From Acutalibacteraceae bacterium (GTDB taxonomy: Bacteria; Bacillota; Clostridia; Oscillospirales; Acutalibacteraceae): a DNA stretch of 64,000 nt. The position numbers and the translations under genes are program-made. Below, piece by piece: positions 1-64,000 of the stretch. Under the pieces are notes generated by a model, which saw nothing but the letters and a program-made list of their open reading frames with translations, did no database searches and was not told the origin of the DNA. How positions within the stretch are numbered: position 1 is the stretch's first letter; the number at the start of each line of letters is the position of its first letter. The stretch spans positions 7,898 to 71,897 of the forward strand of contig JAZPYE010000002.1 of the NCBI GenBank assembly GCA_045544035.1, given 5' to 3'.

Positions 1-924
1 GCTTCGGTTAACGTTGGCTCAACAAAGGCGGGCATTAACATGAATGCTGTTTCCATGATGGGCAAAATTGTAAAACAAACAGCCGAGGCAACAAAGGATA
101 GACAGTGCATTGGCGCTGCAAAGCTGGTTGTTTTGTGCAATGCACCTGAGGATAACCCCTTTATGGCTGGCGCATTCCACGGTGTTGGAGAACCCGACTG
201 CGTTATCAATGTTGGCGTTTCGGGCCCCGGTGTTGTTCGTGCCGCTCTTGCAAAATCTGAAGGTCTTGACCTTACAGGCATTGCAGAACTTATAAAACGC
301 ACCGCATTTAAAATCACACGCGTTGGTCAGCTTGTAGCAAAGGAAGCCGCAAGTGAACTTGGCGTTCCTTTTGGCATTGTTGATTTATCCCTTGCCCCCA
401 CCCCTGCTGTGGGCGATTCGGTTGCCCATATTTTAGAGGAAATCGGGCTGGAGAAATGTGGTGCCTGCGGCACCACCGCAACCCTTGCAATGCTTAATGA
501 TGCCGTTAAAAAGGGTGGCGTTATGGCTTCATCAAAGGTTGGCGGATTATCGGGCGCATTTATCCCTGTCACTGAAGATGCAGGAATGATTGATGCCGCT
601 CGCTGTGGCGCTTTAAAAATTGAAAAATTAGAGGCTATGACTGCCGTTTGCTCTGTTGGCCTTGATATGATTAACATTCCCGGTGATACCTCGGCTGAGG
701 TTATTTCGGCTCTCATTGCCGATGAAGCCGCTATAGGTATGGTTAACTCCAAAACCACCGCCGTTCGCGTTATTCCTGCAATCGGCTGTACCGTTGGCGA
801 TGAGCTTGACTTTGGCGGTTTACTTGGCGGAGGCCCCGTTATGGCGGTTAACACCTACTCCCCTGCTAAATTCATTCACCGTGGCGGACAAATTCCTGCC
901 CCCATTCAAAGCCTTAAAAACTAA
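1..924 (+). CDS. UPF0210 / DUF711 family protein; 5' end lies upstream of the window
   Basis: The frame is open from nt 1 ([17 protein letters not shown]...). The C-terminal ~300 aa ends in ...[13 protein letters not shown], typical of UPF0210 proteins. A terminator hairpin follows. Confidence 0.8.
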
Positions 925-935
925 AATAAATATTA

Positions 936-970
936 AAAGCACCGATTTAAAATCGGTGCTTTATTTTTTT
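936..970 (+). terminator. Rho-independent terminator hairpin shared by the convergent UPF0210 gene and pflA
   Basis: AAAGCACCGATT (936-947) pairs with AATCGGTGCTTT (951-962) around a 3-nt loop. A T-run (963-970) follows on the + strand and an A/T-rich flank lies on the other side. Confidence 0.7.
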
Positions 971-1704
971 GCATTTTTCATTCCGTTTAAAATGTGAGTT
1001 TTTGCCTCCTGCGCTTTATTAAGCGGCAGCGCGGGCAGGCCTTCAAGTTTATAAGGAATTCCAAGTTCCTTATATTTATTTACCCCCATTGTGTGGTAGG
1101 GCAAAACATCGAGGGCCTTTAAATTTTTAAGAGTTGCGAGAAACTCGCCAAGCCTCTCTAAATATTCCCTTTTGTCGGTGTAGCCCTCAACGATTATATG
1201 CCTGACCCATAGGGGAACATTTTTGGCCTCGAGATATTTAGCAAATGCCAAAACATTCTCATTGCCAAAGCCAGTAAGCTCCTTGTGAATTTTACTGTCA
1301 ATATGCTTAATATCCAGCATAACAAGGTCGGTCACCGCTAGCAAAACATCCAGCTTTTTAAGGTAAGCCTCATTTTCGGGATTATATGTAATTCCCGAGG
1401 TGTCAATGCAGGTGTGAACACCCTGCTCCTTAAAGGCAGTAAACAGTTCTATGAGGAAATCCACCTGCAAAAGCGGCTCGCCGCCCGTAACGGTTAAGCC
1501 GCCCTTAGCATAAAAGGCTCGATTTCGCTTAAAATCATCAAGAATCTCATTTACGGTAATTTCGGTGCCGCCTCCCACTCCCCAGGTGTCGGGATTGTGG
1601 CAATAAAGACACCGCATAGGACAGCCCTGCAGGAAAAGCACATATCTTATGCCTGGGCCATCAACCGTGCCGAAGGATTCTTTTGAATGAATATAGCCTT
1701 TCAC
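961..1704 (-). CDS. pflA: Pyruvate formate-lyase activating enzyme (radical SAM glycyl-radical activase)
   Basis: 247 aa with the CxxxCxxC cluster motif (GCPMRCLYCHNPDTW). Full-length similarity to PflA, and it lies directly downstream of the PFL genes. Confidence 0.93.
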   Translation of the reverse strand: MKGYIHSKESFGTVDGPGIRYVLFLQGCPMRCLYCHNPDTWGVGGGTEITVNEILDDFKRNRAFYAKGGLTVTGGEPLLQVDFLIELFTAFKEQGVHTCIDTSGITYNPENEAYLKKLDVLLAVTDLVMLDIKHIDSKIHKELTGFGNENVLAFAKYLEAKNVPLWVRHIIVEGYTDKREYLERLGEFLATLKNLKALDVLPYHTMGVNKYKELGIPYKLEGLPALPLNKAQEAKTHILNGMKNAKK

Positions 1705-1709
1705 TTTAA

Positions 1710-1952
1710 TTACATCTGGTCGTGGAAGGTGCGGGATATAACCTCATCCTGCTGTTCCTTTGTAAGTTTAATAAAGTTAACGGCATAGCCGCTTACTCTA
1801 ACGGTTAATTGCGGATATTTTTCGGGGTGAGCCTGTGCATCAAGCAGGGTCTCCTTTGAAAAAACATTAACATTCAGGTGATGTCCACCCTGCTTAACAT
1901 AACCGTCAAGTAAAGAAACAAGATTATCAATTTGATTTTCGGTCGCTTTCAT
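1710..1952 (-). CDS. Stand-alone glycyl-radical domain protein (GrcA/YfiD-like), equivalent to the C-terminal ~80 aa of PFL
   Basis: 80 aa: ...[55 protein letters not shown]..., containing the RVSGYAV glycyl-radical motif. AAGGAG (1959-1964, minus strand) sits 6 nt upstream of the ATG. Confidence 0.85.
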
Positions 1953-1973
1953 TATTTTCTCCTTATTATAAAA

Positions 1974-4079
1974 CTATTCTTCAGTGTCAAGACCTTCAAA
2001 AAGCGTAGGCGACATACAAGCACCGTTTGCGCAGTCAAAGTCAACCTCAATATCTCCCGCAAAAATGCGGTCATCCTTACCGAGAGCTCCAGGGACGATT
2101 GAGAAGGTGTTTGAAATGCCATCCTGAGCATCGACAAAGGGCAGCTTTGCAACCGATGCAAGGGAAGCAACGGCACCGTTTGTGTCTCTACGGTGCATGG
2201 GGTTAGCACCGGGGGCGAATGCCTCGCCTTTTTTACGACCGTCAGGTGTGGCGCCTGTATTTTTACCATAAACAACATTCGAGGTAATGGTTAAAATCGA
2301 GGTGGTGGGAACACTGTTTCTGTAGGTGTGATTTTTTCTGATATGCTCCATAAATCTATGAACGATTTGATAGGCAATGGAGTCAACGCGGTCATCATCG
2401 TTGCCGTATTTCGGGAAATCACCCTCAACCTCATAGTCAACAACAATTCCCTGCTCGTTTCTAATTGTCTTAACCTTGGCATATTTAATAGCAGACAGTG
2501 AGTCAGCCACAACAGAAAGGCCTGCAATGCCCGTTGCAAACCAGCGGGTTACCTCCTTATCGTGAAGGGCCATCTGGATTTTTTCGTAGCAATACTTATC
2601 GTGCATATAATGAATGATATTAAGGGTATGCACATAAACCTTGGCAAGCCACTGCATCATTTGGTCATAGGCCTTCATAACCTCATCGTAATCAAGATAC
2701 TCGCTGGTTATGGGGCGATATTCAGGGGCAATTTGCTTGCCCGAAATTTCATCAATACCGCCGTTAATTGCATAAAGCAGACACTTTGCAAGGTTGGCTC
2801 TGGCGCCGAAGAACTGCATTTCCTTGCCCAGTTTCATTGAAGAAACACAGCAGGCGATGGCATAATCATCACCGTGGTGGAAACGCATTAAATCATCGTT
2901 TTCATACTGAACCGATGAGGTTTCAATGGAAATTCTGGCGCAGTAACGCTTAAAGTTTTCAGGCAGCCTTGTGGACCACAAAACGGTGAGATTGGGTTCG
3001 GGCGCGGCGCCTAAATTCTCAAGGGTATGAAGATAACGATAGGTCATCTTTGTAACCATATGTCGGCCATCAATGGCAACACCGGCAAGGGATTCGGTAA
3101 CCCACTGGGGGTCGCCTGAAAATAGAGAGTTATATTCAGGGGTTCTGGCAAATTTAATAAGGCGCAGCTTCATAATAAACTGGTCAACCAGCTCCTGTAT
3201 TTCGCTTTCGGTGTAGACCCCGTTTTTAAGGTCGCGCTCGGAATAAATATCGATAAACGTTGATGTGCGACCAAGGGACATTGCGGCGCCGTTTTGCTCC
3301 TTAACAGCAGCCAAATAGCCAAAATAAAGCCACTGAATTGCCTCTTTGGTATCCTTTGCAGGGCGGGAAATATCATAGCCATAGCTTGCGGCCATTTTCT
3401 TTAAATCCTCAAGGGCTCTGATTTGTTCAGATAGCTCCTCACGGGCGCGGATAATTTCCTCATACATTGCAGAACGAGTGGTTTCCTTCTGCTCTGCCTT
3501 GTCCTCAATAAGGCGGTCAACACCATAAAGAGCAACACGGCGGTAGTCACCGATAATACGGCCACGGCCGTAGGCATCGGGAAGCCCTGTTATAATGTGA
3601 CTTGAACGGCAGGCGCGCATTTCGGGGGTGTAAACATCAAAAACACCTGCGTTGTGGGTTTTTCTATGAACGGTAAAGAATTCCTTAACCTCAGGGTCAA
3701 GGGTGTAGCCGTTATCGGAACAGGCCTTTTCGGCCATGCGAATTCCACCATAAGGCATCAAGGCACGCTTAAAAGGCTTGTCGGTCTGGAAGCCGACAAT
3801 CTTTTCCTTTTTCCTATCGAGATAGCCGGGGCCGTGAGAAACAATGGTGGAAATCACCTTGGTGTCCATATCAAGAACACCGCCTGCTTCCCTTTCCTGC
3901 CGATTTAGCTCGGTCACCTGCTCCCACAAATCCATCGTATCCTCTGTGGGGCCCACAAGAAAGCTTTCATCCCCATCATAGGGCATAAAATTGTGCTTAA
4001 TAAAGCTTCTAACATTTATTTCTTTAGTCCAAGTACCCTCTTCAAAGCCTTGCCATTCTTCGAACATTTTAAATGTCAA
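1974..4079 (-). CDS. pflB: Formate C-acetyltransferase (pyruvate formate-lyase) catalytic core without the glycyl-radical domain
   Basis: 701 aa collinear with PflB, including the active-site Cys pair (IACCVSSMK) and ...[12 protein letters not shown]. It then diverges into a 31-aa tail and stops at TAG 1974-1976. Confidence 0.9.
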
Positions 4080-4423
4080 TTTAAAATCCTTCTTTCACTT
4101 TTTTGAACATCTTTTCTACATTTAAAAGTATAACATAAAACACGCTGTAAGTATAGTAGAAAAACCTTGCAAAAATTTAAAATAAATATTTGAAAATTTA
4201 GCAAATATATCAAAAATTAGTAATGATTATCGTTTTTATTTTAACAAACTTTTTATTTTTTCTCAAATTTAATTTAAGAAAAAAAGAAATGCCAAATAAA
4301 ACGAAAAAAAATTAGATTTTTTATAAAAACAAACATTTATTTTAAAGTATTATTTTCTTTACTATATTATATAACAAATCAAAAGAATTTTCAAGAGCAA
4401 CCGGCCGCTTACTAAAGCGTATA

Positions 4424-4466
4424 ATAAAAATTGAGTGTTCATAACTCAAATCCGTTATGAACACTC
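4424..4466 (-). terminator. Rho-independent terminator of the AT-rich two-gene unit
   Basis: Perfect 13-bp stem: GAGTGTTCATAAC (4433-4445) with GTTATGAACACTC (4454-4466) and an 8-nt loop. On the minus strand it is followed by AATTTTTATT. Confidence 0.7.
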
Positions 4467-4644
4467 AAAATGGTCGGAGTAGCGTTATAGTAATCAAGCG
4501 TAAACCCGCATAAATACTAGGTTTTCCGCAGTTATAAACAGTACAAAGGTCTTAATTACTATGATTAAGTGGGTTCGGCAATTGATAAATTGTTGTGAAT
4601 GTTTTTGGGAAGATTGTTGATTAATAGAGGAAAATTAAATGCTA

Positions 4645-5067
4645 TTATCGAAAAGCATCAATACTCAAATCCGTTTTTATTATGTATTTTCTGTCGTAAT
4701 TATCATAAAGAATGAATTCTACTTTATCGTTAGGATTACAAATTGCAGACAAATTTTGTTTACAATAACTTTTATAAATATCTTGCTCAACGATATCTAT
4801 ATTTTTCGTTGTTGCTGGCGGCAAAGTTAATTCTTTTAAACCATCAAAGTATTCGACGTGAAGTACATGTGTGTCTATACAGCAAATCATTCTTGTTATT
4901 ACAACTGTTCTAAGCGAATTGTTAGATAGGTAAATTTTGAAATTTGGTAACATTTCAAAATAGGTCTGTATTTTTCTTGTTTTATCCCAAAGATTCAACC
5001 AAATACCAACAATACCAACAATTGTTGCTAACGTAGTTCCAATTGCAGAAAGCGCGTTCCAATTCAT
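4645..5067 (-). CDS. Hypothetical protein with an N-terminal transmembrane helix and no recognisable family
   Basis: 140 aa. The N-terminus MNWNALSAIGTTLATIVGIVGIWLNLW is a single hydrophobic helix. Its start overlaps the upstream stop (ATGA, 5064-5067). Very AT-rich codon usage. Confidence 0.6.
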   Translation of the reverse strand: MNWNALSAIGTTLATIVGIVGIWLNLWDKTRKIQTYFEMLPNFKIYLSNNSLRTVVITRMICCIDTHVLHVEYFDGLKELTLPPATTKNIDIVEQDIYKSYCKQNLSAICNPNDKVEFILYDNYDRKYIIKTDLSIDAFR

Positions 5068-6545
5068 AAACGATCACCTCTATAATCTTCCAATGCTTTT
5101 ACTTCTTTACTATTTTTTCTACAAATAGGACAACTACTTCCTTTATTTCTATTCTTGATAGTTGCCTGCCATTCGTGACCATTGTCACATTTCCACCATA
5201 CTTTTTTACTGCTGTTAGCTGTAAAGTTTTCTGGCTTTAATTCGCCATTTTTTTCATAATTCCAATCTTTCGCCAGAGTAGGATTAACCGTTCGTAAATC
5301 ATTTTCACCTTTAATAGCAAGCCTGCCAGAACAATATGGGCACCCCTTACCGTTATTTCTACTATATATCGCCGCCTGCCATTCGTGACCATTGTCACAT
5401 TTCCACCATACTTTTTTTCCACTATTCGTTGTAACATGTTCCGGTTTTAAGTTGCCGTTTTTTTCAGAGTTCCATTCTTTTGCTAGCTCTAAATTAGAAA
5501 ACAAAAGAGAATTTTCTTTTTCTGTGTATTCTCGTAAGTTTTCTATGAAAATTGCATCTCTTTCAAGGTTAACATCAACGCTCGATCCAATTATCTCGCT
5601 TAAAATTTCTTTAAGTATTTTGGGCAAATCCTTTTGTCCTTTTTGAACAATATAATCTTTGGAACTATTATTTAACGGAGGCAAGCCTTCTCTTATTCTA
5701 TACAGTTTAATCCCATCTTTTTTACACTTTTGATTTTTTTCTAAATCTTTTTTTGTTTTGTTTTTATGCCAAAGGTATCCATCATATTCAATGGCGATTC
5801 TTTTTGATGGAATATAAATATCTAATTCGTATCCGTTCTCTTTGTATAGATGAATCACCTCTAAATCGTATTTTTTAAGATAATACAAAATCGCATACTC
5901 GGGAAGAGAAGTTTTTCGTTCGGAATTACAAATAGGGCACCCACATCCCGTGTTTCTATGGAGAATCGTTGCTTGCCATTCGTGACCTTTGTTACATTTC
6001 CACCATACTTTTTTGTTGCAATTAGGCAATATATCTGTAGGTGTTAATCCATTGTTTTTTTCATAATTCCATTCTTGTGCTAAGGTTGGATTAACCGTTT
6101 GTAAGTCGTTTTCCCCCTTAACAGCAAATCGACCAGCACAGTAAGGGCATCCGTTTCCGTTGTACCTACTTTGTATTATTGCTTGCCATTCATGACCTTT
6201 ACTACATTTCCACCAGACTTTCTTTCCACTACTAGGCAATACATCCTTGGGCGTTAATCCATTGTTTTTTTCATAATTCCATTCTTGTGCTAAAGTTGGA
6301 TTAACTGTTTGTAAATCATTATAGCCTTTAATAACTAATATTCCTGCGCAATATGGGCATCCTTTACCACTATGTCTATTATATATAGTCGTTTCCCATT
6401 CGTGTCCTTTATTGCACTTCCACCATACTTTTTTATTACTTCCAAGGGTTAATTGAGCGGGGTCAAAATTTAATTCGTTATTCTTTCCCCAATTCCATTC
6501 TGCCATCAGTTCGGCATTATCAATTACGTATTTCTTTTCTGCCAT
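5064..6545 (-). CDS. Multi-zinc-ribbon (DUF4379-like treble-clef repeats) protein with a central Vsr/DUF559-like PD-(D/E)xK nuclease domain
   Basis: 493 aa. Five repeats of W-N-x-EKN...KKVWWKC-x-KGHEW-x11-GCP(Y/I)C occupy aa ~12-75, 85-145, 155-207, 354-412 and 424-477. The core at aa ~213-286 is YELDIYIPSKRIAIEYDGYLWH...D..K...GIKLYRIRE. RBS GAGGTG lies 9 nt upstream of the ATG. Confidence 0.75.
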   Translation of the reverse strand: MAEKKYVIDNAELMAEWNWGKNNELNFDPAQLTLGSNKKVWWKCNKGHEWETTIYNRHSGKGCPYCAGILVIKGYNDLQTVNPTLAQEWNYEKNNGLTPKDVLPSSGKKVWWKCSKGHEWQAIIQSRYNGNGCPYCAGRFAVKGENDLQTVNPTLAQEWNYEKNNGLTPTDILPNCNKKVWWKCNKGHEWQATILHRNTGCGCPICNSERKTSLPEYAILYYLKKYDLEVIHLYKENGYELDIYIPSKRIAIEYDGYLWHKNKTKKDLEKNQKCKKDGIKLYRIREGLPPLNNSSKDYIVQKGQKDLPKILKEILSEIIGSSVDVNLERDAIFIENLREYTEKENSLLFSNLELAKEWNSEKNGNLKPEHVTTNSGKKVWWKCDNGHEWQAAIYSRNNGKGCPYCSGRLAIKGENDLRTVNPTLAKDWNYEKNGELKPENFTANSSKKVWWKCDNGHEWQATIKNRNKGSSCPICRKNSKEVKALEDYRGDRL

Positions 6546-6583
6546 AACCTTGGCACCTCGCTTTTATAAATATCTTTTATGAT

Positions 6584-6612
6584 ATTATACCATAAATTTC
6601 TTCTATAGTAAA
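6584..6612 (-). promoter_or_regulatory. Sigma-A type promoter of the zinc-ribbon nuclease operon
   Basis: On the minus strand: TTTACT (6612-6607), a 17-nt spacer, then TGgTATAAT (extended -10, TATAAT = 6589-6584). It lies about 40 nt upstream of the ATG at 6545. Confidence 0.55.
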
Positions 6613-6867
6613 TATGCACTGTTTTATGATAACAGCAAACAAGAAAGGAGTGATGTTATTTGTTTGTTTAATAATTTTGAGTCAGTAAAAATCGACAGAA
6701 GAATGTGAAAAAGCATAAAAAGCGTTTATAAAAAGAAAATGCCGAAATCGGAATTTTGCAAAATTTTATAAATTAGTCTGCGAAGCAGACACCGAACTTC
6801 TTCACTATTCACTATTACTTATTACTTCCAAAAATCCTCTATCCAAAACGTAGAGAATAGTGAAGAG

Positions 6868-6907
6868 TGAAAAAGTAAAAATCCCCATTCTTACGAATGA
6901 GGATTTT
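6868..6907 (-). terminator. Rho-independent terminator directly after tRNA-Leu
   Basis: On the minus strand: AAAAATCCTCATT-CGTAA-GAATGGGGATTTT, followed by TACTTTTT. Confidence 0.6.
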
Positions 6908-6990
6908 TGGTGCGGGTGACAGGACTTGAACCTGCACGCGTGAGCGCTAGCTCCTAAGGCTAGTGCGTCTGCCAATTCCGCCACACCCGC
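6908..6990 (-). tRNA. tRNA-Leu (anticodon UAG), class II with a long variable arm and encoded CCA
   Basis: 83-nt cloverleaf: acceptor GCGGGTG/CACCCGC. Anticodon arm CTAGC-CTTAGGA-GCTAG (anticodon TAG). Variable arm CGCTCACGCGTG. T-arm CAGG-TTCAAGT-CCTG. Discriminator A plus CCA. Confidence 0.92.
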
Positions 6991-7057
6991 ACGTATTAAC
7001 TTTTTAAACGACATTTTAGTTTAAAACGGCAGCCGCACTCCGTTACTCTTGCGGTGC
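6969..7057. repeat. Copy 1 of a perfect 89-bp direct repeat (tRNA-Leu nt 1-22 plus 67 nt of its upstream region)
   Basis: Checked base by base and identical to 7158-7246: ctgccaattccgccacacccgcacgtattaac...cttgcggtgc. Confidence 0.95.
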
Positions 7058-7157
7058 CCGGCGTTTATCTTCGGTGGTAAACCACCTTGAACACTGCCGA
7101 CCGCGGCGCCTTTTCAGCATTTGCTTCATCCTCCACCGGAGGCGCAAATTCTGAAAA
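7058..7157. other. 100-bp GC-rich spacer with nested hairpins between the two repeat copies; function unknown
   Basis: On the minus strand, TTTTCAGAATTTGC pairs with GCAAATGCTGAAAA (one mismatch) and encloses CCTCC-GGT-GGAGG. A second hairpin is GGTGG-TTTA-CCACC. The segment is much more GC-rich than its flanks. Confidence 0.4.
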
Positions 7158-7246
7158 CTGCCAATTCCGCCACACCCGCACGTATTAACTTTTTAAACGA
7201 CATTTTAGTTTAAAACGGCAGCCGCACTCCGTTACTCTTGCGGTGC
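7158..7246. repeat. Copy 2 of the 89-bp direct repeat (an orphan 5' fragment of tRNA-Leu plus upstream region)
   Basis: Identical to 6969-7057. After tRNA nt 22 the sequence diverges, so no cloverleaf can be completed. Confidence 0.95.
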
Positions 7247-7372
7247 TTTACAATTTTAACAAGTAGAACTGAATTTGTCAAGTGCGCATTTAATAATTTT
7301 TATTCATATCCTTCTTGCGTTTTGAGAAACTTTATGCTACAATCAAGACACACCTTTTTAGGAGGAATTTTA

Positions 7373-9439
7373 ATGAGTTTAATTGATTATGTAAATATAA
7401 AGCAGGGCACCGATTCGGTTATGCGTTTTTCAAACGGAAACACCCTGCCACTGGTTCAGCGCCCCTTTGGGTTTGCTTCCTTTGTTCCGCAAACCAACGC
7501 TTCCCGTGGTTCTTGGTTTTATCATCCCACTGACCACTCCTTTGAGGGCTTCCGCCTTACCCACCAGCCCTCACCCTGGATTGGAGAGCACGGCGCCATT
7601 GTTATGCATCCGCAAATTCAAAATCCCACTGCCGATAACTACCGCATTTGGTCGGGCATTGACCCTAAGGCAGCCACATTGCAGCCACATTATATGCACT
7701 ACTACTTAAATCGCAGTTTTTGCGATTATGAGCTGACCCCCACCGAATACGGCGCATGTATAAGATTAGCATTTCACAAGGATTTTGACCGTTTCTTCTC
7801 GGTTTATCCTATAAGTGGAGAAAACGAGTTTAGATACTGCAAGGAATGCAACAAGTTATTCGTTTCAACAACCTGCGACACCTTGGAATCAAGCGATGCA
7901 GGTAAATTAAAAGCATATTTTGTTTTTGAGTTTGAAGATGGCGCAATTGATGCCGAAAATACCCTTGCCGAGCAAATGGACACTTTGTCTAAAACAAAGG
8001 CCACTGAAATTAGCGGCGGAAGGGTTGCAATTCATTTGGCTCTTGCTAAAAAGACAACCGAAATTAGAATGGCAACCTCATTTATAAGCTATGACCAGGC
8101 TTTAATCAACCTTAAAAATGACAGCGATTACAAGGATTTTGATGACCTTAAGGAAAAGAACGCCGCCATTTGGGAGGAATATTTAGGCCGAATTACCATT
8201 GATGCCGAGGAGCAACAGCTTAAAACATTTTACAGTTGTCTTTACAGAGCCCTCCTTTTCCCCCACAAGGCCTATGAAATTTCCAGTAAGGGCGAGCCTG
8301 TTCACTATTCCCCCTGTGCCGATAAAGTTATTGCGGGCTACCGCTACACCGACAACGGCTTTTGGGACACCTACCGAACGGTTTATGCCCTTTTAACCCT
8401 TGTTGCACCCGAAGAATGCAAGGAAATGCTTATTGCCTTTGTTCAGGAATATATTGATGGCGGCTGGCTCCCCTGCTGGACTGCAGGAACGGCCAAAAAA
8501 TGTATGCCTTCAACCGGAATTGATGCTGTTATTGCCGATGCAGCGGTTAAAAATATGCTTGATGGCGAGTGGCTGGAAAAGGCCTTTGAGGGCATGGAAA
8601 AGCACGCTAATAACGACTGCCCCATTAATGGTTACGGTCGAGATGGCTGCAGCAAATATTTGCAGCTTGGCTACGTTCCCTTTGATGCCTTTAACGAGAG
8701 CGTTAATTTAACCCTTGATGCCGCTTATTTTGATTTCTGCCTTTCAGTTGTAGCCGGAAAGCTTGGCTACAATGATAAAAAAGAAATGTATCTTGAGCGC
8801 TCAAAGAGATATGCTAATCTCTTTGACAAAAACTATGGCTTTATGCGCGCTAAGGATTCGGCAGGCAATTTTAGAAACGAGGAGTTCTCCCCCATTTCCT
8901 GGGGTGGAGATTACACCGAGGCGGCTGCCTGGCAAACAAGTTTTGCCGTTCAGCACGATATTGAGGGGCTTGCCGCCCTTCACGGCTCCAAAGAGGCGTT
9001 GCTTAAAAAGCTTGATAAGTTGTTTGCAACCGAGCCTGAATATTTAGTTGGTGGTTACGGTTTTGAAATTCACGAAATGGCCGAAATGGCGGATGACAAC
9101 TGGGGTCAGTGCGCTATTTCAAATCAGCCCTCCTTCCACATTCCTTTTATGTACGCCTATTTGGGACAGCCTGAAAAAGCAAGCTACTGGGTAGAGCGCG
9201 TTTGCGCCGAAGGCTTTTCGGCAAATGATGATGGCTTCCCAGGGGATGAGGACAACGGCTCGACCGCAGCTTGGTACATTTTTGCGAGCCTCGGGCTCTA
9301 CCCAATTTGCCCTGGCAAGGCGGAATACACCGTTACAAAGCCACTAGTTAAAAACGCAAAAATTCTCGGCAAAAAACTTGAACTTTCAAACGCTCAAAAT
9401 GTTATTTCCCACGATGAGCTTTTAAAAAGAATGAAATAA
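7373..9439 (+). CDS. GH92 family alpha-mannosidase-like glycoside hydrolase
   Basis: Start chosen at ATG 7373, with AGGAGG 8 nt upstream; the ORF-track start at 7238 has no RBS. GH92 hallmarks include LIDYVN..GT, GNT.P...PFG, GFWDTYRT, NQPSFHIPFMY and FPGDEDNGSTAAW. Confidence 0.85.
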   Translation: MSLIDYVNIKQGTDSVMRFSNGNTLPLVQRPFGFASFVPQTNASRGSWFYHPTDHSFEGFRLTHQPSPWIGEHGAIVMHPQIQNPTADNYRIWSGIDPKAATLQPHYMHYYLNRSFCDYELTPTEYGACIRLAFHKDFDRFFSVYPISGENEFRYCKECNKLFVSTTCDTLESSDAGKLKAYFVFEFEDGAIDAENTLAEQMDTLSKTKATEISGGRVAIHLALAKKTTEIRMATSFISYDQALINLKNDSDYKDFDDLKEKNAAIWEEYLGRITIDAEEQQLKTFYSCLYRALLFPHKAYEISSKGEPVHYSPCADKVIAGYRYTDNGFWDTYRTVYALLTLVAPEECKEMLIAFVQEYIDGGWLPCWTAGTAKKCMPSTGIDAVIADAAVKNMLDGEWLEKAFEGMEKHANNDCPINGYGRDGCSKYLQLGYVPFDAFNESVNLTLDAAYFDFCLSVVAGKLGYNDKKEMYLERSKRYANLFDKNYGFMRAKDSAGNFRNEEFSPISWGGDYTEAAAWQTSFAVQHDIEGLAALHGSKEALLKKLDKLFATEPEYLVGGYGFEIHEMAEMADDNWGQCAISNQPSFHIPFMYAYLGQPEKASYWVERVCAEGFSANDDGFPGDEDNGSTAAWYIFASLGLYPICPGKAEYTVTKPLVKNAKILGKKLELSNAQNVISHDELLKRMK

Positions 9440-9450
9440 TTTAAACTTAA

Positions 9451-9482
9451 AGCACCGAGACTACAATTTCGGTGCTTTTTTC
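9451..9482 (+). terminator. Rho-independent terminator after the GH92 gene
   Basis: AGCACCGA-GACTACAAT-TTCGGTGCT followed by TTTTTT. Confidence 0.75.
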
Positions 9483-9512
9483 TATTAAAAACTATTTTTT
9501 CAAATCTTTTTA

Positions 9513-9541
9513 TTGACTTTAAATGTTAAAGATAATATAAT
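9513..9541 (+). promoter_or_regulatory. Sigma-A type promoter upstream of guaB
   Basis: TTGACT (9513-9518), a 17-nt spacer, then TATAAT (9536-9541). Confidence 0.55.
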
Positions 9542-9576
9542 ATATAAAATATAAATAAAAATGGAGAGGTATTTTT

Positions 9577-11085
9577 ATGGCTTACTATTTCAATGACGTT
9601 TCACACACCTTTAATGAGTATCTTTTAGTGCCCGGCTATTCTTCTGCCGAGTGCATCCCCGCAAACGTGAGTTTAAAAACTCCTCTTGTTAAGTTTAAAA
9701 AGGGTGAAAAGCCTGCAATCCAAATGAACATTCCCATGACCTCTGCAATTATGCAGTCGGTTTCCGGCGAAAAGCTTGCAGTTGCTCTTGCCCGTGAAGG
9801 CGGCGTTTCCTTTATTTTCGGCTCACAGTCAATTGAGGATGAGGCCGCAATGGTTGCCCGCGCAAAGAACTTTAAGGCAGGCTTTGTTGTAAGTGATTCA
9901 AACATTCGCCCCGAGCAAACCCTGGCTGATATTTTAGAGCTTAAAGAGCGCACAGGTCACTCCACCGTTGCTGTTACTGCCGATGGCACCGCAACAGGTA
10001 AGCTTATGGGTATTGTTACCAGCCGTGATTATAGGGTAAGCCGTATGTCTCTCGACACAAAGGTTAGCGAATTTATGACACCTTTTGCTGACCTTATCTG
10101 CGGCGACAAGAACACCACCTTAAAGGAAGCCAACAACATTATTTGGGATAACAAATTAAACGCACTTCCCATTGTTGATGATAACGGCAACCTTTTGTAC
10201 ATTGTTTTTAGAAAAGACTATGATTCCCACAAGGAAAACCCAAACGAGCTGCTTGATGCCGACAAGCGTTACATTGTTGGCGCAGGTATTAACACTCGCG
10301 ATTATGAAGAAAGAATCCCCGCCCTTGTTGAGGCAGGCGCCGATGTTCTTTGCATTGACTCCTCTGAAGGATTCAGCGAATGGCAGAAGCGTACCTTACA
10401 GTTTGTAAGAGAGAAATACGGCGATACCGTTAAAATCGGCGCAGGTAATGTTGTTGATAAAGAAGGCTTTTTGTTCCTTGCCGAATGTGGCGCTGACTTT
10501 GTTAAGGTTGGTATCGGCGGTGGCTCCATTTGCATCACCCGCGAAACCAAGGGTATCGGCCGTGGACAGGCTACTGCCCTTATTGATGTTTGCGCCGCAA
10601 GAGATGAATATTATGAGAAAACCGGCATCTATGTTCCCGTTTGTTCCGATGGTGGTATTGTTCACGACCATCATATGACTTTAGCCCTTGCAATGGGCGC
10701 CGACTTCCTTATGCTCGGCCGCTACTTTGCAAGATTTGATGAGAGCCCCACAAGCAAAATTGCCATTAACGGAAACTACTACAAGGAATATTGGGGTGAA
10801 GGCTCCAACAGGGCTAGAAACTGGCAGCGTTACGACCTTGGCGGCGATAAGAAGCTATCCTTCGAAGAGGGTGTTGACTCCTATGTTCCCTATGCCGGAA
10901 CACTTAAGGACAACGTAGGTCTTTCTTTAAGTAAGGTGCGTTCCACCATGTGCAACTGTGGTGCACTCACCATTCCCGAGCTCCAGAAAAAGGCAAAGTT
11001 AACCCTTGTTTCTGCAACAAGTATCATTGAAGGTGGCGCCCACGATGTTATTCAGAAGGACACCACCACAAACGCCATTAAATAA
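9577..11085 (+). CDS. guaB: IMP dehydrogenase (with CBS pair insert)
   Basis: 502 aa. Catalytic loop [13 protein letters not shown], a CBS region, and GGI..D..KALA-like motifs. GGAGAGG RBS. Confidence 0.9.
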
Positions 11086-11090
11086 AAGTG

Positions 11091-11120
11091 TTGACAAAAC
11101 ACCCTGTTTAATGGGATAAT
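11091..11120 (+). promoter_or_regulatory. Near-consensus sigma-A promoter with extended -10, reading into the structured element
   Basis: TTGACA (11091-11096), an 18-nt spacer, then TGgGATAAT (GATAAT = 11115-11120). Confidence 0.55.
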
Positions 11121-11397
11121 AGGGTAGAGCAAATAATCCGAACCCGCCTCAAAGTGGCTTATTTCGGCGCTTTTTACCCAATCCATTCTTGTAAGGTGTC
11201 ACCTTACTGCGCCTGTACTGAATAAAAATCACTCGAAATCTTCTCTCTTTGAGGTCAAAGATTTTTGAAAGAGCGGATTTTCGTTCAGACGCGGCACAAA
11301 ACGCAGTTAATCCTGATGGATTAACGAGTATTTTAACAAAGTATGAGCGAAAATCCGCCTTTTAAAAACAGAGTTTGGATTATTTGCTCTACCCTAA
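11121..11397 (+). ncRNA. Candidate structured RNA or MITE-like element; 24-bp closing stem with two internal multi-helix arms; class not recognised
   Basis: 11120-11143 pairs with 11373-11396 (one G-U). 11147-11154 pairs with 11247-11254. 11166-11170 pairs with 11209-11213. A hairpin spans 11191-11207. 11273-11283 pairs with 11348-11358. A hairpin spans 11306-11325. No credible ORF. Confidence 0.45.
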
Positions 11398-11412
11398 TAG
11401 GTGATTTATAGA

Positions 11413-11958
11413 ATGAGAGTTATTGCAGGTATTGCAGGCGGCAGAAAAATCGCCAGCCTTCCGGGGCTTGATGTGCGCCCAACTGCCGAAAAGGTTAAAG
11501 AGGCAATTTTCAGTTCCATTCAGTTTGATTTGGAGGGTCGCCGCTTTCTCGATTTGTTCGCAGGCTGCGGCCAAATGGGGATTGAGGCGCTGAGCCGCGG
11601 GGCAAAAAGCGCTACCTTTGTAGATAATTCTGCAGTTCATTTAAGAACCGTTAAGGAAAACCTTGCGGCCACCGGTCTAGAGAGCGGTGCAAAGGTTGTT
11701 TGTGCTGATTTTGCTTCATTTCTTGCTACCTGTTCTGACACCTTTGATATTGCTTTTTTAGACCCACCTTATTATGAAGGGCTTACTGGCGATGCCCTTT
11801 TAAAAACCTGTCAGGTTATGAGTGCCTTTGGCAAAATTCTTTGCGAACATCCAAAGGAAATTTCGTTGCCTGATACTGTGAATGATTTTTACTGTTATAA
11901 AGAATATAATTACGGCAAAATTGTTATCTCGGCTTATAGGAGGAAGGAAAATGAATAA
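11413..11958 (+). CDS. rsmD: 16S rRNA (guanine966-N2)-methyltransferase
   Basis: Start at ATG 11413, after AGGTGA. Motifs MRVIAGIAGGRKI, LDLFAGCGQMGIEALSRGA and FLDPPY. Confidence 0.9.
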   Translation: MRVIAGIAGGRKIASLPGLDVRPTAEKVKEAIFSSIQFDLEGRRFLDLFAGCGQMGIEALSRGAKSATFVDNSAVHLRTVKENLAATGLESGAKVVCADFASFLATCSDTFDIAFLDPPYYEGLTGDALLKTCQVMSAFGKILCEHPKEISLPDTVNDFYCYKEYNYGKIVISAYRRKENE

Positions 11959-12451
11959 ATCCTTAGCCATTTGTCCGGGCAGTTTTGACCCCGTAACCCT
12001 TGGTCACCTTGATGTTATTTCCCGCGCTTCGGCAATGTTTGAAAAGGTTATTGTGGTAATTTTAAAGAATTCAAACAAAACCTATTCCTTCTCCCCAGAA
12101 GAGCGTGCCGAGCTTCTTAAAAAAACCATTAAAGCTACAGGCCTTAACAATGTTGAGGTTGATGCTTACGATGGTCTTTTAGCGGATTATGCAAAAAAAC
12201 ACGGCGCCAAAATCATTTTAAAGGGTTTAAGGGCAATGTCCGACTTTGAATATGAATTTCAAATGGCGCTTGCCAATAAGAAGCTAAACCCCGATATTGA
12301 AACGGTTTTCATAACCACTGCAGCGGAAAATATGTATTTAAGCTCCAGCATGGTTAAGCAAATTGCAAGCATGGATGGTGACATTTCGGGATTTGTTCCG
12401 AGTGTTATACATAAAGACATTTTAGAGCGACTAAGTAAAAAGAAAGGATGA
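11951..12451 (+). CDS. coaD: Phosphopantetheine adenylyltransferase
   Basis: Start at ATG 11951, after AGGAGGAAGG. Motifs AICPGSFDPVTLGHLD and ISSSMVK. Overlaps the rsmD stop by 8 nt. Confidence 0.93.
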   Translation: MNKSLAICPGSFDPVTLGHLDVISRASAMFEKVIVVILKNSNKTYSFSPEERAELLKKTIKATGLNNVEVDAYDGLLADYAKKHGAKIILKGLRAMSDFEYEFQMALANKKLNPDIETVFITTAAENMYLSSSMVKQIASMDGDISGFVPSVIHKDILERLSKKKG

Positions 12452-12458
12452 ATATAAA

Positions 12459-12920
12459 ATGACCGTAGAAGAATTATTAGAGCAGTTTGACGAGGTGCTT
12501 GACAGCGGCGTTAAAATCCCCGGCAAAAAGACTATCGTTGACATTGAGCAAATCCGCGCAGTTATCGATGATATCCGTCTTAATATCCCCAGCGAAATCA
12601 AGCAGGCACGCGGCATTGTTGCCGACCGTGCTGAAATCATCACCAATGCAAAGCGTGAGGCCGATGGCATCATCAATGCCGCAGAGGAGCGCGCAAAAGC
12701 AATGGTAGCACAGGAAGAAATCACAAAGTTAGCTCAGGCAAAGGCAAGCGAAATCATTGCTAATGCTCAGGCAAAGAGCCGTGAAATGAAAAAGGCTGCT
12801 CAGGATTTTGTTGATGACATTATGCGCCGTGCAGACGAAGGTCTCACCGCAAACCTTGGCGAGGTTAGAAAGACCCGCGCTGCTTTAAAACAGCAAATGC
12901 CCGTTTCTAAGAACGACTAA
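12459..12920 (+). CDS. Hypothetical coiled-coil protein (ATP synthase b / V-ATPase subunit-like, low-complexity A/E/K-rich)
   Basis: 153 aa with a GGATGA RBS. A long predicted helix (AKREADGIINAAEERAKAMVAQEE...). No catalytic motifs. Confidence 0.6.
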   Translation: MTVEELLEQFDEVLDSGVKIPGKKTIVDIEQIRAVIDDIRLNIPSEIKQARGIVADRAEIITNAKREADGIINAAEERAKAMVAQEEITKLAQAKASEIIANAQAKSREMKKAAQDFVDDIMRRADEGLTANLGEVRKTRAALKQQMPVSKND

Positions 12921-12938
12921 TTAAAAACTTGATTTTTT

Positions 12939-12971
12939 AAACCCCGCAGTAATACTGTGGGGTTATTTTTT
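12939..12971 (+). terminator. Rho-independent terminator after the coiled-coil protein gene
   Basis: AACCCCGCAGT-AAT-ACTGTGGGGTT followed by ATTTTTTG. Confidence 0.8.
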
Positions 12972-14501
12972 GCCTTTTTGGGAAATAATAACCCCAAAAA
13001 GGCGGTGCTTAAAATAGAAAAATTACTTAAAAACTTTGAAAACACACTTTTAAAATCTGAACTCAGTGAAAACCTTGCGCTTATTAAGGAAATTTTTAAA
13101 AAGGATGACATTTTGCGCATTAGAGAAATTGAAACGGGTGGTTCTCACCCAGTTCGTGCCGCCGTTTTCTTTATGGATTCAATGATAAACACCCTTGTTT
13201 TAAACGAATCCATTGTTAAGCCACTACTGCTTTGTGAATGCAACGGTAAAAAGGAAAGTATTGTTGATTTTCTAACCCAGCGGGTGCTTTTTGCCGCCGA
13301 GGTTAAAAAGCATAAGACCCTTGCTCCCTTACTTCGAAACCTGCTTTACGGCGACACCGTTGTGCTTTTTGAAGGCTCAACCGAGGGGCTGAGCATAAAC
13401 ACAAAGGGCTGGCGCACAAGGGGTATAAGCGAGCCTGAAAACGAACGGGTTTTGCAGGGACCCCGCGAGGGTTTTGAAGAGGCGGTAATGCTCAATGTCG
13501 CTCTGCTTCGCCGAAGGCTTCCAACCCCTGATTTTTGCGTTGAAACCCTAACGGTTGGGCGGCGCACCGACACCGGTGTTTTTATATGCTACCTTGATTC
13601 AGTTGTGAATAAAAGTGCCCTTTCCACCCTTAAACAAAAGCTTAAACGCATTGATATTGATGGGGTTTTAGACAGTAATTATATTAACGAGTTAATAAAT
13701 GAGCATCCGAATTCATTACTCAAAACAGTAGGCAGTACCGAGCGCCCCGATGTTGCTGTTGCAAGAATTTTAGAGGGCAGAATTGCAGTTATGGTGGATG
13801 GTACACCTGTGGTGCTCACCCTCCCCTACCTTTTCAGCGAAAATTTCCAAGCCGATGATGATTACTACACAAACCATTTTTTAGGCACCCTTGGTCGTAT
13901 GCTCCGCTACCTTTGCTTTATTCTCGCAATAAGCGTGCCTGCTGTTTTTTTAAGTCTCATAACCCATCACACCGACCTGCTTCCGACCTCCTTTTTAATA
14001 AGTGTTTGTTCGGCAAGAAACTCGGTTCCCCTTTCTTCCCTGGTTGAATGTGTACTGCTCATTTTAATTTTTGAAATTCTAAAGGAAACGGGGCTTAGAA
14101 TGCCTCAGGGTGTGGGTCACGCGCTAAGCATTGTGGGCGGTCTTGTTGTGGGGCAGGCGGCGGTTGAGGCGAGAATTGTGAGTGCGCCAATGCTCATTAT
14201 CATTGCCCTTTCAGGCATTGCGGGGCTAATGCTCCCGCGGCTTCGCGGGGTTATTTTCTTTTCTCGCCTGGGCCTCGTTATTCTCTCCCATTATTTAGGA
14301 CTTTTAGGCTTTTTCGCAGGCATTACGGCACTGCTTATTCACATTTCATCCCTTTCCTCTTTCACTGTTGATTACACCTCATCTATCATAAATCCAAAAC
14401 TTCAAAGCCTTAAGGACACACTAATAAGGGCTTCCTGGCGAAATATGATAACCCGCCCCACGAAATTGAGCAAAAACAAAATAAGGAAGGGTAAAAAATG
14501 A
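12957..14501 (+). CDS. Spore germination protein, GerA/GerKA family (A subunit); start codon uncertain
   Basis: GerA-family core (GPREGFEE, TLPYLF, C-terminal TM bundle). The ORF-track GTG start lies inside the upstream terminator stem, so the true start is probably a few codons downstream (TTG/GTG at ~12978-13005). Confidence 0.8.
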   Translation: MGLFFAFLGNNNPKKAVLKIEKLLKNFENTLLKSELSENLALIKEIFKKDDILRIREIETGGSHPVRAAVFFMDSMINTLVLNESIVKPLLLCECNGKKESIVDFLTQRVLFAAEVKKHKTLAPLLRNLLYGDTVVLFEGSTEGLSINTKGWRTRGISEPENERVLQGPREGFEEAVMLNVALLRRRLPTPDFCVETLTVGRRTDTGVFICYLDSVVNKSALSTLKQKLKRIDIDGVLDSNYINELINEHPNSLLKTVGSTERPDVAVARILEGRIAVMVDGTPVVLTLPYLFSENFQADDDYYTNHFLGTLGRMLRYLCFILAISVPAVFLSLITHHTDLLPTSFLISVCSARNSVPLSSLVECVLLILIFEILKETGLRMPQGVGHALSIVGGLVVGQAAVEARIVSAPMLIIIALSGIAGLMLPRLRGVIFFSRLGLVILSHYLGLLGFFAGITALLIHISSLSSFTVDYTSSIINPKLQSLKDTLIRASWRNMITRPTKLSKNKIRKGKK

Positions 14502-15103
14502 AAAGAATAATCTTCACTATGGCTTTGCTTTTAACCTTTCTTTGCGGCTGCAGTAAGCTTTATTACGAGCCCGAGCAAACGGTTATCATTTCAGCAATAG
14601 GAATAGACCCTGCGGAAAACGGCATTTTTTTAACGCTGGAAACGGTAGATACATCAAGCCCCGATGGTGGGCTTGAATATTCTAAAAAGATTTTAACAGC
14701 TAGCCGAAAGGACTGTGAAGGTGCATTTTTATCCCTTCAAAAATCCCTTGGAAATAGACTTTCTGCCGAACACTGCGCCCTTGTTATTAAGGGTGAGGGT
14801 GTAAATGAGGACTTGCTTTATGAAACCCTTATATATTTAAGAGATGCACAAAATTTAAGCCAGAACACAAAAATTGTTTCAAGTGCCAGTGGCGGCAAAA
14901 TGCTACAGCTTAAAAGCCGAACAGGTCAGGCGGTGGGCTACGATGCCGTTAAAATCCTTAATATGCAGGAAAATAAAAACAACCTTCTAAAATGCAACCT
15001 TTATTCGGTTTTAAGCGCACTGCACAGCGGTTCCCCCCTCACCCTTCCCGTTTTTGAAACCGAGAACGATAACTATTTTTTAAAGGGGGAAAGCAATGAA
15101 TAA
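14498..15103 (+). CDS. Ger(x)C-family germination lipoprotein, unusually short
   Basis: 201 aa with a lipobox LTFLCGCS. The N-terminal Ger(x)C-like region begins YYEPEQTVIISAIGID. 4-nt overlaps on both sides. Confidence 0.65.
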   Translation: MKRIIFTMALLLTFLCGCSKLYYEPEQTVIISAIGIDPAENGIFLTLETVDTSSPDGGLEYSKKILTASRKDCEGAFLSLQKSLGNRLSAEHCALVIKGEGVNEDLLYETLIYLRDAQNLSQNTKIVSSASGGKMLQLKSRTGQAVGYDAVKILNMQENKNNLLKCNLYSVLSALHSGSPLTLPVFETENDNYFLKGESNE

Positions 15104-16112
15104 GACTATTTCCGCAAAGCTGACCTGTTCACTGACCTGCCTTTTCACCCTTGGTAACGCCATCATTTTTTTACCCAAAGGTGCCGGTGGCGGTGGTGCC
15201 CTTTTAGGACTGATTTTAAGCTTTGCCGTGGGCTTTATAATGTTGCCTATCTTTAGAAGTTTTGACTATGTAACCTTTTTTTCTAAAAAATCAGGGAAAA
15301 TTGGCGCCATTTTTTTGTGCCTTTTTGCACTGATTTGCGCCATAAATTCGGCAGGAGATTTTTCTCTTGTTGCAAACAAGAAAATTTTAAATAATGAAAA
15401 CTATTTTATCTTTTCTCTTATTTTTTCTTCTCTTGTCTTTTTACTTTTAAGGGCGCAAAAGCAGGTTATCTTTAAAATCAGTTTAATCTTTTTGGTTCTA
15501 ATAATTTTTTCACAGCTAGTGCTTTTCCTACTTTCGGCAAATCAGTTTAACCTTAATAATTTAAAGGAACTCAAATTTTCGGGTGCTTTTACCGGTGGGC
15601 TTTTCTTTTTTTCAAAAAGCATTGCTCCAACACTGCTTTTGCCCTTTATTATAAAGCCTGAAAAAAGCACTCCAAGGGGTGTTGCCCTTGGAATGCTTTT
15701 CGCCATTTTACTGATTTTGTTTCCCCTTTTACAGGTCATTTTAATTTTCGGTTTTCCCTACGGTGCAAGCCTTGATTTTGCTTTTTTATCGGTTTTAGAC
15801 ACCGTTTCTTTGGGGCTTAAATTCAGTCGCCTTGAAGGGCTTGCATATATCATTTTCTTTTTCGGCGCGCTGATTAAGTGTGCTGTGTGCCTTATTTGCG
15901 CAAAAGAAATTTTAAACCTTGCCTTTAAAAAGCCCATAAAGCACCTGCCGCTTGTTCTTTCAATAATTCTTTTTATAGTAATAATTTTAAGCTGGACAGT
16001 TATAAAATTCGGCGCTCTTTTTAATTTGATTATTGCTATTTCGGCTCTTATCTTTATCCTTGCGGCTGTCCTTTTAAAAAGTCGTACTCATTTCCAATGT
16101 AAAACCAAGTAA
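15096..16112 (+). CDS. Spore germination protein, GerAB/GerKB family permease (B subunit)
   Basis: 338 aa polytopic membrane protein (~10 hydrophobic segments) in a gerA-C-B operon context. Confidence 0.7.
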   Translation: MNKTISAKLTCSLTCLFTLGNAIIFLPKGAGGGGALLGLILSFAVGFIMLPIFRSFDYVTFFSKKSGKIGAIFLCLFALICAINSAGDFSLVANKKILNNENYFIFSLIFSSLVFLLLRAQKQVIFKISLIFLVLIIFSQLVLFLLSANQFNLNNLKELKFSGAFTGGLFFFSKSIAPTLLLPFIIKPEKSTPRGVALGMLFAILLILFPLLQVILIFGFPYGASLDFAFLSVLDTVSLGLKFSRLEGLAYIIFFFGALIKCAVCLICAKEILNLAFKKPIKHLPLVLSIILFIVIILSWTVIKFGALFNLIIAISALIFILAAVLLKSRTHFQCKTK

Positions 16113-17415
16113 CAGGACCAACGGCGCCCGTTGGGTCAAGACCATAAAGACTTTGAAATGTTCTGACAGCTTCGGCCGTTGCAGGGCCAAAAATTCCATC
16201 CACCGAAATTTTGGGGATTTGGGGAATGTTATCGGCAATGAAGGATAGATAGGTTTGCAAATCTCTCACATCTTCATTTTGCAAACCCTCTGACAAAAAG
16301 TAACCAGGGTACGCCTTAGCAAGACCACTGCTGTAATCGGCAGGCAAGGAACTTCTTGTGTCATTATAAACCGAGCGCAGCTTGTTCCAGGTTGCTTCAT
16401 CCACAATCCCTGTCACATTAAGTCCGTAAAAGGTTTGAAAATTACGCACGGCATTTTCGGTGTTCGCGCCAAAGACCGAGTCAATAGGGAACACATTAAG
16501 TGACGGATTAAAATATGCGATAACATTAAGGTAATACTGGATTGTTGTAACCTCAATGCCGCTATCCCCCGTTCTAATATCGCTGCCAAAAGGAACACTC
16601 GCTTCATCAATTGTAACACCAAGGCTATCAAGCTCGGCAAGGCGTTTTACACCCACATAATACCGCTTTATTTTATACCAGGTGGCTGAATCCACCACGC
16701 CTGTGACGGGCAGAAAAAAGACCTCCTGAAATTTTCGCACGGCGTTTTCGGTTTGCACATTAAAAATTCCGTTTAGCTCACTAATTCTCGGTATTGCGGG
16801 ATAGTTCCTTGCTATGGCGTTTAGCTGCACCTGCAAAATGCTCACATCGTTTCCCGCATCTCCAAGGCGAAGCGGAGTACCAGGGTAGGATGAATCAATG
16901 TCGGCAACGGGGACATTTTCAACAATGTTAATATCGTTGCCGTAATAATTTTGCAAAATGGCATAAGGCGTTAAGCCCTGCTCTGCAAGGGTTACTGTGC
17001 CCCACTGTGAAAGACCATCACAGGTTGAGGTAGTGCCGTTGCAAAACTGCGTAAAAAGTGGCTCAACCGAGCCTTGCCGCACCACATAGCTGTCAAAAAT
17101 CTCATCAACAATTTGGGATATGTTCTCAAAAACGCTTCTATCCCGAACAAAGGCCTGGTCAAAGGCGGTTGTGTTGGTTATATCAAAATCGTAGCCACGG
17201 GAGGGATACCACTCGGTGTAAATTCGGTTAAGGGCAAAGGAAATAATCGCATAAATGTTGGCTCTAAGCGCATTTTCGGGCCAGGTGGGATAAATTTCGC
17301 TGGATGCCACATTTTTTATATATTCGGTAAAGGGCAGGGTAATGTTTTCGGCGGTGGCGGTCGGGGCGCCAAGGTGCACCGTTATCTCCTCGGGAATTTT
17401 AGGGTTTAAAATCAT
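16054..17415 (-). CDS. SleC-like spore cortex-lytic enzyme, catalytic part with three peptidoglycan-binding (PG_binding_1) repeats
   Basis: 453 aa. The region ITLPFTEYIKNVASSEIYPTWPENALRANIYAIISFALNRIYTEWY matches the SleC core. Three repeats of the type G.DV..LQ..LN.I....P.I..DGIFG..T..AV..FQ follow. Confidence 0.8.
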   Translation of the reverse strand: MILNPKIPEEITVHLGAPTATAENITLPFTEYIKNVASSEIYPTWPENALRANIYAIISFALNRIYTEWYPSRGYDFDITNTTAFDQAFVRDRSVFENISQIVDEIFDSYVVRQGSVEPLFTQFCNGTTSTCDGLSQWGTVTLAEQGLTPYAILQNYYGNDINIVENVPVADIDSSYPGTPLRLGDAGNDVSILQVQLNAIARNYPAIPRISELNGIFNVQTENAVRKFQEVFFLPVTGVVDSATWYKIKRYYVGVKRLAELDSLGVTIDEASVPFGSDIRTGDSGIEVTTIQYYLNVIAYFNPSLNVFPIDSVFGANTENAVRNFQTFYGLNVTGIVDEATWNKLRSVYNDTRSSLPADYSSGLAKAYPGYFLSEGLQNEDVRDLQTYLSFIADNIPQIPKISVDGIFGPATAEAVRTFQSLYGLDPTGAVGPVTWFYIGNEYDFLKGQPQG

Positions 17416-17424
17416 TTCATCACC

Positions 17425-17913
17425 TCAAAGCTCATATGTGTTTTGTGTGTCGTAATTTGTGCCACTGCTTCCGTTTGCCGCCGAATTCGACAGCATATCA
17501 ACCGTTTGCAGGGAGGTTACACCATCAAAAATCGGCACCGAATTTATTCTTGTTGTTTTAAAGCCAGACCTTGCAGCCTCAATGTCATAAAGGCTGAAGG
17601 TGGCGGTACCGCTCTCACTTGGAGACTCCGACAAAATACGGCGCGGAGCAGGAAGTGACAGCACGGCTGTGTGACCATTTTCATCTGTTCTAAGCGTGGA
17701 AACAAGGACACCACTTTCATTTTCATAAACCTTTATCTCGCCGCCGCTTAAGGGGAATGCCCCTCTCGCAGTTGTTAAAATCACAATAAGGTTCCCCTGC
17801 CCCGAGCTACTGTCATCGGTAGGATATTGGGGCAAAGGGGCGGCTGTCATAACACTTTTTGAATACATTTCAAGCATTTCATTTTTATAATCATCAATTG
17901 ATTTTTTAGTCAT
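17425..17913 (-). CDS. SleC N-terminal pro-domain-like protein (carboxypeptidase-regulatory-like beta-sandwich) encoded as a separate ORF
   Basis: Start at ATG 17913. The region GNLIVILTTARGAFPLSGGEIKVYENESG.....DENGHTAVLSLPAP resembles the SleC pre/pro region. It stops at TGA, 3 codons before and in frame with the next ORF. Confidence 0.6.
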   Translation of the reverse strand: MTKKSIDDYKNEMLEMYSKSVMTAAPLPQYPTDDSSSGQGNLIVILTTARGAFPLSGGEIKVYENESGVLVSTLRTDENGHTAVLSLPAPRRILSESPSESGTATFSLYDIEAARSGFKTTRINSVPIFDGVTSLQTVDMLSNSAANGSSGTNYDTQNTYEL

Positions 17914-17953
17914 AAAAAAACACCCTCTCATACCAAGGTATGAAAGGGTGTTT
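17914..17953 (-). terminator. Rho-independent terminator after the AI-2E transporter gene
   Basis: On the minus strand: AAACACCCTTTCATACC-TT-GGTATGAGAGGGTGTTT (one mismatch) followed by TTTTTTT. Confidence 0.75.
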
Positions 17954-17965
17954 CATTTTGTTATT

Positions 17966-19090
17966 CTACTGCGATTTTGACTTCTTTCTCACATCTTCCT
18001 GCACAATATAATAAATTGTTGCAGCTGTGGGAACACCGAGAAGCATTCCGAGAACGCCCATTATTCCACCGCCAATGGTAACTGCGGCAAGAATCCAAAT
18101 TGCGGGAAGCCCCATTTTAGAGCCCACAACCTTTGGATAAATAAGGTTACCCTCGATTTGTTGTAAAACAATGATGAAAATGAGAAATATGAGTGCCTTT
18201 ATGGGTGAGACCATTAAGATTAAGAACGCGCCCACAATGGCACCAATGTAGGCGCCTGCAATAGGGATAAGCGCAGTAAACGCAATAAGAGCGCTTATCA
18301 TGGGAGCATAAGGAAGCCTTAAAATAAACATACCCACCATACAAAGTACACCTAGAATCAGCGCCTCAATGCACTGACCAGAAATGTAGTTGTGAAAGCA
18401 TCTATTAGCAATGCTCAGAACATACTGAATTTTGTCAAACCAGCTGCTTTTAAGATAAATTCCCATGGTGCGGTTAATCTGCTCGCCAAGCTTTTCCTTT
18501 GAGAAAAGAATGTAACCCGAGAAAATAATGCTTAAAAAAGCGGTAACAACCCCCGAGAAAACCGAGGTTACAATGTTAACTGCAACACCCAAAACATCAC
18601 CAAACCCGCCTGTAACTGCCGAAACAATCTTATCAATTTGGGTTTTGAAATCAATGGCTGAAAGCACACTGATAACATCATCGGAAAGAATTTCGGTTTT
18701 ATCAAACCAAGCAATGGTATTTTGAAGGGCTGTGGGCAGCTGCTGAATAAGCATTTCGATTGCCGAAATGAGCTGAGGCAAAATGAGCCATAAAACAATC
18801 GAAATAATTGCTGCAAGAGTTAAAAAGGCAAGTAAAATTGAAACGGGCCTTTTAATGGTTATAAAAAATTTCTTTTTTGGGCTCTTGAAAATATGTCGCT
18901 CGTAAAAGTTCATTAGTATGTTAAGAACAAAGGCAATGGCGCAACCTATAAAAATTGGTGAAGCAGCGCCTAAAATCTTAACTAAAATGTTGCCTAGCCC
19001 CGGCAAAAAAGAAATGCACAAATAAAAGACAAGTGCAGTAACCCCAACCCTGAAACAGGTTTTCCAATCAATCTTCATTTTTATCTCCAA
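17966..19090 (-). CDS. AI-2E family transporter (PerM/YtvI-like membrane protein)
   Basis: 374 aa with ~8 TM segments. The conserved C-terminal region is QQIEGNLIYPKVVGSKMGLPAIWIL. Overlaps the upstream gene by 23 nt. Confidence 0.8.
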   Translation of the reverse strand: MEIKMKIDWKTCFRVGVTALVFYLCISFLPGLGNILVKILGAASPIFIGCAIAFVLNILMNFYERHIFKSPKKKFFITIKRPVSILLAFLTLAAIISIVLWLILPQLISAIEMLIQQLPTALQNTIAWFDKTEILSDDVISVLSAIDFKTQIDKIVSAVTGGFGDVLGVAVNIVTSVFSGVVTAFLSIIFSGYILFSKEKLGEQINRTMGIYLKSSWFDKIQYVLSIANRCFHNYISGQCIEALILGVLCMVGMFILRLPYAPMISALIAFTALIPIAGAYIGAIVGAFLILMVSPIKALIFLIFIIVLQQIEGNLIYPKVVGSKMGLPAIWILAAVTIGGGIMGVLGMLLGVPTAATIYYIVQEDVRKKSKSQ

Positions 19091-19550
19091 TAAATTTATT
19101 TTTTATCTTTGAAAGGCGATTTCTGACCCTCGCCCAATTCTTTTTAATAAACTTAGAAAACGGATTGCTTATAAAAAAAACATAAAGTTTAAAGAAAAAA
19201 CTGCCACATTCAATTTCTTTACCGTTTTTGTTAACCGAAACTAAAATGCCGATGATTTGCTCATCTCTAATTCCCTTTTCGTTTGCATACTGATTATCCC
19301 CCGACATTACATAGCTATCTGGCATAACCTTTATAACTCTGTGAAGCACAAAACCGCCGTTTTCCCTGCGATAAAGGCAGGCATCATATTTTTTAAGTCT
19401 GCCTTCGGGCTTTTTAATGGTGACACTGTCACTGCCGCCGATAATGACAGGCTGCATGCTTACTCCCTCGGGAATAAAGGTGACCTTGCCATCTGCCTTC
19501 AGCATTTCCTCAATAACAGGCAGCATTTCGCTTAAATGAAATTTAGGCAT
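19068..19550 (-). CDS. S24/S26 family (signal peptidase I / LexA-like) serine peptidase
   Basis: 160 aa with the Ser motif PEGVSMQP and a Lys motif in LHRVIKV. The C-terminus is amphipathic or hydrophobic. Confidence 0.7.
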   Translation of the reverse strand: MPKFHLSEMLPVIEEMLKADGKVTFIPEGVSMQPVIIGGSDSVTIKKPEGRLKKYDACLYRRENGGFVLHRVIKVMPDSYVMSGDNQYANEKGIRDEQIIGILVSVNKNGKEIECGSFFFKLYVFFISNPFSKFIKKNWARVRNRLSKIKNKFIGDKNED

Positions 19551-20262
19551 TGTTTTCTGTCCTTTTCATTGTGTTGTAGGAAAGCAGTGCGGCTTGCCTA
19601 CTTATGTTACAGCCCATTTTATAAACGGGAACATTTGAGAGAATGTCATCAAGAAGTTTTAAAAACTTATCAAGTTTATCTTCACTTAGCCGATGAATTG
19701 TTTGCCTTAAAATAGGCACAATTGCCTCCTCGGCTGAAATTCTTTCTATAACATTTTCCTCACTTCTGTGAATGAGGCAAATTCCACCCAGCTTTACCTT
19801 TTCGTTTTTACTCAAATCCTCCTTGCCGCTAAAAGGAGTGCCGTAAACAAAAAGCTCGTTATTTACTTTTCTTATTGCAGGCTTATCATCATTTATGATA
19901 TAGGTGCCATCAATATGCTCACACCAAAGGTGGGTGTGGGTTGATTTGCCTGTGCCTGAATCGGCCGAGAAAAGGTAGGCATAACCATCCTTCACAACAC
20001 CCGAGGCATGCAGCATTATTCCACCGAAATCAATAAGCTGTGTATAAAAAAAGCTGCCCGCACTAAGATATTCCGCAATTTCTTCGGTCAAATTCGGATA
20101 GCGTTTTAAAATCCCTACAATTTGTCTTTCAGAAACCCTCACAGTAATATCAGGTGCACTATTAAGTTGTGAGCTATCCTCATAAGGAACACACTGCTTT
20201 AAAAGCCTTTCGCTTTTAACATCAATGTCAACCTGCAAATCGGCAATTTTAAGTCTTTTCAT
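19543..20262 (-). CDS. HPr-kinase C-terminal-domain-like P-loop protein (HprK-related kinase family)
   Basis: 239 aa. LHASGVVKDGYAYLFSADSGTGKSTHTHLW is the HprK-like Walker A context. There is no HprK N-terminal domain. It is distinct from the bona fide hprK at 27602-28564. Confidence 0.65.
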   Translation of the reverse strand: MKRLKIADLQVDIDVKSERLLKQCVPYEDSSQLNSAPDITVRVSERQIVGILKRYPNLTEEIAEYLSAGSFFYTQLIDFGGIMLHASGVVKDGYAYLFSADSGTGKSTHTHLWCEHIDGTYIINDDKPAIRKVNNELFVYGTPFSGKEDLSKNEKVKLGGICLIHRSEENVIERISAEEAIVPILRQTIHRLSEDKLDKFLKLLDDILSNVPVYKMGCNISRQAALLSYNTMKRTENNA

Positions 20263-20278
20263 CTATTACCTTTTCCTC

Positions 20279-20324
20279 AAAAAATAACAAAATGCGGCAA
20301 CTAAATTTTTAAAGTCGCCGCATT
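20279..20324 (-). terminator. Rho-independent terminator after pfkA
   Basis: On the minus strand: AATGCGGCGAC-loop-GTTGCCGCATT followed by TTGTTATTTTTT. Confidence 0.7.
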
Positions 20325-20333
20325 ACTTTTTAA

Positions 20334-21299
20334 TTAGATGGAAATTTCATGAGCAATATCGTACAACTCGTGATCAAATTTTCTTTCCATTGAAAGAGCT
20401 TCGTAAATATCGAAGTCAACAATTTTATTGTCGGTGAAGGAGATAACGCGGTTACCGATGCCCTGAACAAGAAGTTCAACGGCGGCATAACCCATTCGGC
20501 TTGCCATAACACGGTCGCGAACGGTGGGTCTTCCTCCACGCTGAACGTGGCCGAGAACCGTTGCACGGGTTTCGATGCCGGTTTTGTCCTCAATTTCTTT
20601 GGCAATGTATTTTACCTTGCCAACGCCCTCGGCAACAATGATGATAAAGTGCTTTTTGCCGGTTTTCTTGGCCCTCAGCATTTTTTCAACGATTTTATCC
20701 ACACTATATTCAACCTCAGGAACAAGGATAGCAGCCGCACCTACGGCAATGCCTGTTCTGAGTGCTAAATAGCCTGCACCTCTTCCCATAACCTCAACAA
20801 CACTGCAACGGGCATGGGACTGCGCGGTGTCGCGCAAGCGGTCAACCATTTCCATCGCGGTGTTCATCGCGGTGTCGAATCCAATGGTGTAATCGGTTGA
20901 GGAAATATCATTATCAATGGTTGCAGGAATACCAACGCAGGGAACACCGTGCAAGGACAGGTCACGAGCGCCACGGAAGGTTCCGTCACCACCAATGGTA
21001 ACAATGCCGTCAATACCGTGTTTTTTACAGGTTTCAACCGCTTTCATAATGCCCTCTTCAGTTTTGAATTCGGGGCAGCGTGAGCTGTAAAGCACTGTGC
21101 CGCCTCTATGAATGATTTCAGAAACGGAACGCAGGTTAAAATCAATAATTTCACCATTTATAAGGCCGGTGTAACCACCCACAATACCAACAACCTCAAT
21201 GCCCTTGCTAAGAGCAGCACGAACAACGGCACGAACAGCCGCATTCATTCCCGGGGCGTCACCACCGCTTGTTAAAACACCAATTTTTTTAATACTCAT
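20334..21299 (-). CDS. pfkA: ATP-dependent 6-phosphofructokinase
   Basis: Start at ATG 21299 (MSIKKIGVLTSGGDAPGMNAA). Motifs GGDGT, TIDND and MGR. Confidence 0.95.
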   Translation of the reverse strand: MSIKKIGVLTSGGDAPGMNAAVRAVVRAALSKGIEVVGIVGGYTGLINGEIIDFNLRSVSEIIHRGGTVLYSSRCPEFKTEEGIMKAVETCKKHGIDGIVTIGGDGTFRGARDLSLHGVPCVGIPATIDNDISSTDYTIGFDTAMNTAMEMVDRLRDTAQSHARCSVVEVMGRGAGYLALRTGIAVGAAAILVPEVEYSVDKIVEKMLRAKKTGKKHFIIIVAEGVGKVKYIAKEIEDKTGIETRATVLGHVQRGGRPTVRDRVMASRMGYAAVELLVQGIGNRVISFTDNKIVDFDIYEALSMERKFDHELYDIAHEISI

Positions 21300-21354
21300 T
21301 TTAATATCACTCCAAGGAAATCGCAATAGAATTATTATATACTATAATTCTTAA

Positions 21355-24300
21355 TTATTCAACTGATTTTACATTATTTTTTCCAATTATTTCGGCAATT
21401 TTTTCTTTTTTAGGGTCATTTGTGCCGAGCCACATATTTTTTGGGGCCGAAAAACGCTTGTTATCCTCCACGCTGTAAATAAAAACCGGCACATTCCCAT
21501 TTGAATTTTGCAAAACTGCCTTCACCTTTTCAAAGTCGGGGCAGGTCATATTTTGAACCCTCAAATAAACACCGCTTTTTATTTTCTTTTGCTCGGCCCC
21601 AATTACCGCAAGGTTTTCGGGAACTGGCTCAAGCTTTTCGCAAATAAGTTCTCTCACCCTTTCATCGGAATCGCTGACCTTGGCCGTTAAAATAACCGGC
21701 CTTTGCTCAACCAAAAGTGGCCTAAACTCATTATAAATCTTTGAAAAGCAGGTGACCGAAATGCTTCCCGTAACATCCTCTGCCGTGGCGGAGGCAAGAA
21801 TATTTTTATTCTTAAGGGTTCTAACCTTGATGGAGGAAAGCATTACAAGCGCCCTTACCCTTTTATTATCAGCATTTTCATCACCGATAATCTCACTGAC
21901 GGTGAGCATACCCATTTTTTTGGGAAGGCCCTCAAATTTTGCCATTGGGTGGCCTGTGAGATAAAGCCCCGTGGCCTCCTTTTCCATCATAAGCAACTGT
22001 GAATCGGGAAGTTCTTCTAAAAGGGGGAACTTAAATTCACATAATTTGCTTTCTGTGTCGGAAAACAAATCCATTTGACCGCCCGATGTGAAACGGCGCT
22101 CGTTATCAACGGCTTCGATAATTGCATCCATAGTAAAAAGCATTTGGCGGCGGTTGGCACCAAGGCCATCCAACGCACCGCTTTTTATAAGGCCTTCAAG
22201 GGCGCGGCGGTTAAATTCACGGGAGGAATTTCGAACACAAAAATCATAAGGTGAAACATATTTCCCCCCTGATTTTCTCTCGGAAATTAACCTTTCAATA
22301 ACGGCTCGGCCCAGGTTTTTAACGGCTAAAAGGCCAAAACGAATGCCATCGTTTGTTGCCGTAAATGACTCATTGCTTTCGTTGACGCTGGGCGGCAAAA
22401 TTTTGATGCCCATACGTTTACATTCGGCGGTGTATTCCCCCACCTTATCGGCATTATCTAAAACACTTGTTAAAAGAGCCGCCATATATTCTTTAGGATA
22501 GTGGCACTTAAGATAGGCCGTTCTATAGGCTACCACAGCATAGGCGGCGGCGTGGGATTTATTAAAGGCATAGGAGGAAAACGCCGACATATCCTCAAAA
22601 ATTTGTTTTGCGGCGGATTCACTGACTCCGCGTTTTACGGCACCCTCGCACAAAACGTTGCCCTTTTCATCCTTTTCACCGTAAATAAAGGCTTTTCTTT
22701 CCTTTTCCATTACCTCGTGCTTCTTTTTGGACATAGCACGGCGAACAATATCGGCCCTTGCCATTGAATAACCTGCAAGACTAACGCAAATTTGCATAAC
22801 CTGCTCCTGATAAACAATGCAGCCATAGGTAACCTTTAAAATAGGCTCTAAAAGTGGAGTAAGATAGGTTACATCGGAACTGTTATAACGGTTGTGGATG
22901 TACCTTGGAATTGAATCCATAGGACCTGGGCGGTAAAGCGAAATAATCGCAATTAAATCCTCTATGTTTTGAGGCTTAAAGGAACGCAGGGTGTTCTTCA
23001 TTCCGCCCGATTCAAACTGAAAAACGCCATCGGTAAGGCCCTTGCCGAAAAGTTCAAGGGTCACTTTATCATCCATAGGAATTTTTTCTATGTCAAGGAA
23101 CACACCTCTTGCCTCAAGGGCCTTTAAGGTGTCATCAATAACGGTAAGGTTGCGAAGTCCCAAAAAGTCCATTTTAAGAAGCCCCAATTCATCAAGGGCG
23201 GTCATTGTGTACTGTGTTACAACCGAATCATCATTTTTAGAAAGGGGAACATACTCACTAACCTTTTTATCACAAATAACCACACCTGCCGCGTGGGTGG
23301 AGGCATGGCGAGGCATACCCTCAACCTTCATTGCCATATTAAGAAGGGTTTTAACCTGCTCATCAAAATCATAAAGATTTTTTAAATCCTTAGAAATTTC
23401 AAGAGCCTTTGCAATGGTCATTCCAACGCTGTAAGGAATAAGCTTTGCAACCTTATCGCAAAGGCTATATGGCACATCCATCACCCTGCCAACATCACGA
23501 ACCGCCGCCCTTGCAGCCATTGTTCCAAAGGTTACAATCTGCGCCACATGGTCGGCACCGTATTTTTCAATTACATAATCAATAACTTCACTTCGCCTTA
23601 CATAGCAAAAATCAATGTCGAAATCGGGCATTGAAACGCGCTCAGGGTTTAAAAAACGTTCGAAAAGAAGGTCATATTTAACGGGGTCAACACCTGTAAT
23701 GCCAATGCAATAGGCCGCAAGGCTACCGGCTCCCGAGCCTCTGCCCGGGCCCACGGGGATGCCCTTTTTCTTAGCGAAATTAACAAAATCCTGAACAATT
23801 AAATAATAATCCACATATCCCATTTTAGAGATAACATCAATCTCATAGTCAAGGCGGTCAAGCACCCTTTTTTCGGGATTATCACCGTAAATTTTGTAAA
23901 GACCCTCGTAGCATTTATTTCTGAAATACTCCTTGTGGTCAACATTTCCGATATCAAAAACAGGAAGTTTTATTTTACCAAACTCAAATTCCACATTACA
24001 GCGCTGGGCAATTTTAACCGTGTTCTCCAAAGCTTCTGGAACATTGCCGAAAAGCTGCGCCATTTCTTCGGTAGATTTGAGATAAAATTCATCAGTTTCA
24101 AAGGAAAGACCGTTTTCTTCGCTTAGCTTTTTACCGGTTTGCACGCAAATGAGCACCTTTTGCATTTCGCTGTCTTCTTTGTCAACATAATGCACATCGT
24201 TAGTGGCAACAAGACCTATTCCAGTTTCCCTTGCAATGCGAAGGATTTGAGGGTTAATTCTTTGCTGTTCGGCAAGGCCGTGGTCTTGCAGTTCTAAAAA

Positions 24301-24810
24301 GAAATTATTTTCGCCGAAAACATTTTTAAACCACACGGCGCTCTGCTTTGCCGCTTCAAAATTTCCCTTTGAAAGGGCGCGGGGAATCTCCCCTGCCAGG
24401 CAGGCTGAAAGGGCAATAATTCCCTCGTGATACTTTTCTAAAAGCTCCCTGTCCACACGGGGCTTGGAGTAAAAGCCCTCGGTAAAGCCAAGGGATACCA
24501 TTTTTATTAAATTTTCATAGCCCTTTTGGTTTTCGCAAAGAAGCACTAAATGGGTGTATTCACTGTCAAGCAGTTTTTCCTTTTGAGTTCGGCTTCTGGG
24601 CGCTACATAAACCTCACAGCCAACAATAAGCTTAATTCCCGCTTTCTTTGCGGCCTTATAATAATCAATTACACCATACATCACACCGTGGTCGGTTATG
24701 GCAACCGCCTTTTGGTTTTTCTCCTTTAAAGCCGCAAAAAGCCTACCCGAACGGCAACAGCCGTCGAGCAGGCTATACTCTGTGTGGAGATGAAGGTGTA
24801 CAAAATCCAT
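21355..24810 (-). CDS. dnaE: DNA polymerase III alpha subunit (DnaE type)
   Basis: 1151 aa. PHP domain FVHLHLHTEYSLLDG. Pol III alpha core and OB fold. Its ATG overlaps the whiA stop by 1 nt. Confidence 0.97.
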   Translation of the reverse strand: MDFVHLHLHTEYSLLDGCCRSGRLFAALKEKNQKAVAITDHGVMYGVIDYYKAAKKAGIKLIVGCEVYVAPRSRTQKEKLLDSEYTHLVLLCENQKGYENLIKMVSLGFTEGFYSKPRVDRELLEKYHEGIIALSACLAGEIPRALSKGNFEAAKQSAVWFKNVFGENNFFLELQDHGLAEQQRINPQILRIARETGIGLVATNDVHYVDKEDSEMQKVLICVQTGKKLSEENGLSFETDEFYLKSTEEMAQLFGNVPEALENTVKIAQRCNVEFEFGKIKLPVFDIGNVDHKEYFRNKCYEGLYKIYGDNPEKRVLDRLDYEIDVISKMGYVDYYLIVQDFVNFAKKKGIPVGPGRGSGAGSLAAYCIGITGVDPVKYDLLFERFLNPERVSMPDFDIDFCYVRRSEVIDYVIEKYGADHVAQIVTFGTMAARAAVRDVGRVMDVPYSLCDKVAKLIPYSVGMTIAKALEISKDLKNLYDFDEQVKTLLNMAMKVEGMPRHASTHAAGVVICDKKVSEYVPLSKNDDSVVTQYTMTALDELGLLKMDFLGLRNLTVIDDTLKALEARGVFLDIEKIPMDDKVTLELFGKGLTDGVFQFESGGMKNTLRSFKPQNIEDLIAIISLYRPGPMDSIPRYIHNRYNSSDVTYLTPLLEPILKVTYGCIVYQEQVMQICVSLAGYSMARADIVRRAMSKKKHEVMEKERKAFIYGEKDEKGNVLCEGAVKRGVSESAAKQIFEDMSAFSSYAFNKSHAAAYAVVAYRTAYLKCHYPKEYMAALLTSVLDNADKVGEYTAECKRMGIKILPPSVNESNESFTATNDGIRFGLLAVKNLGRAVIERLISERKSGGKYVSPYDFCVRNSSREFNRRALEGLIKSGALDGLGANRRQMLFTMDAIIEAVDNERRFTSGGQMDLFSDTESKLCEFKFPLLEELPDSQLLMMEKEATGLYLTGHPMAKFEGLPKKMGMLTVSEIIGDENADNKRVRALVMLSSIKVRTLKNKNILASATAEDVTGSISVTCFSKIYNEFRPLLVEQRPVILTAKVSDSDERVRELICEKLEPVPENLAVIGAEQKKIKSGVYLRVQNMTCPDFEKVKAVLQNSNGNVPVFIYSVEDNKRFSAPKNMWLGTNDPKKEKIAEIIGKNNVKSVE

Positions 24811-25706
24811 TAGTCTTTATTTTTCTCCTGTGCAATTTCTAAAATTCTTCTAAAACGATGGTTAAGACCTGAACGGGTTATGGGCTCGGATGAAATTCGA
24901 CAAAGCTCGGTTAGCGATGCCTCGGGGTTTTCTTTTCGAAGCTTTATTGCCGAAACAAGCTCAGGCTCAAGGGATTCGGCAATGCCCTTTTTTTCAAGGA
25001 TTTCTATTGCCTTTCGTTGCTGAATTGCGGCATCAACCGCCTTAAAAATGTTGGCGGTTTCTCGGTTGCTTATGCGGTTGATTTTATTACGCATATCCTT
25101 GTAAATTTTTGACTGCATTATAAGAATTGCGGCATTTGTGGCACCGATTACGGTCAAAAATTCCTCAATAACATTGCTGTCCTTAAGATAAAGCACCGTG
25201 GCTCCCGCCCTGCTTGAAAGTTTAAAAGCAAAGCCAAATGATGTACAAAGTTCTAAAAACTCACTGCAAATAAGAGGATTTTTAAGGCTTATTTCAAGCC
25301 TGTAATCCTTATTTGGGTCACTTACCTGACCTGCCGCTAAAAACACACCCCGCAGAAAGGCGTGCACACAGCATTCCTTTTTTAAGATTTCTCCGTTAAT
25401 AAAATTTATATCCGACTTATACCCAAAATAAGAAACGATTTTTGCGGTTTCCCCGCCGTTTTTATAGCAAATTTTATAGTTAACCTTTTTTTCGCCGCCG
25501 CTTTCAATAATAGAAAAAATACCAAAAAACTTTTTAATTCGGGCGGCAAAGCGGTGGCAAACAGCCTCGTTTGTTGTTTGAAAATTTATCTTTTCTAAAC
25601 CGAAACTGCGCGAAAAAAGCAACATACCATAACACTCTGCAAGTGCACAGCAACCGGTTTGCCTTAATTCACACAGTTCGCTTTTAACGTCAATCGAAAA
25701 TGACAT
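24810..25706 (-). CDS. whiA: Sporulation/cell-division regulator WhiA
   Basis: 298 aa with a degenerate LAGLIDADG-like N-terminal fold plus a C-terminal HTH (LTELCRISSEPITRSGLNHRFRRI). Confidence 0.9.
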   Translation of the reverse strand: MSFSIDVKSELCELRQTGCCALAECYGMLLFSRSFGLEKINFQTTNEAVCHRFAARIKKFFGIFSIIESGGEKKVNYKICYKNGGETAKIVSYFGYKSDINFINGEILKKECCVHAFLRGVFLAAGQVSDPNKDYRLEISLKNPLICSEFLELCTSFGFAFKLSSRAGATVLYLKDSNVIEEFLTVIGATNAAILIMQSKIYKDMRNKINRISNRETANIFKAVDAAIQQRKAIEILEKKGIAESLEPELVSAIKLRKENPEASLTELCRISSEPITRSGLNHRFRRILEIAQEKNKD

Positions 25707-25711
25707 TTTTT

Positions 25712-26677
25712 CTATTCCCTACCAATAAAAATTACTTCTGGCTCAAGGGTGACGCCCGTTTTCTCACAAACGGTTTCCTGAACCTTTTTAATGAGGCATA
25801 GCACATCCTTTGCGGTGGCGCCGCCCTTGTTTATAACAAAGCCTGCGTGCTTAACGCTTACCTCGGCGCCGCCAACCGAAGCGCCCTTTAAACCGCATTG
25901 TTCAATAAGAGTTCCTGCAAAATAACCCTCGGGGCGCTTAAAGGTGCTGCCTGCACTTGGAAATTCAAGGGGCTGTTTATCCTTTCGGCGCTTCAAAATT
26001 TCGGTCATTGAGGCCTTTATTTCCTCTGTATTGCCCTTTTCAAGCTTGAAAACCGCTTCGATAACGGTGGCGTTGTTTTTCTGAAAGGCACTGCTTCTGT
26101 AAGAAAGGCAAAGCTCATCACCAAAAAGTGTGAAAATTTCGCCATCACTGTTTACCGCCGTAACACTTTCCAAAACATCCTTCATTTCGCCGCCGTAGGC
26201 GCCTGCGTTCATAAAAACTGCGCCGCCAACACTACCGGGAATTCCAAAGGCAAATTCAAGACCCGAAAGGCCCTCATTTGCGGCAAAGGTGCAAAGAGCC
26301 GCAAGGTTTGCGCCTGCCCCCACAGTTATCTTTTCACCCGAAACGGTCATCTTATTTAAATTTTCAAGGCAAATCACAACACCCTCAATGCCCTTATCGG
26401 AAACAAGCAGGTTACTTCCCTTGCCAAGAATGGTAACAGGAACATTTTCCGCCTTGCAAAGGGAAAAGACTCTAACGAATTCCTCCCCACTTCCAACGCT
26501 TACAAATACATCGGCCGCACCGCCGATTTTAAAACTTGTGTGGCGGTGCATGGGCTCATTTTCGAGAAAATTTATGTTTGCCTTTTTAAACTCACTTTTT
26601 AAATGGTTTAAATCGTAAATCAAAACATCACTACCTGTAAAGTTTATCAAGGAATGCGGCACCGATAATGCCTGCAT
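25712..26677 (-). CDS. murB: UDP-N-acetylenolpyruvoylglucosamine reductase; start uncertain
   Basis: FAD-binding domain (HTSFKIGGAADVF, LGKGSNLL) and the C-terminal MurB domain. The ORF-track start overlaps glcK by 47 nt. A TTG at 26623 would remove the overlap. Confidence 0.9.
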   Translation of the reverse strand: MQALSVPHSLINFTGSDVLIYDLNHLKSEFKKANINFLENEPMHRHTSFKIGGAADVFVSVGSGEEFVRVFSLCKAENVPVTILGKGSNLLVSDKGIEGVVICLENLNKMTVSGEKITVGAGANLAALCTFAANEGLSGLEFAFGIPGSVGGAVFMNAGAYGGEMKDVLESVTAVNSDGEIFTLFGDELCLSYRSSAFQKNNATVIEAVFKLEKGNTEEIKASMTEILKRRKDKQPLEFPSAGSTFKRPEGYFAGTLIEQCGLKGASVGGAEVSVKHAGFVINKGGATAKDVLCLIKKVQETVCEKTGVTLEPEVIFIGRE

Positions 26678-27587
26678 CGTTGCCTAAAGCAGCAACTTTA
26701 ACAACGGTTTGTCTTTCAATGTTCTTGGAAAATCGCCCATTTTCTACAAATTGGGTAATAGGCTTTGTGAGAACGTCGCCCTCTTTTGAGATGCCTCCGC
26801 CAATACATAATACTTCGGGCTGGAAAATGTTTATTACATTTGTGATGCCAATAGCAATATAGCGAATATACTCCTTCACAACCTTTATACCCGATTCATC
26901 GCCCTCGCGCATTGCATCAAAGGCGGTTTTTCCGTTTACACGGTTAATGTCACCTTCACACAGCTTCCACATTATGCTTTGCTTGTTAGCTTCCATTTCT
27001 GCCTTTGTTTGGCGAATGAGGGCCGTTGCCGAAGCATAGGTTTCCCAGCAGCCCTTTCTGCCGCAGGTGCAGGCTTCCCCATCAATAACAATAACAGTGT
27101 GGCCAAGCTCGCCCCCCGCATTATTTGAGCCGGAATAAATTTTACCATCAATAATAATTCCACTGCCAACACCTGTGCCAAGTGTAATGGCAACAAAATT
27201 TTTGCAGCCCTTACCTGCACCTGCCAAAAGCTCGCCATAGGCTGCGGCGTTAGCATCATTTTCAATATAAAAATCAACGCCAAGGCGCTCCTTCATCATT
27301 GCGCAAAGGGGCAGGTTAGAAAATTTAAGATTGTTAGAGGTTGCAACAATGCCCTTTGAGGGAACTACCGAACCGGGGGAACCGATTCCCATTGCAGTAA
27401 TTTCACTAATGTCAATGCCTGCATCCTTAATTGCCATACGGGCAGCCTTTGCCATATCATCGGCAATTTCATCGTTTGAACGGTGGGCGCCTGTTTTTAC
27501 CTTGCCCGTGCCGATAATTTTATAATCCTCATCAACAACACCTGCTGCAATGTTGGTGCCGCCTAAATCAATTCCTAATCTGTACAT
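26631..27587 (-). CDS. glcK: ROK family glucokinase
   Basis: 318 aa. LGIDLGGTNIAAG ATP motif and the ROK zinc motif GHTVIVIDGEACTCGRKGCWE. Confidence 0.88.
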   Translation of the reverse strand: MYRLGIDLGGTNIAAGVVDEDYKIIGTGKVKTGAHRSNDEIADDMAKAARMAIKDAGIDISEITAMGIGSPGSVVPSKGIVATSNNLKFSNLPLCAMMKERLGVDFYIENDANAAAYGELLAGAGKGCKNFVAITLGTGVGSGIIIDGKIYSGSNNAGGELGHTVIVIDGEACTCGRKGCWETYASATALIRQTKAEMEANKQSIMWKLCEGDINRVNGKTAFDAMREGDESGIKVVKEYIRYIAIGITNVINIFQPEVLCIGGGISKEGDVLTKPITQFVENGRFSKNIERQTVVKVAALGNDAGIIGAAFLDKLYR

Positions 27588-27601
27588 TTAAATTTCTCCT
27601 T

Positions 27602-28564
27602 TTAGAATGCTTTAACCTGTGTTTCTCCTGCAGGCTTCATATCCTCCGACATACCAAGGCGAGAGAGCAAATCTTCTGCCGCATTGTAGCCAAGCTTTTT
27701 CTGACGGTTGTTCATTGCCGCAACCTCAATTATAACGGCGAGATTTCGGCCGGGTTTTACGGGAATGGTAACCGAGGGAATTTCCAAATCCAGAATGTTG
27801 GTGGTTTTGTTTTCAAGACCCATTCGGTCATAAACCTTGTTAACATCCCACGGTTCGAGATTCACAATCATATCAATTTTCTCGGTAAGTTTTACCGCGC
27901 CCACACCGAAAATACGGCTGGCGTTTATAATGCCAATGCCCCGAAGCTCAATAAAGTGGCGAATATTATCGGGGGCTGTGCCAACAAGTGATTTGCTGGA
28001 AACACGCCTGATTTCAACAGCATCATCGGCAATAAGCCTGTGACCGCGTTTAACAAGTTCAATGGCCGTTTCACTTTTTCCAACACCGCTCTCTCCTAGA
28101 AGCAGGATACCCTCGCCGTAAACCTCAACAAGAACACCGTGGCGGGTGACTCTCGGTGCCAACTGAACATTTAAAAACGCAATGAGAGCCGAGGTGAATT
28201 CCGATGTGGAATCCTTTGTGCGCAGAAGCGGAACACCATATTTTTCAGCCGATGCCTTGTAAATTTCCTGCAGTGGCAAATTCCTTGTAACAATAACGGC
28301 ACAAGGGCACTTTGCAAAGAAGGCATCTACCCTCTTTTCTCTTTCGGCCTCGGAAAATTTGGTTATGTAGGCCTCTTCACTTTTGCCGATAATCTGAATT
28401 CTGTCAGCATCAAAAAATTCATAATAGCCTGCAAGCTGGAGACCCGGACGGTTTATCTCAGTGTTTTCAATCACTATATCCTGCGCTTCTTGGGGCAGAT
28501 AAAGCGTTTCAAGAGAAAACTCATCCATAATTCTCTTCAGCGTAACAGAAAAGCCTGAATCCAT
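27602..28564 (-). CDS. hprK: HPr kinase/phosphorylase
   Basis: Start at ATG 28564, with GAGGTG 7 nt upstream. P-loop GESGVGKSE and the signature ELRGIGIIN. Confidence 0.93.
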   Translation of the reverse strand: MDSGFSVTLKRIMDEFSLETLYLPQEAQDIVIENTEINRPGLQLAGYYEFFDADRIQIIGKSEEAYITKFSEAEREKRVDAFFAKCPCAVIVTRNLPLQEIYKASAEKYGVPLLRTKDSTSEFTSALIAFLNVQLAPRVTRHGVLVEVYGEGILLLGESGVGKSETAIELVKRGHRLIADDAVEIRRVSSKSLVGTAPDNIRHFIELRGIGIINASRIFGVGAVKLTEKIDMIVNLEPWDVNKVYDRMGLENKTTNILDLEIPSVTIPVKPGRNLAVIIEVAAMNNRQKKLGYNAAEDLLSRLGMSEDMKPAGETQVKAF

Positions 28565-28640
28565 GCCAAACACCTCACTAATAATATCATTTAATTTATT
28601 ATAACCCATATTGATAAAAAAGAAAAGATATTTATTTCTC

Positions 28641-28669
28641 TTGCTATTACAAAATTTCCGCTGTATAAT
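28641..28669 (+). promoter_or_regulatory. Sigma-A type promoter of ychF
   Basis: TTGCTA (28641-28646), a 17-nt spacer, then TGTATAAT (TATAAT = 28664-28669). Confidence 0.5.
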
Positions 28670-28709
28670 TGTAAAAAATGAATGTTTTTTACCTAAAGGA
28701 GCTACTTTT

Positions 28710-29804
28710 ATGAAACTTGGTATCGTGGGTTTGCCCAACGTTGGTAAATCAACACTTTTTAATGCTATTACAAACGCAGGGGCGCAGTCGGCAAACTATC
28801 CCTTTTGCACCATTGAGCCAAACGTTGGAATGGTTTGTGTGCCCGATGAAAGAATGGATGCCCTGGCAAAGCTTTACAACCCCGAAAAATTCACCCCTGC
28901 GGTTATTGAATTCGTTGACATTGCAGGTCTTGTAAAGGGTGCATCAAAGGGCGAGGGCCTTGGCAACAAATTCCTTTCCCACATAAGGGAGGTTGATGCC
29001 GTTGTTCATGTTGTGCGCTGTTTTGAAAACGATGATATTATTCACGTTGAGGGCAGTGTTGACCCCGAAAGAGATATTGAAATCATTAACCTTGAACTTA
29101 TTTTCTCTGATATGGAAATGGTTCAGCGCCGCCTTGACCGTGCCACAAAAGCCCTTAAGGGTGACAAAGGAATGCAGACCGAGGTTGACTTTTTAAAGCG
29201 CCTGCTTGCCGCTTTAGAGCAAGGCATTCCCGCCCGCGCTGTGGAAGCCGATGAGACCGAGCAGGAGATTTTAAACACCACGGCACTGCTTTCCTCAAAG
29301 CCTGTTATTTACGCCTGCAATATGAGCGAGGATGACTTTAAGAATAACATTGAGGAAAATGTCCGTTTTAAAAAGGTGAAGGAAATCGCCGCAAAGGAAA
29401 ATGCACAAACCCTTCCCATTTGCGCTTCCCTTGAATCGGAAATTGCAGGTCTTGATTATGAAGAGAAAATCCTTTTCCTTGAGGATTTGGGACTTGAGCA
29501 ATCAGGCCTTGACCGCCTTATTAAAACCTGCTATTCCCTTTTAGGTCTGATTTCTTTCCTTACTGCAGGCCAGCCTGAGGTTAGAGCCTGGACCATTAAG
29601 GAGGGCACCAAGGCACCTCAAGCCGCAGGCAAAATTCACTCGGATTTTGAGCGTGGCTTTATTAGAGCCGAAGTTATTGCCTCCAATAAGCTTATGGAAT
29701 GCGGCAGCATGGTAGCGGCCCGAGAAAAGGGCCTTGTTCGAAGCGAAGGCAAGGAATATGTTATGCAGGATGGCGATGTTGTTCTGTTCCGCTTTAATGT
29801 TTAA
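28710..29804 (+). CDS. ychF: Ribosome-binding ATPase YchF
   Basis: Start at ATG 28710 after [26 protein letters not shown] and the C-terminal TGS-like domain. Confidence 0.95.
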
Positions 29805-29811
29805 TCTTTTT

Positions 29812-29843
29812 ACCCGATATCCTGTGGTATCGGGTGTTTTTTT
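29812..29843 (+). terminator. Rho-independent terminator after ychF
   Basis: ACCCGATA-TCCTGTGG-TATCGGGT followed by GTTTTTTT. Confidence 0.75.
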
Positions 29844-29857
29844 GCACATAATACCCT

Positions 29858-30259
29858 TTGGGTGATTGTGTTTTGAAAAAATTAAAGGTTTTTTCCCTTA
29901 TGTTTTTAATTGGCGGTGTGGGATATAATTTTATTGAAATTTTGTGGCGGGGCTACACCCACATTTCAATGTTTTTTGCAGGCGGAATTTGCTTTAATGC
30001 CTTTGCCGCAATCGGCAAAAATTCGGCAAAGCACAAGCTAATTTCTCTCGCCGCCCTCGGGGCTTTGACTGTAACGGCGGTTGAATTTATAACGGGGTGC
30101 ATTGTTAATTTGTGGCTTAAAAAGAAGGTTTGGGACTACAGCAATATGCCCTTTAACCTGCTCGGTCAAATTTGCCCCCTTTTCACCCTTCTTTGGGGGA
30201 TTTTGAGCCTTTTCGCCATTCCTTTTTCGGCAAAAATCCACAAAACTCTCACTGAATAA
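29858..30259 (+). CDS. Small polytopic membrane protein (DUF1113 / putative ABC-transporter type IV-like); start uncertain
   Basis: 133 aa with four hydrophobic segments and a W..E/WDYS-type motif (KKKVWDYSNMPFNL). Confidence 0.55.
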   Translation: MGDCVLKKLKVFSLMFLIGGVGYNFIEILWRGYTHISMFFAGGICFNAFAAIGKNSAKHKLISLAALGALTVTAVEFITGCIVNLWLKKKVWDYSNMPFNLLGQICPLFTLLWGILSLFAIPFSAKIHKTLTE

Positions 30260-30312
30260 TATATTTGCAAATTGTTTATTATGTGTTAGAATATTTTAAG
30301 GGGTGAAGTCTC

Positions 30313-31344
30313 TTGACCGATTTATGGAGTTATCTTAAAAACTGTGAAAAGCCTATTGTTATTTACGGCACGGGCAACGGCGCCGATAAGGTTATTGACC
30401 GTTTAAACGCCGACAAAACAAAAATCAGTGGAATTTTTGCAAGTGATGGCTTTAAAAAAGGCAAAATTTTTAGAGGCTTTACCGTTTCCGCCTACAGTGA
30501 GCTTGCCGAAAAGCACCCCGAAATGGTCATTGTTATGTGCTTTGGCTCAAGCATAATTGAGGTTATTGACAACATAAAGCGGTTAATGCAAAAACACACC
30601 GTTTTCGTTGCCGATGTTCCGGTTTACGGTGACAACATTTTCGACCTTGCCTTTGCAAGGGAAAATGCCGAAAAAATCAAAGCGGTATATTCCCTTTTAA
30701 ATGATGAACTGTCAAAAAAGGTTTTCGAAAACACCATTCTTTTTAAGCTTACGGGAAAGCCTCACTATCTTTTTGAAATCGAAACGCCGAGAAGCGAGGT
30801 TTTTTCCCTTCTCGGTTTGAATGATAAGGAAAATTTTCTTGACCTTGGAGCATACAACGGCGACACGGTTCTTGAGTTTACCCAAAATGTGAAGAACTAT
30901 TCCGCCATTACGGCGCTTGAGCCTGACAGCAGGAATTTCAGGAAACTGTGCGAAAACACAAGCTCTCTTAAAAATATGCTTTGCATTAACGGTGCGGCGG
31001 GTGAATTTTGTGGAAAATCAAATATTTCCTCACAGCACGGCCGTGGAGTAAACCTTGGTGCGGGAAATACCGAAATTGACACCTTTACCATTGATGCTTT
31101 AAGTAAAAAAAATCCCCCGACATTCATTAAAATTGATGTCGAGGGTGCTGAATCAGGTGTTCTTGATGGTGGCAAAAGCACCATTTCGGCTTTAAAACCT
31201 AAAATGCACATTGCGGTTTATCACAGGAGTGAGGATATTTTTGAAATCCCTTTAAAAATCCACAAGCTGTGCCCAACCTATAAAATTTTTATGCGCCACC
31301 ACACCTATCTTCCGGCGTGGGACACAAACATTATTGTTATTTAA
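30313..31344 (+). CDS. FkbM family SAM-dependent methyltransferase
   Basis: 343 aa, TTG start after AAGGGGTGA. Motifs FLDLGAYNGDTVLEF and FIKIDVEGAE. Confidence 0.8.
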   Translation: MTDLWSYLKNCEKPIVIYGTGNGADKVIDRLNADKTKISGIFASDGFKKGKIFRGFTVSAYSELAEKHPEMVIVMCFGSSIIEVIDNIKRLMQKHTVFVADVPVYGDNIFDLAFARENAEKIKAVYSLLNDELSKKVFENTILFKLTGKPHYLFEIETPRSEVFSLLGLNDKENFLDLGAYNGDTVLEFTQNVKNYSAITALEPDSRNFRKLCENTSSLKNMLCINGAAGEFCGKSNISSQHGRGVNLGAGNTEIDTFTIDALSKKNPPTFIKIDVEGAESGVLDGGKSTISALKPKMHIAVYHRSEDIFEIPLKIHKLCPTYKIFMRHHTYLPAWDTNIIVI

Positions 31345-31978
31345 AAACTTCCATTTTATCATTATAAAGCTTGCCACGGCAAATTTTATACTCGGGAAGA
31401 GCCTCTCCCATTGCCGATAAAACAAGCTGGGGATTAACATTATCCTTACCCCCTGCAGGCAGGGTGATTTTTAAAACTGTGTTTTCCCCTTGGGTTATGG
31501 AAAAAGCCTTTATTTTGGGTGCAATATCCAATTCGGATATTGCGCCCTTTTTGCTTTTTTTGGAAACCTTTATTTCCTCTGAATTCAAAAAGTCATTAAG
31601 GCTAACCGCAAAGGTCTCATCGGTGGTGTCAAAGGTGATTTCAAAATCCGCAAAGGCTATCTCCCCTGCTTTCATTTGGGGCTCGATTAAATCAACAATC
31701 CTTATGTAGGGTGGGAAAACGCCTTCAAGCGCCTGCATAGCTGAAGATAGTGAATAATTATCATCCTCAAAGCGGAAATCCATAATCTCATAATTGCTTT
31801 CAAAGCCTAAAGAAAGGGGCAAGGCGAAGGTTACATAAATGTGCTTGTTAAAGCCCTCGGTGTACCACACAGGGATTTTTGATTTTTGAATCATTCGGGA
31901 CATAAAACGGGTCATATCAAGGTGAGAAACAAAACGCATTCGGTCTTTTTTCTCGTAAATCAGCCTAACGTTTTTCAT
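31337..31978 (-). CDS. Radical-SAM-associated protein (TIGR03936 / DUF2344 family)
   Basis: Start at ATG 31978 after GGAGAGGG. MRFVSHLDMTRFMSRM is typical of DUF2344. Overlaps the upstream radical SAM gene by 14 nt. Confidence 0.8.
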   Translation of the reverse strand: MKNVRLIYEKKDRMRFVSHLDMTRFMSRMIQKSKIPVWYTEGFNKHIYVTFALPLSLGFESNYEIMDFRFEDDNYSLSSAMQALEGVFPPYIRIVDLIEPQMKAGEIAFADFEITFDTTDETFAVSLNDFLNSEEIKVSKKSKKGAISELDIAPKIKAFSITQGENTVLKITLPAGGKDNVNPQLVLSAMGEALPEYKICRGKLYNDKMEVFK

Positions 31979-33809
31979 AGCACACACCCTCTCCGTAGCA
32001 ATTTGCACCGCAGGCCGCACAGGAAATGCGGCAGTTGGGTGTTGTTACGGCTTTTTTGGCAAGCTCATTTTGCCTTATAAAAAATTCCTTGGTAACACCA
32101 TAATCAAAATGCTCCCACGGGAAAATCTCATCAAAGTCCCTTGCACGGTTGGCATAAAATGCAGTGTCTACACCGCACTCGCTAAATGCCTCAAGCCATT
32201 TTTCAATTTTGAAGCACTCACTCCAGCCGTCAAGCCTGCAGCCCTTTTTAAAGGCACTTAAAATGACCTCGCCCAGCCTTCTATCTCCTCGGGCAAAAAC
32301 GCCCTCTAAAAAGCTTGTGGGGGAATCGTGATAGCTGAGAGTGACCTTTTTAGTGGTGATGCAGGATTTTAAATATTCCTGGCGGCGCCTTATTTCATCT
32401 CGGGTTATCTGAGGCTCAAACTGGAAAGGAGTGAACGGCTTTGGCACAAAGGTGGAAACACTGACGCTGACATTAACGCTCTTGCCCTTTGGTCTATCAG
32501 GCAAACGGTAAAATTCATTAACCACCCTTTGAGCAAGGTCGGCAATGCCCTTTAAATCCTCATCGGTTTCGGTGGGCAGGCCCAGCATAAAATAAAGTTT
32601 AACATTTGTATAGCCGCCTTTAAATGCCATTCGGCAGGTGGAAATAATTTCCTCCTCGGTAATATTTTTATTGATAACATCGCGAAGGCGTTGTGTGCCC
32701 GCTTCGGGAGCAAAGGTTAGGCCGCTTTTTCTAACATACTGAATTTTTTCCAGCAGCTCCTCGGAAAAGTTATCAATTCTAAGACTTGGAAGAGAAAGGC
32801 TTATATTTCTTTCTTGGGTCCAGTCAAGCATTTTATTAAGCAGTGGCTCAATTTCCCTATAATCACTGGTACTTAGCGATGAAAGGGAAATTTCATCATA
32901 GCCTGTTGACTCGCAAAGTGCCTTTGCCTGATTATTAACGGTATCGGCACTTTTTTCTCTTACAGGGCGGTAGATAAAGCCTGCCTGGCAAAAACGGCAG
33001 CCTCTTATACAGCCACGGTAGATTTCCTGAACGGCACGGTCGTGAACAATTTCTATGTAAGGCACAACAAAGCTTTCAGGGTAAAACACCTTGTCCATAT
33101 CCTTAATAATTCTTTTTTCAATAACGGCAGGGGCATTTTCCCTTGGTGTGATGCTTTTAATTGTGCCATCGATGTTATATTCAAAATCATAAAGGCTGGG
33201 CACATAAACACCCTTAATTTGTGCCGCTTCCCTTAAAAACTCTTGCTTGGTTGAGCCCTTTGCCTTGTGAATTTTATAAAGGTCAATAAGCTCCAAATCC
33301 ACCTCTTCGCCCTCACCTAAAAAGAAAAGGTCAACAAAATCGGCAAGGGGTTCGCAGTTGCAAGTACACGGGCCGCCTGCCACAACGAGGGGGGAAAGTG
33401 AATGCCTATCCTTTGATTTTAGAGGAATTTTTGCAAGGTCAAGCATATTGAGAACATTGGTGTAGGAAAGTTCATACTGAAGCGTAAAGCCTACAATGTC
33501 AAAATCACAAACAGGGTCACGACTCTCAAGGGCAAAAAGAGAAATATCCTTTTCACGCATTACCTGCTCAAAATCTGTCCAGGGGGCAAAAACCCTTTCA
33601 CACCAAATATCATCGCGGGCATTAAACTGTGAATAAAGAATTTTCATGCCAAGGTGGGACATACCGATTTCATAGATGTCGGGAAAGCAAAAGGCAAACC
33701 TTACATCTACGCTATTTTTATCCTTTATTACGCTGTTAATTTCACCGCCTGAATATCTTCCCGGTTTTTGAACCGTTAAAAGCAGTGCTTCAAGTTGTTT
33801 TTGTTCCAT
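31965..33809 (-). CDS. B12-binding-domain radical SAM protein (TIGR03960 family)
   Basis: 614 aa with the cluster motif CIRGCRFCQAG. It has an N-terminal B12-binding-like domain and is conserved next to its DUF2344 partner. Confidence 0.85.
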   Translation of the reverse strand: MEQKQLEALLLTVQKPGRYSGGEINSVIKDKNSVDVRFAFCFPDIYEIGMSHLGMKILYSQFNARDDIWCERVFAPWTDFEQVMREKDISLFALESRDPVCDFDIVGFTLQYELSYTNVLNMLDLAKIPLKSKDRHSLSPLVVAGGPCTCNCEPLADFVDLFFLGEGEEVDLELIDLYKIHKAKGSTKQEFLREAAQIKGVYVPSLYDFEYNIDGTIKSITPRENAPAVIEKRIIKDMDKVFYPESFVVPYIEIVHDRAVQEIYRGCIRGCRFCQAGFIYRPVREKSADTVNNQAKALCESTGYDEISLSSLSTSDYREIEPLLNKMLDWTQERNISLSLPSLRIDNFSEELLEKIQYVRKSGLTFAPEAGTQRLRDVINKNITEEEIISTCRMAFKGGYTNVKLYFMLGLPTETDEDLKGIADLAQRVVNEFYRLPDRPKGKSVNVSVSVSTFVPKPFTPFQFEPQITRDEIRRRQEYLKSCITTKKVTLSYHDSPTSFLEGVFARGDRRLGEVILSAFKKGCRLDGWSECFKIEKWLEAFSECGVDTAFYANRARDFDEIFPWEHFDYGVTKEFFIRQNELAKKAVTTPNCRISCAACGANCYGEGVCYEKR

Positions 33810-33871
33810 AAAGGGCTCCTTAAAGAATTGATTACTTCAATTATTCTATCACAAAAAGCCCTTTAAAACAA

Positions 33872-34465
33872 CTACATTTTGATTATTACCCCCATAATCA
33901 CATAAAGTCCCAAAACGGCCAAAGAAAGGTTGATTTTTCCCATTAAAATGCCCGAAACGCCGAGGAAAACCGCAAGGGCGCCGCAAAGAAGGGATAAAAT
34001 ATCGAGAATTACCTCGCATTTTGAGGCTGACACAACTTTTGTAAGCATTAGATAAATAATGCTGCCCCCATCAAGACCGCGAACGGGAAGCAAATTAAAG
34101 GCAAAAATAAGCAGGTTAATTGCCGAAAAGCTGATAAAAAATGGCACCTTTAAAAAATAATAAAGCATAAATGCAAGCGCCGCAAAAAGCAAATTTGAAA
34201 GGGGACCTGAAAGGAGGATAAAAAGCTCTCCTTCCTTTTTTACGCCAAAGCCCCTTACAATTTGGATACTGCCGGGAATGAGGTTGATTTTTTTAGGCTG
34301 GCAGTGCAGTACAAACATTGCCGCAAGGTGACCCGCTTCGTGAAAAGCGGTGGCTAAAAAAACCGGCAAAATAAAGCCTGTCTTATCAATAATCAGTGCA
34401 AGGGTTAAAACCGCCATAAAGAAAAAAGAAACATTTATTTCGGTTGAAAAAATTTTAAATTTCAT
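33872..34465 (-). CDS. M50 family site-2 metalloprotease (SpoIVFB-like)
   Basis: Start at ATG 34465 overlaps the upstream TGA (ATGA). Motifs HEAGH and NLLPVRGLDGG, with multiple TM segments. Confidence 0.8.
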   Translation of the reverse strand: MKFKIFSTEINVSFFFMAVLTLALIIDKTGFILPVFLATAFHEAGHLAAMFVLHCQPKKINLIPGSIQIVRGFGVKKEGELFILLSGPLSNLLFAALAFMLYYFLKVPFFISFSAINLLIFAFNLLPVRGLDGGSIIYLMLTKVVSASKCEVILDILSLLCGALAVFLGVSGILMGKINLSLAVLGLYVIMGVIIKM

Positions 34466-35169
34466 TTGCTTAAAAACCACTGTGGGTCAAGACGTGCTCC
34501 GCCCACTATTATTTCAAAATGCAGGTGTGGTCCCGTTGACCTGCCAGTGCTGCCAACCTTTGCCACACACTCCTCCGCTTTCACACTTTGACCCTCATTA
34601 ACCGTTATCTTGCTGCAGTGTGCATAAAGGGTGTAAAATTCCTCGGAATGGCGGATTTTAACAAAGTTGCCGTAACCGCCTTCTTCATAGCCAACCTCCT
34701 CAACAACTCCAGCCATAACCGATAAAACATCGGTGCCGCTGTTTGCCGCAATGTCAAGACCCTGGTGTGTGGCAGGAGCGTTTGTAAAGGGGTCTGCCCT
34801 TCCCCCAAATTCCGATGTAACAAAGCCGCTGACCGGCCACGGCATTGTGTTTGATACCTCGGTTTCTTCTTTGGTTATTTCGCTTTTTTCTTCGGTTTTT
34901 GAGGGTCTTGCCTCTGAACCCTCAGCGGTGGTGTTTGTTATGACTACCTGCGGCTCGGTTTCCTTAATTTCGTTTTCCAAATCGTTATCCTTTAAAACCT
35001 CATTTACATTGGTGTTGGTTTCAAAATTAGCCCTGTACCAATTTCCAAATTCACCGTAAACATTACCGCCAAGGGCCTTGACGGTAAGCACTGAAAGGAT
35101 TATTAAAAAAACGACGGTGCACTGAAGAAGTATTATTGCAAATTTGGGGTCCTTTAATAATTTTTCCAT
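34462..35169 (-). CDS. M23 family metallopeptidase with an N-terminal membrane anchor (SpoIVFA position)
   Basis: 235 aa. N-terminal TM segment. Motifs HQGLDIAA and GSTGRSTGPHLHFEI. Confidence 0.8.
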   Translation of the reverse strand: MEKLLKDPKFAIILLQCTVVFLIILSVLTVKALGGNVYGEFGNWYRANFETNTNVNEVLKDNDLENEIKETEPQVVITNTTAEGSEARPSKTEEKSEITKEETEVSNTMPWPVSGFVTSEFGGRADPFTNAPATHQGLDIAANSGTDVLSVMAGVVEEVGYEEGGYGNFVKIRHSEEFYTLYAHCSKITVNEGQSVKAEECVAKVGSTGRSTGPHLHFEIIVGGARLDPQWFLSK

Positions 35170-35224
35170 GACATTCTCGTTCCCTTCTTTTTTATATAAA
35201 TATATTTTAAAGGGAGTCGAGATA

Positions 35225-35262
35225 TGATAAAAGCGACCGCATCTTTTTGATGCGGTCGCTTT
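35225..35262 (-). terminator. Hairpin terminator downstream of spoVM
   Basis: AAGCGACCGCATC-TTTTT-GATGCGGTCGCTT with T/A-rich flanks on both sides. Confidence 0.6.
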
Positions 35263-35270
35263 ATGTATTT

Positions 35271-35357
35271 TTAATTATCTTGCCTTTTTTTAATGCCGAA
35301 GAACATTCTGAGTATTCCGCTTAAAAACTTAGGACTTTTAACCAAAACAACCTTCAT
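35271..35357 (-). CDS. spoVM: Stage V sporulation protein M (28 aa; below the ORF-track cutoff)
   Basis: Own translation: MKVVLVKSPKFLSGILRMFFGIKKRQDN. This compares with B. subtilis SpoVM, recalled as roughly MKFYTIKLPKFLGGIVRAMLGSFRKD. GGAGG lies about 10 nt upstream, and a terminator follows. Confidence 0.8.
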   Translation of the reverse strand: MKVVLVKSPKFLSGILRMFFGIKKRQDN

Positions 35358-35379
35358 TAAAGCAAACCTCCGTCAGTGT

Positions 35380-35529
35380 CTATTTAAATGCACAGCTAAT
35401 TCCCAGAATTATCACGGCAATGGCGAGAACTCCCACCAAAAAATCCGACGGGCAAATGCAGGCAAGTGCAATTCCCACCGCAAAGGCTATTGCTAAAATC
35501 CCCTTATTAGTGCAGTTTTTCCTACGCAC
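35380..35529 (-). CDS. Possible 49-aa hydrophobic small protein (two TM segments)
   Basis: Own translation from GTG 35529: VRRKNCTNKGILAIAFAVGIALACICPSDFLVGVLAIAVIILGISCAFK. GGTGGTG lies 5 nt upstream. No family recognised. Confidence 0.3.
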   Translation of the reverse strand: MRRKNCTNKGILAIAFAVGIALACICPSDFLVGVLAIAVIILGISCAFK

Positions 35530-35595
35530 CCTGTCACCACCGTTTAAATAATTCTTACACTAACAGTATAAGCGGGCAGGTTGCAATTTGTTACA

Positions 35596-36483
35596 CTAAT
35601 TTTTTCTTTTGATCTCCCAAGGCTTCAAATCCTTGACCTCATTATAAAGGGCAACATAGCTTTCAAATCTGCTTTTTGAAATTTCACCCTTAATTACAGC
35701 CTCAATAACTGCACAGTCCTTTTCAGCTGTGTGAGAACAGCCCGTAAAACGGCAACCATTCAAAAAAGGCCCAAACTCTCTGAATAAAAACGGCAGATTT
35801 TCTTTAAAATCCAAATCAAATTTATCGTTTTCCACCGAGGCAAAGCCAGGCGTGTCAGCAACAAGACCGCCGTGTGAGTTTACAAAAAGCTCAACCGTTC
35901 GCGTTGTGTGGCGACCGCGACCCAGTTTACGGCTTACCTCACCCGTGGCAAAGGAAATTTCGGGCAAAAGACGAGATAAAATGCTGGATTTGCCAACACC
36001 TGAATTTCCCGCAAAGGCACAGGTGCAATTTTTAAGCTCAGATTTAATGTCCTCAACCTTTTCCCCGCTTTTGCAGGAAACGGTGTAGACCTTAAATCCC
36101 GCTTTTTCATAAATAGAAGCCCAAATTGAAAAATCGCCCAAATCACTTTTGTTGAAAATGAGAACGGGCTCAATTTCAGCCATTTCACAAATGGCGATAA
36201 GCCTGTCAATAAGCAGGGCATTGGGGGCAGGATTTTCGTAAGCAGACACGATAAACAGCTTATCAAGGTTTGCAATAAGCGGTCTTGCAAGACAGTTTTT
36301 ACGGGGCAAAATTTCCTCCACAACGCCACTTTTCTCGCTTGTTTTTGAAAAAAACACCCTATCGCCCACAATGGGAGAGATGTTTTCCTTGCGGAAAACA
36401 CCTCTTGCCTTGCATTCAAAAATACCCGTTTCGTTTTTTACATAATAAAAGCCCGAAATTGCTTTAATTATAATACCTTCCAT
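35596..36483 (-). CDS. rsgA: Ribosome small-subunit-dependent GTPase A
   Basis: 295 aa. Circularly permuted GTPase (NKSDL ... GNSGVGKSSI) and the C-terminal zinc knuckle C..C.H....C. Confidence 0.93.
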   Translation of the reverse strand: MEGIIIKAISGFYYVKNETGIFECKARGVFRKENISPIVGDRVFFSKTSEKSGVVEEILPRKNCLARPLIANLDKLFIVSAYENPAPNALLIDRLIAICEMAEIEPVLIFNKSDLGDFSIWASIYEKAGFKVYTVSCKSGEKVEDIKSELKNCTCAFAGNSGVGKSSILSRLLPEISFATGEVSRKLGRGRHTTRTVELFVNSHGGLVADTPGFASVENDKFDLDFKENLPFLFREFGPFLNGCRFTGCSHTAEKDCAVIEAVIKGEISKSRFESYVALYNEVKDLKPWEIKRKN

Positions 36484-36497
36484 TAAAAGTTCCTTTA

Positions 36498-38507
36498 CTA
36501 TACTTCTTCATTTTCTACTTCTTCATTTTCCACTTCTTCATTTTCTACTTCTTTTTTAGGATATTCATAGGTTGTTTCTTCCAGCACCTCATTTTTTTCA
36601 CAGTCCACCTTGTAATTCATATAATCCTCATAGGTGGGGTTTTCAGCACCATCGGAAAGCTTCACGGTAATGTTTTCCTGCTTTACTTTTGAGGTGAACT
36701 CAACAGAACAGGTTCCCTTTTTGTTAATTTCAATTTTGTTGGGAGTTTCGTAAATCATTTCGCCGCCACTCCAAACTGAAACCTTGCCTATATCATAAAT
36801 GAAATCGGTGGGAAGCTGAACATCCAGTTTAACGGTGTACTGTGTTTCACCATTGCTAACTTCAAGGTCAACTGCGGTGCCCTCGCCAATCTGCTCCTCC
36901 TGGTCAACCGAGGGGTTCTGTCCCACAACAACACCCTTCGGAGCAGGTGAATTGTAAACATAGGTTACAACTCCCACCTTAAGGCCATCCTTCTCGAGGC
37001 GCTTTTTGGCATCCTCTTCGGTAAGTCCGATAACATTAGGCAGGGTAACATAAACCGTGGGCTTGCCAAGACTCACATAAATTGTGATTTCATCACCCTC
37101 ATAGGCGCTAAAGCCGCGCTCGGGTTGGGTTTTAACTACCAGATTCTTATCGATGTTTTCATCATTAACCTTTTCAATATTGCACTTAAAACCAAGGTTT
37201 TCGAGGGCCGTTATGGCAGAAGCATCGGTGTAACCATAAACATCGGGGACAATAACGGTCTTTTTGCCCATGCTAACATAGGCGGTGATTGTGTTGCCTG
37301 CCTTTATCTTTTTACCTTCAGGCTTTGACTGCTGATAAATGTAACCGAATTCATATTCACTGTTATTTTTCCAAACAAAATCGATTTTGCTGAAAATTTC
37401 ATCATATTCCACGTTGTTATCAACAGCTTCCCAGTGCTGACCAACAAGTTTCGGGCAGGAAATTTCGCCGCCTGTACCGCCAAAAAGCTTGGGCAGGAAA
37501 ATTGAAAGAATAACGATAACACCGATAACGAAGGTAACCGCAATTCCTGCAAGAATGGGAATGATGGGTGATTTTTCTTCGCCCTCCTCCTCGGCCTCAT
37601 CATCAGGGTTTACATTTGAATCGGAAATATATTTTGTGGGCGAATTATCCACAAAATAGTTATAACCAAAGGTTGCGGCAGGGTCCTTCTTAAACTCCTC
37701 TAAATCGCAAAGCATTTCAGCTGCCGATTTATAACGGCGCTCGCTGTTTTTCTGCATTGCGTGCATTGTGATTTGTTCAAGCCCTTCGGGAATAGAGCCA
37801 TTGATGTCCCTTGGCATTTGGGGCTCTCTTTGAAGCTGCATAATAGCAACCGAAACGGCGCTGTCGGCCTCAAAGGGAAGCTGACCTGTAAGCATTTCAT
37901 AAAGCATTACACCAACGGAATAAATGTCTGCCTTTTCATCGGTAGCATCTCCCCTTGCCTGTTCGGGGCTGATATAATGAACCGAGCCAATTGCCTTATC
38001 GGTGATTGTTCTTTGCTCGCTTCTTGCAAAACGGGCAATGCCGAAATCGGTAACCTTGATGGTGCCATCGGATAAAACCATAATGTTTTGGGGTTTGATA
38101 TCACGGTGAACAATGCCCTTGTCGTGAGCATGCTGAAGACCCTTTAGAATTTGAACGGTGAAATAAAGGGCATCCTTCCAGCGGAGGCTTCCCTCCCTCT
38201 CGATAAGCTCTTTTAAAGTAATGCCGTCGATATACTCCATAACGATATACTGAATTAAATCACCAAAGCTAACATCGAAAACCTTTACAATGTTGGGGTG
38301 GGATAAAACGGCAATGGCCTTTGATTCGTTCTTAAAGCGGCGGGTAAATTCCTCGTTGGAAACAAACTCCTCCTTTAAGATTTTAACGGCAACGATTCGG
38401 TCTTCGATGTTGTCATATGCCTTGTAAACAACTGCCATACCGCCTACGCCGATTATTTCCTTAATTTCATAGCGACCGTCAAGGCGCTTTCCTACAAATC
38501 TATCCAT
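36498..38507 (-). CDS. prkC: Ser/Thr protein kinase with PASTA repeats
   Basis: Start at ATG 38507 after AGGAG. Hanks kinase motifs (GVGGMAVVYKA, HRDIKPQN, DFG), a TM segment and three PASTA-like repeats. The C-terminal tail is (VENEE)x3. Confidence 0.92.
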   Translation of the reverse strand: MDRFVGKRLDGRYEIKEIIGVGGMAVVYKAYDNIEDRIVAVKILKEEFVSNEEFTRRFKNESKAIAVLSHPNIVKVFDVSFGDLIQYIVMEYIDGITLKELIEREGSLRWKDALYFTVQILKGLQHAHDKGIVHRDIKPQNIMVLSDGTIKVTDFGIARFARSEQRTITDKAIGSVHYISPEQARGDATDEKADIYSVGVMLYEMLTGQLPFEADSAVSVAIMQLQREPQMPRDINGSIPEGLEQITMHAMQKNSERRYKSAAEMLCDLEEFKKDPAATFGYNYFVDNSPTKYISDSNVNPDDEAEEEGEEKSPIIPILAGIAVTFVIGVIVILSIFLPKLFGGTGGEISCPKLVGQHWEAVDNNVEYDEIFSKIDFVWKNNSEYEFGYIYQQSKPEGKKIKAGNTITAYVSMGKKTVIVPDVYGYTDASAITALENLGFKCNIEKVNDENIDKNLVVKTQPERGFSAYEGDEITIYVSLGKPTVYVTLPNVIGLTEEDAKKRLEKDGLKVGVVTYVYNSPAPKGVVVGQNPSVDQEEQIGEGTAVDLEVSNGETQYTVKLDVQLPTDFIYDIGKVSVWSGGEMIYETPNKIEINKKGTCSVEFTSKVKQENITVKLSDGAENPTYEDYMNYKVDCEKNEVLEETTYEYPKKEVENEEVENEEVENEEV
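36501..36551. repeat. 15-bp tandem repeat (about 3.4 copies) encoding the acidic prkC tail
   Basis: tacttcttcattttc / tacttcttcattttc / cacttcttcattttc / tacttc. Confidence 0.9.
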
Positions 38508-38521
38508 ACTTCTTTCTCCTA

Positions 38522-39274
38522 TCACACAATTTGGTCATTGAAAATAAGAACCGTTGTTATGTTATCCTTGCCGCCGCCATCGTTTGCCGCCGATACCAGC
38601 TGTGTCGTGGCATTCTCGCAGGATGACTCGCTGATAATTTTTATGATTTCCTCGGAGCTTAGCATATTGGAAAGCCCATCGGTGCAAATAAGCAGCATAT
38701 CCTTATCACACAAATCAAGCTCGTTATAATCAATGTTAAGGTCTTCCTCAACACCAAGTGCTCGGGTGATGATATTTTTCCTGGGGTCACTTTTGGCTTC
38801 ATCGGCCGTAATCTGACCACTTTCTATCATACGCTGCACCATAGAATGGTCGGTTGTGATTTGGGAAAGTGTGTTATTCCTTATTAGATAGGCACGGCTG
38901 TCACCCACGTGAACAATGTGAGACACCGCCTTTGTTGCAATCACCGCAACCACTGTTGTTCCCATTCCCTTAAGCTCTTCGTTTTTTGATGCAGCATCAA
39001 AAACCTCAACATTTGCCGACATAACCGCTGAGCAGAGCAGGTTTTTAATTTGGGAAGCGTTCATATTCGGTTGCCAGGAACGCAAAACATAATCATAAAT
39101 CATCTTGGTAGCCAGCGCGCTTGCAACATTACCTGCATTTGCGCCGCCCATGCCATCACAAACAACGGCAAGTGCTGCACCGCCCTCTAAAATTCGGGCA
39201 ATATACGCATCCTGATTAATTTCCCGTGATTTACCCACATCGGTTTCACAAAAAATTCTCACTTTAAGTTTCAC
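38522..39274 (-). CDS. stp: PP2C family Ser/Thr phosphatase (Stp/PrpC)
   Basis: Probable GTG start at 39274 (VKLKVRIFCETDVGKSREINQD), which overlaps the rlmN stop. Motifs VCDGMGG and DGLSN. Confidence 0.88.
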   Translation of the reverse strand: MKLKVRIFCETDVGKSREINQDAYIARILEGGAALAVVCDGMGGANAGNVASALATKMIYDYVLRSWQPNMNASQIKNLLCSAVMSANVEVFDAASKNEELKGMGTTVVAVIATKAVSHIVHVGDSRAYLIRNNTLSQITTDHSMVQRMIESGQITADEAKSDPRKNIITRALGVEEDLNIDYNELDLCDKDMLLICTDGLSNMLSSEEIIKIISESSCENATTQLVSAANDGGGKDNITTVLIFNDQIV

Positions 39275-40298
39275 ACCCTTCTTTTCGCCGCAGTTGTCCG
39301 CAAGAGGCCTCAATATCAGCACCCAGCGTTCGGCGAATTGTTGAATTTAATCCTTTTTTATTTAATAACTCACAAAAAAACATAATTTGTTTTTTATCGG
39401 GTTTTTTAAACTGTGTTTCTGCAACGGGATTTGCAGGAATAAGGTTAACGTGACACATTATTCCTTTAAGCTTTTTGGCCAGCATTTCGGCACACTCCTC
39501 GGTGTCGTTAACGCCACTCATCAGGGCATATTCAAAAGAAATTCTTCGTCCCGTTGCGCTTTGATATTTTTTGCAGGCATCAAGCAGTGCGCCAACATTC
39601 CACTTTTTATTAACCCGCATAATTTTATCCCTTATTTCATCGCTTGGCGCGTGGAGTGAAATGGAAAGGGTTATGGGGAATTTATATTCGGCAAGCTTTA
39701 AAATGCCGCTAACCACGCCCGAGGTTGAAAGAGAGATGTGTCGAAGCCCAATGTTCATTCCCTTTTCATGGGATACGAGCTTTAAAAATCGCACGGAATT
39801 TTCAAAGTTATCAAGAGGCTCGCCCATTCCCATCATCACAACATTGCTAACTCTTATACCGTTATCCTTTTGGGCGAAAAGCAACTGTGCAATCATTTCA
39901 GAGGCGGTTAAATTCCTTGCAAGACCGTTTATGCCCGACGCACAAAAGCTACAACCCATTCGGCAACCAACCTGGGTTGAAATGCACACGGTGTAGCCGT
40001 GGTTATATTTCATTAAAACTGATTCAATAAGCTGTCCGTCAAAAAGGCGGTAAAGATACTTAACAGTACCATCCAGCCTGCTTTCAAGGCGGCGGACAAT
40101 TTCCACATTTGCAATGTAGCATTTTTCCTCAAGCTTTTCTCTGAGCGCCTTTGAAAGATTGGTCATTTCCTCAAAAGAGGTTGCCCCTGAATGCAGCCAC
40201 TTAAAAATTTGTGCGGCACGGAACTTTGGCTCGCCCATTTCCTTTAAAAGTGCTTCAAGCTCCTCTAAATAAAGGGACTTAACATCTATCTTATCCAA
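39264..40298 (-). CDS. rlmN: 23S rRNA/tRNA (adenine-C2)-methyltransferase, radical SAM
   Basis: 344 aa with the cluster motif CRMGCSFCASG and C-terminal ...DIEASCGQL. Confidence 0.95.
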   Translation of the reverse strand: MDKIDVKSLYLEELEALLKEMGEPKFRAAQIFKWLHSGATSFEEMTNLSKALREKLEEKCYIANVEIVRRLESRLDGTVKYLYRLFDGQLIESVLMKYNHGYTVCISTQVGCRMGCSFCASGINGLARNLTASEMIAQLLFAQKDNGIRVSNVVMMGMGEPLDNFENSVRFLKLVSHEKGMNIGLRHISLSTSGVVSGILKLAEYKFPITLSISLHAPSDEIRDKIMRVNKKWNVGALLDACKKYQSATGRRISFEYALMSGVNDTEECAEMLAKKLKGIMCHVNLIPANPVAETQFKKPDKKQIMFFCELLNKKGLNSTIRRTLGADIEASCGQLRRKEGCET

Positions 40299-40316
40299 GG
40301 GTTCACCTCTTCTTCA

Positions 40317-41591
40317 TCAGTTAATTTCAATCAGTGCGGTGTAAAATCCGTCAGCCGTTTCCTTATGGGGTAAAAATGTATGCTCATACCTTAAAACGGC
40401 ATTTTTATTTTCCATTAAAAAGGCCTTTACAATTTCCTCGTTTTCGGCCTTTCTTATTGTGCAGGTGGAGTAAAGAATTCTGCCGCCCTTTTTAACCACC
40501 GCCCCGGCATTCCTTAAAATTTGACCTTGAATTTTCTCAAGTTCCTCAAGGTCTCTCTGTGCGTTATACTTTATGTCGGGCTTCCTGCGCAATATGCCAA
40601 GTCCCGAACAGGGAACATCACATAAAACGGCATCAAAGGGCTCGTTAAAGTCAAGGGGCTTTGTGGCATCAAGGGTTTTGGTGGTGATAATGTCGATACC
40701 AAGCCTTTTTGCTCCCTCGCTTATAAGCCGTGTTCGGTGCTCATAAAGGTCACAGGAAAAAAGTGTGCCTTTATTATTCATAAGCTGTGCTACCAAAAAG
40801 GATTTTCCACCTGGGGCGGCACAAAGGTCCAAAATGCGCTCGTTTTCCCTAGGCTCTAAAAGCGCGGCACATTTTTGACTTGATAAATCCTGAACATGGA
40901 AAAGTCCCTCTTTAAAAAGCCCATTATCATTAAAGGTCATACCGCCGCAAATTTCCACCGCATTTTCGGTTTCGGTGGGCTTTGCCTGAATTCCCTGCTC
41001 ACTAAATTTTAAAATCAAAGCATCAATGTCGGTTTTAAGGGTGTTTACCCTTAAATAAAGGGGTGCCGCCTTGAGAGAAGCCTCTAGAAGCTGCTTGGCA
41101 TCATCAAGAGAATAGTCCCTGATAAAATTTTCAACAATCCATTTAGGGCAAGAGTATTTAACCGAAAGGTCATCTACTGTGTCCCCTTTTGGCAGTTCAA
41201 CAGGATTTCTCAAAAAATTTCTGAGTACAGCGTTAACAAAGCCGCTCATGTAGGATTCTTTCGAGTTTTTCATAAGCTTAACTGCCTCGTTAACTGCGGC
41301 GGAATCGGGAATTTTATCAAGATAAACAATTTGATAAAGGGCGCTTCTAAGCACACAAAGGGTGAAGGGCTTAATTTTGCCGACAGGTGTTTTGATAAGC
41401 TTTGAAAGAAAATAATCAAGGGTTATCTTTCGGTCTAAAACACCGTAAAAAATATTGCTTATAAGGGCTTTATCCTGACCGCTTAAATCAGGGTTTTCTT
41501 TAAAGAAAGCGGCAAGGGTTAAATTGGAATAAGATTTTTCCTTTTCCACCTCTAAAAGCGCCTTTACCGCAATTTTTCTTGCATTAGCCAT
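40317..41591 (-). CDS. rsmB: 16S rRNA (cytosine967-C5)-methyltransferase
   Basis: 424 aa. NusB-like N-terminal domain. Motifs DLCAAPGGKS, DVPCSGLG and catalytic YSTCT. Confidence 0.93.
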   Translation of the reverse strand: MANARKIAVKALLEVEKEKSYSNLTLAAFFKENPDLSGQDKALISNIFYGVLDRKITLDYFLSKLIKTPVGKIKPFTLCVLRSALYQIVYLDKIPDSAAVNEAVKLMKNSKESYMSGFVNAVLRNFLRNPVELPKGDTVDDLSVKYSCPKWIVENFIRDYSLDDAKQLLEASLKAAPLYLRVNTLKTDIDALILKFSEQGIQAKPTETENAVEICGGMTFNDNGLFKEGLFHVQDLSSQKCAALLEPRENERILDLCAAPGGKSFLVAQLMNNKGTLFSCDLYEHRTRLISEGAKRLGIDIITTKTLDATKPLDFNEPFDAVLCDVPCSGLGILRRKPDIKYNAQRDLEELEKIQGQILRNAGAVVKKGGRILYSTCTIRKAENEEIVKAFLMENKNAVLRYEHTFLPHKETADGFYTALIEIN

Positions 41592-41605
41592 AATTTTAAA
41601 ATCCT

Positions 41606-42526
41606 TTAAAGCCTTGTGCCAACAGGCACGGCATTACCGCAAAGGAATGCTCTCGCATCCATTGGCTTTGAGCCTTCGATTTGAAGCTTTGTAAACTTTA
41701 ACGCGGTGTTCTCACCGCAGGAAACAACAAATTCGTTTTTACTTTTTAAAACGGTTCCTACACTGCCATCACCCACGGTTACCTCGGCACTATAAACCTT
41801 AACACGCTTGCCGTTAAGGCTAAAATATGCCACAGGCCAGCCCGAAAAGGCACGAATAAGGAGGTGCAGCTCTTTGGCATTTTTGGTAAAATCCAAAAGG
41901 CCCATTTCTTTTTTTATTATTGGAGCGTAGGTTACGCCAATTTCGCCCTGGGGTTTTTGAGTAATGCTACCCTTTTCAATTTTTTCAAGGGTTGAACACA
42001 TAAGCTGAGCACCAAGAATGGATAGCCTATCGTGCAGGGTTTCGGCGGTGTCGGTGTCCGAAATTTCGGTGGTCACGGTTTCCAGCATATCGCCTGTGTC
42101 CATTCCCACATCCATAAGCATTGTGGTGACACCAGTAATCTTGTCACCACAAACAATAGACCACTGAATGGGTGAAGCGCCTCTGTGACGGGGCAAAAGA
42201 GATGCGTGACCGTTAATGCATTTATATTTGGGCAAATCAAGGATTTCCCGAGGTAAAATCTTGCCGTAGGCCACAACAACAATAATTTCGGGGTCAAGCT
42301 CTTTTAAAATTTCATAAGCCGCACCATCTTTAAGGGTTGTTGGCTGGAAAACCTTTATACCGTTTTTCTCGGCCTCAACCTTAACGGGCGGAGGGGTTAA
42401 AACCTGCTTTCTTCCAACGGGCTTATCGGGCTGTGTGAAAACACCCACAACGCTGTGACCTGAGGAAATCAGAGCCTTTAGGGTGGGCACCGCAAAATCG
42501 GGTGTGCCCATAAAAACTATTCTCAT
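41606..42526 (-). CDS. fmt: Methionyl-tRNA formyltransferase
   Basis: 306 aa. Motifs MRIVFMGTPDFAVP, HASLLPRHRGASPIQ. Confidence 0.96.
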   Translation of the reverse strand: MRIVFMGTPDFAVPTLKALISSGHSVVGVFTQPDKPVGRKQVLTPPPVKVEAEKNGIKVFQPTTLKDGAAYEILKELDPEIIVVVAYGKILPREILDLPKYKCINGHASLLPRHRGASPIQWSIVCGDKITGVTTMLMDVGMDTGDMLETVTTEISDTDTAETLHDRLSILGAQLMCSTLEKIEKGSITQKPQGEIGVTYAPIIKKEMGLLDFTKNAKELHLLIRAFSGWPVAYFSLNGKRVKVYSAEVTVGDGSVGTVLKSKNEFVVSCGENTALKFTKLQIEGSKPMDARAFLCGNAVPVGTRL

Positions 42527-42966
42527 TTACGAATTAGCCTTTCCTTATAAATTATGCCGTTTAAATGGTCAATTTCGTGGCAAAACGCCCTGGCTTTTAG
42601 TCCTTCACCGGAAACAGTAAAGGTGTTTCCAAATCTATCCTGAGCGCGAACGGTAACCTTCATTGGTCTTTTGGTAACGCCACTTTCCCCAGGAAGTGAG
42701 AGACAGCCCTCAACCTCGGTTTGAACGCCGCTTTCCTCTATAATGACAGGGTTAATAAGCTCAACCAGGCCATCACCAACATCAACAATGCAGTAGCGCC
42801 TTAAAATTCCAATTTGGGGTGCGGCAAGGCCCACGCCCTCGGCGGCATACATAGTTTCCTTCATATCATCAAGAATTGTAGCCAGCTTTTCATCAAAATC
42901 AAGCTGTGTGCGGCAAACCTTGTGAAGAATTTCATCGCCAATTTTAACAATGTTACGAATTGCCAT
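42523..42966 (-). CDS. def: Peptide deformylase
   Basis: 147 aa. Motifs GVGLAAPQIG, EGCLS and HEIDH. Confidence 0.96.
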   Translation of the reverse strand: MAIRNIVKIGDEILHKVCRTQLDFDEKLATILDDMKETMYAAEGVGLAAPQIGILRRYCIVDVGDGLVELINPVIIEESGVQTEVEGCLSLPGESGVTKRPMKVTVRAQDRFGNTFTVSGEGLKARAFCHEIDHLNGIIYKERLIRK

Positions 42967-42979
42967 TTTTTCCTCCGTA

Positions 42980-45394
42980 TTAAATGATACTCTCGGGGTT
43001 TATATCCACAAACACCGAGGTATCGGAACTTTTTTTAACATTAACTGCTTTGTGCAGCATTTCTCTGAATTTTTTTGAGTTTTTGGTTTTTATAATCATT
43101 CGGTAGCGGTAACGGTTGTTAATTCTTGAAACCATTGCAGGTGCGGGACCGAGAATTACAAGTTTAATATCCTCATAACCGCTATTTAAAAGATTTTTTA
43201 TGTTATCAAAAATATTTCCTATTGCCTGCGAAGCATTTTCACGGGTAGCCGATGATGTGCCCACAAGAACAATGTCACAATAGGGTGGGTAAATCATAAG
43301 CTTTCGGGTTAAAATTTCCTCACCGTAAAACGCCTCGTAATCCTGCGCGGCGGCAAGCCTTATAACATTTGCCTCGGGGTGAAGGGTTTGGATAATAGCG
43401 GTGCCCTTGTCATTTCCCCTGCCTGCCCTGCCCACAACCTGGGTGAGCAGCGAAAAGGTACGTTCAAAGCTGCGAAAATCCTCGCTGTACATTGCCGAAT
43501 CAATGCCTAAAACGCCAACAAGGGTTACGTTTGGAAAGTTAAGACCCTTTGCAACCATTTGGGTGCCAAGCATAATTTGGTATTCCCCGCGGCTAAATGC
43601 GGCAAGCTTTTCATCAAAGGAATTTCTAGCAGAGGTGGTATCGGCATCAAGGCGCAAAATACTCACATTTTCAAAAATTTCTTTAATCTCCTGCTCAACC
43701 TTTTGGGTGCCAACACCCATAAATTTAAGGTGTTTGCCCGAGCATTTCGGGCAGGTCGAATCGGCAGGAATAGAGTGACCGCAATAATGACACATAAGGC
43801 GATTGTTTGCCGAATGATAGGTCATTGAAATGCTGCAGTTAGGACAGGTCACAACCTCGCCACAGGAAGAACAGGAAATAACTGTATTGTGTCCCCTGCG
43901 GTTAAGAAGCAAAATTGCCTGCTTACCTTTGTTTATGGTGTCGGTTAGCGCATTTTTAAGCTCGGTGCTGAGTGCTGAGGTGTTACCGTTTAGAATTTGA
44001 CTTCGCATATCAACGGTGATAACCTCGGGCAAAACAGCATTTCCAAAACGATTTTTAAGGGTTGCAAGGTTATAAAACCCAGCTCTGGCCGCTGCAAAGG
44101 TTTCAAGGGATGGCGTGGCCGATGCCAACACAAGCCCAGCACCATTGTAAGCGGCACGAAAACGGGCAACATCCCTTGCGTGAAAGCGGGGTGCCGATTC
44201 CGATTTATAGGTGTGCTCCTGCTCCTCATCCATTATAATGAGGCCAAGATTTTTAACCGGGGCAAAAACTGCCGAGCGTGTGCCAATGGCAATAACAGCC
44301 TCACCTGAATTTACACGGCGCCACTCATCCATTCTTTGTCCCATTGACATTGCCGAATGGAAAACGGCGATTTTACTGCCATAGCGTTTACCGAAAATTT
44401 CAATGGTTTGGGGGGTCAGAGAAATTTCGGGCACCATTATGATAACGCCCTTCCCCTGATTTAGGGCACTGTCAACAAGTTTTAAATAAACCTGAGTTTT
44501 GCCACTGCCTGTTATTCCGTAAATCAGCCAAGGTTTTTGTCTTTGCTCATTTAAGGATTCGGCAATGCGGCAAAAGGCTTCGTTTTGCTCATTGGTAAGT
44601 TCAATTTTCGTTGCCTCTCCCGTGCCCTCAAAACGATAGGGGGTTCTGTAAACATCCTTTTGAAAGGTTTCCAGCACCTTTTTCCTCTCCAGCGCCTCAA
44701 CAACGCTTAAGGAAACACCTGTAAAATAGGCAATTTCCTTAACGCTTAAAGGGCCCTCCTTTAAAAGGAGCTCCACAACCTCGTTTTGCTTTGGGGTGAG
44801 TTTAAAAGAGGAAAGCTGTGTTTCCTCTATAATGAGCCTTGCGCTTTTAAGTTTTGCCTCACTCACCTGGCGGATAAGGGAATTTTGCGGCTGGATAACA
44901 CCCTTTTTAACAAGGGAGTTAATGGCGGCAAGATAGGCGGGGTTATTGCTTAAAATTTGACTTTTTGTAATGGTGGAACGGTTCTTAATAATGGTTAAAA
45001 CCGCATTTTCATCATCACTTAAACCATCAGTGTCCCCTAAAACCGTGTAGGTTTCATCGGTTTTAAGGTTGATTCCCACAGGCAAAACCGTTCGCACCGC
45101 ATCAAAATAGGTGCAAAAGGTGTTCTCGTGGAGCCAAACGCAAAGCTTCAGCATTTCATCATTTAAAATGGGGGTTTCATCAATAACAGCGCAAATGCTC
45201 TTTAAATTTTCGGCATTTTCCTCTGTAATTTTGAGAACAACGCCCTGCCTTAAGGAGTTACCTCGGCCAAAGGGCACCACAACGCGACAGCCTGCGCTTA
45301 AAAAGAAATGTGGGGGAACAGCATAGCTGTAGGGCTTATCAAAATCGAACGCAGTGCTTTCAAGCACAACCTGTGCCACCTGCAATTTATTCAA
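42980..45394 (-). CDS. priA: Primosomal protein N' (replication restart helicase)
   Basis: 804 aa. Walker A GITGSGKT. DEEQ/DExH box (IIMDEEQEH). Cys-rich zinc insert CSSCGEVVTCPNCSISMTYH....CHYCG. Confidence 0.96.
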   Translation of the reverse strand: MNKLQVAQVVLESTAFDFDKPYSYAVPPHFFLSAGCRVVVPFGRGNSLRQGVVLKITEENAENLKSICAVIDETPILNDEMLKLCVWLHENTFCTYFDAVRTVLPVGINLKTDETYTVLGDTDGLSDDENAVLTIIKNRSTITKSQILSNNPAYLAAINSLVKKGVIQPQNSLIRQVSEAKLKSARLIIEETQLSSFKLTPKQNEVVELLLKEGPLSVKEIAYFTGVSLSVVEALERKKVLETFQKDVYRTPYRFEGTGEATKIELTNEQNEAFCRIAESLNEQRQKPWLIYGITGSGKTQVYLKLVDSALNQGKGVIIMVPEISLTPQTIEIFGKRYGSKIAVFHSAMSMGQRMDEWRRVNSGEAVIAIGTRSAVFAPVKNLGLIIMDEEQEHTYKSESAPRFHARDVARFRAAYNGAGLVLASATPSLETFAAARAGFYNLATLKNRFGNAVLPEVITVDMRSQILNGNTSALSTELKNALTDTINKGKQAILLLNRRGHNTVISCSSCGEVVTCPNCSISMTYHSANNRLMCHYCGHSIPADSTCPKCSGKHLKFMGVGTQKVEQEIKEIFENVSILRLDADTTSARNSFDEKLAAFSRGEYQIMLGTQMVAKGLNFPNVTLVGVLGIDSAMYSEDFRSFERTFSLLTQVVGRAGRGNDKGTAIIQTLHPEANVIRLAAAQDYEAFYGEEILTRKLMIYPPYCDIVLVGTSSATRENASQAIGNIFDNIKNLLNSGYEDIKLVILGPAPAMVSRINNRYRYRMIIKTKNSKKFREMLHKAVNVKKSSDTSVFVDINPESII

Positions 45395-45429
45395 TTTCCC
45401 TCACCCCCAAAGCATTTTTTAAAAAAGAA

Positions 45430-45612
45430 TTAGATAAGTTCTTTTTCCTTTGCAAGCTTGTCTATTGCAAGGCTTACGGTTTTCTCAATGATGATTTCTC
45501 CTCTTTCCTCAGCCTTCTTGGCAATCTCTCTTGCCTCTTTTGCAACATCAACAACAAGTCTGTAACGATTTTCGTAATTTTCAATAAGTTTTCCGATTGC
45601 GGGGTCTAACAT
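45430..45612 (-). CDS. rpoZ: DNA-directed RNA polymerase subunit omega
   Basis: 60 aa (NRYRLVVDVAKEAREI) in the conserved gmk-rpoZ context. Confidence 0.9.
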   Translation of the reverse strand: MLDPAIGKLIENYENRYRLVVDVAKEAREIAKKAEERGEIIIEKTVSLAIDKLAKEKELI

Positions 45613-46214
45613 TTTTCAAGCACCTCATTAATTATTTCTTTTTTTCTTGCAGTCTTTAAACGGCTGCTTAAAATTATATGTTCAACATCCTGCGCGGCGG
45701 CAAGAATGTTGTCGTTAACTACGATATAATCATAGTTTACTGCGTTTTCAATTTCGCGCAGCGCCTCACGCATACGCTTATTTATTACCACTTCATCATC
45801 GGTTCCGCGGGAGCTGAGCCTTCTTTTCAGCTCTGTAAAAGAGGGCGGCATTATGAAAATGCTCACGGCATCATTCATTTTTTCCTTAACCTTAAAGGCA
45901 CCGTTAACGTCAACCTCTAAAATCATATCTCGGCCTTCTTCCAACGCCTTATCAACCGGCTTTCGCGGCGTTCCGTAAAAATTGCCGATAAATTCGTTGT
46001 ATTCGAGAAGTTCATCATTTAAAAGCATTTTAAGAAAATCTTCTCTGGACACGAAATTATATTTTTCTCCCTCAACCTCACCCGGTCGCATAGGGCGGGT
46101 AATGGTGGAAATGGAAAAGGCAACATCGGGAAGGAGCTTAAAGACCTCCTTTAAAACCGTGTCCTTGCCTGAGCCTGAGGGACCCGAAATGATAAAAAGA
46201 CTGCCTTTATTCAT
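45606..46214 (-). CDS. gmk: Guanylate kinase
   Basis: Start at ATG 46214 ([19 protein letters not shown]), overlapping the remA stop by 8 nt. Confidence 0.95.
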
Positions 46215-46476
46215 CCTCTTCCTCCTCATCATCCATTGCGTTTTCATCATCAATTCTGTTAGCAACGGTTTCCGACTGCAGGTAGGTCAGAATTATATGG
46301 TCACTGTCGGTTATAATAACCGCCCTTGTTCTGCGGCCGTGGGTGGCATCAATAAGAGTGCCGCGCTCCTTTGCATCCTGAATAATGCGCTTTATGGGAG
46401 CCGATTCAGGGCTTACGATAGCAATCATTCTATTTGCGGCAACCATATTGCCAAAACCAATGTTAACAAGTTTCAT
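46207..46476 (-). CDS. remA: RemA/YlzA (DUF370) regulator
   Basis: Start at ATG 46476 after [64 protein letters not shown]. Acidic tail. Confidence 0.9.
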
Positions 46477-46503
46477 TTTTAACACTCCTCTTCTCCTAAA
46501 GGA

Positions 46504-47382
46504 CTACTCGATGTTCTGAATCTGTTCGCGGATCTTTTCAATTTCCGCCTTAATGTCAATAACCGCACGGGCAATTTCAATATCCTGTGCTTTAGAGCCA
46601 ATGGTGTTTGCCTCTCGGTTCATTTCCTGAACAACGAAGTCAAGCTTTCGGCCGATTGCCTCATTTTCCTCCATCAAAGCACACAACTGCTGCATATGGC
46701 TTCTCAGCCTTACGGTTTCCTCGGCAACCGCCACCTTGTCAGCGAAAATTGCGGTTTCGGTGAGCAGCCTTTGTTCATCTACCTGAACATTGCCAAGAAG
46801 TTCAAGCATTTTTTGCTCAATTCTCTCGCGGTAAATTTTAACCGTTTCGGGCGACCTTTTTTCAATAAGCTCCACCCTGCTGAGAATTATTCCAACACGA
46901 TTTTTAACATCAGTTTTCAGGCGCTGACCCTCGGTTTCACGCATTGCAACAAAGGCATCTGCCGCAGCAGAGGCAACGGTTAAAACGCTCTCGGTTAAAA
47001 GGTCGGCATCAAGGTCGTTTTTGGTGATTTTGAAAACCTCGGGGTTTCTTGCCACCGCCATAACCGAAATATCATCCTTTAAATCATAGCAGGTCTTAAG
47101 CGTTTTAAGAGCATTTAAATAGGAATCGCAATATTCCCCGTTAATTTCCACCTTTGTTCCGCCGGGCCTTGTGTCATCAATTAAAACCGAGACCTCAACC
47201 TTGCCTCGGGCAATACGGCCTTGGCAAAAGTTTTTAAGCTTTTCTTCAAGATATTGGTAAGACCTTGGAAGGCGGGAAGAAAACTCAAAATAACGGTGAT
47301 TAACAGATTTGATTTCCACCGTTACATTAAGTCCGTCAAAATCCTGTTCGGCCCTTCCGAAGCCTGTCATACTTCTAACCAT
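46504..47382 (-). CDS. yicC: YicC/YloC family stress-induced protein (endoribonuclease)
   Basis: 292 aa. MVRSMTGFGRAE N-terminus and the C-terminal DUF1732 motif EMNREANTIGSKA. Confidence 0.9.
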   Translation of the reverse strand: MVRSMTGFGRAEQDFDGLNVTVEIKSVNHRYFEFSSRLPRSYQYLEEKLKNFCQGRIARGKVEVSVLIDDTRPGGTKVEINGEYCDSYLNALKTLKTCYDLKDDISVMAVARNPEVFKITKNDLDADLLTESVLTVASAAADAFVAMRETEGQRLKTDVKNRVGIILSRVELIEKRSPETVKIYRERIEQKMLELLGNVQVDEQRLLTETAIFADKVAVAEETVRLRSHMQQLCALMEENEAIGRKLDFVVQEMNREANTIGSKAQDIEIARAVIDIKAEIEKIREQIQNIE

Positions 47383-47506
47383 TTTATTACCTCACTGTTT
47401 TTGGGACATATGCACCCAATATAGATAATAATATTTTATCAAATATATAATACCTTTGTCAACTCATATCGTAGTTTGTAACCATTTTTAACCTTTTATT
47501 TGGGTC

Positions 47507-47550
47507 TAAAAAAGCAAAAAACAAGCGAAAATCAATGATTTTCGCTTGTT
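47507..47550 (-). terminator. Rho-independent terminator after htrA
   Basis: On the minus strand: AACAAGCGAAAATC-ATT-GATTTTCGCTTGTT followed by TTTTTGCTTTTTT. Confidence 0.8.
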
Positions 47551-47567
47551 TTCTTTGTTTTTTTCGT

Positions 47568-48794
47568 TTATTGCTGATTGTTCGAGCCCACGGTGAGTGA
47601 GGTGGAATAGTACTTTCCGCTTTCGTAAACCACCACGGTTATAACCTCGTTGGGGGTGCATTCGCTTATTGCTTTTGTAAGCACGGTGTAATCGGTAATC
47701 TTAATTCCGTTAAACTCGGTAATAATGTGACCGCGCTTAATGCCTGCATCACTTGCGGGGCCACCATCAACAACATTTTGAACAACGGCACCTGCGGGGT
47801 AACCCAGGTATTTAAGGGTTGCGGCATCATAGCGTTCGCTTATGGTTATACCGATATAAGGTGTGGGTGCATACTCCTTATCAATAATCTTGTTGCAGAT
47901 TTCCTTAACCTCATCAACAGGAATTGCAAAGCCCATTCCTTCATAGCTTTCGGAAACAATTTTAGAACTGTTAACACCAATAAGCTGACCCTTTGTGTTT
48001 ACAAGTGCACCGCCGGAATTACCGGGGTTAATTGCGGCATCGGTTTGAATAAGCGGCACAGCATCGTTTGTGCTGCCATCGGAAACGGTTCGGTTAAGGC
48101 CGCTTATAATTCCATAGGTTACCGAGCCCATAAACTCAATTCCGCCGGGGTTACCAACTGCGGCAACGAACTGGCCAACCTTTAAATTCTCAGAGGTGGA
48201 AAGCTCAATAGCGTTTAACTTTTTGCTGGTTTTGATTTTAACAACGGCAAGGTCATAGGAAATGTTGTAGCCCACAACCGTTGCCTCAATTCCGTTGTTG
48301 GGGTCGCCCTCAAGGAAAACCTCAATGCGGCTTTTTGAGTTGCCAATGGCATTTTCAATAACATGATAGTTTGTGATAATATAGCCATCGTTTGTGTAAA
48401 TAATACCCGAGCCCTCGCCTGTTGCTTCCTCACCAGAGCCGAAAAAGCTGTTATATGAGGAAAGGGTTCTTATTCCCACAACGCTGGGCTTCACCTTTTC
48501 GGCGACAGCCTCAATAACCGATTCAACGGTTTTGTCAACATTAATGTTAACAATGCCCATATTATCGCTGGAGCTTACCGTGTTTGAACTGCTTTCATTT
48601 TGGGTGGTGGGTTCCTTAAAGTAATTCATTCCCACAAATGCGGCGCCAAAGCCCGAAGCGGCACCTACAACCAGGGATAAAATCACCGAAACAATGATGG
48701 TGATAACCCTTGAATTACTGGATTTAGGTTTGTTTTCTATAGGCGGCTGCTCGTAGCCGTTATCGTTTAAATCGAAAGAGAAATTGTTATCCAT
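47568..48794 (-). CDS. htrA: HtrA/DegP-type trypsin-like serine protease with a PDZ domain
   Basis: 408 aa. N-terminal TM anchor. Catalytic GNSGGAL, His in TNYHV, and a C-terminal PDZ domain. Confidence 0.9.
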   Translation of the reverse strand: MDNNFSFDLNDNGYEQPPIENKPKSSNSRVITIIVSVILSLVVGAASGFGAAFVGMNYFKEPTTQNESSSNTVSSSDNMGIVNINVDKTVESVIEAVAEKVKPSVVGIRTLSSYNSFFGSGEEATGEGSGIIYTNDGYIITNYHVIENAIGNSKSRIEVFLEGDPNNGIEATVVGYNISYDLAVVKIKTSKKLNAIELSTSENLKVGQFVAAVGNPGGIEFMGSVTYGIISGLNRTVSDGSTNDAVPLIQTDAAINPGNSGGALVNTKGQLIGVNSSKIVSESYEGMGFAIPVDEVKEICNKIIDKEYAPTPYIGITISERYDAATLKYLGYPAGAVVQNVVDGGPASDAGIKRGHIITEFNGIKITDYTVLTKAISECTPNEVITVVVYESGKYYSTSLTVGSNNQQ

Positions 48795-48882
48795 TTAAGC
48801 ACCTGCTTTTTCTTTTTTGCATTTTAATAATACTGAAATTTTATGACATTTTTAAAACAAAAATGTTAATTTTTAGTGAATT

Positions 48883-49611
48883 TTAAAATTTTCTCCGTTT
48901 TATGCGAACAAACTCTCTAACATCGTTGTCCTCACGGTTTTTTCTTATCTGCGAAACAATTGAAAAGATTAAAAATCCCATTGCGATAACAAAGCCTAAA
49001 ATTAACACCGACATTAAAATAAGCACAACCGTTTCGGTGAGAGTTGCCTTCTTTTTAATTGTTTTAATTTGGGCGGCAGAGAGCACCTGCTGTTCAAAAC
49101 TTTCACTGGGAGAATTTGAATAAAAATTAAAGGTGTAAAGCCTGCCGTTTTTTATGGTTATATACTGTGAAACCCAGTAGCTTCCCGCATCATCGGTGAT
49201 TTGTGAAACGCTGTGAACAAAGGCTGTATCACTAACATTTACAACACCTTTCGCAGTGGAGGAAAGCTCCTTTGCAACCGACAAAAGGTTATCCCCTGAA
49301 AGGAGGGATAAATCCTCCATTTTTTTAGAAAACTGGGTTTCCTCAGCCCTTATTTGAATTTGAGATTTCGTGTCGGCGTGAAGAATAAATGCCACCAGCG
49401 TACCCTCCACAAAAAGAGCCTTAAAGGAACTTTTTGTGTAGCCCAAATTTTCAACGATTTCTTCATTTTTCGACACCGAATCCTCGGTGATGATAAAAAA
49501 CTCTTCACCGAGATTGAGGGAAATATCCACATCAGAGGGGGTAGCGGCAAAGGCCGTTACACTAAAAAGGCACATAAGGGCCAAAAATAAAGCAAATGCT
49601 TTCGTTTTCAA
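48883..49611 (-). CDS. Hypothetical exported protein with a signal peptide and a C-terminal TM anchor
   Basis: 242 aa. Signal peptide MKTKAFALFLALMCLFSVTAFA. The C-terminal helix VVLILMSVLILGFVIAMGFLIFSIV is followed by a basic tail. Confidence 0.6.
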   Translation of the reverse strand: MKTKAFALFLALMCLFSVTAFAATPSDVDISLNLGEEFFIITEDSVSKNEEIVENLGYTKSSFKALFVEGTLVAFILHADTKSQIQIRAEETQFSKKMEDLSLLSGDNLLSVAKELSSTAKGVVNVSDTAFVHSVSQITDDAGSYWVSQYITIKNGRLYTFNFYSNSPSESFEQQVLSAAQIKTIKKKATLTETVVLILMSVLILGFVIAMGFLIFSIVSQIRKNREDNDVREFVRIKRRKF

Positions 49612-49622
49612 TCTAATTCATC

Positions 49623-50477
49623 CTAAATTTTATTTTGTTTCTTTGCGGCGGTAAGGGTGTTTTGCAAAAGCATTGCAATGGTCATGGGGCCAACACCACC
49701 TGGAACGGGGGTAATAGCACTGCATTTTTCTTTAACGGCATCAAAATCAACATCACCGCAAAGCTTATTTTCTGCATTTCGGTTCATTCCAACATCAATA
49801 ACAACAGCGCCCTCTTTAACCATATCAGCAGTTACAAAGCCTGCCCTGCCAACAGCGCTTACAAGCACATCGGCACGAGAGGTAACCGCCTTTAAATCCT
49901 TGGTTTTTGAGTGGCAAACGGTAACCGTTGCGTTTTTGTGGAGAAGCAGCATTGCCATAGGTTTGCCAACAATGTTAGAGCGACCGATTACAACGCATTC
50001 CTTACCGCAAACATCAATGTTCATGTAATCGAGCATTTCCATAATTCCCGCAGGTGTGCAGGGCAAAAAGTCAAAATCCCCAATCATAATTTTGCCCACA
50101 TTAACGGGGTGGAATGCATCTACATCCTTTTCGGGAACAATGGTGTTTATAACGGTGCTTTCATCAAGGTGAGCGGGCAGTGGCAGTTGACACAAAATGC
50201 CGTTTACCTCGCTATCCACATTAAGTTTTTTAATAAGAGAAATAAGCTCTTCTTCGGTTGTTTGTTCAGGGAGTTTAAATTCAAAGGATTTAATTCCAAG
50301 CTCCTCGCAGGCCTTTTTCTTGTTGGCAACATAAACCTTTGATGCAGGATTTTCACCCACCAAAATAACCGCGAGGCCGACACCTATCCCCTTTACTTTA
50401 AGAGCCTCAACCTCGTTTTTTATTCTTTCCTTAACGGCGGTGGAAATTTCCTTGCCGTTTATAATTTTGTAAGCCAT
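49623..50477 (-). CDS. folD: Bifunctional methylenetetrahydrofolate dehydrogenase / methenyl-THF cyclohydrolase
   Basis: 284 aa. Motifs GILCQLPLP, GRSNIVGKPMAMLL and TPVPGGVGPMT. Confidence 0.96.
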   Translation of the reverse strand: MAYKIINGKEISTAVKERIKNEVEALKVKGIGVGLAVILVGENPASKVYVANKKKACEELGIKSFEFKLPEQTTEEELISLIKKLNVDSEVNGILCQLPLPAHLDESTVINTIVPEKDVDAFHPVNVGKIMIGDFDFLPCTPAGIMEMLDYMNIDVCGKECVVIGRSNIVGKPMAMLLLHKNATVTVCHSKTKDLKAVTSRADVLVSAVGRAGFVTADMVKEGAVVIDVGMNRNAENKLCGDVDFDAVKEKCSAITPVPGGVGPMTIAMLLQNTLTAAKKQNKI

Positions 50478-50480
50478 TTT

Positions 50481-51371
50481 TTAATCCTCGGTTTCTTCTT
50501 TTGTTTCCTCTTTTTCCTCTTCATTTTCAACGAATTGTGAGGAATAGGCAGCATCGGAAACTGCTGTTTTTTGCCTGTTTCTTATAACGGCAATAAGTGT
50601 AATACCAAGAGCGCAAAGTGCAAAAGAGAAAAGCACCGAAACGCGGAAGGGTCCAATCATTAAAGAATCGGTTCTGAGCATTTCAATAAACATTCTGCCA
50701 AGCCCGTACCAAACGCAGTAGCCCAATGCGATTTCGCCGCTGAAATGGCGCTTTTTAGAGAGGATATGTAAAAGCACAAAGCCCACAGCGCACCAAACCG
50801 ATTCATAAAGGAAGCAGGGGTGAACAAGGCCCTCGCCGCAAACGGCATTTGTATTAACGCTTTCCATTCCCCACCAGGTGCTGCCTGTAAGGGTGCCAAA
50901 TGCCTCTTGATTTATAAAGTTGCCCCAGCGGCCCACCGATTGACCGATTAAAAAGCCTAAGGCCGCTAAATCCAGCATATCGGGAACATTAATCTTGCGA
51001 AGCTTGCACATTAGCACACCGCAAAGGGCGGCGCCGATAACACCGCCGTAAATTGCCAGGCCTGCAAAGCCCGAAGAATCGCCAAAGCCAAAGAATTCGC
51101 CAAAGGAGGAAATGCTGCCATTGGGGTCAAAAAGCACATAATAAGCCCTTGCGCAAAGGATGGCAACGGGTGTGGTTACAAGAACAACATCAAGCATTCT
51201 GTCAATGTTAATTTCAAAGCGTTTTGCATTTTTAAGGCCGTAAATAATGGCAAGCAGAAATCCCGTTGCAATTAAAATACCGTACCAATAAACATTCCAG
51301 CCATCCCCTATGGGAATGGTAAAAGCAATTGGATTAAGGGTTAAATGAATTCCAAAAATTGTTACTTCCAT
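50481..51371 (-). CDS. lgt: Prolipoprotein diacylglyceryl transferase
   Basis: 296 aa polytopic protein with GRWGNFINQEAFG. Acidic C-terminal tail. Confidence 0.93.
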   Translation of the reverse strand: MEVTIFGIHLTLNPIAFTIPIGDGWNVYWYGILIATGFLLAIIYGLKNAKRFEINIDRMLDVVLVTTPVAILCARAYYVLFDPNGSISSFGEFFGFGDSSGFAGLAIYGGVIGAALCGVLMCKLRKINVPDMLDLAALGFLIGQSVGRWGNFINQEAFGTLTGSTWWGMESVNTNAVCGEGLVHPCFLYESVWCAVGFVLLHILSKKRHFSGEIALGYCVWYGLGRMFIEMLRTDSLMIGPFRVSVLFSFALCALGITLIAVIRNRQKTAVSDAAYSSQFVENEEEKEETKEETED

Positions 51372-51376
51372 TTTGC

Positions 51377-52642
51377 CTACTCCTTACTTTTAACCACCGA
51401 TAAAACGGAGGTTTCTTCCTTTAACTGTTTTAAGCAACGGGTTACATCATCTTTAGTGATTTTGCTTAGTTTCTCTAAATCGCCAAAGACCTCATCACCG
51501 CTTACTGCCGCCTCGCAAAGCTGCATTCCTATTGACTGAACTGAATTAAAGCGTTTAACAGCATCACCGTACATTCCACGCTTTACCGCCTCGAAAATGT
51601 TATCATCAATTCCGTTTTCGATTAGCCTTGCAATTTCACGGTTTATAGCATTTTTAACTGCCTCAGGCTCTCCCGACTCCCCCGAAAAGATAACCGAAGC
51701 GTATCCGTTACCGCAAAAAACCTCGGTATCAAACTCATCGTTAATGAGAGATTTATTCATTAAATCCTCAAACAAATCAGAGTTATCCCCTGCCAAAATA
51801 TCAAGGGCGGCCTGGAAGCAAATTCGCTCCCTCAAAGGCATTGTGCCTTCGGTTTTAAGCTTAAAGCCATAGCAGAAAAGGGGTTGTGCCACCTGCAAAT
51901 TTTGCTCGGTGTAGGTGCTTAAAACGCTGTCGCTTTCAGGGTGCTCGCCGCGAATTATCGCTATCTTATCGTTTTTCTTAATACCCTTTTCAATTTGGTC
52001 TAAAACGGCATTTGCATCCACCTTGCCTGCAATGCAAATGAACATATTTGAGGGGTGATAAAAGGTGTTATAGCACTCATAAAGCAGTTTATCATCAATT
52101 TTTGCAATGGACTCGGTGGTGCCTGCAATGTCAATTCTCACGGGGTGGTTTTGATACATTGCAAGGAGCATATTAAAAAGAACGCGCCAGGAAGGGCTAT
52201 CCTCATACATTCTTATTTCCTGACCGATTATTCCCTGCTCTTTTTTAACCGTTTCGGCGGTGAAATAAGGGCTTTGCACAAAATCAAGCAAGATTTCAAG
52301 ATTTTCTTTAAAGCTATCAGAGCAAGAGAAAAGATAGCAGGTTCTATCAAAAGAGGTAAATGCGTTGGCATAGGCGCCCGTTTCGGCATAGCGAGTAAAG
52401 GCATCGCCATCCTCACTTTCGAAAAGCTTGTGTTCAAGAAAGTGGGCAATACCCTCGGGAACCTGGGTGAAATTTTCACCGTCACGACTGAAAACCGTAT
52501 CAATCGAGCCATATTTTGTTCCAAAAAGAGCGTAGGCCGAATCATAATCCTTTTTTTCAACAATAAAAACCTGAAGCCCGCTATCAAGGGTTGCCTTTAC
52601 ACAGCAGACGCCAACGGGTGAACTGATTATTTCTTTTTTCAT
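51377..52642 (-). CDS. M16 family (pitrilysin/insulinase) zinc peptidase, catalytic subunit
   Basis: 421 aa with the inverted zinc motif HFLEH. Confidence 0.85.
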   Translation of the reverse strand: MKKEIISSPVGVCCVKATLDSGLQVFIVEKKDYDSAYALFGTKYGSIDTVFSRDGENFTQVPEGIAHFLEHKLFESEDGDAFTRYAETGAYANAFTSFDRTCYLFSCSDSFKENLEILLDFVQSPYFTAETVKKEQGIIGQEIRMYEDSPSWRVLFNMLLAMYQNHPVRIDIAGTTESIAKIDDKLLYECYNTFYHPSNMFICIAGKVDANAVLDQIEKGIKKNDKIAIIRGEHPESDSVLSTYTEQNLQVAQPLFCYGFKLKTEGTMPLRERICFQAALDILAGDNSDLFEDLMNKSLINDEFDTEVFCGNGYASVIFSGESGEPEAVKNAINREIARLIENGIDDNIFEAVKRGMYGDAVKRFNSVQSIGMQLCEAAVSGDEVFGDLEKLSKITKDDVTRCLKQLKEETSVLSVVKSKE

Positions 52643-53929
52643 TTATTTGGCCTCCGGTAAAAGCATGTAAACGGTGTTAAGGGAAATACTCTTTGCCGCA
52701 GCAATAACATCTTCCCTTGTCATTTTCCTTACTGCCTCACACATTTCCTCTGGTGCAGTAAGGTTTTCGTTATAAATTTTAAGAGCATACCATAAATCAA
52801 TGGAGGAAAGAGAATCGTTATAGCTTTTAAGCGAGCCGCAAATGCTTTTAATTGATGAATTAAACTCGAAATCGGAAAACTCGCCGTTTTTAACAATTTG
52901 GAGCTGATTTAAAATTTCATTTTTTGCCTTTTCGGCATTATCAGCTTCAAGTCCTGAATCAACCATAACAAAGCCTCGGCTTCTAACACTTGATGCCGAG
53001 CAATAATAACAAAGGCTCATTTTTTCTCTGACAACGCTAAACAGTCTTGAATAGGGTCCGCCGCCGAAAATATCAACGGCAACCATTAGGGGCAGAGACA
53101 CACTGTCATCACCGTAAACCGATGCTGTAAAGCCCATAACCAGCTTGCCTTGCACAACATCCATTCTATCTGTAACCTCTTTAACCGTTTCGCGCATTTT
53201 GGGTGCCGGCAGAACTTTGCAGTTTGTGATATTTTCCCTTTTAAGTGCACTGAACCTTTCACCGATTTTTTCGAACAGCCCTTCGGGCAGGGTTTCACCC
53301 ACGGCGTGCACACTTACGAAGGCGTGCCTTAACATATCATCGAGGGCATTTTTAAGACCTTTCTCGGTGATATTTAAAATATCCTCCCTAGTGCCAAGCT
53401 TGTTAAGACCAAAGGGATCGTTTTCAAACATTTCCTCCTTAAGGCGCTTTCTGGCAAAGTTTCTTTTTTCATTAAGCTCTGCCTCAAGGTCCTCAAGCAT
53501 TTTGCGCCTTTCCCGTGCCAAATCAGTCTGGTAAAAGGCACCGTTTTGAAGCCTTGGCTCAAAGAGCAGGGATAAAAGATAATCAGCCGCATCGCTTACG
53601 TTTTGCTCACCGCCTAAGGTATATTTATCGTTGATTGCGGTAATAACAAAACGAATAAGCTGGGTGCTACCAACCGGCATTGCCGAAACGGCAACATCGG
53701 CGCCGTAAAGCATATTAAGATGGCGGTTCATTTCCTTAAAACCGCCAAAACGGCCCGAACAGGTGCTAAGAACATAGGTCAGCATTGCATTGGCCGAAAC
53801 GGTTTCGCTTTTTAAGGGCATATAAAAATTAAGGGAAACGAGGGTGGTGTTAAAGCGTGTATTTTTAATAAAAAGGCCTTGTACACCCTCGGCAAGATTC
53901 AAAACAGAATTGCTGTTCAAAAACATCAC
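52643..53929 (-). CDS. M16 family peptidase-like protein, non-catalytic partner
   Basis: 428 aa with the M16 fold but no HxxEH motif. It abuts the catalytic partner with a 0-nt gap. Confidence 0.75.
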   Translation of the reverse strand: MMFLNSNSVLNLAEGVQGLFIKNTRFNTTLVSLNFYMPLKSETVSANAMLTYVLSTCSGRFGGFKEMNRHLNMLYGADVAVSAMPVGSTQLIRFVITAINDKYTLGGEQNVSDAADYLLSLLFEPRLQNGAFYQTDLARERRKMLEDLEAELNEKRNFARKRLKEEMFENDPFGLNKLGTREDILNITEKGLKNALDDMLRHAFVSVHAVGETLPEGLFEKIGERFSALKRENITNCKVLPAPKMRETVKEVTDRMDVVQGKLVMGFTASVYGDDSVSLPLMVAVDIFGGGPYSRLFSVVREKMSLCYYCSASSVRSRGFVMVDSGLEADNAEKAKNEILNQLQIVKNGEFSDFEFNSSIKSICGSLKSYNDSLSSIDLWYALKIYNENLTAPEEMCEAVRKMTREDVIAAAKSISLNTVYMLLPEAK

Positions 53930-54067
53930 TCCGAGCGATAGATAAAATATTACTTATACAGTATAACATAACTTAGAAGTTTATACCACAAAAAAATGTA
54001 AATTTTTTGTGACAAATAAAATAAAAATTCATTTACCCCCGATTCACACTTCAAAATATACGAAATA

Positions 54068-54096
54068 TTGACAAGAAAAAATTTTTAATATATAAT
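54068..54096 (+). promoter_or_regulatory. Consensus sigma-A promoter for the small membrane protein gene
   Basis: TTGACA (54068-54073), a 17-nt spacer, then TATAAT (54091-54096). Confidence 0.6.
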
Positions 54097-54116
54097 GACC
54101 TCAAGAGGTGTTTAAA

Positions 54117-54275
54117 ATGAAACTTAAAAAGTTTTTATATGTTGTTTTAATCATTTTAGCCGTTATTGCCGCCATTGCAGGGGCTGTTTATGTTATTGAC
54201 AGCCTTTTAAAGAAAAAAGAACTGATTAAAAAAGAATATCTCCCCTGTGAAATCACCGCAGTAGAGGCCGAATAG
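54117..54275 (+). CDS. 52-aa single-pass membrane protein (below the ORF-track cutoff)
   Basis: Own translation: MKLKKFLYVVLIILAVIAAIAGAVYVIDSLLKKKELIKKEYLPCEITAVEAE. AGAGGTG RBS. A consensus promoter lies upstream and a terminator downstream. Confidence 0.55.
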   Translation: MKLKKFLYVVLIILAVIAAIAGAVYVIDSLLKKKELIKKEYLPCEITAVEAE

Positions 54276-54382
54276 TTTACACGGCGTTGAATTTTTGCGT
54301 TTTTTATGGAAAAACACAAATCGTTTTGGCCAAATTCTTTGTTTTTCAATATTTTTTGTGCAAATTAAATAAAAAATACCCA

Positions 54383-54417
54383 ATTCAAGCATATGATAAT
54401 ATGCTTGAATTTTTTTG
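54383..54417 (+). terminator. Rho-independent terminator
   Basis: ATTCAAGCATAT-GATA-ATATGCTTGAAT followed by TTTTTT. Confidence 0.75.
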
Positions 54418-54487
54418 TGGAATAAGTTATTATATAAAGTAGATAATAATACTGTTTAAATCTATTTTTTTATAAGGATGGTACCAA

Positions 54488-56890
54488 ATGGAAAAATATA
54501 CATCTACTGCTCTTGCAAATTTAATTGAAAAAAAGCTTTCTCACAATTTTGGCGTTATGCCTGAGGAGGCATCTGATGACCTTTTTTATAAGGCCACGGT
54601 GCTTGTGCTCCTTGACATTATGCGCCAAAGGCGCACCGCCTTTAAAAAGGAAACCGCCGAAAAGCAGGCAAAGACCGTTTACTACCTTAGTATGGAATTT
54701 TTAATGGGTCGCTCACTTAAAAATAATCTTTTCAATATGGACCTTGAAAAGACAATGGCAAAGGCGCTTTCCAAGTTTAAGGTTAAGCTTGATAATCTTT
54801 ATGAGCTTGAACCCGATGCAGGTCTTGGAAACGGAGGTCTCGGTCGCCTTGCTGCCTGCTTCCTCGATGGTCTTTCAACCGGTGGTTACCCCGCCATGGG
54901 CTACTGCATTAAGTATGAATTTGGTATTTTCCGCCAAAAGCTCATTGAAGGCTGGCAGACCGAAATGCCCGATTTTTGGCTTCCCGGTGGCAGTGTGTGG
55001 CTTGAGCCCCGCCCTGCAAGTGCCGTTGATGTACATTTCGATGGCTATGTTAACGAAACCTGGGATGGCAACTACCACAGCGCCCGCCACGAAAACTACA
55101 CAACCGTTCGCGCAATGCCCTATGACCTTATGGTTGCAGGTAAGGATGGTAAAACTGTTAATGCTTTGCGCCTTTGGACCGCCGAATGTCAGGACATAAA
55201 TATGTCTGCCTTTAATCAAGGTGACTATGTTCGCGCAATGGAGGCAAAGGCAACGGCTGAGGCAATTAGTAAGGTGCTTTACCCCGAGGATAATCACATT
55301 GAGGGCAAATCACTTCGCCTTCGCCAGCAGTATTTCCTTGTTAGCGCTTCTATTCAGGATATTTTAAACCGCCACCTTCGTACCTACGGCACCCTTGATA
55401 ACCTTGCCGACAAGGTTGCAATTCACGTTAACGACACCCACCCAGCGCTCGGCGTTCCCGAGCTTATGAGATTTTTGCTTGATGAATGCGGTTACGAATG
55501 GGATAAGGCTTGGGGCATTGTTACAAAAACTATTGCCTACACGAACCACACCGTTATGAGCGAGGCACTGGAGTGCTGGCCCGAAGGTTTGTTTAAGGAA
55601 AGACTACCGAGAATTTATCAAATTGTTAAGGAAATTGACCGCCGTTACTACGCTCAGGTTTTAGCCGAAACCGATGATTGGGGTCTTGCTGAGCGCACCC
55701 ACATCATTCAAGGTGGCGTTGTTAGAATGGCAAACCTTTGTGTTGCCGCCTGCCACTGTGTTAACGGTGTTTCCAAGCTTCACAGCGATATTTTAAAGGA
55801 TTCTCTATTTAACGATTATTACCGTTTAACCCCCGAAAAGTTTACAAATGTTACCAACGGCATTGCCCACAGGCGTTGGCTTTGCCAGGCAAACCCTGCG
55901 CTTTCCAAGCTTATTACCGAGCTTATTGGTGATGGCTTTGTTATGGATGCCGCAAAACTTTCGGAGCTTAGAAAATTTGAAGATGATGCGGCTGTGCTTA
56001 AAAAGCTTGCCAAAATCAAGCGCCAAAACAAGGAGCGCCTTGCAAACTATCTTAGTGAGAAAAACGGCATTGTTTTAAATCCCGATTCTATTTTTGATAT
56101 GCAGGTTAAGCGCCTCCATGAATACAAGCGCCAACATCTTAACGCTCTGCACATTATCAGTGAATATTTGTTTATTAAAGAAAACCCCAATGCCCCATTT
56201 ACACCCAAAACCTACATTTTCGGTGCAAAAGCGGCCCCAGGATATCTGCTTGCAAAGCAAATCATTCACATGATTTACAATTTAAGCCGCGTTATTGAAA
56301 ACGACCCCGCCGTTCGCGATAAGCTGAAAATCGTTTTCCTTGAGGATTACAAGGTAACTTTAGCTGAACTTATGATTCCTGCGGCTGAAATCAGTGAACA
56401 AATTTCTCTTGCCTCAACCGAAGCCAGCGGCACAGGAAATATGAAGTTTATGATGAACGGTGCAGTTACCATAGGTACCGAGGATGGAGCAAACGTTGAA
56501 ATCCACAGCGCTGTTGGGGATGATAATATCTTTATCTTTGGTATGCACACTCCTGAGGTTAACCGCCTCCGCAAGAACGGCTACCATCCCTCTAACTACT
56601 ATAACAACAACGAAGAGTTAAAGGCCGCCCTTGATTTCATTGGCAAGGGCATTAACGGTCAGTCCTTTGAAAGCATTCACCACATTTTAACAAATGTTGA
56701 CCATTACATGGCCGCCGCTGATTTCAAGGATTACTGTACCGCACAAAAAATTGCCAGTGAGACCTATGCCGACACCCTAAAGTGGAACAAAATGTCACTT
56801 ATTAACATTGCCGAGTCTGGCATTTTTGCCGCCGACCGCTCTATTGAGGATTATGCCCGTGACATTTGGCACACAACACCTTTAAAATAG
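54488..56890 (+). CDS. glgP: Glycogen/maltodextrin phosphorylase
   Basis: 800 aa. PLP-lysine motif EASGTGNMKFMMNGA. Collinear with GT35 phosphorylases. Confidence 0.96.
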   Translation: MEKYTSTALANLIEKKLSHNFGVMPEEASDDLFYKATVLVLLDIMRQRRTAFKKETAEKQAKTVYYLSMEFLMGRSLKNNLFNMDLEKTMAKALSKFKVKLDNLYELEPDAGLGNGGLGRLAACFLDGLSTGGYPAMGYCIKYEFGIFRQKLIEGWQTEMPDFWLPGGSVWLEPRPASAVDVHFDGYVNETWDGNYHSARHENYTTVRAMPYDLMVAGKDGKTVNALRLWTAECQDINMSAFNQGDYVRAMEAKATAEAISKVLYPEDNHIEGKSLRLRQQYFLVSASIQDILNRHLRTYGTLDNLADKVAIHVNDTHPALGVPELMRFLLDECGYEWDKAWGIVTKTIAYTNHTVMSEALECWPEGLFKERLPRIYQIVKEIDRRYYAQVLAETDDWGLAERTHIIQGGVVRMANLCVAACHCVNGVSKLHSDILKDSLFNDYYRLTPEKFTNVTNGIAHRRWLCQANPALSKLITELIGDGFVMDAAKLSELRKFEDDAAVLKKLAKIKRQNKERLANYLSEKNGIVLNPDSIFDMQVKRLHEYKRQHLNALHIISEYLFIKENPNAPFTPKTYIFGAKAAPGYLLAKQIIHMIYNLSRVIENDPAVRDKLKIVFLEDYKVTLAELMIPAAEISEQISLASTEASGTGNMKFMMNGAVTIGTEDGANVEIHSAVGDDNIFIFGMHTPEVNRLRKNGYHPSNYYNNNEELKAALDFIGKGINGQSFESIHHILTNVDHYMAAADFKDYCTAQKIASETYADTLKWNKMSLINIAESGIFAADRSIEDYARDIWHTTPLK

Positions 56891-56892
56891 TT

Positions 56893-58725
56893 ATGCAATA
56901 TTATCCTTTTGATTCAAGAAAAAGTCTTTATAAGTCTAAATTCTCAGCCGTAAAATCGGGCGAAAGCCTGACTTTACGGCTACTTCTGCATAAGGATGCA
57001 AAAGCAGATGAAGCCTTTTTGCTTTTATCAAAGGATGGCGAGGTTGAGCAAAAAATCCTTCTCACACAAAGAGAATGTCTTGAGGATTATATCTTTTACG
57101 ACACCGAAATTTCCCTCCCTAGTGGGCTTTACTGGTATCGCTTTTTCTATACAAGCCCCTTTGGGAATTATTTTGTTACCAAGGTAAACGGCGTTGGCAT
57201 TGTCAACCTTGAGCCCATTGGCGCCTCCTGGCAGTTAACGGTTTACGACAGCGATTTTAAAACCCCCGACTGGATTAAGGGCGGCATTATCTATCAGATT
57301 TTTCCCGACCGTTTTTGTGATTCGGGAAAGCCGAAAAAGAATGTTCCCAACGACCGCTTTATTGTTAAAGATAAGAAAAAGCAACCCACCTTTACACAGG
57401 ATTTCACCACAAATGATTTTTTAGGCAATGATTATTACTGCGGCGACCTTGAGGGTGTAAGACTGAAACTTCCCTACCTTAAAAGTCTTGGGGTTAACTG
57501 CATTTATCTAAACCCCATTTTTGAAGCCCATTCAAACCACCGCTATAATACGGCGGATTATATGAAAATCGACCCCCTTTTAGGGGATGAAAAGGATTTT
57601 ATAAGGCTTTGTAAAGATGCCAAAAAGCAGGGTATTCACATTATTTTAGATGGCGTTTTCTCCCATACTGGGGATGACAGCATATATTTTAATAAGAAAA
57701 ACCGTTATAACGAAATTGGCGCCTACAACAGCACCCTCTCCCCCTACCGCGGCTGGTTTAAATTTAAAAATTGGCCCGATGATTATGATGCCTGGTGGGG
57801 TGTTCCCACATTGCCTGAAACGGTGGAGGAAAACGAGGATTTTCTCGAATTTATCACAGGCAAAAACGGCGTTATAAGGCACTGGTTAAAACTCGGTGCT
57901 GATGGATGGCGCCTTGATGTTGCCGATGAACTACCCGATGTATTTCTCGATAGCGTGAGAAATGCGATAAAGCAGGAAAAAAAGGATGCTTTTTTACTAG
58001 GCGAGGTTTGGGAGGATGCCACAAACAAGGTAAGCTACAACGCTCGCCGCCGCTTTTTAAGGGGCAAGCAGCTTGATTCCGTTATGAATTACCCATTTGC
58101 CAATTCTATTGTTAATTTTGTTCTTAGTGGCGATGGCGAAGCCTTTATTTCAAGCATTCTTGACATAATTGAAAATTATCCCCCCTGCTCCCTGCACACC
58201 CTTATGAACCACATTGGCACCCATGATACCGCCCGCATTTTAACACGTTTAGGCTTTGAGGGCGAAGTTTTAGCTGACCGAAATTGGCAGGCAGAGCAAA
58301 AACTTTCAAAGGAGCAGCAGGAAATTGGTAAAAAAAGGCTTAAACTTGCCGCAGTTTTGCAGTATACCTTGCCCGGTGTTCCCTCTCTTTATTACGGTGA
58401 TGAAATTGGCACCGAAGGCTTTGGCGACCCCTTCTGCCGCAGCTTTTTTGACTGGGGAAACGGAGACAATGAGCTTACCGAGTTTTATAAAAAACTAGGT
58501 AAATTCCGCCGAGAAAACAGCGTTTTTAAAGATGGCGAGTTTATACCCCTTTATTTTGAAAAAGGTTGCGTGGCTTATTTAAGAAAGCGGGACAAGGATT
58601 TCGTTTTTGTATGCGTTAATTTGAGCAGCGAAGAAAAAGGAATTGAACTTCCAAAAAATCTATCAAAAGAAAAAATTAAAATCGGCCCAAAAGATTTTTG
58701 TCTTTTCAGTGGAAATATTAAATAA
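56893..58725 (+). CDS. GH13 alpha-amylase family enzyme (neopullulanase/cyclomaltodextrinase-like, with an N-terminal E-set domain)
   Basis: ATG 56893 lies just after the glgP stop. GH13 regions I-IV: DGVFSHTG, GWRLDVADE, GEVWED and NHIGTHD. Confidence 0.88.
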   Translation: MQYYPFDSRKSLYKSKFSAVKSGESLTLRLLLHKDAKADEAFLLLSKDGEVEQKILLTQRECLEDYIFYDTEISLPSGLYWYRFFYTSPFGNYFVTKVNGVGIVNLEPIGASWQLTVYDSDFKTPDWIKGGIIYQIFPDRFCDSGKPKKNVPNDRFIVKDKKKQPTFTQDFTTNDFLGNDYYCGDLEGVRLKLPYLKSLGVNCIYLNPIFEAHSNHRYNTADYMKIDPLLGDEKDFIRLCKDAKKQGIHIILDGVFSHTGDDSIYFNKKNRYNEIGAYNSTLSPYRGWFKFKNWPDDYDAWWGVPTLPETVEENEDFLEFITGKNGVIRHWLKLGADGWRLDVADELPDVFLDSVRNAIKQEKKDAFLLGEVWEDATNKVSYNARRRFLRGKQLDSVMNYPFANSIVNFVLSGDGEAFISSILDIIENYPPCSLHTLMNHIGTHDTARILTRLGFEGEVLADRNWQAEQKLSKEQQEIGKKRLKLAAVLQYTLPGVPSLYYGDEIGTEGFGDPFCRSFFDWGNGDNELTEFYKKLGKFRRENSVFKDGEFIPLYFEKGCVAYLRKRDKDFVFVCVNLSSEEKGIELPKNLSKEKIKIGPKDFCLFSGNIK

Positions 58726-58733
58726 AAAAACAA

Positions 58734-58770
58734 AAATATCCATCCGTTGGGATGGATATTTTTATTTATT
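58734..58770. terminator. Bidirectional terminator hairpin between the convergent GH13 gene and the transporter gene
   Basis: AAATATCCATCC-GTTG-GGATGGATATTT flanked by A-runs and T-runs. Confidence 0.75.
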
Positions 58771-58801
58771 CAATATCGCACTGCCTCAGAAAACTCTTTT
58801 C

Positions 58802-60073
58802 TTAAATTCCGTAAACCAGCCAAATGTAAATGTAGGCAGGGATAATAGCAGCAAGGGTGAAAGGAATTCCGATTTTAAAGAAATCGCTGTTTTTAACCTC
58901 ATATCCGTTCTTGCGCAAAATTCCAATACCTGTGATGTTGGCAGATGCACCTATAGGTGTGCAGTTGCCTCCTAGTGTTGCGCCTGATAAAAGGCCGAAA
59001 TAAAGCACTGTGGGGTCAACACCGAGAGGTGCTGCAAGACCTGCAATAACCGGAATCATTGTTGCAACATAAGGAATGTTATCAATGAATGCGGAAATTA
59101 TTACTGAGCCCCAAACGATAACGGTGTAAAGCAGGAACACATTGCCCTTGCCAACTCCGGCAAGAAGCCCTGCAGCCGCATCAATAACTCCCTGCTCGCT
59201 GATGCCACCAATCATAAGGAAAAGACCGATAAGAAGGCCAATGGTTTCAAAGTCAATCTGCTTTAAAGGCTCGGTAATTGCCGAAAGGGTTTTGTTTTTA
59301 ACAAAATTATAAACAAGACCGATAACAAGAAGCACACAGCAGATAATTCCGTTAATGGTTGAAGGGGTGTTGGGAATAAAGGAAGCCACAATAAGTAAAA
59401 CGATGGTGCCAACAAGTAAAATCGAGGGTACATAATCGGTTACCTTTGTCCGCTCAAAAATCCTCGGAATGGGGTCCTTTTCTTTTCTAAAGAGGAAATA
59501 AAGAATAATAGCAGAAAGCGTTGCACCAAGCTCAACGGCGAAGAAAATTGAGAGCTTTCCTTTATAGAAGAAGAAATCAAGGAAGCTCATATCAAGGGCG
59601 GAGCCCAGCATTATTGCAGTGGTATCGCCAACAAGGGTTGCCGCACCCTGCAGGTTGCTGGAAACCGCAATTGCAATGATAAAAGGAACGGGGTTTGTTT
59701 TTAGCTTTTTGCAGATTTCAAGGGCAACAGGAGCCACCATAAGCACCGTTGCAACATTATCTATAAATGCCGAAATTATGCCTGCAAAAAGGGAAAGACA
59801 GATAGCCGCCCAACGAACATTGGGCACCTTTTCCATAACTAAATCCGCAAGGAGGGCCGGCATTTTGCTTTCAATAAACAATGCCACAAGGCCCATTGTG
59901 CCTGCAATCATCATAATAACGTTAAAATCGAGGGAGCCTAAAATCTTGTCAAGAGGAAGCATTCCACTGGCAATGAAAACAATGCCTGAGCCAAGGGCGA
60001 TAAAGGGTCGAAATTTGGGGAAAGCCAAAATAAGTACATAGGTTACCGCAAAAACAATAAGTGCCGGTATCAT
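58802..60073 (-). CDS. ArsB/NhaD (CitMHS-like) family anion/ion permease
   Basis: 423 aa with ~11 TM segments. Duplicated motif ISAFIDN(V/I)(A/P). Confidence 0.75.
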   Translation of the reverse strand: MIPALIVFAVTYVLILAFPKFRPFIALGSGIVFIASGMLPLDKILGSLDFNVIMMIAGTMGLVALFIESKMPALLADLVMEKVPNVRWAAICLSLFAGIISAFIDNVATVLMVAPVALEICKKLKTNPVPFIIAIAVSSNLQGAATLVGDTTAIMLGSALDMSFLDFFFYKGKLSIFFAVELGATLSAIILYFLFRKEKDPIPRIFERTKVTDYVPSILLVGTIVLLIVASFIPNTPSTINGIICCVLLVIGLVYNFVKNKTLSAITEPLKQIDFETIGLLIGLFLMIGGISEQGVIDAAAGLLAGVGKGNVFLLYTVIVWGSVIISAFIDNIPYVATMIPVIAGLAAPLGVDPTVLYFGLLSGATLGGNCTPIGASANITGIGILRKNGYEVKNSDFFKIGIPFTLAAIIPAYIYIWLVYGI

Positions 60074-60096
60074 AACTTTTCTCCTCTTTTTTAATT

Positions 60097-60702
60097 TTAA
60101 AAGCCAAGGGCTTCATTTACTAAAATAACGTGAATTCGGTCATCGTGTCTTGAAAAACGGGTAATTAAAAACTCACAGCAAATGGTGTCTTTGGCCTTGC
60201 AATCAGCGCAACTGCCCGTTTTTTTACATGGTGTGTTAATAGGAAAACGCTGTGCGTTTTTAGGTGCCGCAGTCTGCCTTGCGCGAATTATGGCAGAATC
60301 TAAATCCTCGCAAATTTTATTAATACCCACAATCATAATGACCTTTTTAGGCCCGTAGGCAATGGCGGCAACACGGTTTGAATTGCCATCAATATTAATG
60401 AGTATTCCATCCTTTGTCACGGCATTACTGCTGCAAAGAAAATAATCGGCACCAAAGGTTTTAATTTCCATTTCCCGCTTTTGCTCTGCCGTTTCGCAGA
60501 CATCTCGGTTAAAGGCAATAAAATCTCCGTTGTTCACAGCATCATAAAGCCCAATTTCTTTTACCGAGCTTGAGCCGCCCCAGCCAACGGTTTTCCCTTT
60601 TTCAATGAGGGAAAGGGCTATTTTTAAGGCTTCTGCCCTATCCTCGGCATAGTAACCGCTAATGTTTCGGGTGGAAAGAGCTTTTATAACATCATTCAGC
60701 AT
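60097..60702 (-). CDS. LUD (LutC/YkgG-like, DUF162) domain protein
   Basis: Start at ATG 60702. Contains FLCSSNAVTKDGILINIDGNSNRVAAIAYGPKKVIMIVGINKI and a C-terminal Cys cluster C..C....CC. Confidence 0.75.
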   Translation of the reverse strand: MLNDVIKALSTRNISGYYAEDRAEALKIALSLIEKGKTVGWGGSSSVKEIGLYDAVNNGDFIAFNRDVCETAEQKREMEIKTFGADYFLCSSNAVTKDGILINIDGNSNRVAAIAYGPKKVIMIVGINKICEDLDSAIIRARQTAAPKNAQRFPINTPCKKTGSCADCKAKDTICCEFLITRFSRHDDRIHVILVNEALGF

Positions 60703-60761
60703 AAAATCACCAAAAATCAAATTATAAATAAATTATAACACATATCTTCCTTTTACACAAG

Positions 60762-60818
60762 AAAAAAAGCAACACAAAAAGGACTCACTCCATAAAGCAA
60801 AATGCTTTATGGAGTGAG
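60762..60818 (-). terminator. Rho-independent terminator after the alkaline phosphatase gene
   Basis: On the minus strand: CTCACTCCATAAAGCA-TTT-TGCTTTATGGAGTGAG followed by TCCTTTTTGTGTTGCTTTTTTT. Confidence 0.8.
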
Positions 60819-60850
60819 CTGCATTAGAAAAATATGGGTGTATAATAAAA

Positions 60851-62122
60851 TCAGTTTTTAACGGCATCAATTGCAAATTTTCCAATGTCAGTGTTATCAA
60901 CCGTTTTATTATTAAAGTATTCTGCCCCATAGCCCACCGCAAAGGTTCTGACCTCTTTGCTGGTGTGGCCCGAGGTTGTGAAAAGCGAACTTGTAAGCTT
61001 AAATTCACCCTTTGGAACTGCAACACCGCCGGATTCGTGGTCAGAGGTTATGATAAGCAGGGTGTCGGGATTTTCCTTCATAAATTTAAGCACGGTTGCC
61101 ACGGCGCGGTCAAAGGTCACAACCGAATTTACCTTGCCTTTAATGTGGTTATTATGGGCCGCCTTATCGGCGCCTGCGCTTTCAACCATAAGGAAAAAGC
61201 CTTTGTCATTTTTAAGGCGGTTGAGAGCAACCTCGGTGCAGTGGGCCAATGTGTCGCTTGCCTCACTTAAAATATCCTCTGAAAAGAAGCCGATAAAAGG
61301 TTTTTCACAAAGGGGGTCGCGGTTTAAAACGGAATTCATTTCAGTAATGTTTTTTGAAACAAGGAAACTCGATAAATCAACATCGGCAAACTGGGAATAG
61401 TCCTGTCCGATTAAAACATCAGGTTTAAATTTCGCAAAGCTTGTTGCAAGCTCAGAATAGTTTTCTCTTGATGTGTTATGAACGGCAAAGGCCGAAGGGG
61501 TGGCGCCGACAATCTCATCGTTTGTGACAATACCAACCTTTTTGCCCATTTCTCTGGCAATTTCTGAAATGTTTTTAATATTTTTGCCTTCGGCCGACAT
61601 TCCAACCAAGCCGTTGTTGGTTTTTTGGCCTGTGGCAAGGGCCGTAGCCGAGGCCGCGGAATCGGTAACCTCGGCATTAAGGGAATGGGTGGTTGAAAGA
61701 CCTGTGTTTTCAATAAGATTCATCACAAGGCCGAAATCAAAGCAACCTTTTTTATTCTTTTCGGTGAGTATCATATCGTTGGGGCCCATTCCGTCACTAA
61801 TCATAACAATAACGTTTTTGGGCTTTTTAAACTCCATCGAGAGGATTCCCTGAGCCTCGGCTTTGGTGATGGTAACCTTACCCTCAGTGTACCAATTTAT
61901 CCATTCGGGGTCTTGTTCTTTGCAACCGATTCTCTCGCACTGGCCGTTTGAAAAACTGTGACCCAGCGCCTCATCGAAGGTAGCACCACAGGCTTTACAC
62001 TTTGAAGGCTCAAGGCAGGTGGCTGCCTGCTTTTCTAAATGCTCACAACTGGCATTGCCGCCACAGGCACACAGCGAAAAAACAATTAAAACTGCACAAA
62101 GAATTGCTAAAAGCTTCTTCAT
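60851..62122 (-). CDS. Alkaline phosphatase lipoprotein with an N-terminal Cys-rich module
   Basis: Start at ATG 62122 (GGGGGA 7 nt upstream). The signal peptide/lipobox is LIVFSLCAC. The alkaline phosphatase core includes VIVMISDGMG and TDSAASATALATG. Confidence 0.88.
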   Translation of the reverse strand: MKKLLAILCAVLIVFSLCACGGNASCEHLEKQAATCLEPSKCKACGATFDEALGHSFSNGQCERIGCKEQDPEWINWYTEGKVTITKAEAQGILSMEFKKPKNVIVMISDGMGPNDMILTEKNKKGCFDFGLVMNLIENTGLSTTHSLNAEVTDSAASATALATGQKTNNGLVGMSAEGKNIKNISEIAREMGKKVGIVTNDEIVGATPSAFAVHNTSRENYSELATSFAKFKPDVLIGQDYSQFADVDLSSFLVSKNITEMNSVLNRDPLCEKPFIGFFSEDILSEASDTLAHCTEVALNRLKNDKGFFLMVESAGADKAAHNNHIKGKVNSVVTFDRAVATVLKFMKENPDTLLIITSDHESGGVAVPKGEFKLTSSLFTTSGHTSKEVRTFAVGYGAEYFNNKTVDNTDIGKFAIDAVKN

Positions 62123-62243
62123 TGCCATTCCCCCTTTTGTATCTATTTTATCATTCCGAAAAAATATGTCAATATATAAAAAGAGTTCAATTAAAAGTTC
62201 AACCCCCACCGATTTTGGTGGAGGCTGTATTGAATTTATTCTT

Positions 62244-64000
62244 CTAAATTTGCCTTTTCTTCTTTATAAACATTACCGCTGTAACACCGCCGCCAATGAG
62301 AGCACCCACGCCAATCGCAATTATAACCCAAACGATAATGTTTGGTTTGCTTGTATTTATATCAGCATCCGTTTCAGTTGTAATATAAGGAATAACTTCC
62401 TCTTTTGTATCACCGCAAATGGTACAAGTGAAGGTTTTAACGCCTTCCTCGGTTTCGGTAGCTTCTTTTGTGACCACCGCCTCGCCAAAAACGTGTCCTT
62501 TTGCGGCAATTGTTTCTTCGGCTTTTGCGCCGCAAGTCACACAAGTACCTCCCTTTTTGCCTTCGGCAGTACAAGTAGGTTCAAGAGTTACTGTATGATT
62601 TTCTATCTTATGTCCCGTTGCTTTAATGGTGTTCGTTGTTTCTCTGTTGCAACGAATACATTTCCCGCTTTCAACGCCTGTTTCGGTACAAGTAGGTTGT
62701 TTGGTTACTGTAGGGTTGGAAAACTTATGACCCAGTGCATTGATTGCTTTTGTTTCTTTATGTGAGCACTTAGAACAACTTCTTGTTTGCTCACCCTTTG
62801 CCTTACAAGTTGCTTCTTTTGTGGTTTTCCAACTACCTAAAGAATGTCCTGTTGCAGCTATGTCGCGGTTTTCAACTTTTTGACACGTTGAGCAAGTTCT
62901 TGATTCGGTTCCCTTTTCTTTGCAGGTGGGTGCCTTTGTCTGCTTCCAACTGCCAAAGTTATGGCTATTTGTTTTTTCTATTGTCTCGGTTCGGGTGGCA
63001 CCGCAATCTGCTTCAGTACAGGTGTAAGTTTTAGTGCCCGTTTCTTTACAAGTGGCGGCTTTGGTTACACTACCGCTATCCCAAGTGTGTTCTTCGGTTT
63101 CGGCATTTTCCTCATCCCCGGGGATACTTTCTAATTCCTCGCATACTGTGCAATAACCTTCATAGTTAAAGGTATGCTCGGTTGTGCCAATACAACTATC
63201 ATAATACCAATTAGCATTTAATATTCCATCGGAATCCATTTCAATTAACTTCTTATCTTCAATAGAACCTCTGTAATATATATTTCTAAGATTGTAACGA
63301 TAATCGCTCTCACAAGAGTCAAGTTTACCGAATGCATCAGAACCAATGCTGGTTACGCTATCAGGGATGGTGATGCTTTTAAGACTGGAACAACCAGAGA
63401 ATGCCTCACTGCCAATGCTTGTAACTCCATCAGGAATTATTATGTTAGTAAGTTTTGAACAATAATAAAAAGACATATCCGGAATAGCAGTTACATTCTC
63501 TCCAAAATTTACTGTGGTTAACTTTTCACAACAACTAAACGGCGAATAATAAGAAGAAGGCCAACCATCCTCCCCCTCGTACTTCTCGTAAGCTAACCAG
63601 TCATCATATACTTCCACTTTATAATCAATTGCATTGATGTTTACAGTTGTAAGATTACTGCAACGATAAAATGCTTTTTCACCTATCAATTCAACATTTT
63701 CCGGAATTGTAATACTTGTAAGACTTCTGCAGCCAATAAATGCGCCAGCACTAATTTTAGTCACAGTATCCGGAATAACTAAATCCGTTACAAGTTCACC
63801 GTTTAGATATAAGTTGTTACCATAATATAAAGGATTTGATCTATACTCGTACTGATTAGCATCTACCTGCGTCGAATCTGGAACTCCAAATGATATATTG
63901 CACCACGATTCTAGGTCACTAATATACACGTTTTCAATAGAGCACTCCACAATAAACGCGTTAGAACCAATGCTGGTTATACTATCAGGTATGGTAATGC
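62244..64000 (-). CDS. Cell-surface protein: BspA-type leucine-rich repeats (LRR_5), six Cys-rich ~39-aa repeats and a C-terminal TM anchor; N-terminus lies beyond the window
   Basis: The frame stays open to nt 64000 (…ITIPDSITSIGSNAF). LRR_5 units have the form F..C..L..I.IP..V..IG..AF. The C-terminal helix IIVWVIIAIGVGALIGGGVTAVMFI is followed by KKKRQI. Confidence 0.8.
   Translation of the reverse strand, partial: ITIPDSITSIGSNAFIVECSIENVYISDLESWCNISFGVPDSTQVDANQYEYRSNPLYYGNNLYLNGELVTDLVIPDTVTKISAGAFIGCRSLTSITIPENVELIGEKAFYRCSNLTTVNINAIDYKVEVYDDWLAYEKYEGEDGWPSSYYSPFSCCEKLTTVNFGENVTAIPDMSFYYCSKLTNIIIPDGVTSIGSEAFSGCSSLKSITIPDSVTSIGSDAFGKLDSCESDYRYNLRNIYYRGSIEDKKLIEMDSDGILNANWYYDSCIGTTEHTFNYEGYCTVCEELESIPGDEENAETEEHTWDSGSVTKAATCKETGTKTYTCTEADCGATRTETIEKTNSHNFGSWKQTKAPTCKEKGTESRTCSTCQKVENRDIAATGHSLGSWKTTKEATCKAKGEQTRSCSKCSHKETKAINALGHKFSNPTVTKQPTCTETGVESGKCIRCNRETTNTIKATGHKIENHTVTLEPTCTAEGKKGGTCVTCGAKAEETIAAKGHVFGEAVVTKEATETEEGVKTFTCTICGDTKEEVIPYITTETDADINTSKPNIIVWVIIAIGVGALIGGGVTAVMFIKKKRQI
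62385..63089 (-). repeat. Six tandem ~39-aa Cys-rich protein repeats (H-x(12)-C-x(9)-C-x(2)-C-x(11)-G)
   Basis: Examples: HNFGSWKQTKAPTCKEKGTESRTCSTCQKVENRDIAATG / HSLGSWKTTKEATCKAKGEQTRSCSKCSHKETKAINALG / HKFSNPTVTKQPTCTETGVESGKCIRCNRETTNTIKATG, and so on. Confidence 0.85.

Follow-up and report, generated by a model that had tools for sequence, protein, structure and literature searches.

What kind of enzyme is encoded when the gene for pyruvate formate-lyase (PFL), the most widespread glycyl radical enzyme (GRE) and the one responsible for a central step of anaerobic fermentation, stops short of the domain that carries its radical, and the missing piece appears as a small open reading frame a few codons further on? 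This is the question raised by a locus in the window, by which we mean the whole 64,000-nucleotide stretch of Acutalibacteraceae DNA that we analysed, and our answer, which comes from sequence comparison, is that the locus very probably encodes an obligately two-subunit PFL that is predicted to share a single operon with its activase. Beyond the window, the split PFL is a real, widespread and little-described variant of PFL. The features on which the argument is built are as follows.

4366..4394, reverse strand: promoter-like site TTGAAA-17-TATAAT upstream of the operon, with 11 of 12 consensus matches (a consensus match alone)
1974..4079, reverse strand: PFL catalytic core, 701 aa, with stop TAG 1976-1974 and start TTG 4079 or ATG 4067
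2847..2852, reverse strand: codons of the catalytic pair Cys410-Cys411 (IACCVSSM), read from the sequence and equivalent to E. coli C418/C419
2037..2069, reverse strand: proximal tail motif, core residues 671-681, common to all tail-bearing split cores
1977..2036, reverse strand: Cys module, core residues 682-701, fused to the core here, with a motif shared with free middle proteins
1953..1973, reverse strand: spacer between core and small ORF, 21 nt, with Shine-Dalgarno sequence AAGGAG 1964-1959
1710..1952, reverse strand: GrcA3-type glycyl-radical subunit, 80 aa, with ATG 1952-1950 and a match to NF038360
961..1704, reverse strand: pflA, PFL-activating radical-SAM enzyme, 247 aa, with a GTG start and a match to TIGR02493
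936..962, both strands: bidirectional intrinsic terminator at the operon end, with a 12-bp stem and T-runs on both strands

The arrangement of these parts is compact. The alternative ATG of the core lies four codons after its TTG; the small ORF starts 21 nt (seven codons) past the core TAG in the same frame, its Shine-Dalgarno sequence sitting 6 nt before its ATG; and the GTG of pflA comes only 5 nt past the grcA3 stop. Much of this had been described in the initial annotation, and the window sequence confirms both its 701-aa ORF, which follows canonical PFL, then enters a 31-residue tail and stops at the TAG at 1974-1976, and its AAGGAG at 1959-1964 ahead of the ATG at 1950-1952. A terminator scan returned no terminator-like site from the core stop (1974) to the small-ORF start (1952), and its weak hits at 1793-1779 on the reverse strand and at 1731-1752 and 1832-1848 on the forward strand all fall inside the small ORF. 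The third gene is a convincing activase, scoring 290.3 bits against TIGR02493 (cut-off 231.75) and carrying the radical-SAM CxxxCxxC motif as CPMRCLYCHN. Core, grcA3 and pflA form one predicted operon, in which the adjacent small subunit is predicted to be co-transcribed with its core.

Are these two frames really the two parts of a PFL? The core matches PF02901 in Pfam (E 2.6e-220) and passes the PFL equivalog TIGR01255 with 1103.3 bits against a cut-off of 994.2, over profile positions 2-664 of 744, despite missing the last 80 profile positions; in addition, both members of the catalytic pair, C410 and C411, are invariant across 62 split cores. The Gly_radical family of Pfam is divided between the frames, with positions 1-50 of 106 on the core and positions 49-106 of 106 on the small ORF, and sequence searches of the PDB align core residues 4-673 with E. 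coli PFL 6-681, small-ORF residues 8-79 with E. coli PFL 682-758, and small-ORF residues 21-78 with residues 68-125 of YfiD (6owr). From these Pfam and PDB alignments of both ORFs it follows that the cut is clean and lies at a domain boundary, and the same alignments bear out the early suggestion that the 80-aa ORF is the remainder of PFL, namely its glycyl-radical domain. Indeed, the small ORF holds ...NLVSLLDGY...HLNVNV...RVSGYAVNF..., with RVSGYAV at residues 52-58 and the codon of the radical glycine, Gly55, at 1790-1788. A PFL is expected to carry RVSGY on the barrel polypeptide; here the motif is missing from the core and lies on the separate 80-aa ORF. Set against the profiles for stand-alone radical domains, the small ORF exceeds the cut-off of NF038360, known as GrcA3 (167.5 bits versus 158; model positions 2-78 of 78), and falls below those of GrcA (TIGR04365, 92.5 bits versus 170) and GrcA2 (NF008341, 104.3 bits versus 145). 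The formate C-acetyltransferase identity of core plus small subunit is predicted from these profiles and from the catalytic Cys-Cys pair.

Structure models are in keeping with this. When core and small subunit were modelled with AF2 as a single chain, with the TAG read as Q, the chain matched full-length E. coli PFL with TM values of 0.88-0.91 over ~794 columns, as against a query-normalised TM of 0.73 to the large domain alone, and in a model of the core only, block-mean confidence in the region around the catalytic Cys-Cys loop fell from ~77-82 to ~51-61. The models are consistent with the small subunit occupying its canonical slot in the PFL fold. The 701-aa core, whose stop corresponds to E. 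coli residue ~678-681, contains the ten-stranded barrel together with the substrate sites and the Cys-Cys pair of catalysis. What lies beyond this boundary comes from GrcA3: a helix, then beta-10 as the final strand of the barrel, the finger loop in which the radical Gly55 sits, and a helix at the C-terminus. In the mechanism that we envisage, GrcA3 most likely docks into the core so that the canonical fold is completed. PflA would then abstract a hydrogen from Gly55, and the radical would be passed to the core cysteines for pyruvate cleavage.

How common is such an enzyme? The source, a gut-type Clostridia genome (1.37 Mb in 21 contigs, 95% complete), contains a single PFL-like core and a single PFL-type radical domain; the pseudogene reading, which had been tied to a second intact pflB elsewhere in this strain, is thus not borne out. 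Within the genus, four of six genomes, the source included, have their locus split in this way and with the same tail, and the operon is absent from the other two. With the core as query against public genomes, and one genome taken per species, 74 of the 80 closest PFL loci proved to be split at the same domain boundary, which is the conservation that an alignment of related pfl loci had been proposed to look for. An apparent 1-kb insertion in one core gene of this collection (L024) came from a weak hit that had been joined to an upstream paralogous GRE gene, and the core itself is intact. The closest relatives among the split loci, at 85-89% identity, belong to Acutalibacteraceae, and others occur in Oscillospiraceae and Lachnospiraceae (Blautia and Dorea included), in Collinsella and Atopobiaceae (Actinomycetota) and in two Spirochaetota MAGs, so that the split form is present across three phyla; cultured carriers include Sellimonas caecigallum JCM 35759, Catonella morbi ATCC 51271 and Collinsella strains. 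When two distant 80-mers were looked up by exact sequence, each proved to be part of a cassette of a 698-700-aa core, an 80-aa ORF and PflA between unrelated flanks. Of 400 genomes sampled evenly from the class, 242 carry a PFL-type radical domain, and in at least 22 of these the domain sits on a short frame (80-106 aa); each of these short-form genomes has exactly one PFL-type radical domain, none of them has an intact PFL alongside, and throughout the sample small radical-domain genes were seen solely next to domain-less cores.

Selection maintains core, small subunit and tail alike. Across 17 loci (Nei-Gojobori, with synonymous sites near saturation, pS ~0.75), the core has a median dN/dS of 0.05 and the small subunit one of 0.03; the value for the tail, ~0.16, was taken over the first 30 codons past ALGK (DD plus tail residues 671-698). 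The proposal in the initial annotation that the primary PFL itself is a core plus a separately encoded radical domain has accordingly fared well, given the conserved split, the lack of a second such domain, the selection on all parts and a model with the canonical fold. Its description of the tail has fared less well: what it called non-conserved is in fact maintained throughout the clade, where purifying selection acts on it, and what it took for an insertion that supplies a stop codon, a ribosome-binding site and a start codon is a conserved module, and more than stop-supplying filler.

What, then, is this tail? In all tail-bearing split cores, the sequence x(V/I)F.GD(I/L)(E/D)(V/L)(D/E)L comes right past ALGK(D/E)D, and this proximal motif is found in two-piece, three-piece and Collinsella-type cores and is absent from intact PFLs. 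In the clade of the window it is followed by the Cys module, of the form D-C-x4-C-x-... with acidic residues. In many relatives the core ends soon past the proximal motif, and a third ORF of ~65-75 aa precedes the radical-domain gene; the product of this ORF, the middle protein, has the Cys module at its C-terminus. In an anchored alignment, 28 of the 39 fused tails share the motif C-x(0-9)-C-xx-P-T-L-x-E-G-L-D with 26 of the 28 free middle proteins. That the middle protein carries the same Cys module means that the window has a condensed, two-gene version of what is elsewhere a three-gene system. At its N-terminus the middle protein is a homologue of the helix and strand with which the radical subunit begins (hhalign local alignment, probability 96%, E 3.9e-9, 31 columns); the Cys motif lines up with the Gly loop only when a global alignment is forced, and then without confidence. 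No Pfam or NCBIfam family covers the middle protein, which shows a weak N-terminal match to the GrcA3 model, and neither it nor the tail has a meaningful match among the solved structures of the PDB.

The tail apparently behaves as a disordered linear motif, with AF2 pLDDT values of 24-36 in the presence of the small subunit and 27-34 on the core alone, and no confident fold. These values are also what came of the idea that the tail plugs the empty radical-domain slot of its own core: confidence is no better for the core alone than for the fused chain, and the idea is left unsupported, although, the alignment being shallow, it is not refuted. No residue of PflA tracks with the Cys module, in a comparison of low power in which only eight loci are without it, and the module is not essential for a split PFL, since tail-less splits and short tails of the Collinsella type exist. 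Our best guess, by analogy with recognition elements that have been inferred for cPFL and YfiD, is that the tail may aid docking, activation or exchange of the small subunit; the models lend docking no structural support, and this is the weakest point of our account.

In a quick IQ-TREE tree of 104 cores (668 columns, tails left out), the window falls within a clade of 21 two-gene forms with a Cys tail (SH-aLRT 100), and all tail-bearing split forms lie in one 90-row clade (98), which also takes in seven intact PFLs of weakly resolved placement. Two-gene and three-gene forms are interspersed, and the well-supported branches cannot be reconciled with fewer than 4-5 switches from one to the other. 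Three further splits (L113, L114 and L120) have no tail at all and stop right past ...SLGK(D/E)D (L113 past ...SLGKS); these fall, together with intact PFLs, into a separate clade (100), from which it follows that the same boundary has been broken at least twice. The family to which the window belongs contains distant intact PFLs (G007, G014), a three-gene form (G008) and the two-gene form of the window, and such a mixture in one family implies that the operon moves, or is replaced, horizontally.

It might be argued from this history that nothing was gained by the split: PFL would have undergone neutral fission at a permissive domain boundary, leaving two chains in a permanent complex whose radical subunit is never exchanged or repaired. 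Independent breakage, on one occasion without any tail, speaks for this, as does the interspersion of intact and split forms (bearing in mind its weak resolution), and the lack of any PflA feature that tracks with the Cys module points the same way. However, neutral fission fails to predict an accessory sequence that is under selection, whether as the tail here or as the dedicated ~70-aa protein in relatives, and it does not predict the spread over three phyla, and we regard it as unlikely, while giving it real weight.

A second way to read the locus comes from the name of its smaller gene. E. coli GrcA/YfiD and phage T4 Y06I are activated by PflA and complete a PFL body in trans, and GrcA3 is, like them, a small RVSGY protein that shares homology with the radical domain at the C-terminus of PFL. 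NF038360 bears the name 'autonomous glycyl radical cofactor GrcA3' and the model label rad_fix_GrcA3, both of which imply a repair factor; near-identical proteins in MAGs have been named GrcA3 by NCBI, and the name itself was not found in the papers of the full-text literature that we searched. GrcA3 lacks the 60-residue disordered N-terminus of YfiD and has an extra helix before beta-10. E. coli PflB has a radical domain of its own, and GrcA/YfiD is a back-up encoded elsewhere (PDB 1H16, 2PFL, 6OWR); unlike E. coli PflB, the core in the window is without a radical domain, and the small protein is adjacent to it and the sole one of its genome. Could GrcA3 nonetheless be a spare part, as GrcA/YfiD is, serving an intact PFL or another GRE elsewhere, with the adjacent truncated gene a relic? 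The family name suggests so, and a genome that is 95% complete rather than 100% leaves some room for a missing partner. Against this, a spare part calls for a coexisting PFL with its own radical domain, and neither the source genome nor at least 19 other sampled carriers has any other PFL-like core or PFL-type radical domain; moreover, a relic should not show a core dN/dS as low as that reported above or keep its catalytic Cys-Cys pair, and the small genes of the class sample should not occur only beside domain-less cores. We think that this reading is very unlikely. The lack of a self-sufficient PFL in any sampled carrier instead makes GrcA3 the regular radical-bearing subunit.

One might also ask whether the two frames are ever translated as one, by read-through or recoding of the TAG, to give a single fused PFL of ~789 aa. 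A single stop does separate two in-frame ORFs in the window and in four relatives (L006, L018, L022, L033), and the initial annotation had kept this alternative in play. Within the clade of the window, though, the spacer varies in length, from overlapping ORFs at one extreme to 109 nt at the other, and is divisible by three about one-third of the time, as expected by chance, so that the ORFs are out of frame or overlapping in about two-thirds of cases; the core stops are mostly TAA; and the small ORFs have their own ATG and, in nearly all spacers, their own Shine-Dalgarno sequence. Nor is a fused form of ~780 aa present among the 120 best tail-bearing proteins from a collection of 5.8 billion proteins. 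On the strength of the varying frames and the mostly TAA stops we reject read-through as extremely improbable; that the 80-aa ORF begins seven codons on in the same frame is correct for the window, but the shared frame is incidental. The chance that this single genome was wrongly sequenced or assembled at the split, an error having been the other suggestion, or that its gene has recently decayed into a pseudogene, is practically nil, with the same architecture and tail in four genomes of the genus, the split in more than 70 independent assemblies, dozens of them sharing the arrangement across other families and phyla, and decay excluded by the selection statistics.

An obligately two-subunit PFL has instructive precedents, some of them man-made. 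Engineered E. coli tPFL(1-695) paired with truncYfiD(61-127) reached a kcat of 204 s-1, the wild-type level, once activated (PMC8683613), and yet the binding of this pair was too weak to measure and its activation poor (PMC8683613; Andorfer et al. 2021), which tells us that function in trans is not automatic. The natural system resembles the engineered one in having a PFL body without beta-10 and the Gly loop and a separate radical domain; it differs in that the natural cut lies ~17 residues upstream of the engineered cut, so that the small subunit also carries a helix, and in the conserved extra tail of the natural core. GREs made of several polypeptides are also familiar from benzylsuccinate synthase (alpha-beta-gamma) and 4-hydroxyphenylacetate decarboxylase (large and small subunits) (PMC13450708). 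In both of these, however, it is the large catalytic subunit that bears the radical Gly, with the small subunits in an accessory role, whereas in the window the Gly is on the small subunit. A 2026 review of GREs gives YfiD/GrcA as the sole known spare part and lists other spare-part systems as open (PMC13450708).

In the full-text literature, a body of text that does not include subscription-only papers, we found no paper on a naturally split PFL and no experiments on these proteins. Two PDB entries named 'Formate acetyltransferase', 38la (687 aa) and 38lb (739 aa), are nevertheless cores without a radical domain, and they match the core in the window with 1147 and 1110 bits, respectively, compared with 960 for E. 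coli PFL. The chain of 38lb runs past ALGK into a tail (GKSGNVMFGECD...), and that of 38la has the ending of the tail-less type, ...SLGKED; neither the 80-aa small ORF nor a 37-aa tail query matched any chain of the two entries. Both entries are absent from a structure set dated 2026-04-08 and were released after April 2026, and no paper on them was found in the full-text literature. The deposition of such domain-less cores means that structural work on these enzymes is already under way. What is new here should be stated with care: the small subunit is already catalogued (GrcA3, NF038360), and it is the two-subunit PFL itself that is little described.

Why might a bacterium keep its radical on a separate subunit? 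Oxygen cleaves the PFL chain at the radical glycine, and because of this we infer that damage in a two-subunit PFL would destroy only the cheap 9-kDa subunit, with no need to remake the 79-kDa core, if the radical subunit is indeed exchangeable. A bolder and decidedly speculative extension, which we put forward as improbable in its full form, is that domain-less PFLs make up a large undescribed 'cartridge' class of GREs with a consumable 80-residue radical subunit, the docking or exchange of which would be controlled by the disordered acidic Cys module. The facts that prompt the idea are that this module is fused to the core C-terminus in the window and sits on a free ~70-aa protein in three-gene relatives, and that this free protein also reproduces the helix and strand by which the radical subunit would dock; the Cys pair could then serve as a switch, responding to redox state or oxygen, by which radical installation or docking is prevented when oxygen is present.

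There is also a practical consequence for annotation, in that cores from abundant gut taxa (Acutalibacteraceae, Lachnospiraceae, Blautia, Dorea and Collinsella) go under the plain label 'formate C-acetyltransferase', and the label given to the small subunit is that of a repair factor. If the two-subunit reading is true, a radical subunit that is always separate would show that the radical domain of PFL is a true module. It would also furnish a natural system in which to study the access of the activase to its glycine and the docking of the domain, both of which are hard to approach in the fused enzyme, and engineers could take it as a model for fitting other GREs with replaceable radical domains.

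A second kind of split PFL, independent of the tail-bearing one found in the window, is represented by three loci, L113 (genome G312), L114 (G433) and L120 (G192), in which the core carries no tail at all: in L114 and L120 the stop comes directly after ...SLGK(D/E)D, and in L113 it comes after ...SLGKS. The radical-domain gene, of 77-78 aa, lies some 40-90 nt past the core, and all three loci cluster with the intact 'SITP'-type PFLs of L101 and L103. Cores lacking a radical domain are also found in the PDB, where 38la_A (687 aa) and 38lb_A (739 aa), released later than 2026-04-08, are both titled 'Formate acetyltransferase'; the window's 80-aa radical-domain protein matched none of the chains of these two entries, and our literature search found no publication on either.

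In the three-gene relatives, an ORF of 65-75 aa that is absent from the annotation sits in the gap between core and radical-domain gene, for example:

L035 4579-4830: unannotated middle ORF, between core and radical-domain gene

Equivalent gaps with a middle ORF occur in L036, L045, L047, L049, L055, L056, L059, L063, L067, L080, L115 and L119. At its N-terminus the middle ORF copies the first helix and strand of the radical domain, and its C-terminus bears Cys-x-x-P-T-L-x-E-G-L-D, the module found as a fusion to the core in the window; searches of Pfam, NCBIfam and the PDB returned no match to it. Some three-gene loci, such as L055 and L059, also have segments of about 60-70 nt tandemly duplicated between middle ORF and radical-domain gene (in L055, for example, GGCTCTGGT.GAGCCGCAGCGGAACTATGAAT is present twice).

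Two further features lie upstream of split PFL genes, the first in one Acutalibacteraceae MAG:

L024 2501-2956: weak GRE-like fragment (27% identity), immediately upstream of the core gene of a split PFL
Window 5064-6545, minus strand: repeat-bearing 493-aa ORF, upstream of the pfl operon

The L024 fragment is a separate paralogous gene; the reading that the core gene had gained a 1-kb insert, which its first appearance suggested, was rejected. The 493-aa ORF has at least six copies of a zinc-ribbon-like motif (KKVWWKC.KGHEW....R..G.GCPYC-like), with repeats flanking an unrelated central segment.

When G003, G004, G007, G008 and G014 were compared, the pfl operon was wholly missing from two genomes of the window's genus, and the family holds distant intact PFLs, a three-gene split and the window's two-gene split. 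Judging by its absence from part of the genus and the mix of PFL forms in the family, the operon appears to be an accessory unit subject to horizontal exchange.

Follow-up and report, generated by a model that had tools for sequence, protein, structure and literature searches.

A candidate homing-type nuclease element, devoid of an integrase and carrying an exchangeable gene, at the 3′ end of a clostridial tRNA-Leu gene

Background

The 3′ ends of tRNA and tmRNA genes are classical attB sites of integrases. The tRNA/tmRNA-targeting islands insert at these ends, as do CIMEs and satellite tycheposons, derivatives of such islands that lack an integrase. Mobile elements and type I restriction-modification (R-M) “islands” are hotspots of defence genes.

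Among the homing endonucleases, I-Bth0305I (PDB entry 3r3p) is encoded in a group I intron of a phage recA gene, with two NUMOD/HTH motifs at the N-terminus of the protein and the nuclease domain at its C-terminus (PMC3239194). A recent (2025) paper describes an outgroup of homing endonucleases from introns of groups I and II in phages. These proteins contain three to five CapR-like repeats of ~60 aa, which show distant similarity to Pfam CapR, DUF4379 and DUF723, and a distant EDxHD/Vsr-like nuclease domain C-terminal to the repeats; the paper notes thousands of unannotated relatives (PMC12350094). SegB of phage T4 is a free-standing homing endonuclease located in a tRNA gene cluster (PMC13096335). 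The locus analyzed here, from a 64,000-nt stretch of contig JAZPYE010000002.1 of an Acutalibacteraceae bacterium (hereinafter, the window), shares features with these systems.

The element and its boundaries

The first-pass annotation of the window singled out a compositionally distinct islet on the minus strand next to tRNA-Leu(UAG) and viewed it as one autonomous unit that runs from an extended −10 promoter through two genes and a tail of roughly 180 nt to a terminator. The islet is indeed AT-rich (GC 0.29–0.37 over 4600–6600 vs ~0.44–0.50 in the flanking genes), and every listed feature, namely the promoter, the 493-aa and 140-aa genes with their ATGA overlap, the tail and the tRNA, is present (Table 1). 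Several dimensions had to be corrected: the tail measures 174 nt (4644..4471); the perfect hairpin has a stem of 15 bp (4468..4431), not of 13 bp at 4424–4466; and the mobile unit extends to 6907, so that the 295-nt gap between the tRNA and the promoter lies inside it, and excludes the terminator. The nuclease promoter, together with the 5′ UTR and the ribosome-binding site, is base-for-base identical or nearly invariant in six other independent loci. The part of the left arm downstream of the tRNA hairpin is an AT-rich leader. The first ~70 nt of the right arm (to ~4576) are common to all relatives in the alignments, and the remainder is confined to window-type copies. Apart from ORFs that overlap the two genes out of frame or on the other strand, the interval 6907–4471 contains only these two genes; there is no recombinase and, as noted already in the first-pass annotation, no integrase or transposase. 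In other copies, 19-nt tandem repeats precede the promoter; a search of the window yielded no more matches to them than chance.

Table 1. Features of the window copy and domain architecture of the 493-aa protein
Feature	Position	Strand	Evidence or remark
tRNA-Leu(UAG)	6908..6990	-	ARAGORN (tag); Rfam tRNA, 58 bits
Left arm of the element	6613..6907	-	Diverged counterpart of the left arm kept in related loci
Terminator-like hairpin, element-borne, serving the tRNA	6908..6877	-	Terminator scan; opens the left arm
Nuclease promoter TTTACT-17-TATAAT with TG extension	6584..6612	-	Consensus scan
493-aa nuclease ORF	5064..6545	-	
140-aa cargo ORF	4645..5067	-	ATGA overlap with the nuclease ORF
Right arm of the element (174-nt untranslated tail)	4471..4644	-	
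Conserved 27-mer	4517..4491	-	Right arm; also present in the L118 remnant
tRNA-3′-end-like terminus CTACTCCGACCA	4482..4471	-	End of the right arm
Perfect 15-bp hairpin (stem 4468..4431) and T run	4426..4470	-	Inverted-repeat and terminator scans
Three DUF4379 treble-clef zinc fingers	~aa 7-210		493-aa protein
Vsr/EDxHD-like catalytic core	~aa 211-345		493-aa protein
Two further DUF4379 zinc fingers	~aa 346-480		493-aa protein

Comparison with related loci places the mobile unit at 6907..4471 (~2.4 kb), from the CCA end of the tRNA to a mimic of a tRNA 3′ end. The 3′ CCA end of tRNA-Leu (6908) is the insertion point and the left junction. The comparator for the orthologous interval was found through GH92 homologues: it is the nearest relative, L118, with 91–94% nucleotide identity in pflB, tRNA-Leu, GH92 and guaB, and its similarity to the window breaks off at 6904. 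One element-carrying locus, L113, is 97% identical to the window from 6848 onward, and L112–L116 show 97–99% identity that ends exactly at 4471, beyond which they diverge into two other flanks (three right flanks, counting that of the window).

The 15-bp hairpin is missing from L112–L116, whereas in L118 it can be aligned to the flank that precedes the pflB promoter. The proposal that it is the element's own terminator was rejected on the grounds of this match and of its position beyond the shared sequence; the hairpin belongs to the native flank outside the mobile unit. It is probably the displaced original terminator of the tRNA and would additionally end the element transcript at the window locus. 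The element is placed exactly between the 3′ CCA of tRNA-Leu and the native downstream flank of the same gene. The idea of a frameshift in PflB was dropped given that the relatives stop at the same point.

The slot in L118 contains no nuclease element; instead, it harbors a 267-nt remnant, bounded by direct repeats and including the element's 54-nt right arm, and a PadR-HAAS-DUF4097 operon. L118 hence represents a nuclease-less allele of the window slot, though one that is filled with other DNA. A metagenome scan with PflB as the query found the element to be absent in 80 of 80 related pflB loci (at most 84% identical), none of which is syntenic upstream of pflB, so the scan is informative solely on the non-conservation of the pair there. 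The flanks of the remaining nuclease loci are non-syntenic, and the element genes have a GC content of 0.30–0.38 vs 0.39–0.46 for the carrier loci and up to 0.58 in neighbor genes. The segment is compositionally foreign, accessory rather than core, and horizontally mobile, in line with the original suggestion of acquired cargo beside a tRNA.

In 9 of the 12 distinct nuclease contexts, a tRNA or tmRNA gene precedes the nuclease gene at a distance of 100–455 nt, the neighboring RNA genes being tRNA-Leu, tRNA-Pro (3 anticodons), tRNA-Ser and tmRNA; ARAGORN finds the RNA gene in 8 of the 9 and none in L013, where the sequence shows only part of a tRNA-Pro 3′ end. The other three contexts are without an adjoining tRNA. 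In the loci of the L009 type (L009, L012, L013, L022, L023 and L027), the conserved element sequence begins directly after CCA, and the arms are ~85–90% identical at six different tRNA/tmRNA species. Locus-specific terminators are located 3′ of the right end of the element in L009, L014 and L027. Given that the relatives also reside directly downstream of tRNA or tmRNA genes, the tRNA adjacency of the islet is not accidental. The elements are 2.4–3.2 kb in size, and the family lives in gut Clostridia.

The 493-aa nuclease

A Pfam search identifies five DUF4379 repeats in the 493-aa protein (E-value 1.7e-105) and a weak central match to REase_MTES_1575 (26 bits, below the cut-off of 38.2). In the alignment of 46 diverse family cores, E216, D242, E253, D255, H260 and K270 are invariant; D267, the last aspartate, is the majority residue in the family but is not invariant. 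A PDB search with the nuclease core as a single sequence gave only chance matches, and the family profile was needed to detect the remote relationship, the best match being 3r3p, I-Bth0305I (E-value 0.0027). The profile alignment opens just past D242, and H260 falls on the position of H213A in the crystal construct. Judging from the spacing, D242 would correspond to D196 of I-Bth0305I, the Mg-binding aspartate, and H260 is the counterpart of H213, the general-base histidine.

The AlphaFold2 model of aa 196–350 (pLDDT 90) and a Foldseek search started with it reveal a restriction endonuclease-like fold of the Vsr type, with 3r3p_A and 3r3p_B at the top (E-value 6e-4, target TM-score 0.68, rmsd 3.3) and the Vsr entries 1cw0 and 1vsr at ranks 4 and 8. 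Searches against PHROGs detect phrog_559, phrog_681 and phrog_3339 (“homing endonuclease”), i.e., endonuclease and homing endonuclease families, and distant homologs are present in 184 phage records (e.g., T5-like), where they are annotated as endonuclease or HNH. The exact sequence of the window nuclease is not on record, but the protein is not of an unrecognized kind: it belongs to a very large DUF4379 plus Vsr/EDxHD-like family (5,770 clusters at 50% identity; 493–848 aa, with a varying number of zinc-finger repeats). The nearest solved relative is I-Bth0305I, and a related domain layout has been flagged previously as a homing-endonuclease outgroup (PMC12350094). The nuclease core evolves under purifying selection (dN/dS ~0.1). 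Homology and fold identify the 493-aa protein as a predicted endonuclease of the site-specific type, with the zinc fingers serving as modular DNA-binding units.

Mobility of the element

The reading that we favor, with a probability of about 0.5, is that 6907..4471 is a selfish, integrase-less nuclease element of the homing type that carries cargo of the kind found in defence islands. The nuclease is the sole protein kept in all element copies and, as its family resemblance suggests, might act in the manner of free-standing homing endonucleases. Its targets would be tRNA 3′ flanks that lack the element, or it would favor the inheritance of its own locus in some other way; the ensuing repair would copy the nuclease gene along with the content of the neighboring cargo slot. 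The element brings along its own hairpin 3′ of the tRNA and its own promoter.

The main alternative driver would be a recombinase that acts in trans on the tRNA-like ends. The element would then be non-autonomous and integrative (CIME- or satellite-like), moved by a tyrosine recombinase at att sites in tRNA 3′ ends, and the nuclease would be part of the cargo (e.g., a defence, addiction or exclusion nuclease) rather than the driver of mobility. We regard this scenario as a real but lesser possibility, compatible with the status of tRNA/tmRNA 3′ ends as classical attB sites and with the mimicry of such an end at the right terminus of the element. It also accommodates the direct repeats, 10–17 nt long, of the window-type copies and of the remnants in L118 and L119. 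Specifically, L112, L113 and L115 (the left junctions of which are beyond the ends of their contigs) close with the 17-nt repeat ACCCGCACCAAAAATCC, which matches the 3′ end of the window tRNA-Leu along with the first flank bases, and direct repeats of the tRNA-Leu end, 11 and 14 nt long, surround the short nuclease-less inserts in L118 and L119, respectively, the L118 insert sharing the 54-nt right arm of the element. Furthermore, 23 nt of the tmRNA end are duplicated in L023, and an N-terminal fragment of an integrase is located ~0.5 kb past the right end of the L013 element. However, no recombinase gene was found inside any of the element copies examined, and no attR-type copy of the tRNA end was detected at the right junctions of the L009-type elements. 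The occurrence of one family at six tRNA/tmRNA species would not be predicted from a single integrase specificity, and the universal retention of the nuclease, the phage relatives of which occupy homing-endonuclease niches, counts against this scenario as well.

A bolder version of the homing-type reading, which we consider doubtful, holds that the nuclease itself reads tRNA and tmRNA genes at their conserved 3′ part, thereby driving integrase-independent insertion or gene conversion of its own element at the CCA, in which case the element would represent a new class of tRNA-targeting homing elements in bacterial chromosomes and a shuttle with a dedicated slot for exchangeable defence-type cargo, the 140-aa membrane protein being one example.

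Several observations speak against nuclease-driven mobility. Classical homing requires homologous flanks and, alone, leaves the jumps between different tRNA genes unexplained. Repeats of tRNA ends are the classical signature of site-specific recombinases and count against a nuclease-driven process. The central rather than C-terminal position of the core, the presence of zinc fingers instead of NUMODs, the integrase fragment adjacent to L013 and the 3 of 12 contexts away from tRNA genes count against homing as well.

The cargo slot and the 140-aa protein

The 140-aa protein contains an N-terminal transmembrane helix (aa 3–30) followed by a beta-sandwich domain. The fold search started with its AlphaFold2 model (pLDDT 84) detects only generic Ig-like, beta-sandwich or pilin-like structures, with TM-scores of at most 0.5; searches against Pfam, NCBIfam, PADLOC and PHROGs reveal nothing meaningful, and there is no match in phage and plasmid records. 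The protein has 92 homologous clusters, and the gene is under purifying selection (dN/dS ~0.2), with a dS to other loci below that of the nuclease.

The first-pass annotation interpreted the two genes as a candidate undescribed nuclease-based system of the defence or conflict kind. Spelled out, this would be a new two-component anti-phage or anti-plasmid system, with the nuclease as the effector and a sensing or regulatory role for the membrane protein. We consider this interpretation unlikely. As the first-pass annotation had noted, no named defence system is recognized (PADLOC-DB 2.0 yields no match for either protein at E-values up to 0.1). Purifying selection on both genes and the presence of relatives of the small protein in defence islands are compatible with such a system, and the nuclease is located immediately upstream in 8 of the 8 homologs of the small gene with at least 74% identity and available upstream DNA. 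Below ~70% identity, however, homologs occur without the nuclease, and the pair is limited to a single clade of elements. Conversely, the nuclease homologs are associated with five other downstream arrangements (the unrelated genes found there include those for proteins of 121, 240 or 266 aa and DUF5677 plus a TMEM164-like gene) and sometimes with no such gene, so the pair is not obligate, an outcome that the first-pass annotation itself had named as refuting its view. In L023, where the nuclease is intact, a replacement ORF occupies the slot and only the terminal 29 codons of the small gene survive behind it. The gene in the slot differs between copies and the bordering flanks are conserved. 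The nuclease often has some partner gene downstream, which could also reflect a conserved effector with variable sensors.

The ATGA overlap, originally taken as translational coupling, is real but stems from the loss of 16 nt, which is confined to window-type copies; in all other loci, a stop codon and a spacer of ~35–60 nt separate the nuclease from the small gene, which has its own conserved ribosome-binding site. The overlap was therefore rejected as a sign of functional linkage. In addition, the combination of many tandem, sequence-reading zinc fingers with a Vsr/EDxHD core is more in keeping with a homing enzyme of defined site specificity than with an effector that cleaves indiscriminately. 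The 140-aa protein is swappable cargo in a variable slot rather than an obligate partner of the nuclease.

Distant homologs of the 140-aa protein are encoded inside type I R-M operons, between hsdS and hsdR, and in the vicinity of AbiJ-like, HipA-like, DUF4238 and Schlafen/AlbA_2-type genes; the PADLOC candidates PDC-S32, PDC-M03A, DUF4238-Pers and PDC-S50 are located beside homologs. Given this location of its homologs within type I R-M and defence islands, the 140-aa protein is most likely, albeit with low confidence given that the case is one of guilt by association, a stand-alone, envelope-level factor of the phage-exclusion or abortive-infection type that hitch-hikes on the nuclease. A scan of the alternative cargo (the 121-, 240- and 266-aa proteins, DUF5677 and TMEM164-like) against defence models produced no match.

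Finally, the possibility that the nuclease is a housekeeping Vsr-type mismatch-repair enzyme, or another core DNA-repair nuclease with a tRNA neighbor by chance, which might be inferred from the Vsr fold of the core and from the presence of E. coli Vsr among the top structural matches, is effectively refuted by the presence/absence data, i.e., the lack of the nuclease in the orthologous L118 slot, and is further at odds with the low GC, the variable flanks and copy context, the multiple zinc-finger repeats in proteins of 493–848 aa and the best match being a homing enzyme, ahead of Vsr.

Implications

Proteins that combine DUF4379 with a nuclease domain form thousands of clusters in gut Clostridia and phages and are usually annotated as “zinc-ribbon domain-containing protein”. 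The window locus and its relatives provide a setting for these nucleases, namely compact, integrase-less mobile units that carry an exchangeable gene and reside at the CCA of tRNA and tmRNA genes. Should insertion be driven by the nuclease, the element would represent a homing system of bacterial chromosomes in which zinc-finger repeats read DNA in a modular fashion; this would be relevant to gene flow in gut bacteria and could offer a scaffold for programmable nucleases. If a recombinase moves the element in trans, the element would still mark a hotspot of defence or accessory genes suitable for finding new cargo functions, among them the 140-aa membrane protein that recurs in type I R-M operons.

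Comparison with known systems

The element resembles defence-gene hotspots in having a variable gene slot between conserved flanks and differs from them in that neither the 140-aa protein nor the tested alternative cargo matches defence models. With tRNA islands and CIMEs, it shares insertion at the 3′ end, short repeats of the tRNA end in some copies, accessory cargo, and the accumulation of remnants at one site. Unlike these islands, it is only 2.4–3.2 kb long, contains an integrase in no copy, includes a subtype without an att-like repeat, and occurs as one family across six tRNA/tmRNA species.

With regard to the nuclease, Vsr is a single-domain protein of ~150 aa, whereas the accessory window protein has 493 aa and five zinc fingers. 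SegB, a phage-encoded enzyme of the GIY-YIG type, is not known to insert at CCA ends or to come with a dedicated cargo slot. It resembles the window nuclease in being free-standing beside tRNA genes, with neighboring cargo that is co-inherited or amplified via nuclease-induced recombination. The outgroup with CapR-like repeats can be likened to the window protein, with its five DUF4379 repeats and Vsr/EDxHD-like core, by domain description only; those proteins are phage-borne and intron-encoded, with a C-terminal nuclease, whereas the window nuclease is free-standing 3′ of a tRNA, has repeats on both sides of the core and is followed by a variable cargo slot. Although the relationship to I-Bth0305I is remote (18% identity, profile E-value 0.003), and the window enzyme differs from it in being encoded by a free-standing chromosomal gene and in having a central core between 3 + 2 DUF4379 zinc fingers, no solved structure comes closer to the catalytic core, in profile or in fold, than that of I-Bth0305I. 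The Mg-binding aspartate, the general-base histidine and the glutamate of the IE.DG..WH segment align between the two proteins, and both combine modular DNA-binding repeats with a small Vsr-like nuclease.

The islet and its orthologous locus in relatives

The comparisons described here firmly establish that the AT-rich islet is a mobile accessory element without an integrase (2.4 kb here, about 3.2 kb in the longer copies typified by locus L009) that inserts at the CCA end of tRNA or tmRNA genes and has, next to one variable slot, one constant gene for a multi-zinc-finger endonuclease of the Vsr/EDxHD type. The GC content is 0.29-0.37 across about 4600-6600 versus 0.44-0.50 in the neighboring genes, and the features named in the first-pass annotation (AT-richness, promoter, two ORFs with the ATGA overlap, tail and hairpin) are all found in the sequence (see the table).

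In the nearest relative, the orthologous locus (L118, reached through GH92 homologs) shows 91-94% nucleotide identity to the window over pflB, tRNA-Leu, GH92 and guaB. Next to the CCA of its tRNA-Leu lies an insert of 267 nt, with the 54-nt right arm of the element and the repeat CACCCGCACCA at its far end, and then a PadR-HAAS-DUF4097 operon, after which homology to the window resumes at 4470 and extends through the hairpin region and a promoter-like site (4394..4366). Thus, the islet is missing from the tRNA-Leu slot of this relative, where other accessory DNA resides, which bears out its proposed accessory status; the same alignment indicates that the hairpin (4468-4431), previously assigned to the islet as its terminator, belongs to the native flank. 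In a more distant counterpart (L119, 83% GH92 identity), the tRNA-Leu is followed by a 192-nt insert framed by a 14-nt repeat of the tRNA-Leu end. Given these inserts in L118 and L119, the tRNA-Leu 3' end is a recurrent insertion hotspot. None of 80 more distant pflB loci has the element, the tRNA or GH92 upstream of pflB.

Several additional features of this region were observed. The hairpin 13-mer GAGTGTTCATAAC (window 4433-4445 and 4454-4466) recurs directly past the right end of the element in L013 (3443-3455), and the hairpin loop (4439-4456) and the 3' end of the small gene (4658-4675) agree at 16 of 18 positions; both similarities may be due to chance. A GC-rich segment of 100 nt lies between the two copies of a perfect 89-nt direct repeat comprising the first 22 nt of tRNA-Leu and 67 nt upstream. 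The segment is conserved in L118, between copies of a 36-nt repeat from the 5' end of the tRNA, and is inverted in L119, inside the repeat-bounded insert after tRNA-Leu. The region has no Rfam match; it could be a second small insertion, on the 5' side of the tRNA, or a structured RNA. Pyruvate formate-lyase is split over two in-frame ORFs: a stop codon and 21 nt of spacer lie between the one for the body of the enzyme (701 aa) and the one for the glycyl-radical part (RVSGY, 80 aa). A frameshift was ruled out because three relatives (L034, L035 and L037) likewise end at 684-698 aa, so that the split is natural.

Features of the islet, of its surroundings and of element copies at other loci
Feature	Locus	Coordinates	Strand	Remark
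tRNA-Leu(UAG)	window	6990..6908	minus	
TG-extended promoter	window	6612..6584	minus	
Nuclease ORF, 493 aa	window	6545..5064	minus	
Small-protein ORF, 140 aa	window	5067..4645	minus	ATGA overlap with nuclease ORF
Non-coding stretch, 174 nt	window		minus	3' of small gene
Perfect 15-bp hairpin and T run	window	4468..4426	minus	
89-nt direct repeat	window	6969-7057, 7158-7246		
100-nt GC-rich segment	window	7058-7157		
100-nt GC-rich segment	L118	~4324-4560 (region)		
100-nt GC-rich segment	L119	7380-7520 (region)		inverted
Pyruvate formate-lyase ORFs	window	4079..1974, 1952..1710	minus	
tRNA upstream of element	L009			Pro-UGG
tRNA upstream of element	L012			Pro-CGG
tRNA upstream of element	L013			partial Pro
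tRNA upstream of element	L022			Pro-GGG
tRNA upstream of element	L027			Ser-GCU
19-nt repeats and palindrome	L009	~4960-5010		
19-nt repeats and palindrome	L012	4927-4983		
19-nt repeats and palindrome	L013	610-710		
19-nt repeats and palindrome	L022	4966-5016		
19-nt repeats and palindrome	L027	3843-3897		
Hairpin array	L118	4230-4060	minus	spacer word TATATCATC
Hairpin array	L031	3500-3950		spacer words GTGAAAT, AATGATG

The constant gene

A Pfam search started with the 493-aa protein identifies five DUF4379 treble-clef zinc fingers (E 1.7e-105) and a sub-threshold match to REase_MTES_1575 at aa 218-286. This is a very large family. The full-length protein matches at least 7,984 clusters at 90% identity, and the central 155 aa alone matches 5,770 clusters at 50% identity; differences in zinc-finger repeat number give its members lengths of 493-848 aa. 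Across 46 aligned, diverse cores, the residues E216, Y222, D242, E253, D255, G256, H260, K270 and D330 are invariant (fragment position + 195). A profile of this alignment detects one significant solved relative, 3r3p (E 0.0027), the catalytic domain of I-Bth0305I, a homing endonuclease. H260 aligns with H213 of I-Bth0305I, a residue changed to Ala in the 3r3p crystal construct; the profile alignment starts just past D242, which by spacing corresponds to D196, likewise mutated in the construct. The AlphaFold model of the core (pLDDT 90) has 3r3p as its best structural match (E 6e-4, target TM 0.68), with E. coli Vsr next. Matches to the nuclease also include PHROGs families labeled "HNH endonuclease", "endonuclease" and "homing endonuclease", and relatives at 38% identity or lower are present in 184 phage genomes (e.g., T5-like, Listeria and Campylobacter phages). 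The dN/dS of the core, about 0.1, indicates purifying selection. Intron-encoded phage proteins described in 2025 (PMC12350094) combine three to five CapR-like repeats, distantly related to Pfam CapR, DUF4379 and DUF723, with a distant EDxHD/Vsr domain, and were termed a large unrecognised homing-endonuclease outgroup. Thus, the 493-aa protein is a modular Vsr/EDxHD-type endonuclease that is probably sequence-specific. A housekeeping role in DNA repair is rejected.

Element boundaries and target sites

At the DNA level, loci with unrelated flanking genes have the promoter, the 5' UTR and both genes in common. The conserved element sequence, the first part of which is a hairpin with a T run, starts directly after the CCA of an upstream tRNA in L009, L012, L013, L022 and L027, and after a copy of the tmRNA end in L023. 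Among the 12 distinct contexts with upstream DNA, nine nuclease genes have a tRNA or tmRNA gene 100-455 nt upstream in the same orientation (ARAGORN calls eight of these; in L013, only part of a tRNA-Pro, its 3' end, can be seen). In L023, 23 nt of the tmRNA 3' end are present twice (4124-4146 and 4286-4308) upstream of the element.

The L009-type copies extend for about 500 nt beyond the cargo gene, with a SHOCT_2 gene (64 aa) as their last gene; a locus-specific terminator lies directly past the right end in L009, L014 and L027. The window copy is a shorter variant, with similarity to the L009-type copies ending at about 4576. In the five contigs L112-L116, where the 140-aa protein is identical, identity to the window is 97-99% from at least 6848 and stops exactly at 4471; past the equivalent of this position, they run into two other flanks: that of L112 contains Zn-peptidase, YgjV and shikimate kinase genes, and L114 has a third sequence. 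The last bases of the window element, CTACTCCGACCA, resemble a tRNA 3' end; in their place, L112, L113 and L115 carry ACCCGCACCAAAAATCC, that is, the window tRNA-Leu end plus 7 nt.

The SHOCT_2-domain gene (phrog_2996; L009 7606-7800, with equivalents in L012, L013, L014 and L027) has its own promoter and is separated from the right end by three repeats of TTTGCACCCC; this module is missing from the window copy. L009-type elements have a 19-nt sequence CTCCCGTAAACGAGCAGTT, tandemly repeated three to six times, and the palindrome ACATAAC.GTTATG immediately 5' of the nuclease promoter. Both are absent from the window copy; a regulator, or the zinc-finger nuclease itself, may bind to them. In L118 and L031, short GC-rich hairpins spaced by constant AT-rich words form arrays in the DNA that separates the tRNA or flank from the element.

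With respect to mobility, the nuclease would be the selfish engine of the element, through a homing-like action. The main rival for this step is a recombinase that may act in trans on att-like ends, as suggested by the tRNA-like terminus and the 11-17-nt repeats; however, no copy contains a recombinase, the repeat is missing from the L009-type copies, and six different tRNA or tmRNA species serve as targets for a single element family.

The variable slot and its cargo

The 140-aa protein has no match in Pfam, NCBIfam, PADLOC or PHROGs, and no homologs were found in phage and plasmid records. Its 92 homologous clusters mostly show 58-98% identity, and dN/dS is about 0.2. The AlphaFold model (pLDDT 84) consists of a transmembrane helix (aa 3-30) and a beta-sandwich, with structural matches to generic Ig-like or pilin-like folds.

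A genome scan and contig look-ups show that a DUF4379 nuclease precedes every homolog of at least 74% identity with upstream DNA (L001, L008, L009, L010, L012, L013 and L022), but co-occurrence is not general: homologs at 67% identity or lower have no nuclease upstream. Distant homologs (46-67% identity; L017-L020 from Butyrivibrio, L002/L015, L003, L016 and L021) are located directly after hsdS. In L002/L015 and L018-L020, they fill the hsdS-hsdR gap of type I R-M operons; in L017 and L004, the hsdS side is visible before the contig end, and in L016 and L021, the hsdR side. Their neighbors encode AbiJ_NTD4/AbiJ-like (PDC-S32), HipA-like (PDC-M03A), DUF4238 (DUF4238-Pers) or Schlafen/AlbA_2 (PDC-S50) proteins, and the same operons also carry a conserved small ORF of 63-64 aa. 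Some homologs stand alone (L005-L007).

The genes found 3' of the nuclease differ between loci: a 240-aa ORF in L027-L030, DUF5677 and a TMEM164-like gene in L031, a 266-aa ORF in L120 and L124 (65% identical to each other), and no gene in L025. In the cargo slot of L023 (region 6539-7093), an unrelated 121-aa ORF is followed by a remnant of the small gene, its last 29 codons, which is direct evidence for cassette replacement. In the L009-type copies and L031, the variable gene is flanked by the nuclease and a conserved non-coding block. The ATGA overlap, from which translational coupling had been deduced, is real but confined to the window-type copies, where a 16-nt deletion took out the nuclease stop codon; in the other copies, about 35-60 nt lie between the genes, and the small gene has a conserved ribosome-binding site of its own. 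Thus, the 140-aa gene is exchangeable cargo, given that it belongs together with the nuclease only within one clade, that the nuclease occurs with other genes or none, that the slot lies between conserved sequences, and that the overlap is lineage-limited. The dedicated two-gene defense system proposed in the first-pass annotation is unlikely: the genes do co-occur in one clade, but each is also found without the other. Under the homing-like reading, the cargo, including the 140-aa membrane protein, would hitch-hike on the element, possibly conferring phage exclusion or a similar benefit.

Relation to described systems

In the literature searched, we found no description of a chromosomal, tRNA-end-specific element architecture of this kind, of a swappable cargo slot beside the nuclease, or of ties linking the 140-aa family to nuclease elements as well as to type I R-M operons. 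Published work already hints at the nuclease family and at homing as its likely nature.

Follow-up and report, generated by a model that had tools for sequence, protein, structure and literature searches.

The closest described counterparts of the element studied here are short repeats of other bacteria. The Correia/NEMIS elements of Neisseria have 24-bp terminal inverted repeats and TA termini with target duplication, and the stem formed by their repeats is a substrate of RNase III (PMC2229807). RUP of Streptococcus pneumoniae is mobilised by IS630-Spn1, a link that was inferred from the similarity of the terminal repeats, and effects on mRNA stability have been proposed for ERIC (PMC2229807). 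The window analysed here, the whole 64,000-nt stretch of DNA from an Acutalibacteraceae bacterium, very likely contains an element of this kind: positions 11120-11396 are read with high confidence as one copy of a ~277-bp non-autonomous DNA transposon (MITE) that carries no gene, is bounded by terminal inverted repeats of 24 bp and causes duplication of its TA target. The element is of an ordinary kind, yet it has a conserved fold and is missing from close relatives at the same spot.

The 277-bp block at 11120-11396 has no ORF, is bounded by 24-nt inverted repeats and lies downstream of a near-consensus promoter, and the genes flanking it encode IMP dehydrogenase, RsmD and CoaD. The features of the locus are as follows.

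11083-11085, plus strand: stop codon TAA of guaB, whose ORF (9577-11085) is an IMP dehydrogenase equivalog (984.7 bits)
11091-11120, plus strand: native rsmD promoter, TTGACA, 18 nt, TGgGATAAT, with 11 of 12 consensus matches and an extended -10 (TG)
11120-11121, no strand assigned: left copy of the duplicated TA target; TA...TA flanks every copy and subfamily, and a single TA stands at the exact empty sites of two other loci
11120-11143, no strand assigned: left terminal inverted repeat including the TA, conserved in 27 copies, in which position 12 shows compensatory changes
11146-11255, plus strand: arm A, with closing helix CCTCAAAG/CTTTGAGG and an apical hairpin at 11191-11207; four pairs of helix 2 are changed on both sides
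11262-11368, plus strand: arm B, a long imperfect hairpin with apical hairpin GTTAATCC-TGAT-GGATTAAC at 11306-11325, seen in fold and alignment
11318-11396, plus strand: right-hand 79-nt module (element positions 199-277), the most conserved part of the 27-copy alignment, retained in short forms
11373-11396, no strand assigned: right terminal inverted repeat, its TA at 11395-11396, seen in pairing and alignment
11399-11404, plus strand: Shine-Dalgarno sequence AGGTGA of rsmD, 2 nt past the element; the same TAGGTGA stands at empty sites
11413-11958, plus strand: rsmD coding sequence with ATG at 11413, an RsmD equivalog (TIGR00095, 132 bits vs a cut-off of 117.5)

In the closing stem, 11120-11143 (TAGGGTAGAGCAAATAATCCGAAC) pairs with 11373-11396 (GTTTGGATTATTTGCTCTACCCTA) through 23 of 24 Watson-Crick pairs and one G-U pair. 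This stem and the inner helices CCTCAAAG/CTTTGAGG, GGCGC/GCGCC, GTAAGG-TGTCA-CCTTAC, GCGGATTTTCG/CGAAAATCCGC and GTTAATCC-TGAT-GGATTAAC were all found where the first-pass annotation, made from the letters alone, had placed them, and the near-consensus promoter that it had described upstream was likewise found with 11 of 12 matches. It had also located AGGTGA near the end of the element, correctly, though at 11398-11403 and thus one position from the actual 11399-11404. The minimum-energy fold of the element includes every inner helix but GGCGC/GCGCC. The plus strand folds at -112.5 kcal/mol (z = -12.0 vs dinucleotide shuffles) and the minus strand at -116.6 kcal/mol (z = -10.6), indicating that the signal is that of a DNA palindrome and gives no evidence for a one-strand RNA.

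The block had earlier been described as having no credible ORF; no ORF is conserved among the element copies, and the longest open frames vary in strand and frame from copy to copy, by which a small-protein reading was ruled out. A consensus scan found no promoter pointing outward from within the element. By eye, the minus strand at window 11330-11342, opposite the invariant CGAGTATTTTAAC, was seen to carry TGTTAAAAT, a word like an extended -10. It faces guaB, has no -35 box and was not reported by the consensus scan.

Copies of the element were searched for in the window's own assembly (G000; 1.37 Mb in 21 contigs), a search that the first-pass annotation had set beforehand as the test for a MITE. 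Five full-length copies were found (100, 96, 95, 93 and 80% identical), together with 79-nt right-end fragments, members of related subfamilies and one solo terminal repeat; all copies in this genome are intergenic and lie in short spacers. The congeners G001, G002 and G005 have ~17, 11 and 11 element matches, respectively. The flanks of six other G000 copies were then used as queries against five congeners, and both filled and empty alleles were found. At contig C13 position 98875, G000 reads AATT-TA-(GGGTAGAG...CTCTACCC)-TA-TGGGAG and G001, G002 and G005 read AATT-TA-TGGGAG; at position 189075 of the same contig, G000 reads CCT-TA-(element)-TA-TTT and G005 reads CCT-TA-TTT. These filled and empty pairs match base for base, showing that the target TA is duplicated. 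The site in the window lies in a variable spacer of TA-rich repeats, where a TA duplication and a plain insertion are indistinguishable. Dispersed copies, terminal inverted repeats, target duplication between filled and empty alleles, lack of coding capacity and presence/absence polymorphism were thus all observed, as was the TA target duplication by which the IS630/Tc1-mariner type is recognised. What the first-pass annotation had offered as an alternative, a MITE, is therefore borne out by the multiple copies in the genome, the TA target-site duplications and the empty sites in relatives.

Several further sites carry partial traces. At a G001 locus (L168; contig C91, 9471-9910) orthologous to a full element on G000 contig C8 (4607-4883), G001 retains a 7-nt TAGGGTA and lacks 4 nt of the flank (GACA), which looks like a footprint of imprecise excision or deletion. 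G000 contig C11 has a solo 23-nt terminal repeat (TAGGGTAGAGCGAATAACCCGAA) at 79552-79574, flanked by two genes of the same direction; it is probably what is left of a copy that was deleted. A G002 locus (L178; contig C11, 12760-13235) orthologous to G000 contig C17, 205651-205729, has a 40-nt insert (TTGGCGAGAGTCGAACCCGATACGG...) that ends in a right-repeat remnant (TTCGCTCTACCTTA) and whose first part is unrelated to the element.

No element is found in the guaB-rsmD spacer of congeners G002, G003 and G004, and that of G001 contains just the element's last 79 nt. All four share the promoter (TTGACA, 18 nt, TGnGATAAT) and the ribosome-binding site TAGGTGA, and the promoter is kept in each of the five species of the genus and also in a Logan contig (L197), whether the element is present or not. 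The RsmD protein encoded by L197 is identical to that of the window, and its 61-nt spacer is without the element. In G002, G003, G004 and L197, the -10 box and the start codon are separated by 24-36 nt free of the element. Because promoter and ribosome-binding site are conserved in relatives from which the element is absent, the promoter is native to rsmD, and the element came in recently, into the interval from the -10 box to the ribosome-binding site; the T of the TA target is also the final base of the -10 box. The rsmD start codon is ATG in the window (11413-11415) and GTG in the empty-site strain (L197:346-348), G001 and G002. In the same comparison of window and L197, the 8-10 nt from the ribosome-binding site to the start codon also differ, with TTTATAGA in one and TTTTAA in the other.

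To describe the family as a whole, 27 distinct full-length copies were aligned (mean identity 91%), and their consensus fold again consists of the closing stem and two arms. In 17 of the 77 consensus pairs both partners have changed; shuffles give 5.5 ± 1.5 such pairs (0 of 500), and slid partners give 4-10. For example, the apical stem of arm B, GTTAATCC/GGATTAAC, is replaced by GCCAATAC/GTATTGGC or GCAAATAC/GTATTTGC in other copies, and at the base of arm A CCTCAAAG becomes CCCCAAAGG, its partner changing along. Of the two strands, the minus strand has the better fold, with alifold energies of -82 vs -65 for the plus strand and in 25 of the 27 copies. Distant subfamilies occur in the window's genome, G013, G016, G053 and G054; they have TA flanks, a length of 271-282 bp and a core ~75% identical, and their outer terminal sequences differ. 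The ~75% identity that persists between subfamilies whose ends differ belongs to arm B. In G000, sister subfamilies that share TA flanks, length and core lie on contigs C7 (100040-100300), C6 (2250-2420) and C13 (207200-207450), with ends TA-AGCAAACACGAATAATCC... and TA-GCCAAAGCATTTAAACTCGAAC.... One element, L132:1055-1331, is a chimera with the left end of a sister subfamily (TAAGCAAACTCG...) and the right end of the window subfamily (...GCTCTACCCTA). Since its ends derive from different subfamilies, its outer terminal repeats do not pair.

Truncated forms recur and comprise element positions 199-277, 164-277, 1-77, or 1-77 joined to 194-277. At the C11 site, the orthologues are a full element in G001, 114 nt in G005 and 79 nt in G000; at C13 position 189075, they are full in G000 and G002 and 79 nt in G001. 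In both cases the right junction is shared between short and full forms at orthologous sites, indicating that the short forms are deletions in place. The breakpoints fall in the two apical hairpin loops, including the loop of hairpin A (element position 77/78) as a recurrent one, as well as at the ends of the element; left junctions are slightly variable. We infer that the short forms arise by structure-prone or microhomology-mediated deletion.

The family is patchily distributed. Among 60 relatives searched, it was found in three of the five congeners and in a few other lineages, and within the window's own bacterial family it is mostly absent beyond the genus. Strong matches (E ≤ 1e-40) were found in 18 out of 401 genomes of the order, most of them in one other family (f19, genus g50), whose best copy is 90% identical to that of the window. 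Within the genus, the housekeeping genes are less similar, with identities to G003 and G004 of 83% for guaB and 69% for rsmD. The patchy presence, combined with an element identity above the housekeeping identity, suggests horizontal spread. By their titles, public contigs matching the element belong to uncultured MAGs from the gut of humans and ruminants, assigned to Acutalibacteraceae, Oscillospiraceae and 'Clostridia'. A degenerate pattern scan over public genome contigs was too loose, with many chance matches, and is informative just for the Acutalibacteraceae and Clostridia loci and their organism names. Plasmid, phage and IMG/VR collections gave zero matches to the element.

A mobilising enzyme was sought, and none was found. 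The IS630-type DDE_3 domain (PF13358) is absent from 12 genomes carrying or neighbouring the element, which is weak evidence because MAG assemblies often lose insertion sequences. Of 301 genomes of the order, 11 have IS630-type genes, and none of these loci has the ends of the window subfamily or a significant match to them. One of them belongs to a genome of the same bacterial family (G061): L182:113-1277 is a decayed IS630-type element of 1165 bp, flanked by TA and with 26-29-nt terminal repeats, whose transposase is broken into a 169-aa N-terminal and a 92-aa C-terminal ORF. Its ends (TATAGYAAACGACAATAAT) resemble those of the sister subfamily (TAAGYAAACACGAATAAT), at best in 13 of 18 positions (shuffle p 0.003-0.07), but do not resemble those of the window subfamily (p ~0.16). 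This likeness weakly suggests an IS630 link; it is a lead toward such a link and no demonstration of one. Other candidates were rejected. DDE_Tnp_1 (PF01609) occurs in G013 only and has unrelated ends, and L067 and L083, in which the terminal repeat adjoins an interior unlike that of the element, proved to be solo remnants instead of parent insertion sequences. The element repeat (GCGAATAA) may resemble the IS5 end; the TA duplication is inconsistent with the 4-bp duplication of IS5.

Among ~19 independent full-length copies with a callable neighbour, a gene start lies ≤ ~20 nt from the right end (window orientation) in 16 and at the left end in 3, the gene calls being crude; by our own arithmetic, this 16:3 bias corresponds to a two-sided binomial p of ~0.004. 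Moreover, 7-8 of the ~10 solo right-end copies adjoin a gene start. In 7-8 copies the upstream stop codon is formed by the target TA and the first G of the element, which regenerates TAG, as is directly visible in the alleles that G002 and G001 have at the C11 site. In these compact genomes, insertion is tolerated mostly at TA sites that lie between a stop codon and the next ribosome-binding site, and this accounts for the positions. The orientation bias could reflect selection against the more polar orientation, or a function.

The headline of the first-pass annotation, a novel structured RNA gene, and its narrower form, a dedicated ncRNA gene or riboswitch-like leader specific to rsmD-coaD, have the strong promoter immediately upstream and the very stable fold in their favor, but we regard such a dedicated RNA as barely credible. 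Multiple copies with TA duplications occur at loci that have nothing in common, four relatives lack the element in the orthologous spacer and yet conserve the promoter there, and both strands of the element fold equally well. In addition, the sole match of the window to Rfam at gathering thresholds is a tRNA elsewhere in the window, and at E ≤ 10 the element region yields just a spurious mir-368 (26.6 bits vs a threshold of 58), so that no Rfam family fits the element among the riboswitches, 6S, raiA, OLE, HEARO, ROOL, GOLLD, T-box, RNase P and SRP RNAs. A MITE by origin could instead have been co-opted, the family or its 79-nt right module acting at the RNA level as a processing site, 5' stabiliser or translation modulator and the window copy tuning rsmD-coaD. 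The excess of pairs changed on both sides (17 against 5.5 ± 1.5), the gene starts at the right rather than the left end of full-length copies (~16 vs 3), the solo right-end copies next to gene starts (7-8 of ~10) and the strong conservation of the right module are all consistent with co-option, and a selfish, neutrally decaying MITE needs neither compensated helices nor an orientation bias. On the other hand, the site is empty in close relatives including the strain with identical RsmD, so rsmD does not need the element; the better-folding strand (alifold -82 vs -65; 25 of 27 copies) is antisense to most flanking genes; the compensatory changes could equally maintain DNA hairpins for transposition; and the bias could result from purging of the more polar orientation. 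Co-option is considered unlikely.

The missing partner also bears on how the element moves. Against a plain MITE stand the lack of an autonomous partner with matching ends, the absence of DDE_3 from the 12 genomes and the blank plasmid, phage and viral collections, and mobility might not depend on a DDE transposase at all: a palindrome folded as a single strand could be recognised by its structure, e.g. by a small nuclease or a HUH/RAYT-like enzyme, with the 'TA duplication' being an insertion in the middle of T|A. This would suit subfamilies that keep 271-282 bp and a homologous core while their outer ends differ, the chimera L132 with its mismatched ends, the fold conserved by compensation and the cognate transposase not being found, and sequence alone cannot separate a TA duplication from a blunt T|A insertion. 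However, 24-bp inverted repeats with TA flanks are the textbook signature of IS630/Tc1-mariner elements (PMC2229807), IS630-type elements do occur in the order (11 of 301 genomes), one of them in the same family with TA flanks and ends weakly like those of a sister subfamily (p 0.003-0.07), and absence from MAGs counts for little, making a non-DDE route improbable. More broadly, the ~276-bp family may be something beyond selfish DNA, with either an RNA-level role, as a portable leader or an intercistronic processing or stabilising module, or structure-dependent, enzyme-driven transposition through a folded single strand. This broader reading, to which we assign a low probability, derives from the fold and length kept across subfamilies, the orientation of ~16 of 19 copies, the placement from stop codon to ribosome-binding site and the repeated deletions that spare the 79-nt module.

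For a TA-duplicating MITE, the following course of events at rsmD is proposed. The family resides in uncultured gut Oscillospirales (Acutalibacteraceae and neighbouring families) and moves within genomes and between lineages, its transposase probably acting in trans from outside this genome; the TA duplication points to an enzyme of the IS630/Tc1-mariner type. The rsmD promoter existed already, and the window copy inserted at a TA that lies between its -10 box and the ribosome-binding site of the gene. Transcription would start ~6-7 nt after GATAAT, inside the left repeat, and the leader of the rsmD-coaD mRNA would then comprise the entire element, being structured and ~290 nt long where it would otherwise measure ~12-25 nt. 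In this mRNA the repeats are predicted to form a ~17-bp stem around the two arms, with its end 2 nt ahead of AGGTGA. The likeliest effect would be near-neutral or a modest shift in mRNA stability or translation. In Firmicutes, a 5'-proximal stem can protect an mRNA against 5'-end-dependent decay, and by analogy with the Correia elements the long stem might be a substrate of RNase III; 5' protection, RNase III cutting or neither may thus apply to the rsmD leader. Since relatives manage without it, the element is not required for rsmD expression. The suggestion that it is a cis-regulatory leader of rsmD-coaD consequently stands as regards position, from native promoter to ribosome-binding site and probably co-transcribed, and fails as regards origin, because the element arrived by transposition and a strain with identical RsmD lacks it.

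These results remove a false candidate for a new large structured RNA and are a warning that ~275-bp strongly folding intergenic blocks in the genomes of gut Clostridia are often copies of this MITE family. The rsmD-coaD locus with the element and that of the identical-RsmD strain without it form a natural pair for the effect of a 270-nt hairpin leader on an mRNA. With its conserved fold, its orientation bias, its use of stop-codon TAs in which the element's first G restores TAG, and its apparent spread between families, the family is a reasonable model for the persistence of MITEs in compact genomes of 1.2-1.6 Mb.

Compared with described systems, the element is like Correia/NEMIS in being gene-less, in occurring in full-length and internally deleted forms, and in lying usually between genes and, presumably, being co-transcribed with its neighbours (PMC2229807). 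The likeness is one of architecture only, presumably with no sequence relationship, and the phylum is another; Correia elements measure ~107-155 bp, whereas this element measures ~277 bp and has a two-armed branched interior kept by compensation. RUP is likewise a Firmicute MITE that inserts at TA, but it has 107 bp, short repeats and an identified parent, whereas a parent with ends matching those of the present element was not found. Like the element, ERIC/IRU are hairpin repeats that lie between genes and occur in long and short modular forms, and they are co-transcribed, as the element probably is. The same holds for BOX repeats. Unlike in ERIC/IRU and BOX, the short forms of the element are deletions in place that involve no assembly of modules, and its terminal repeats are much longer. 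The large structured RNAs raiA, OLE, HEARO/omega RNA, ROOL, GOLLD and 6S resemble it in size class and in a branched predicted fold; in contrast to them, the element has no Rfam match, is multi-copy with target duplications, is unconserved at orthologous loci and folds on both strands. In summary, the element functions like the TA-duplicating MITE class represented by Correia and RUP, and differs from it in its size (277 bp), its compensated branched fold and its taxon.
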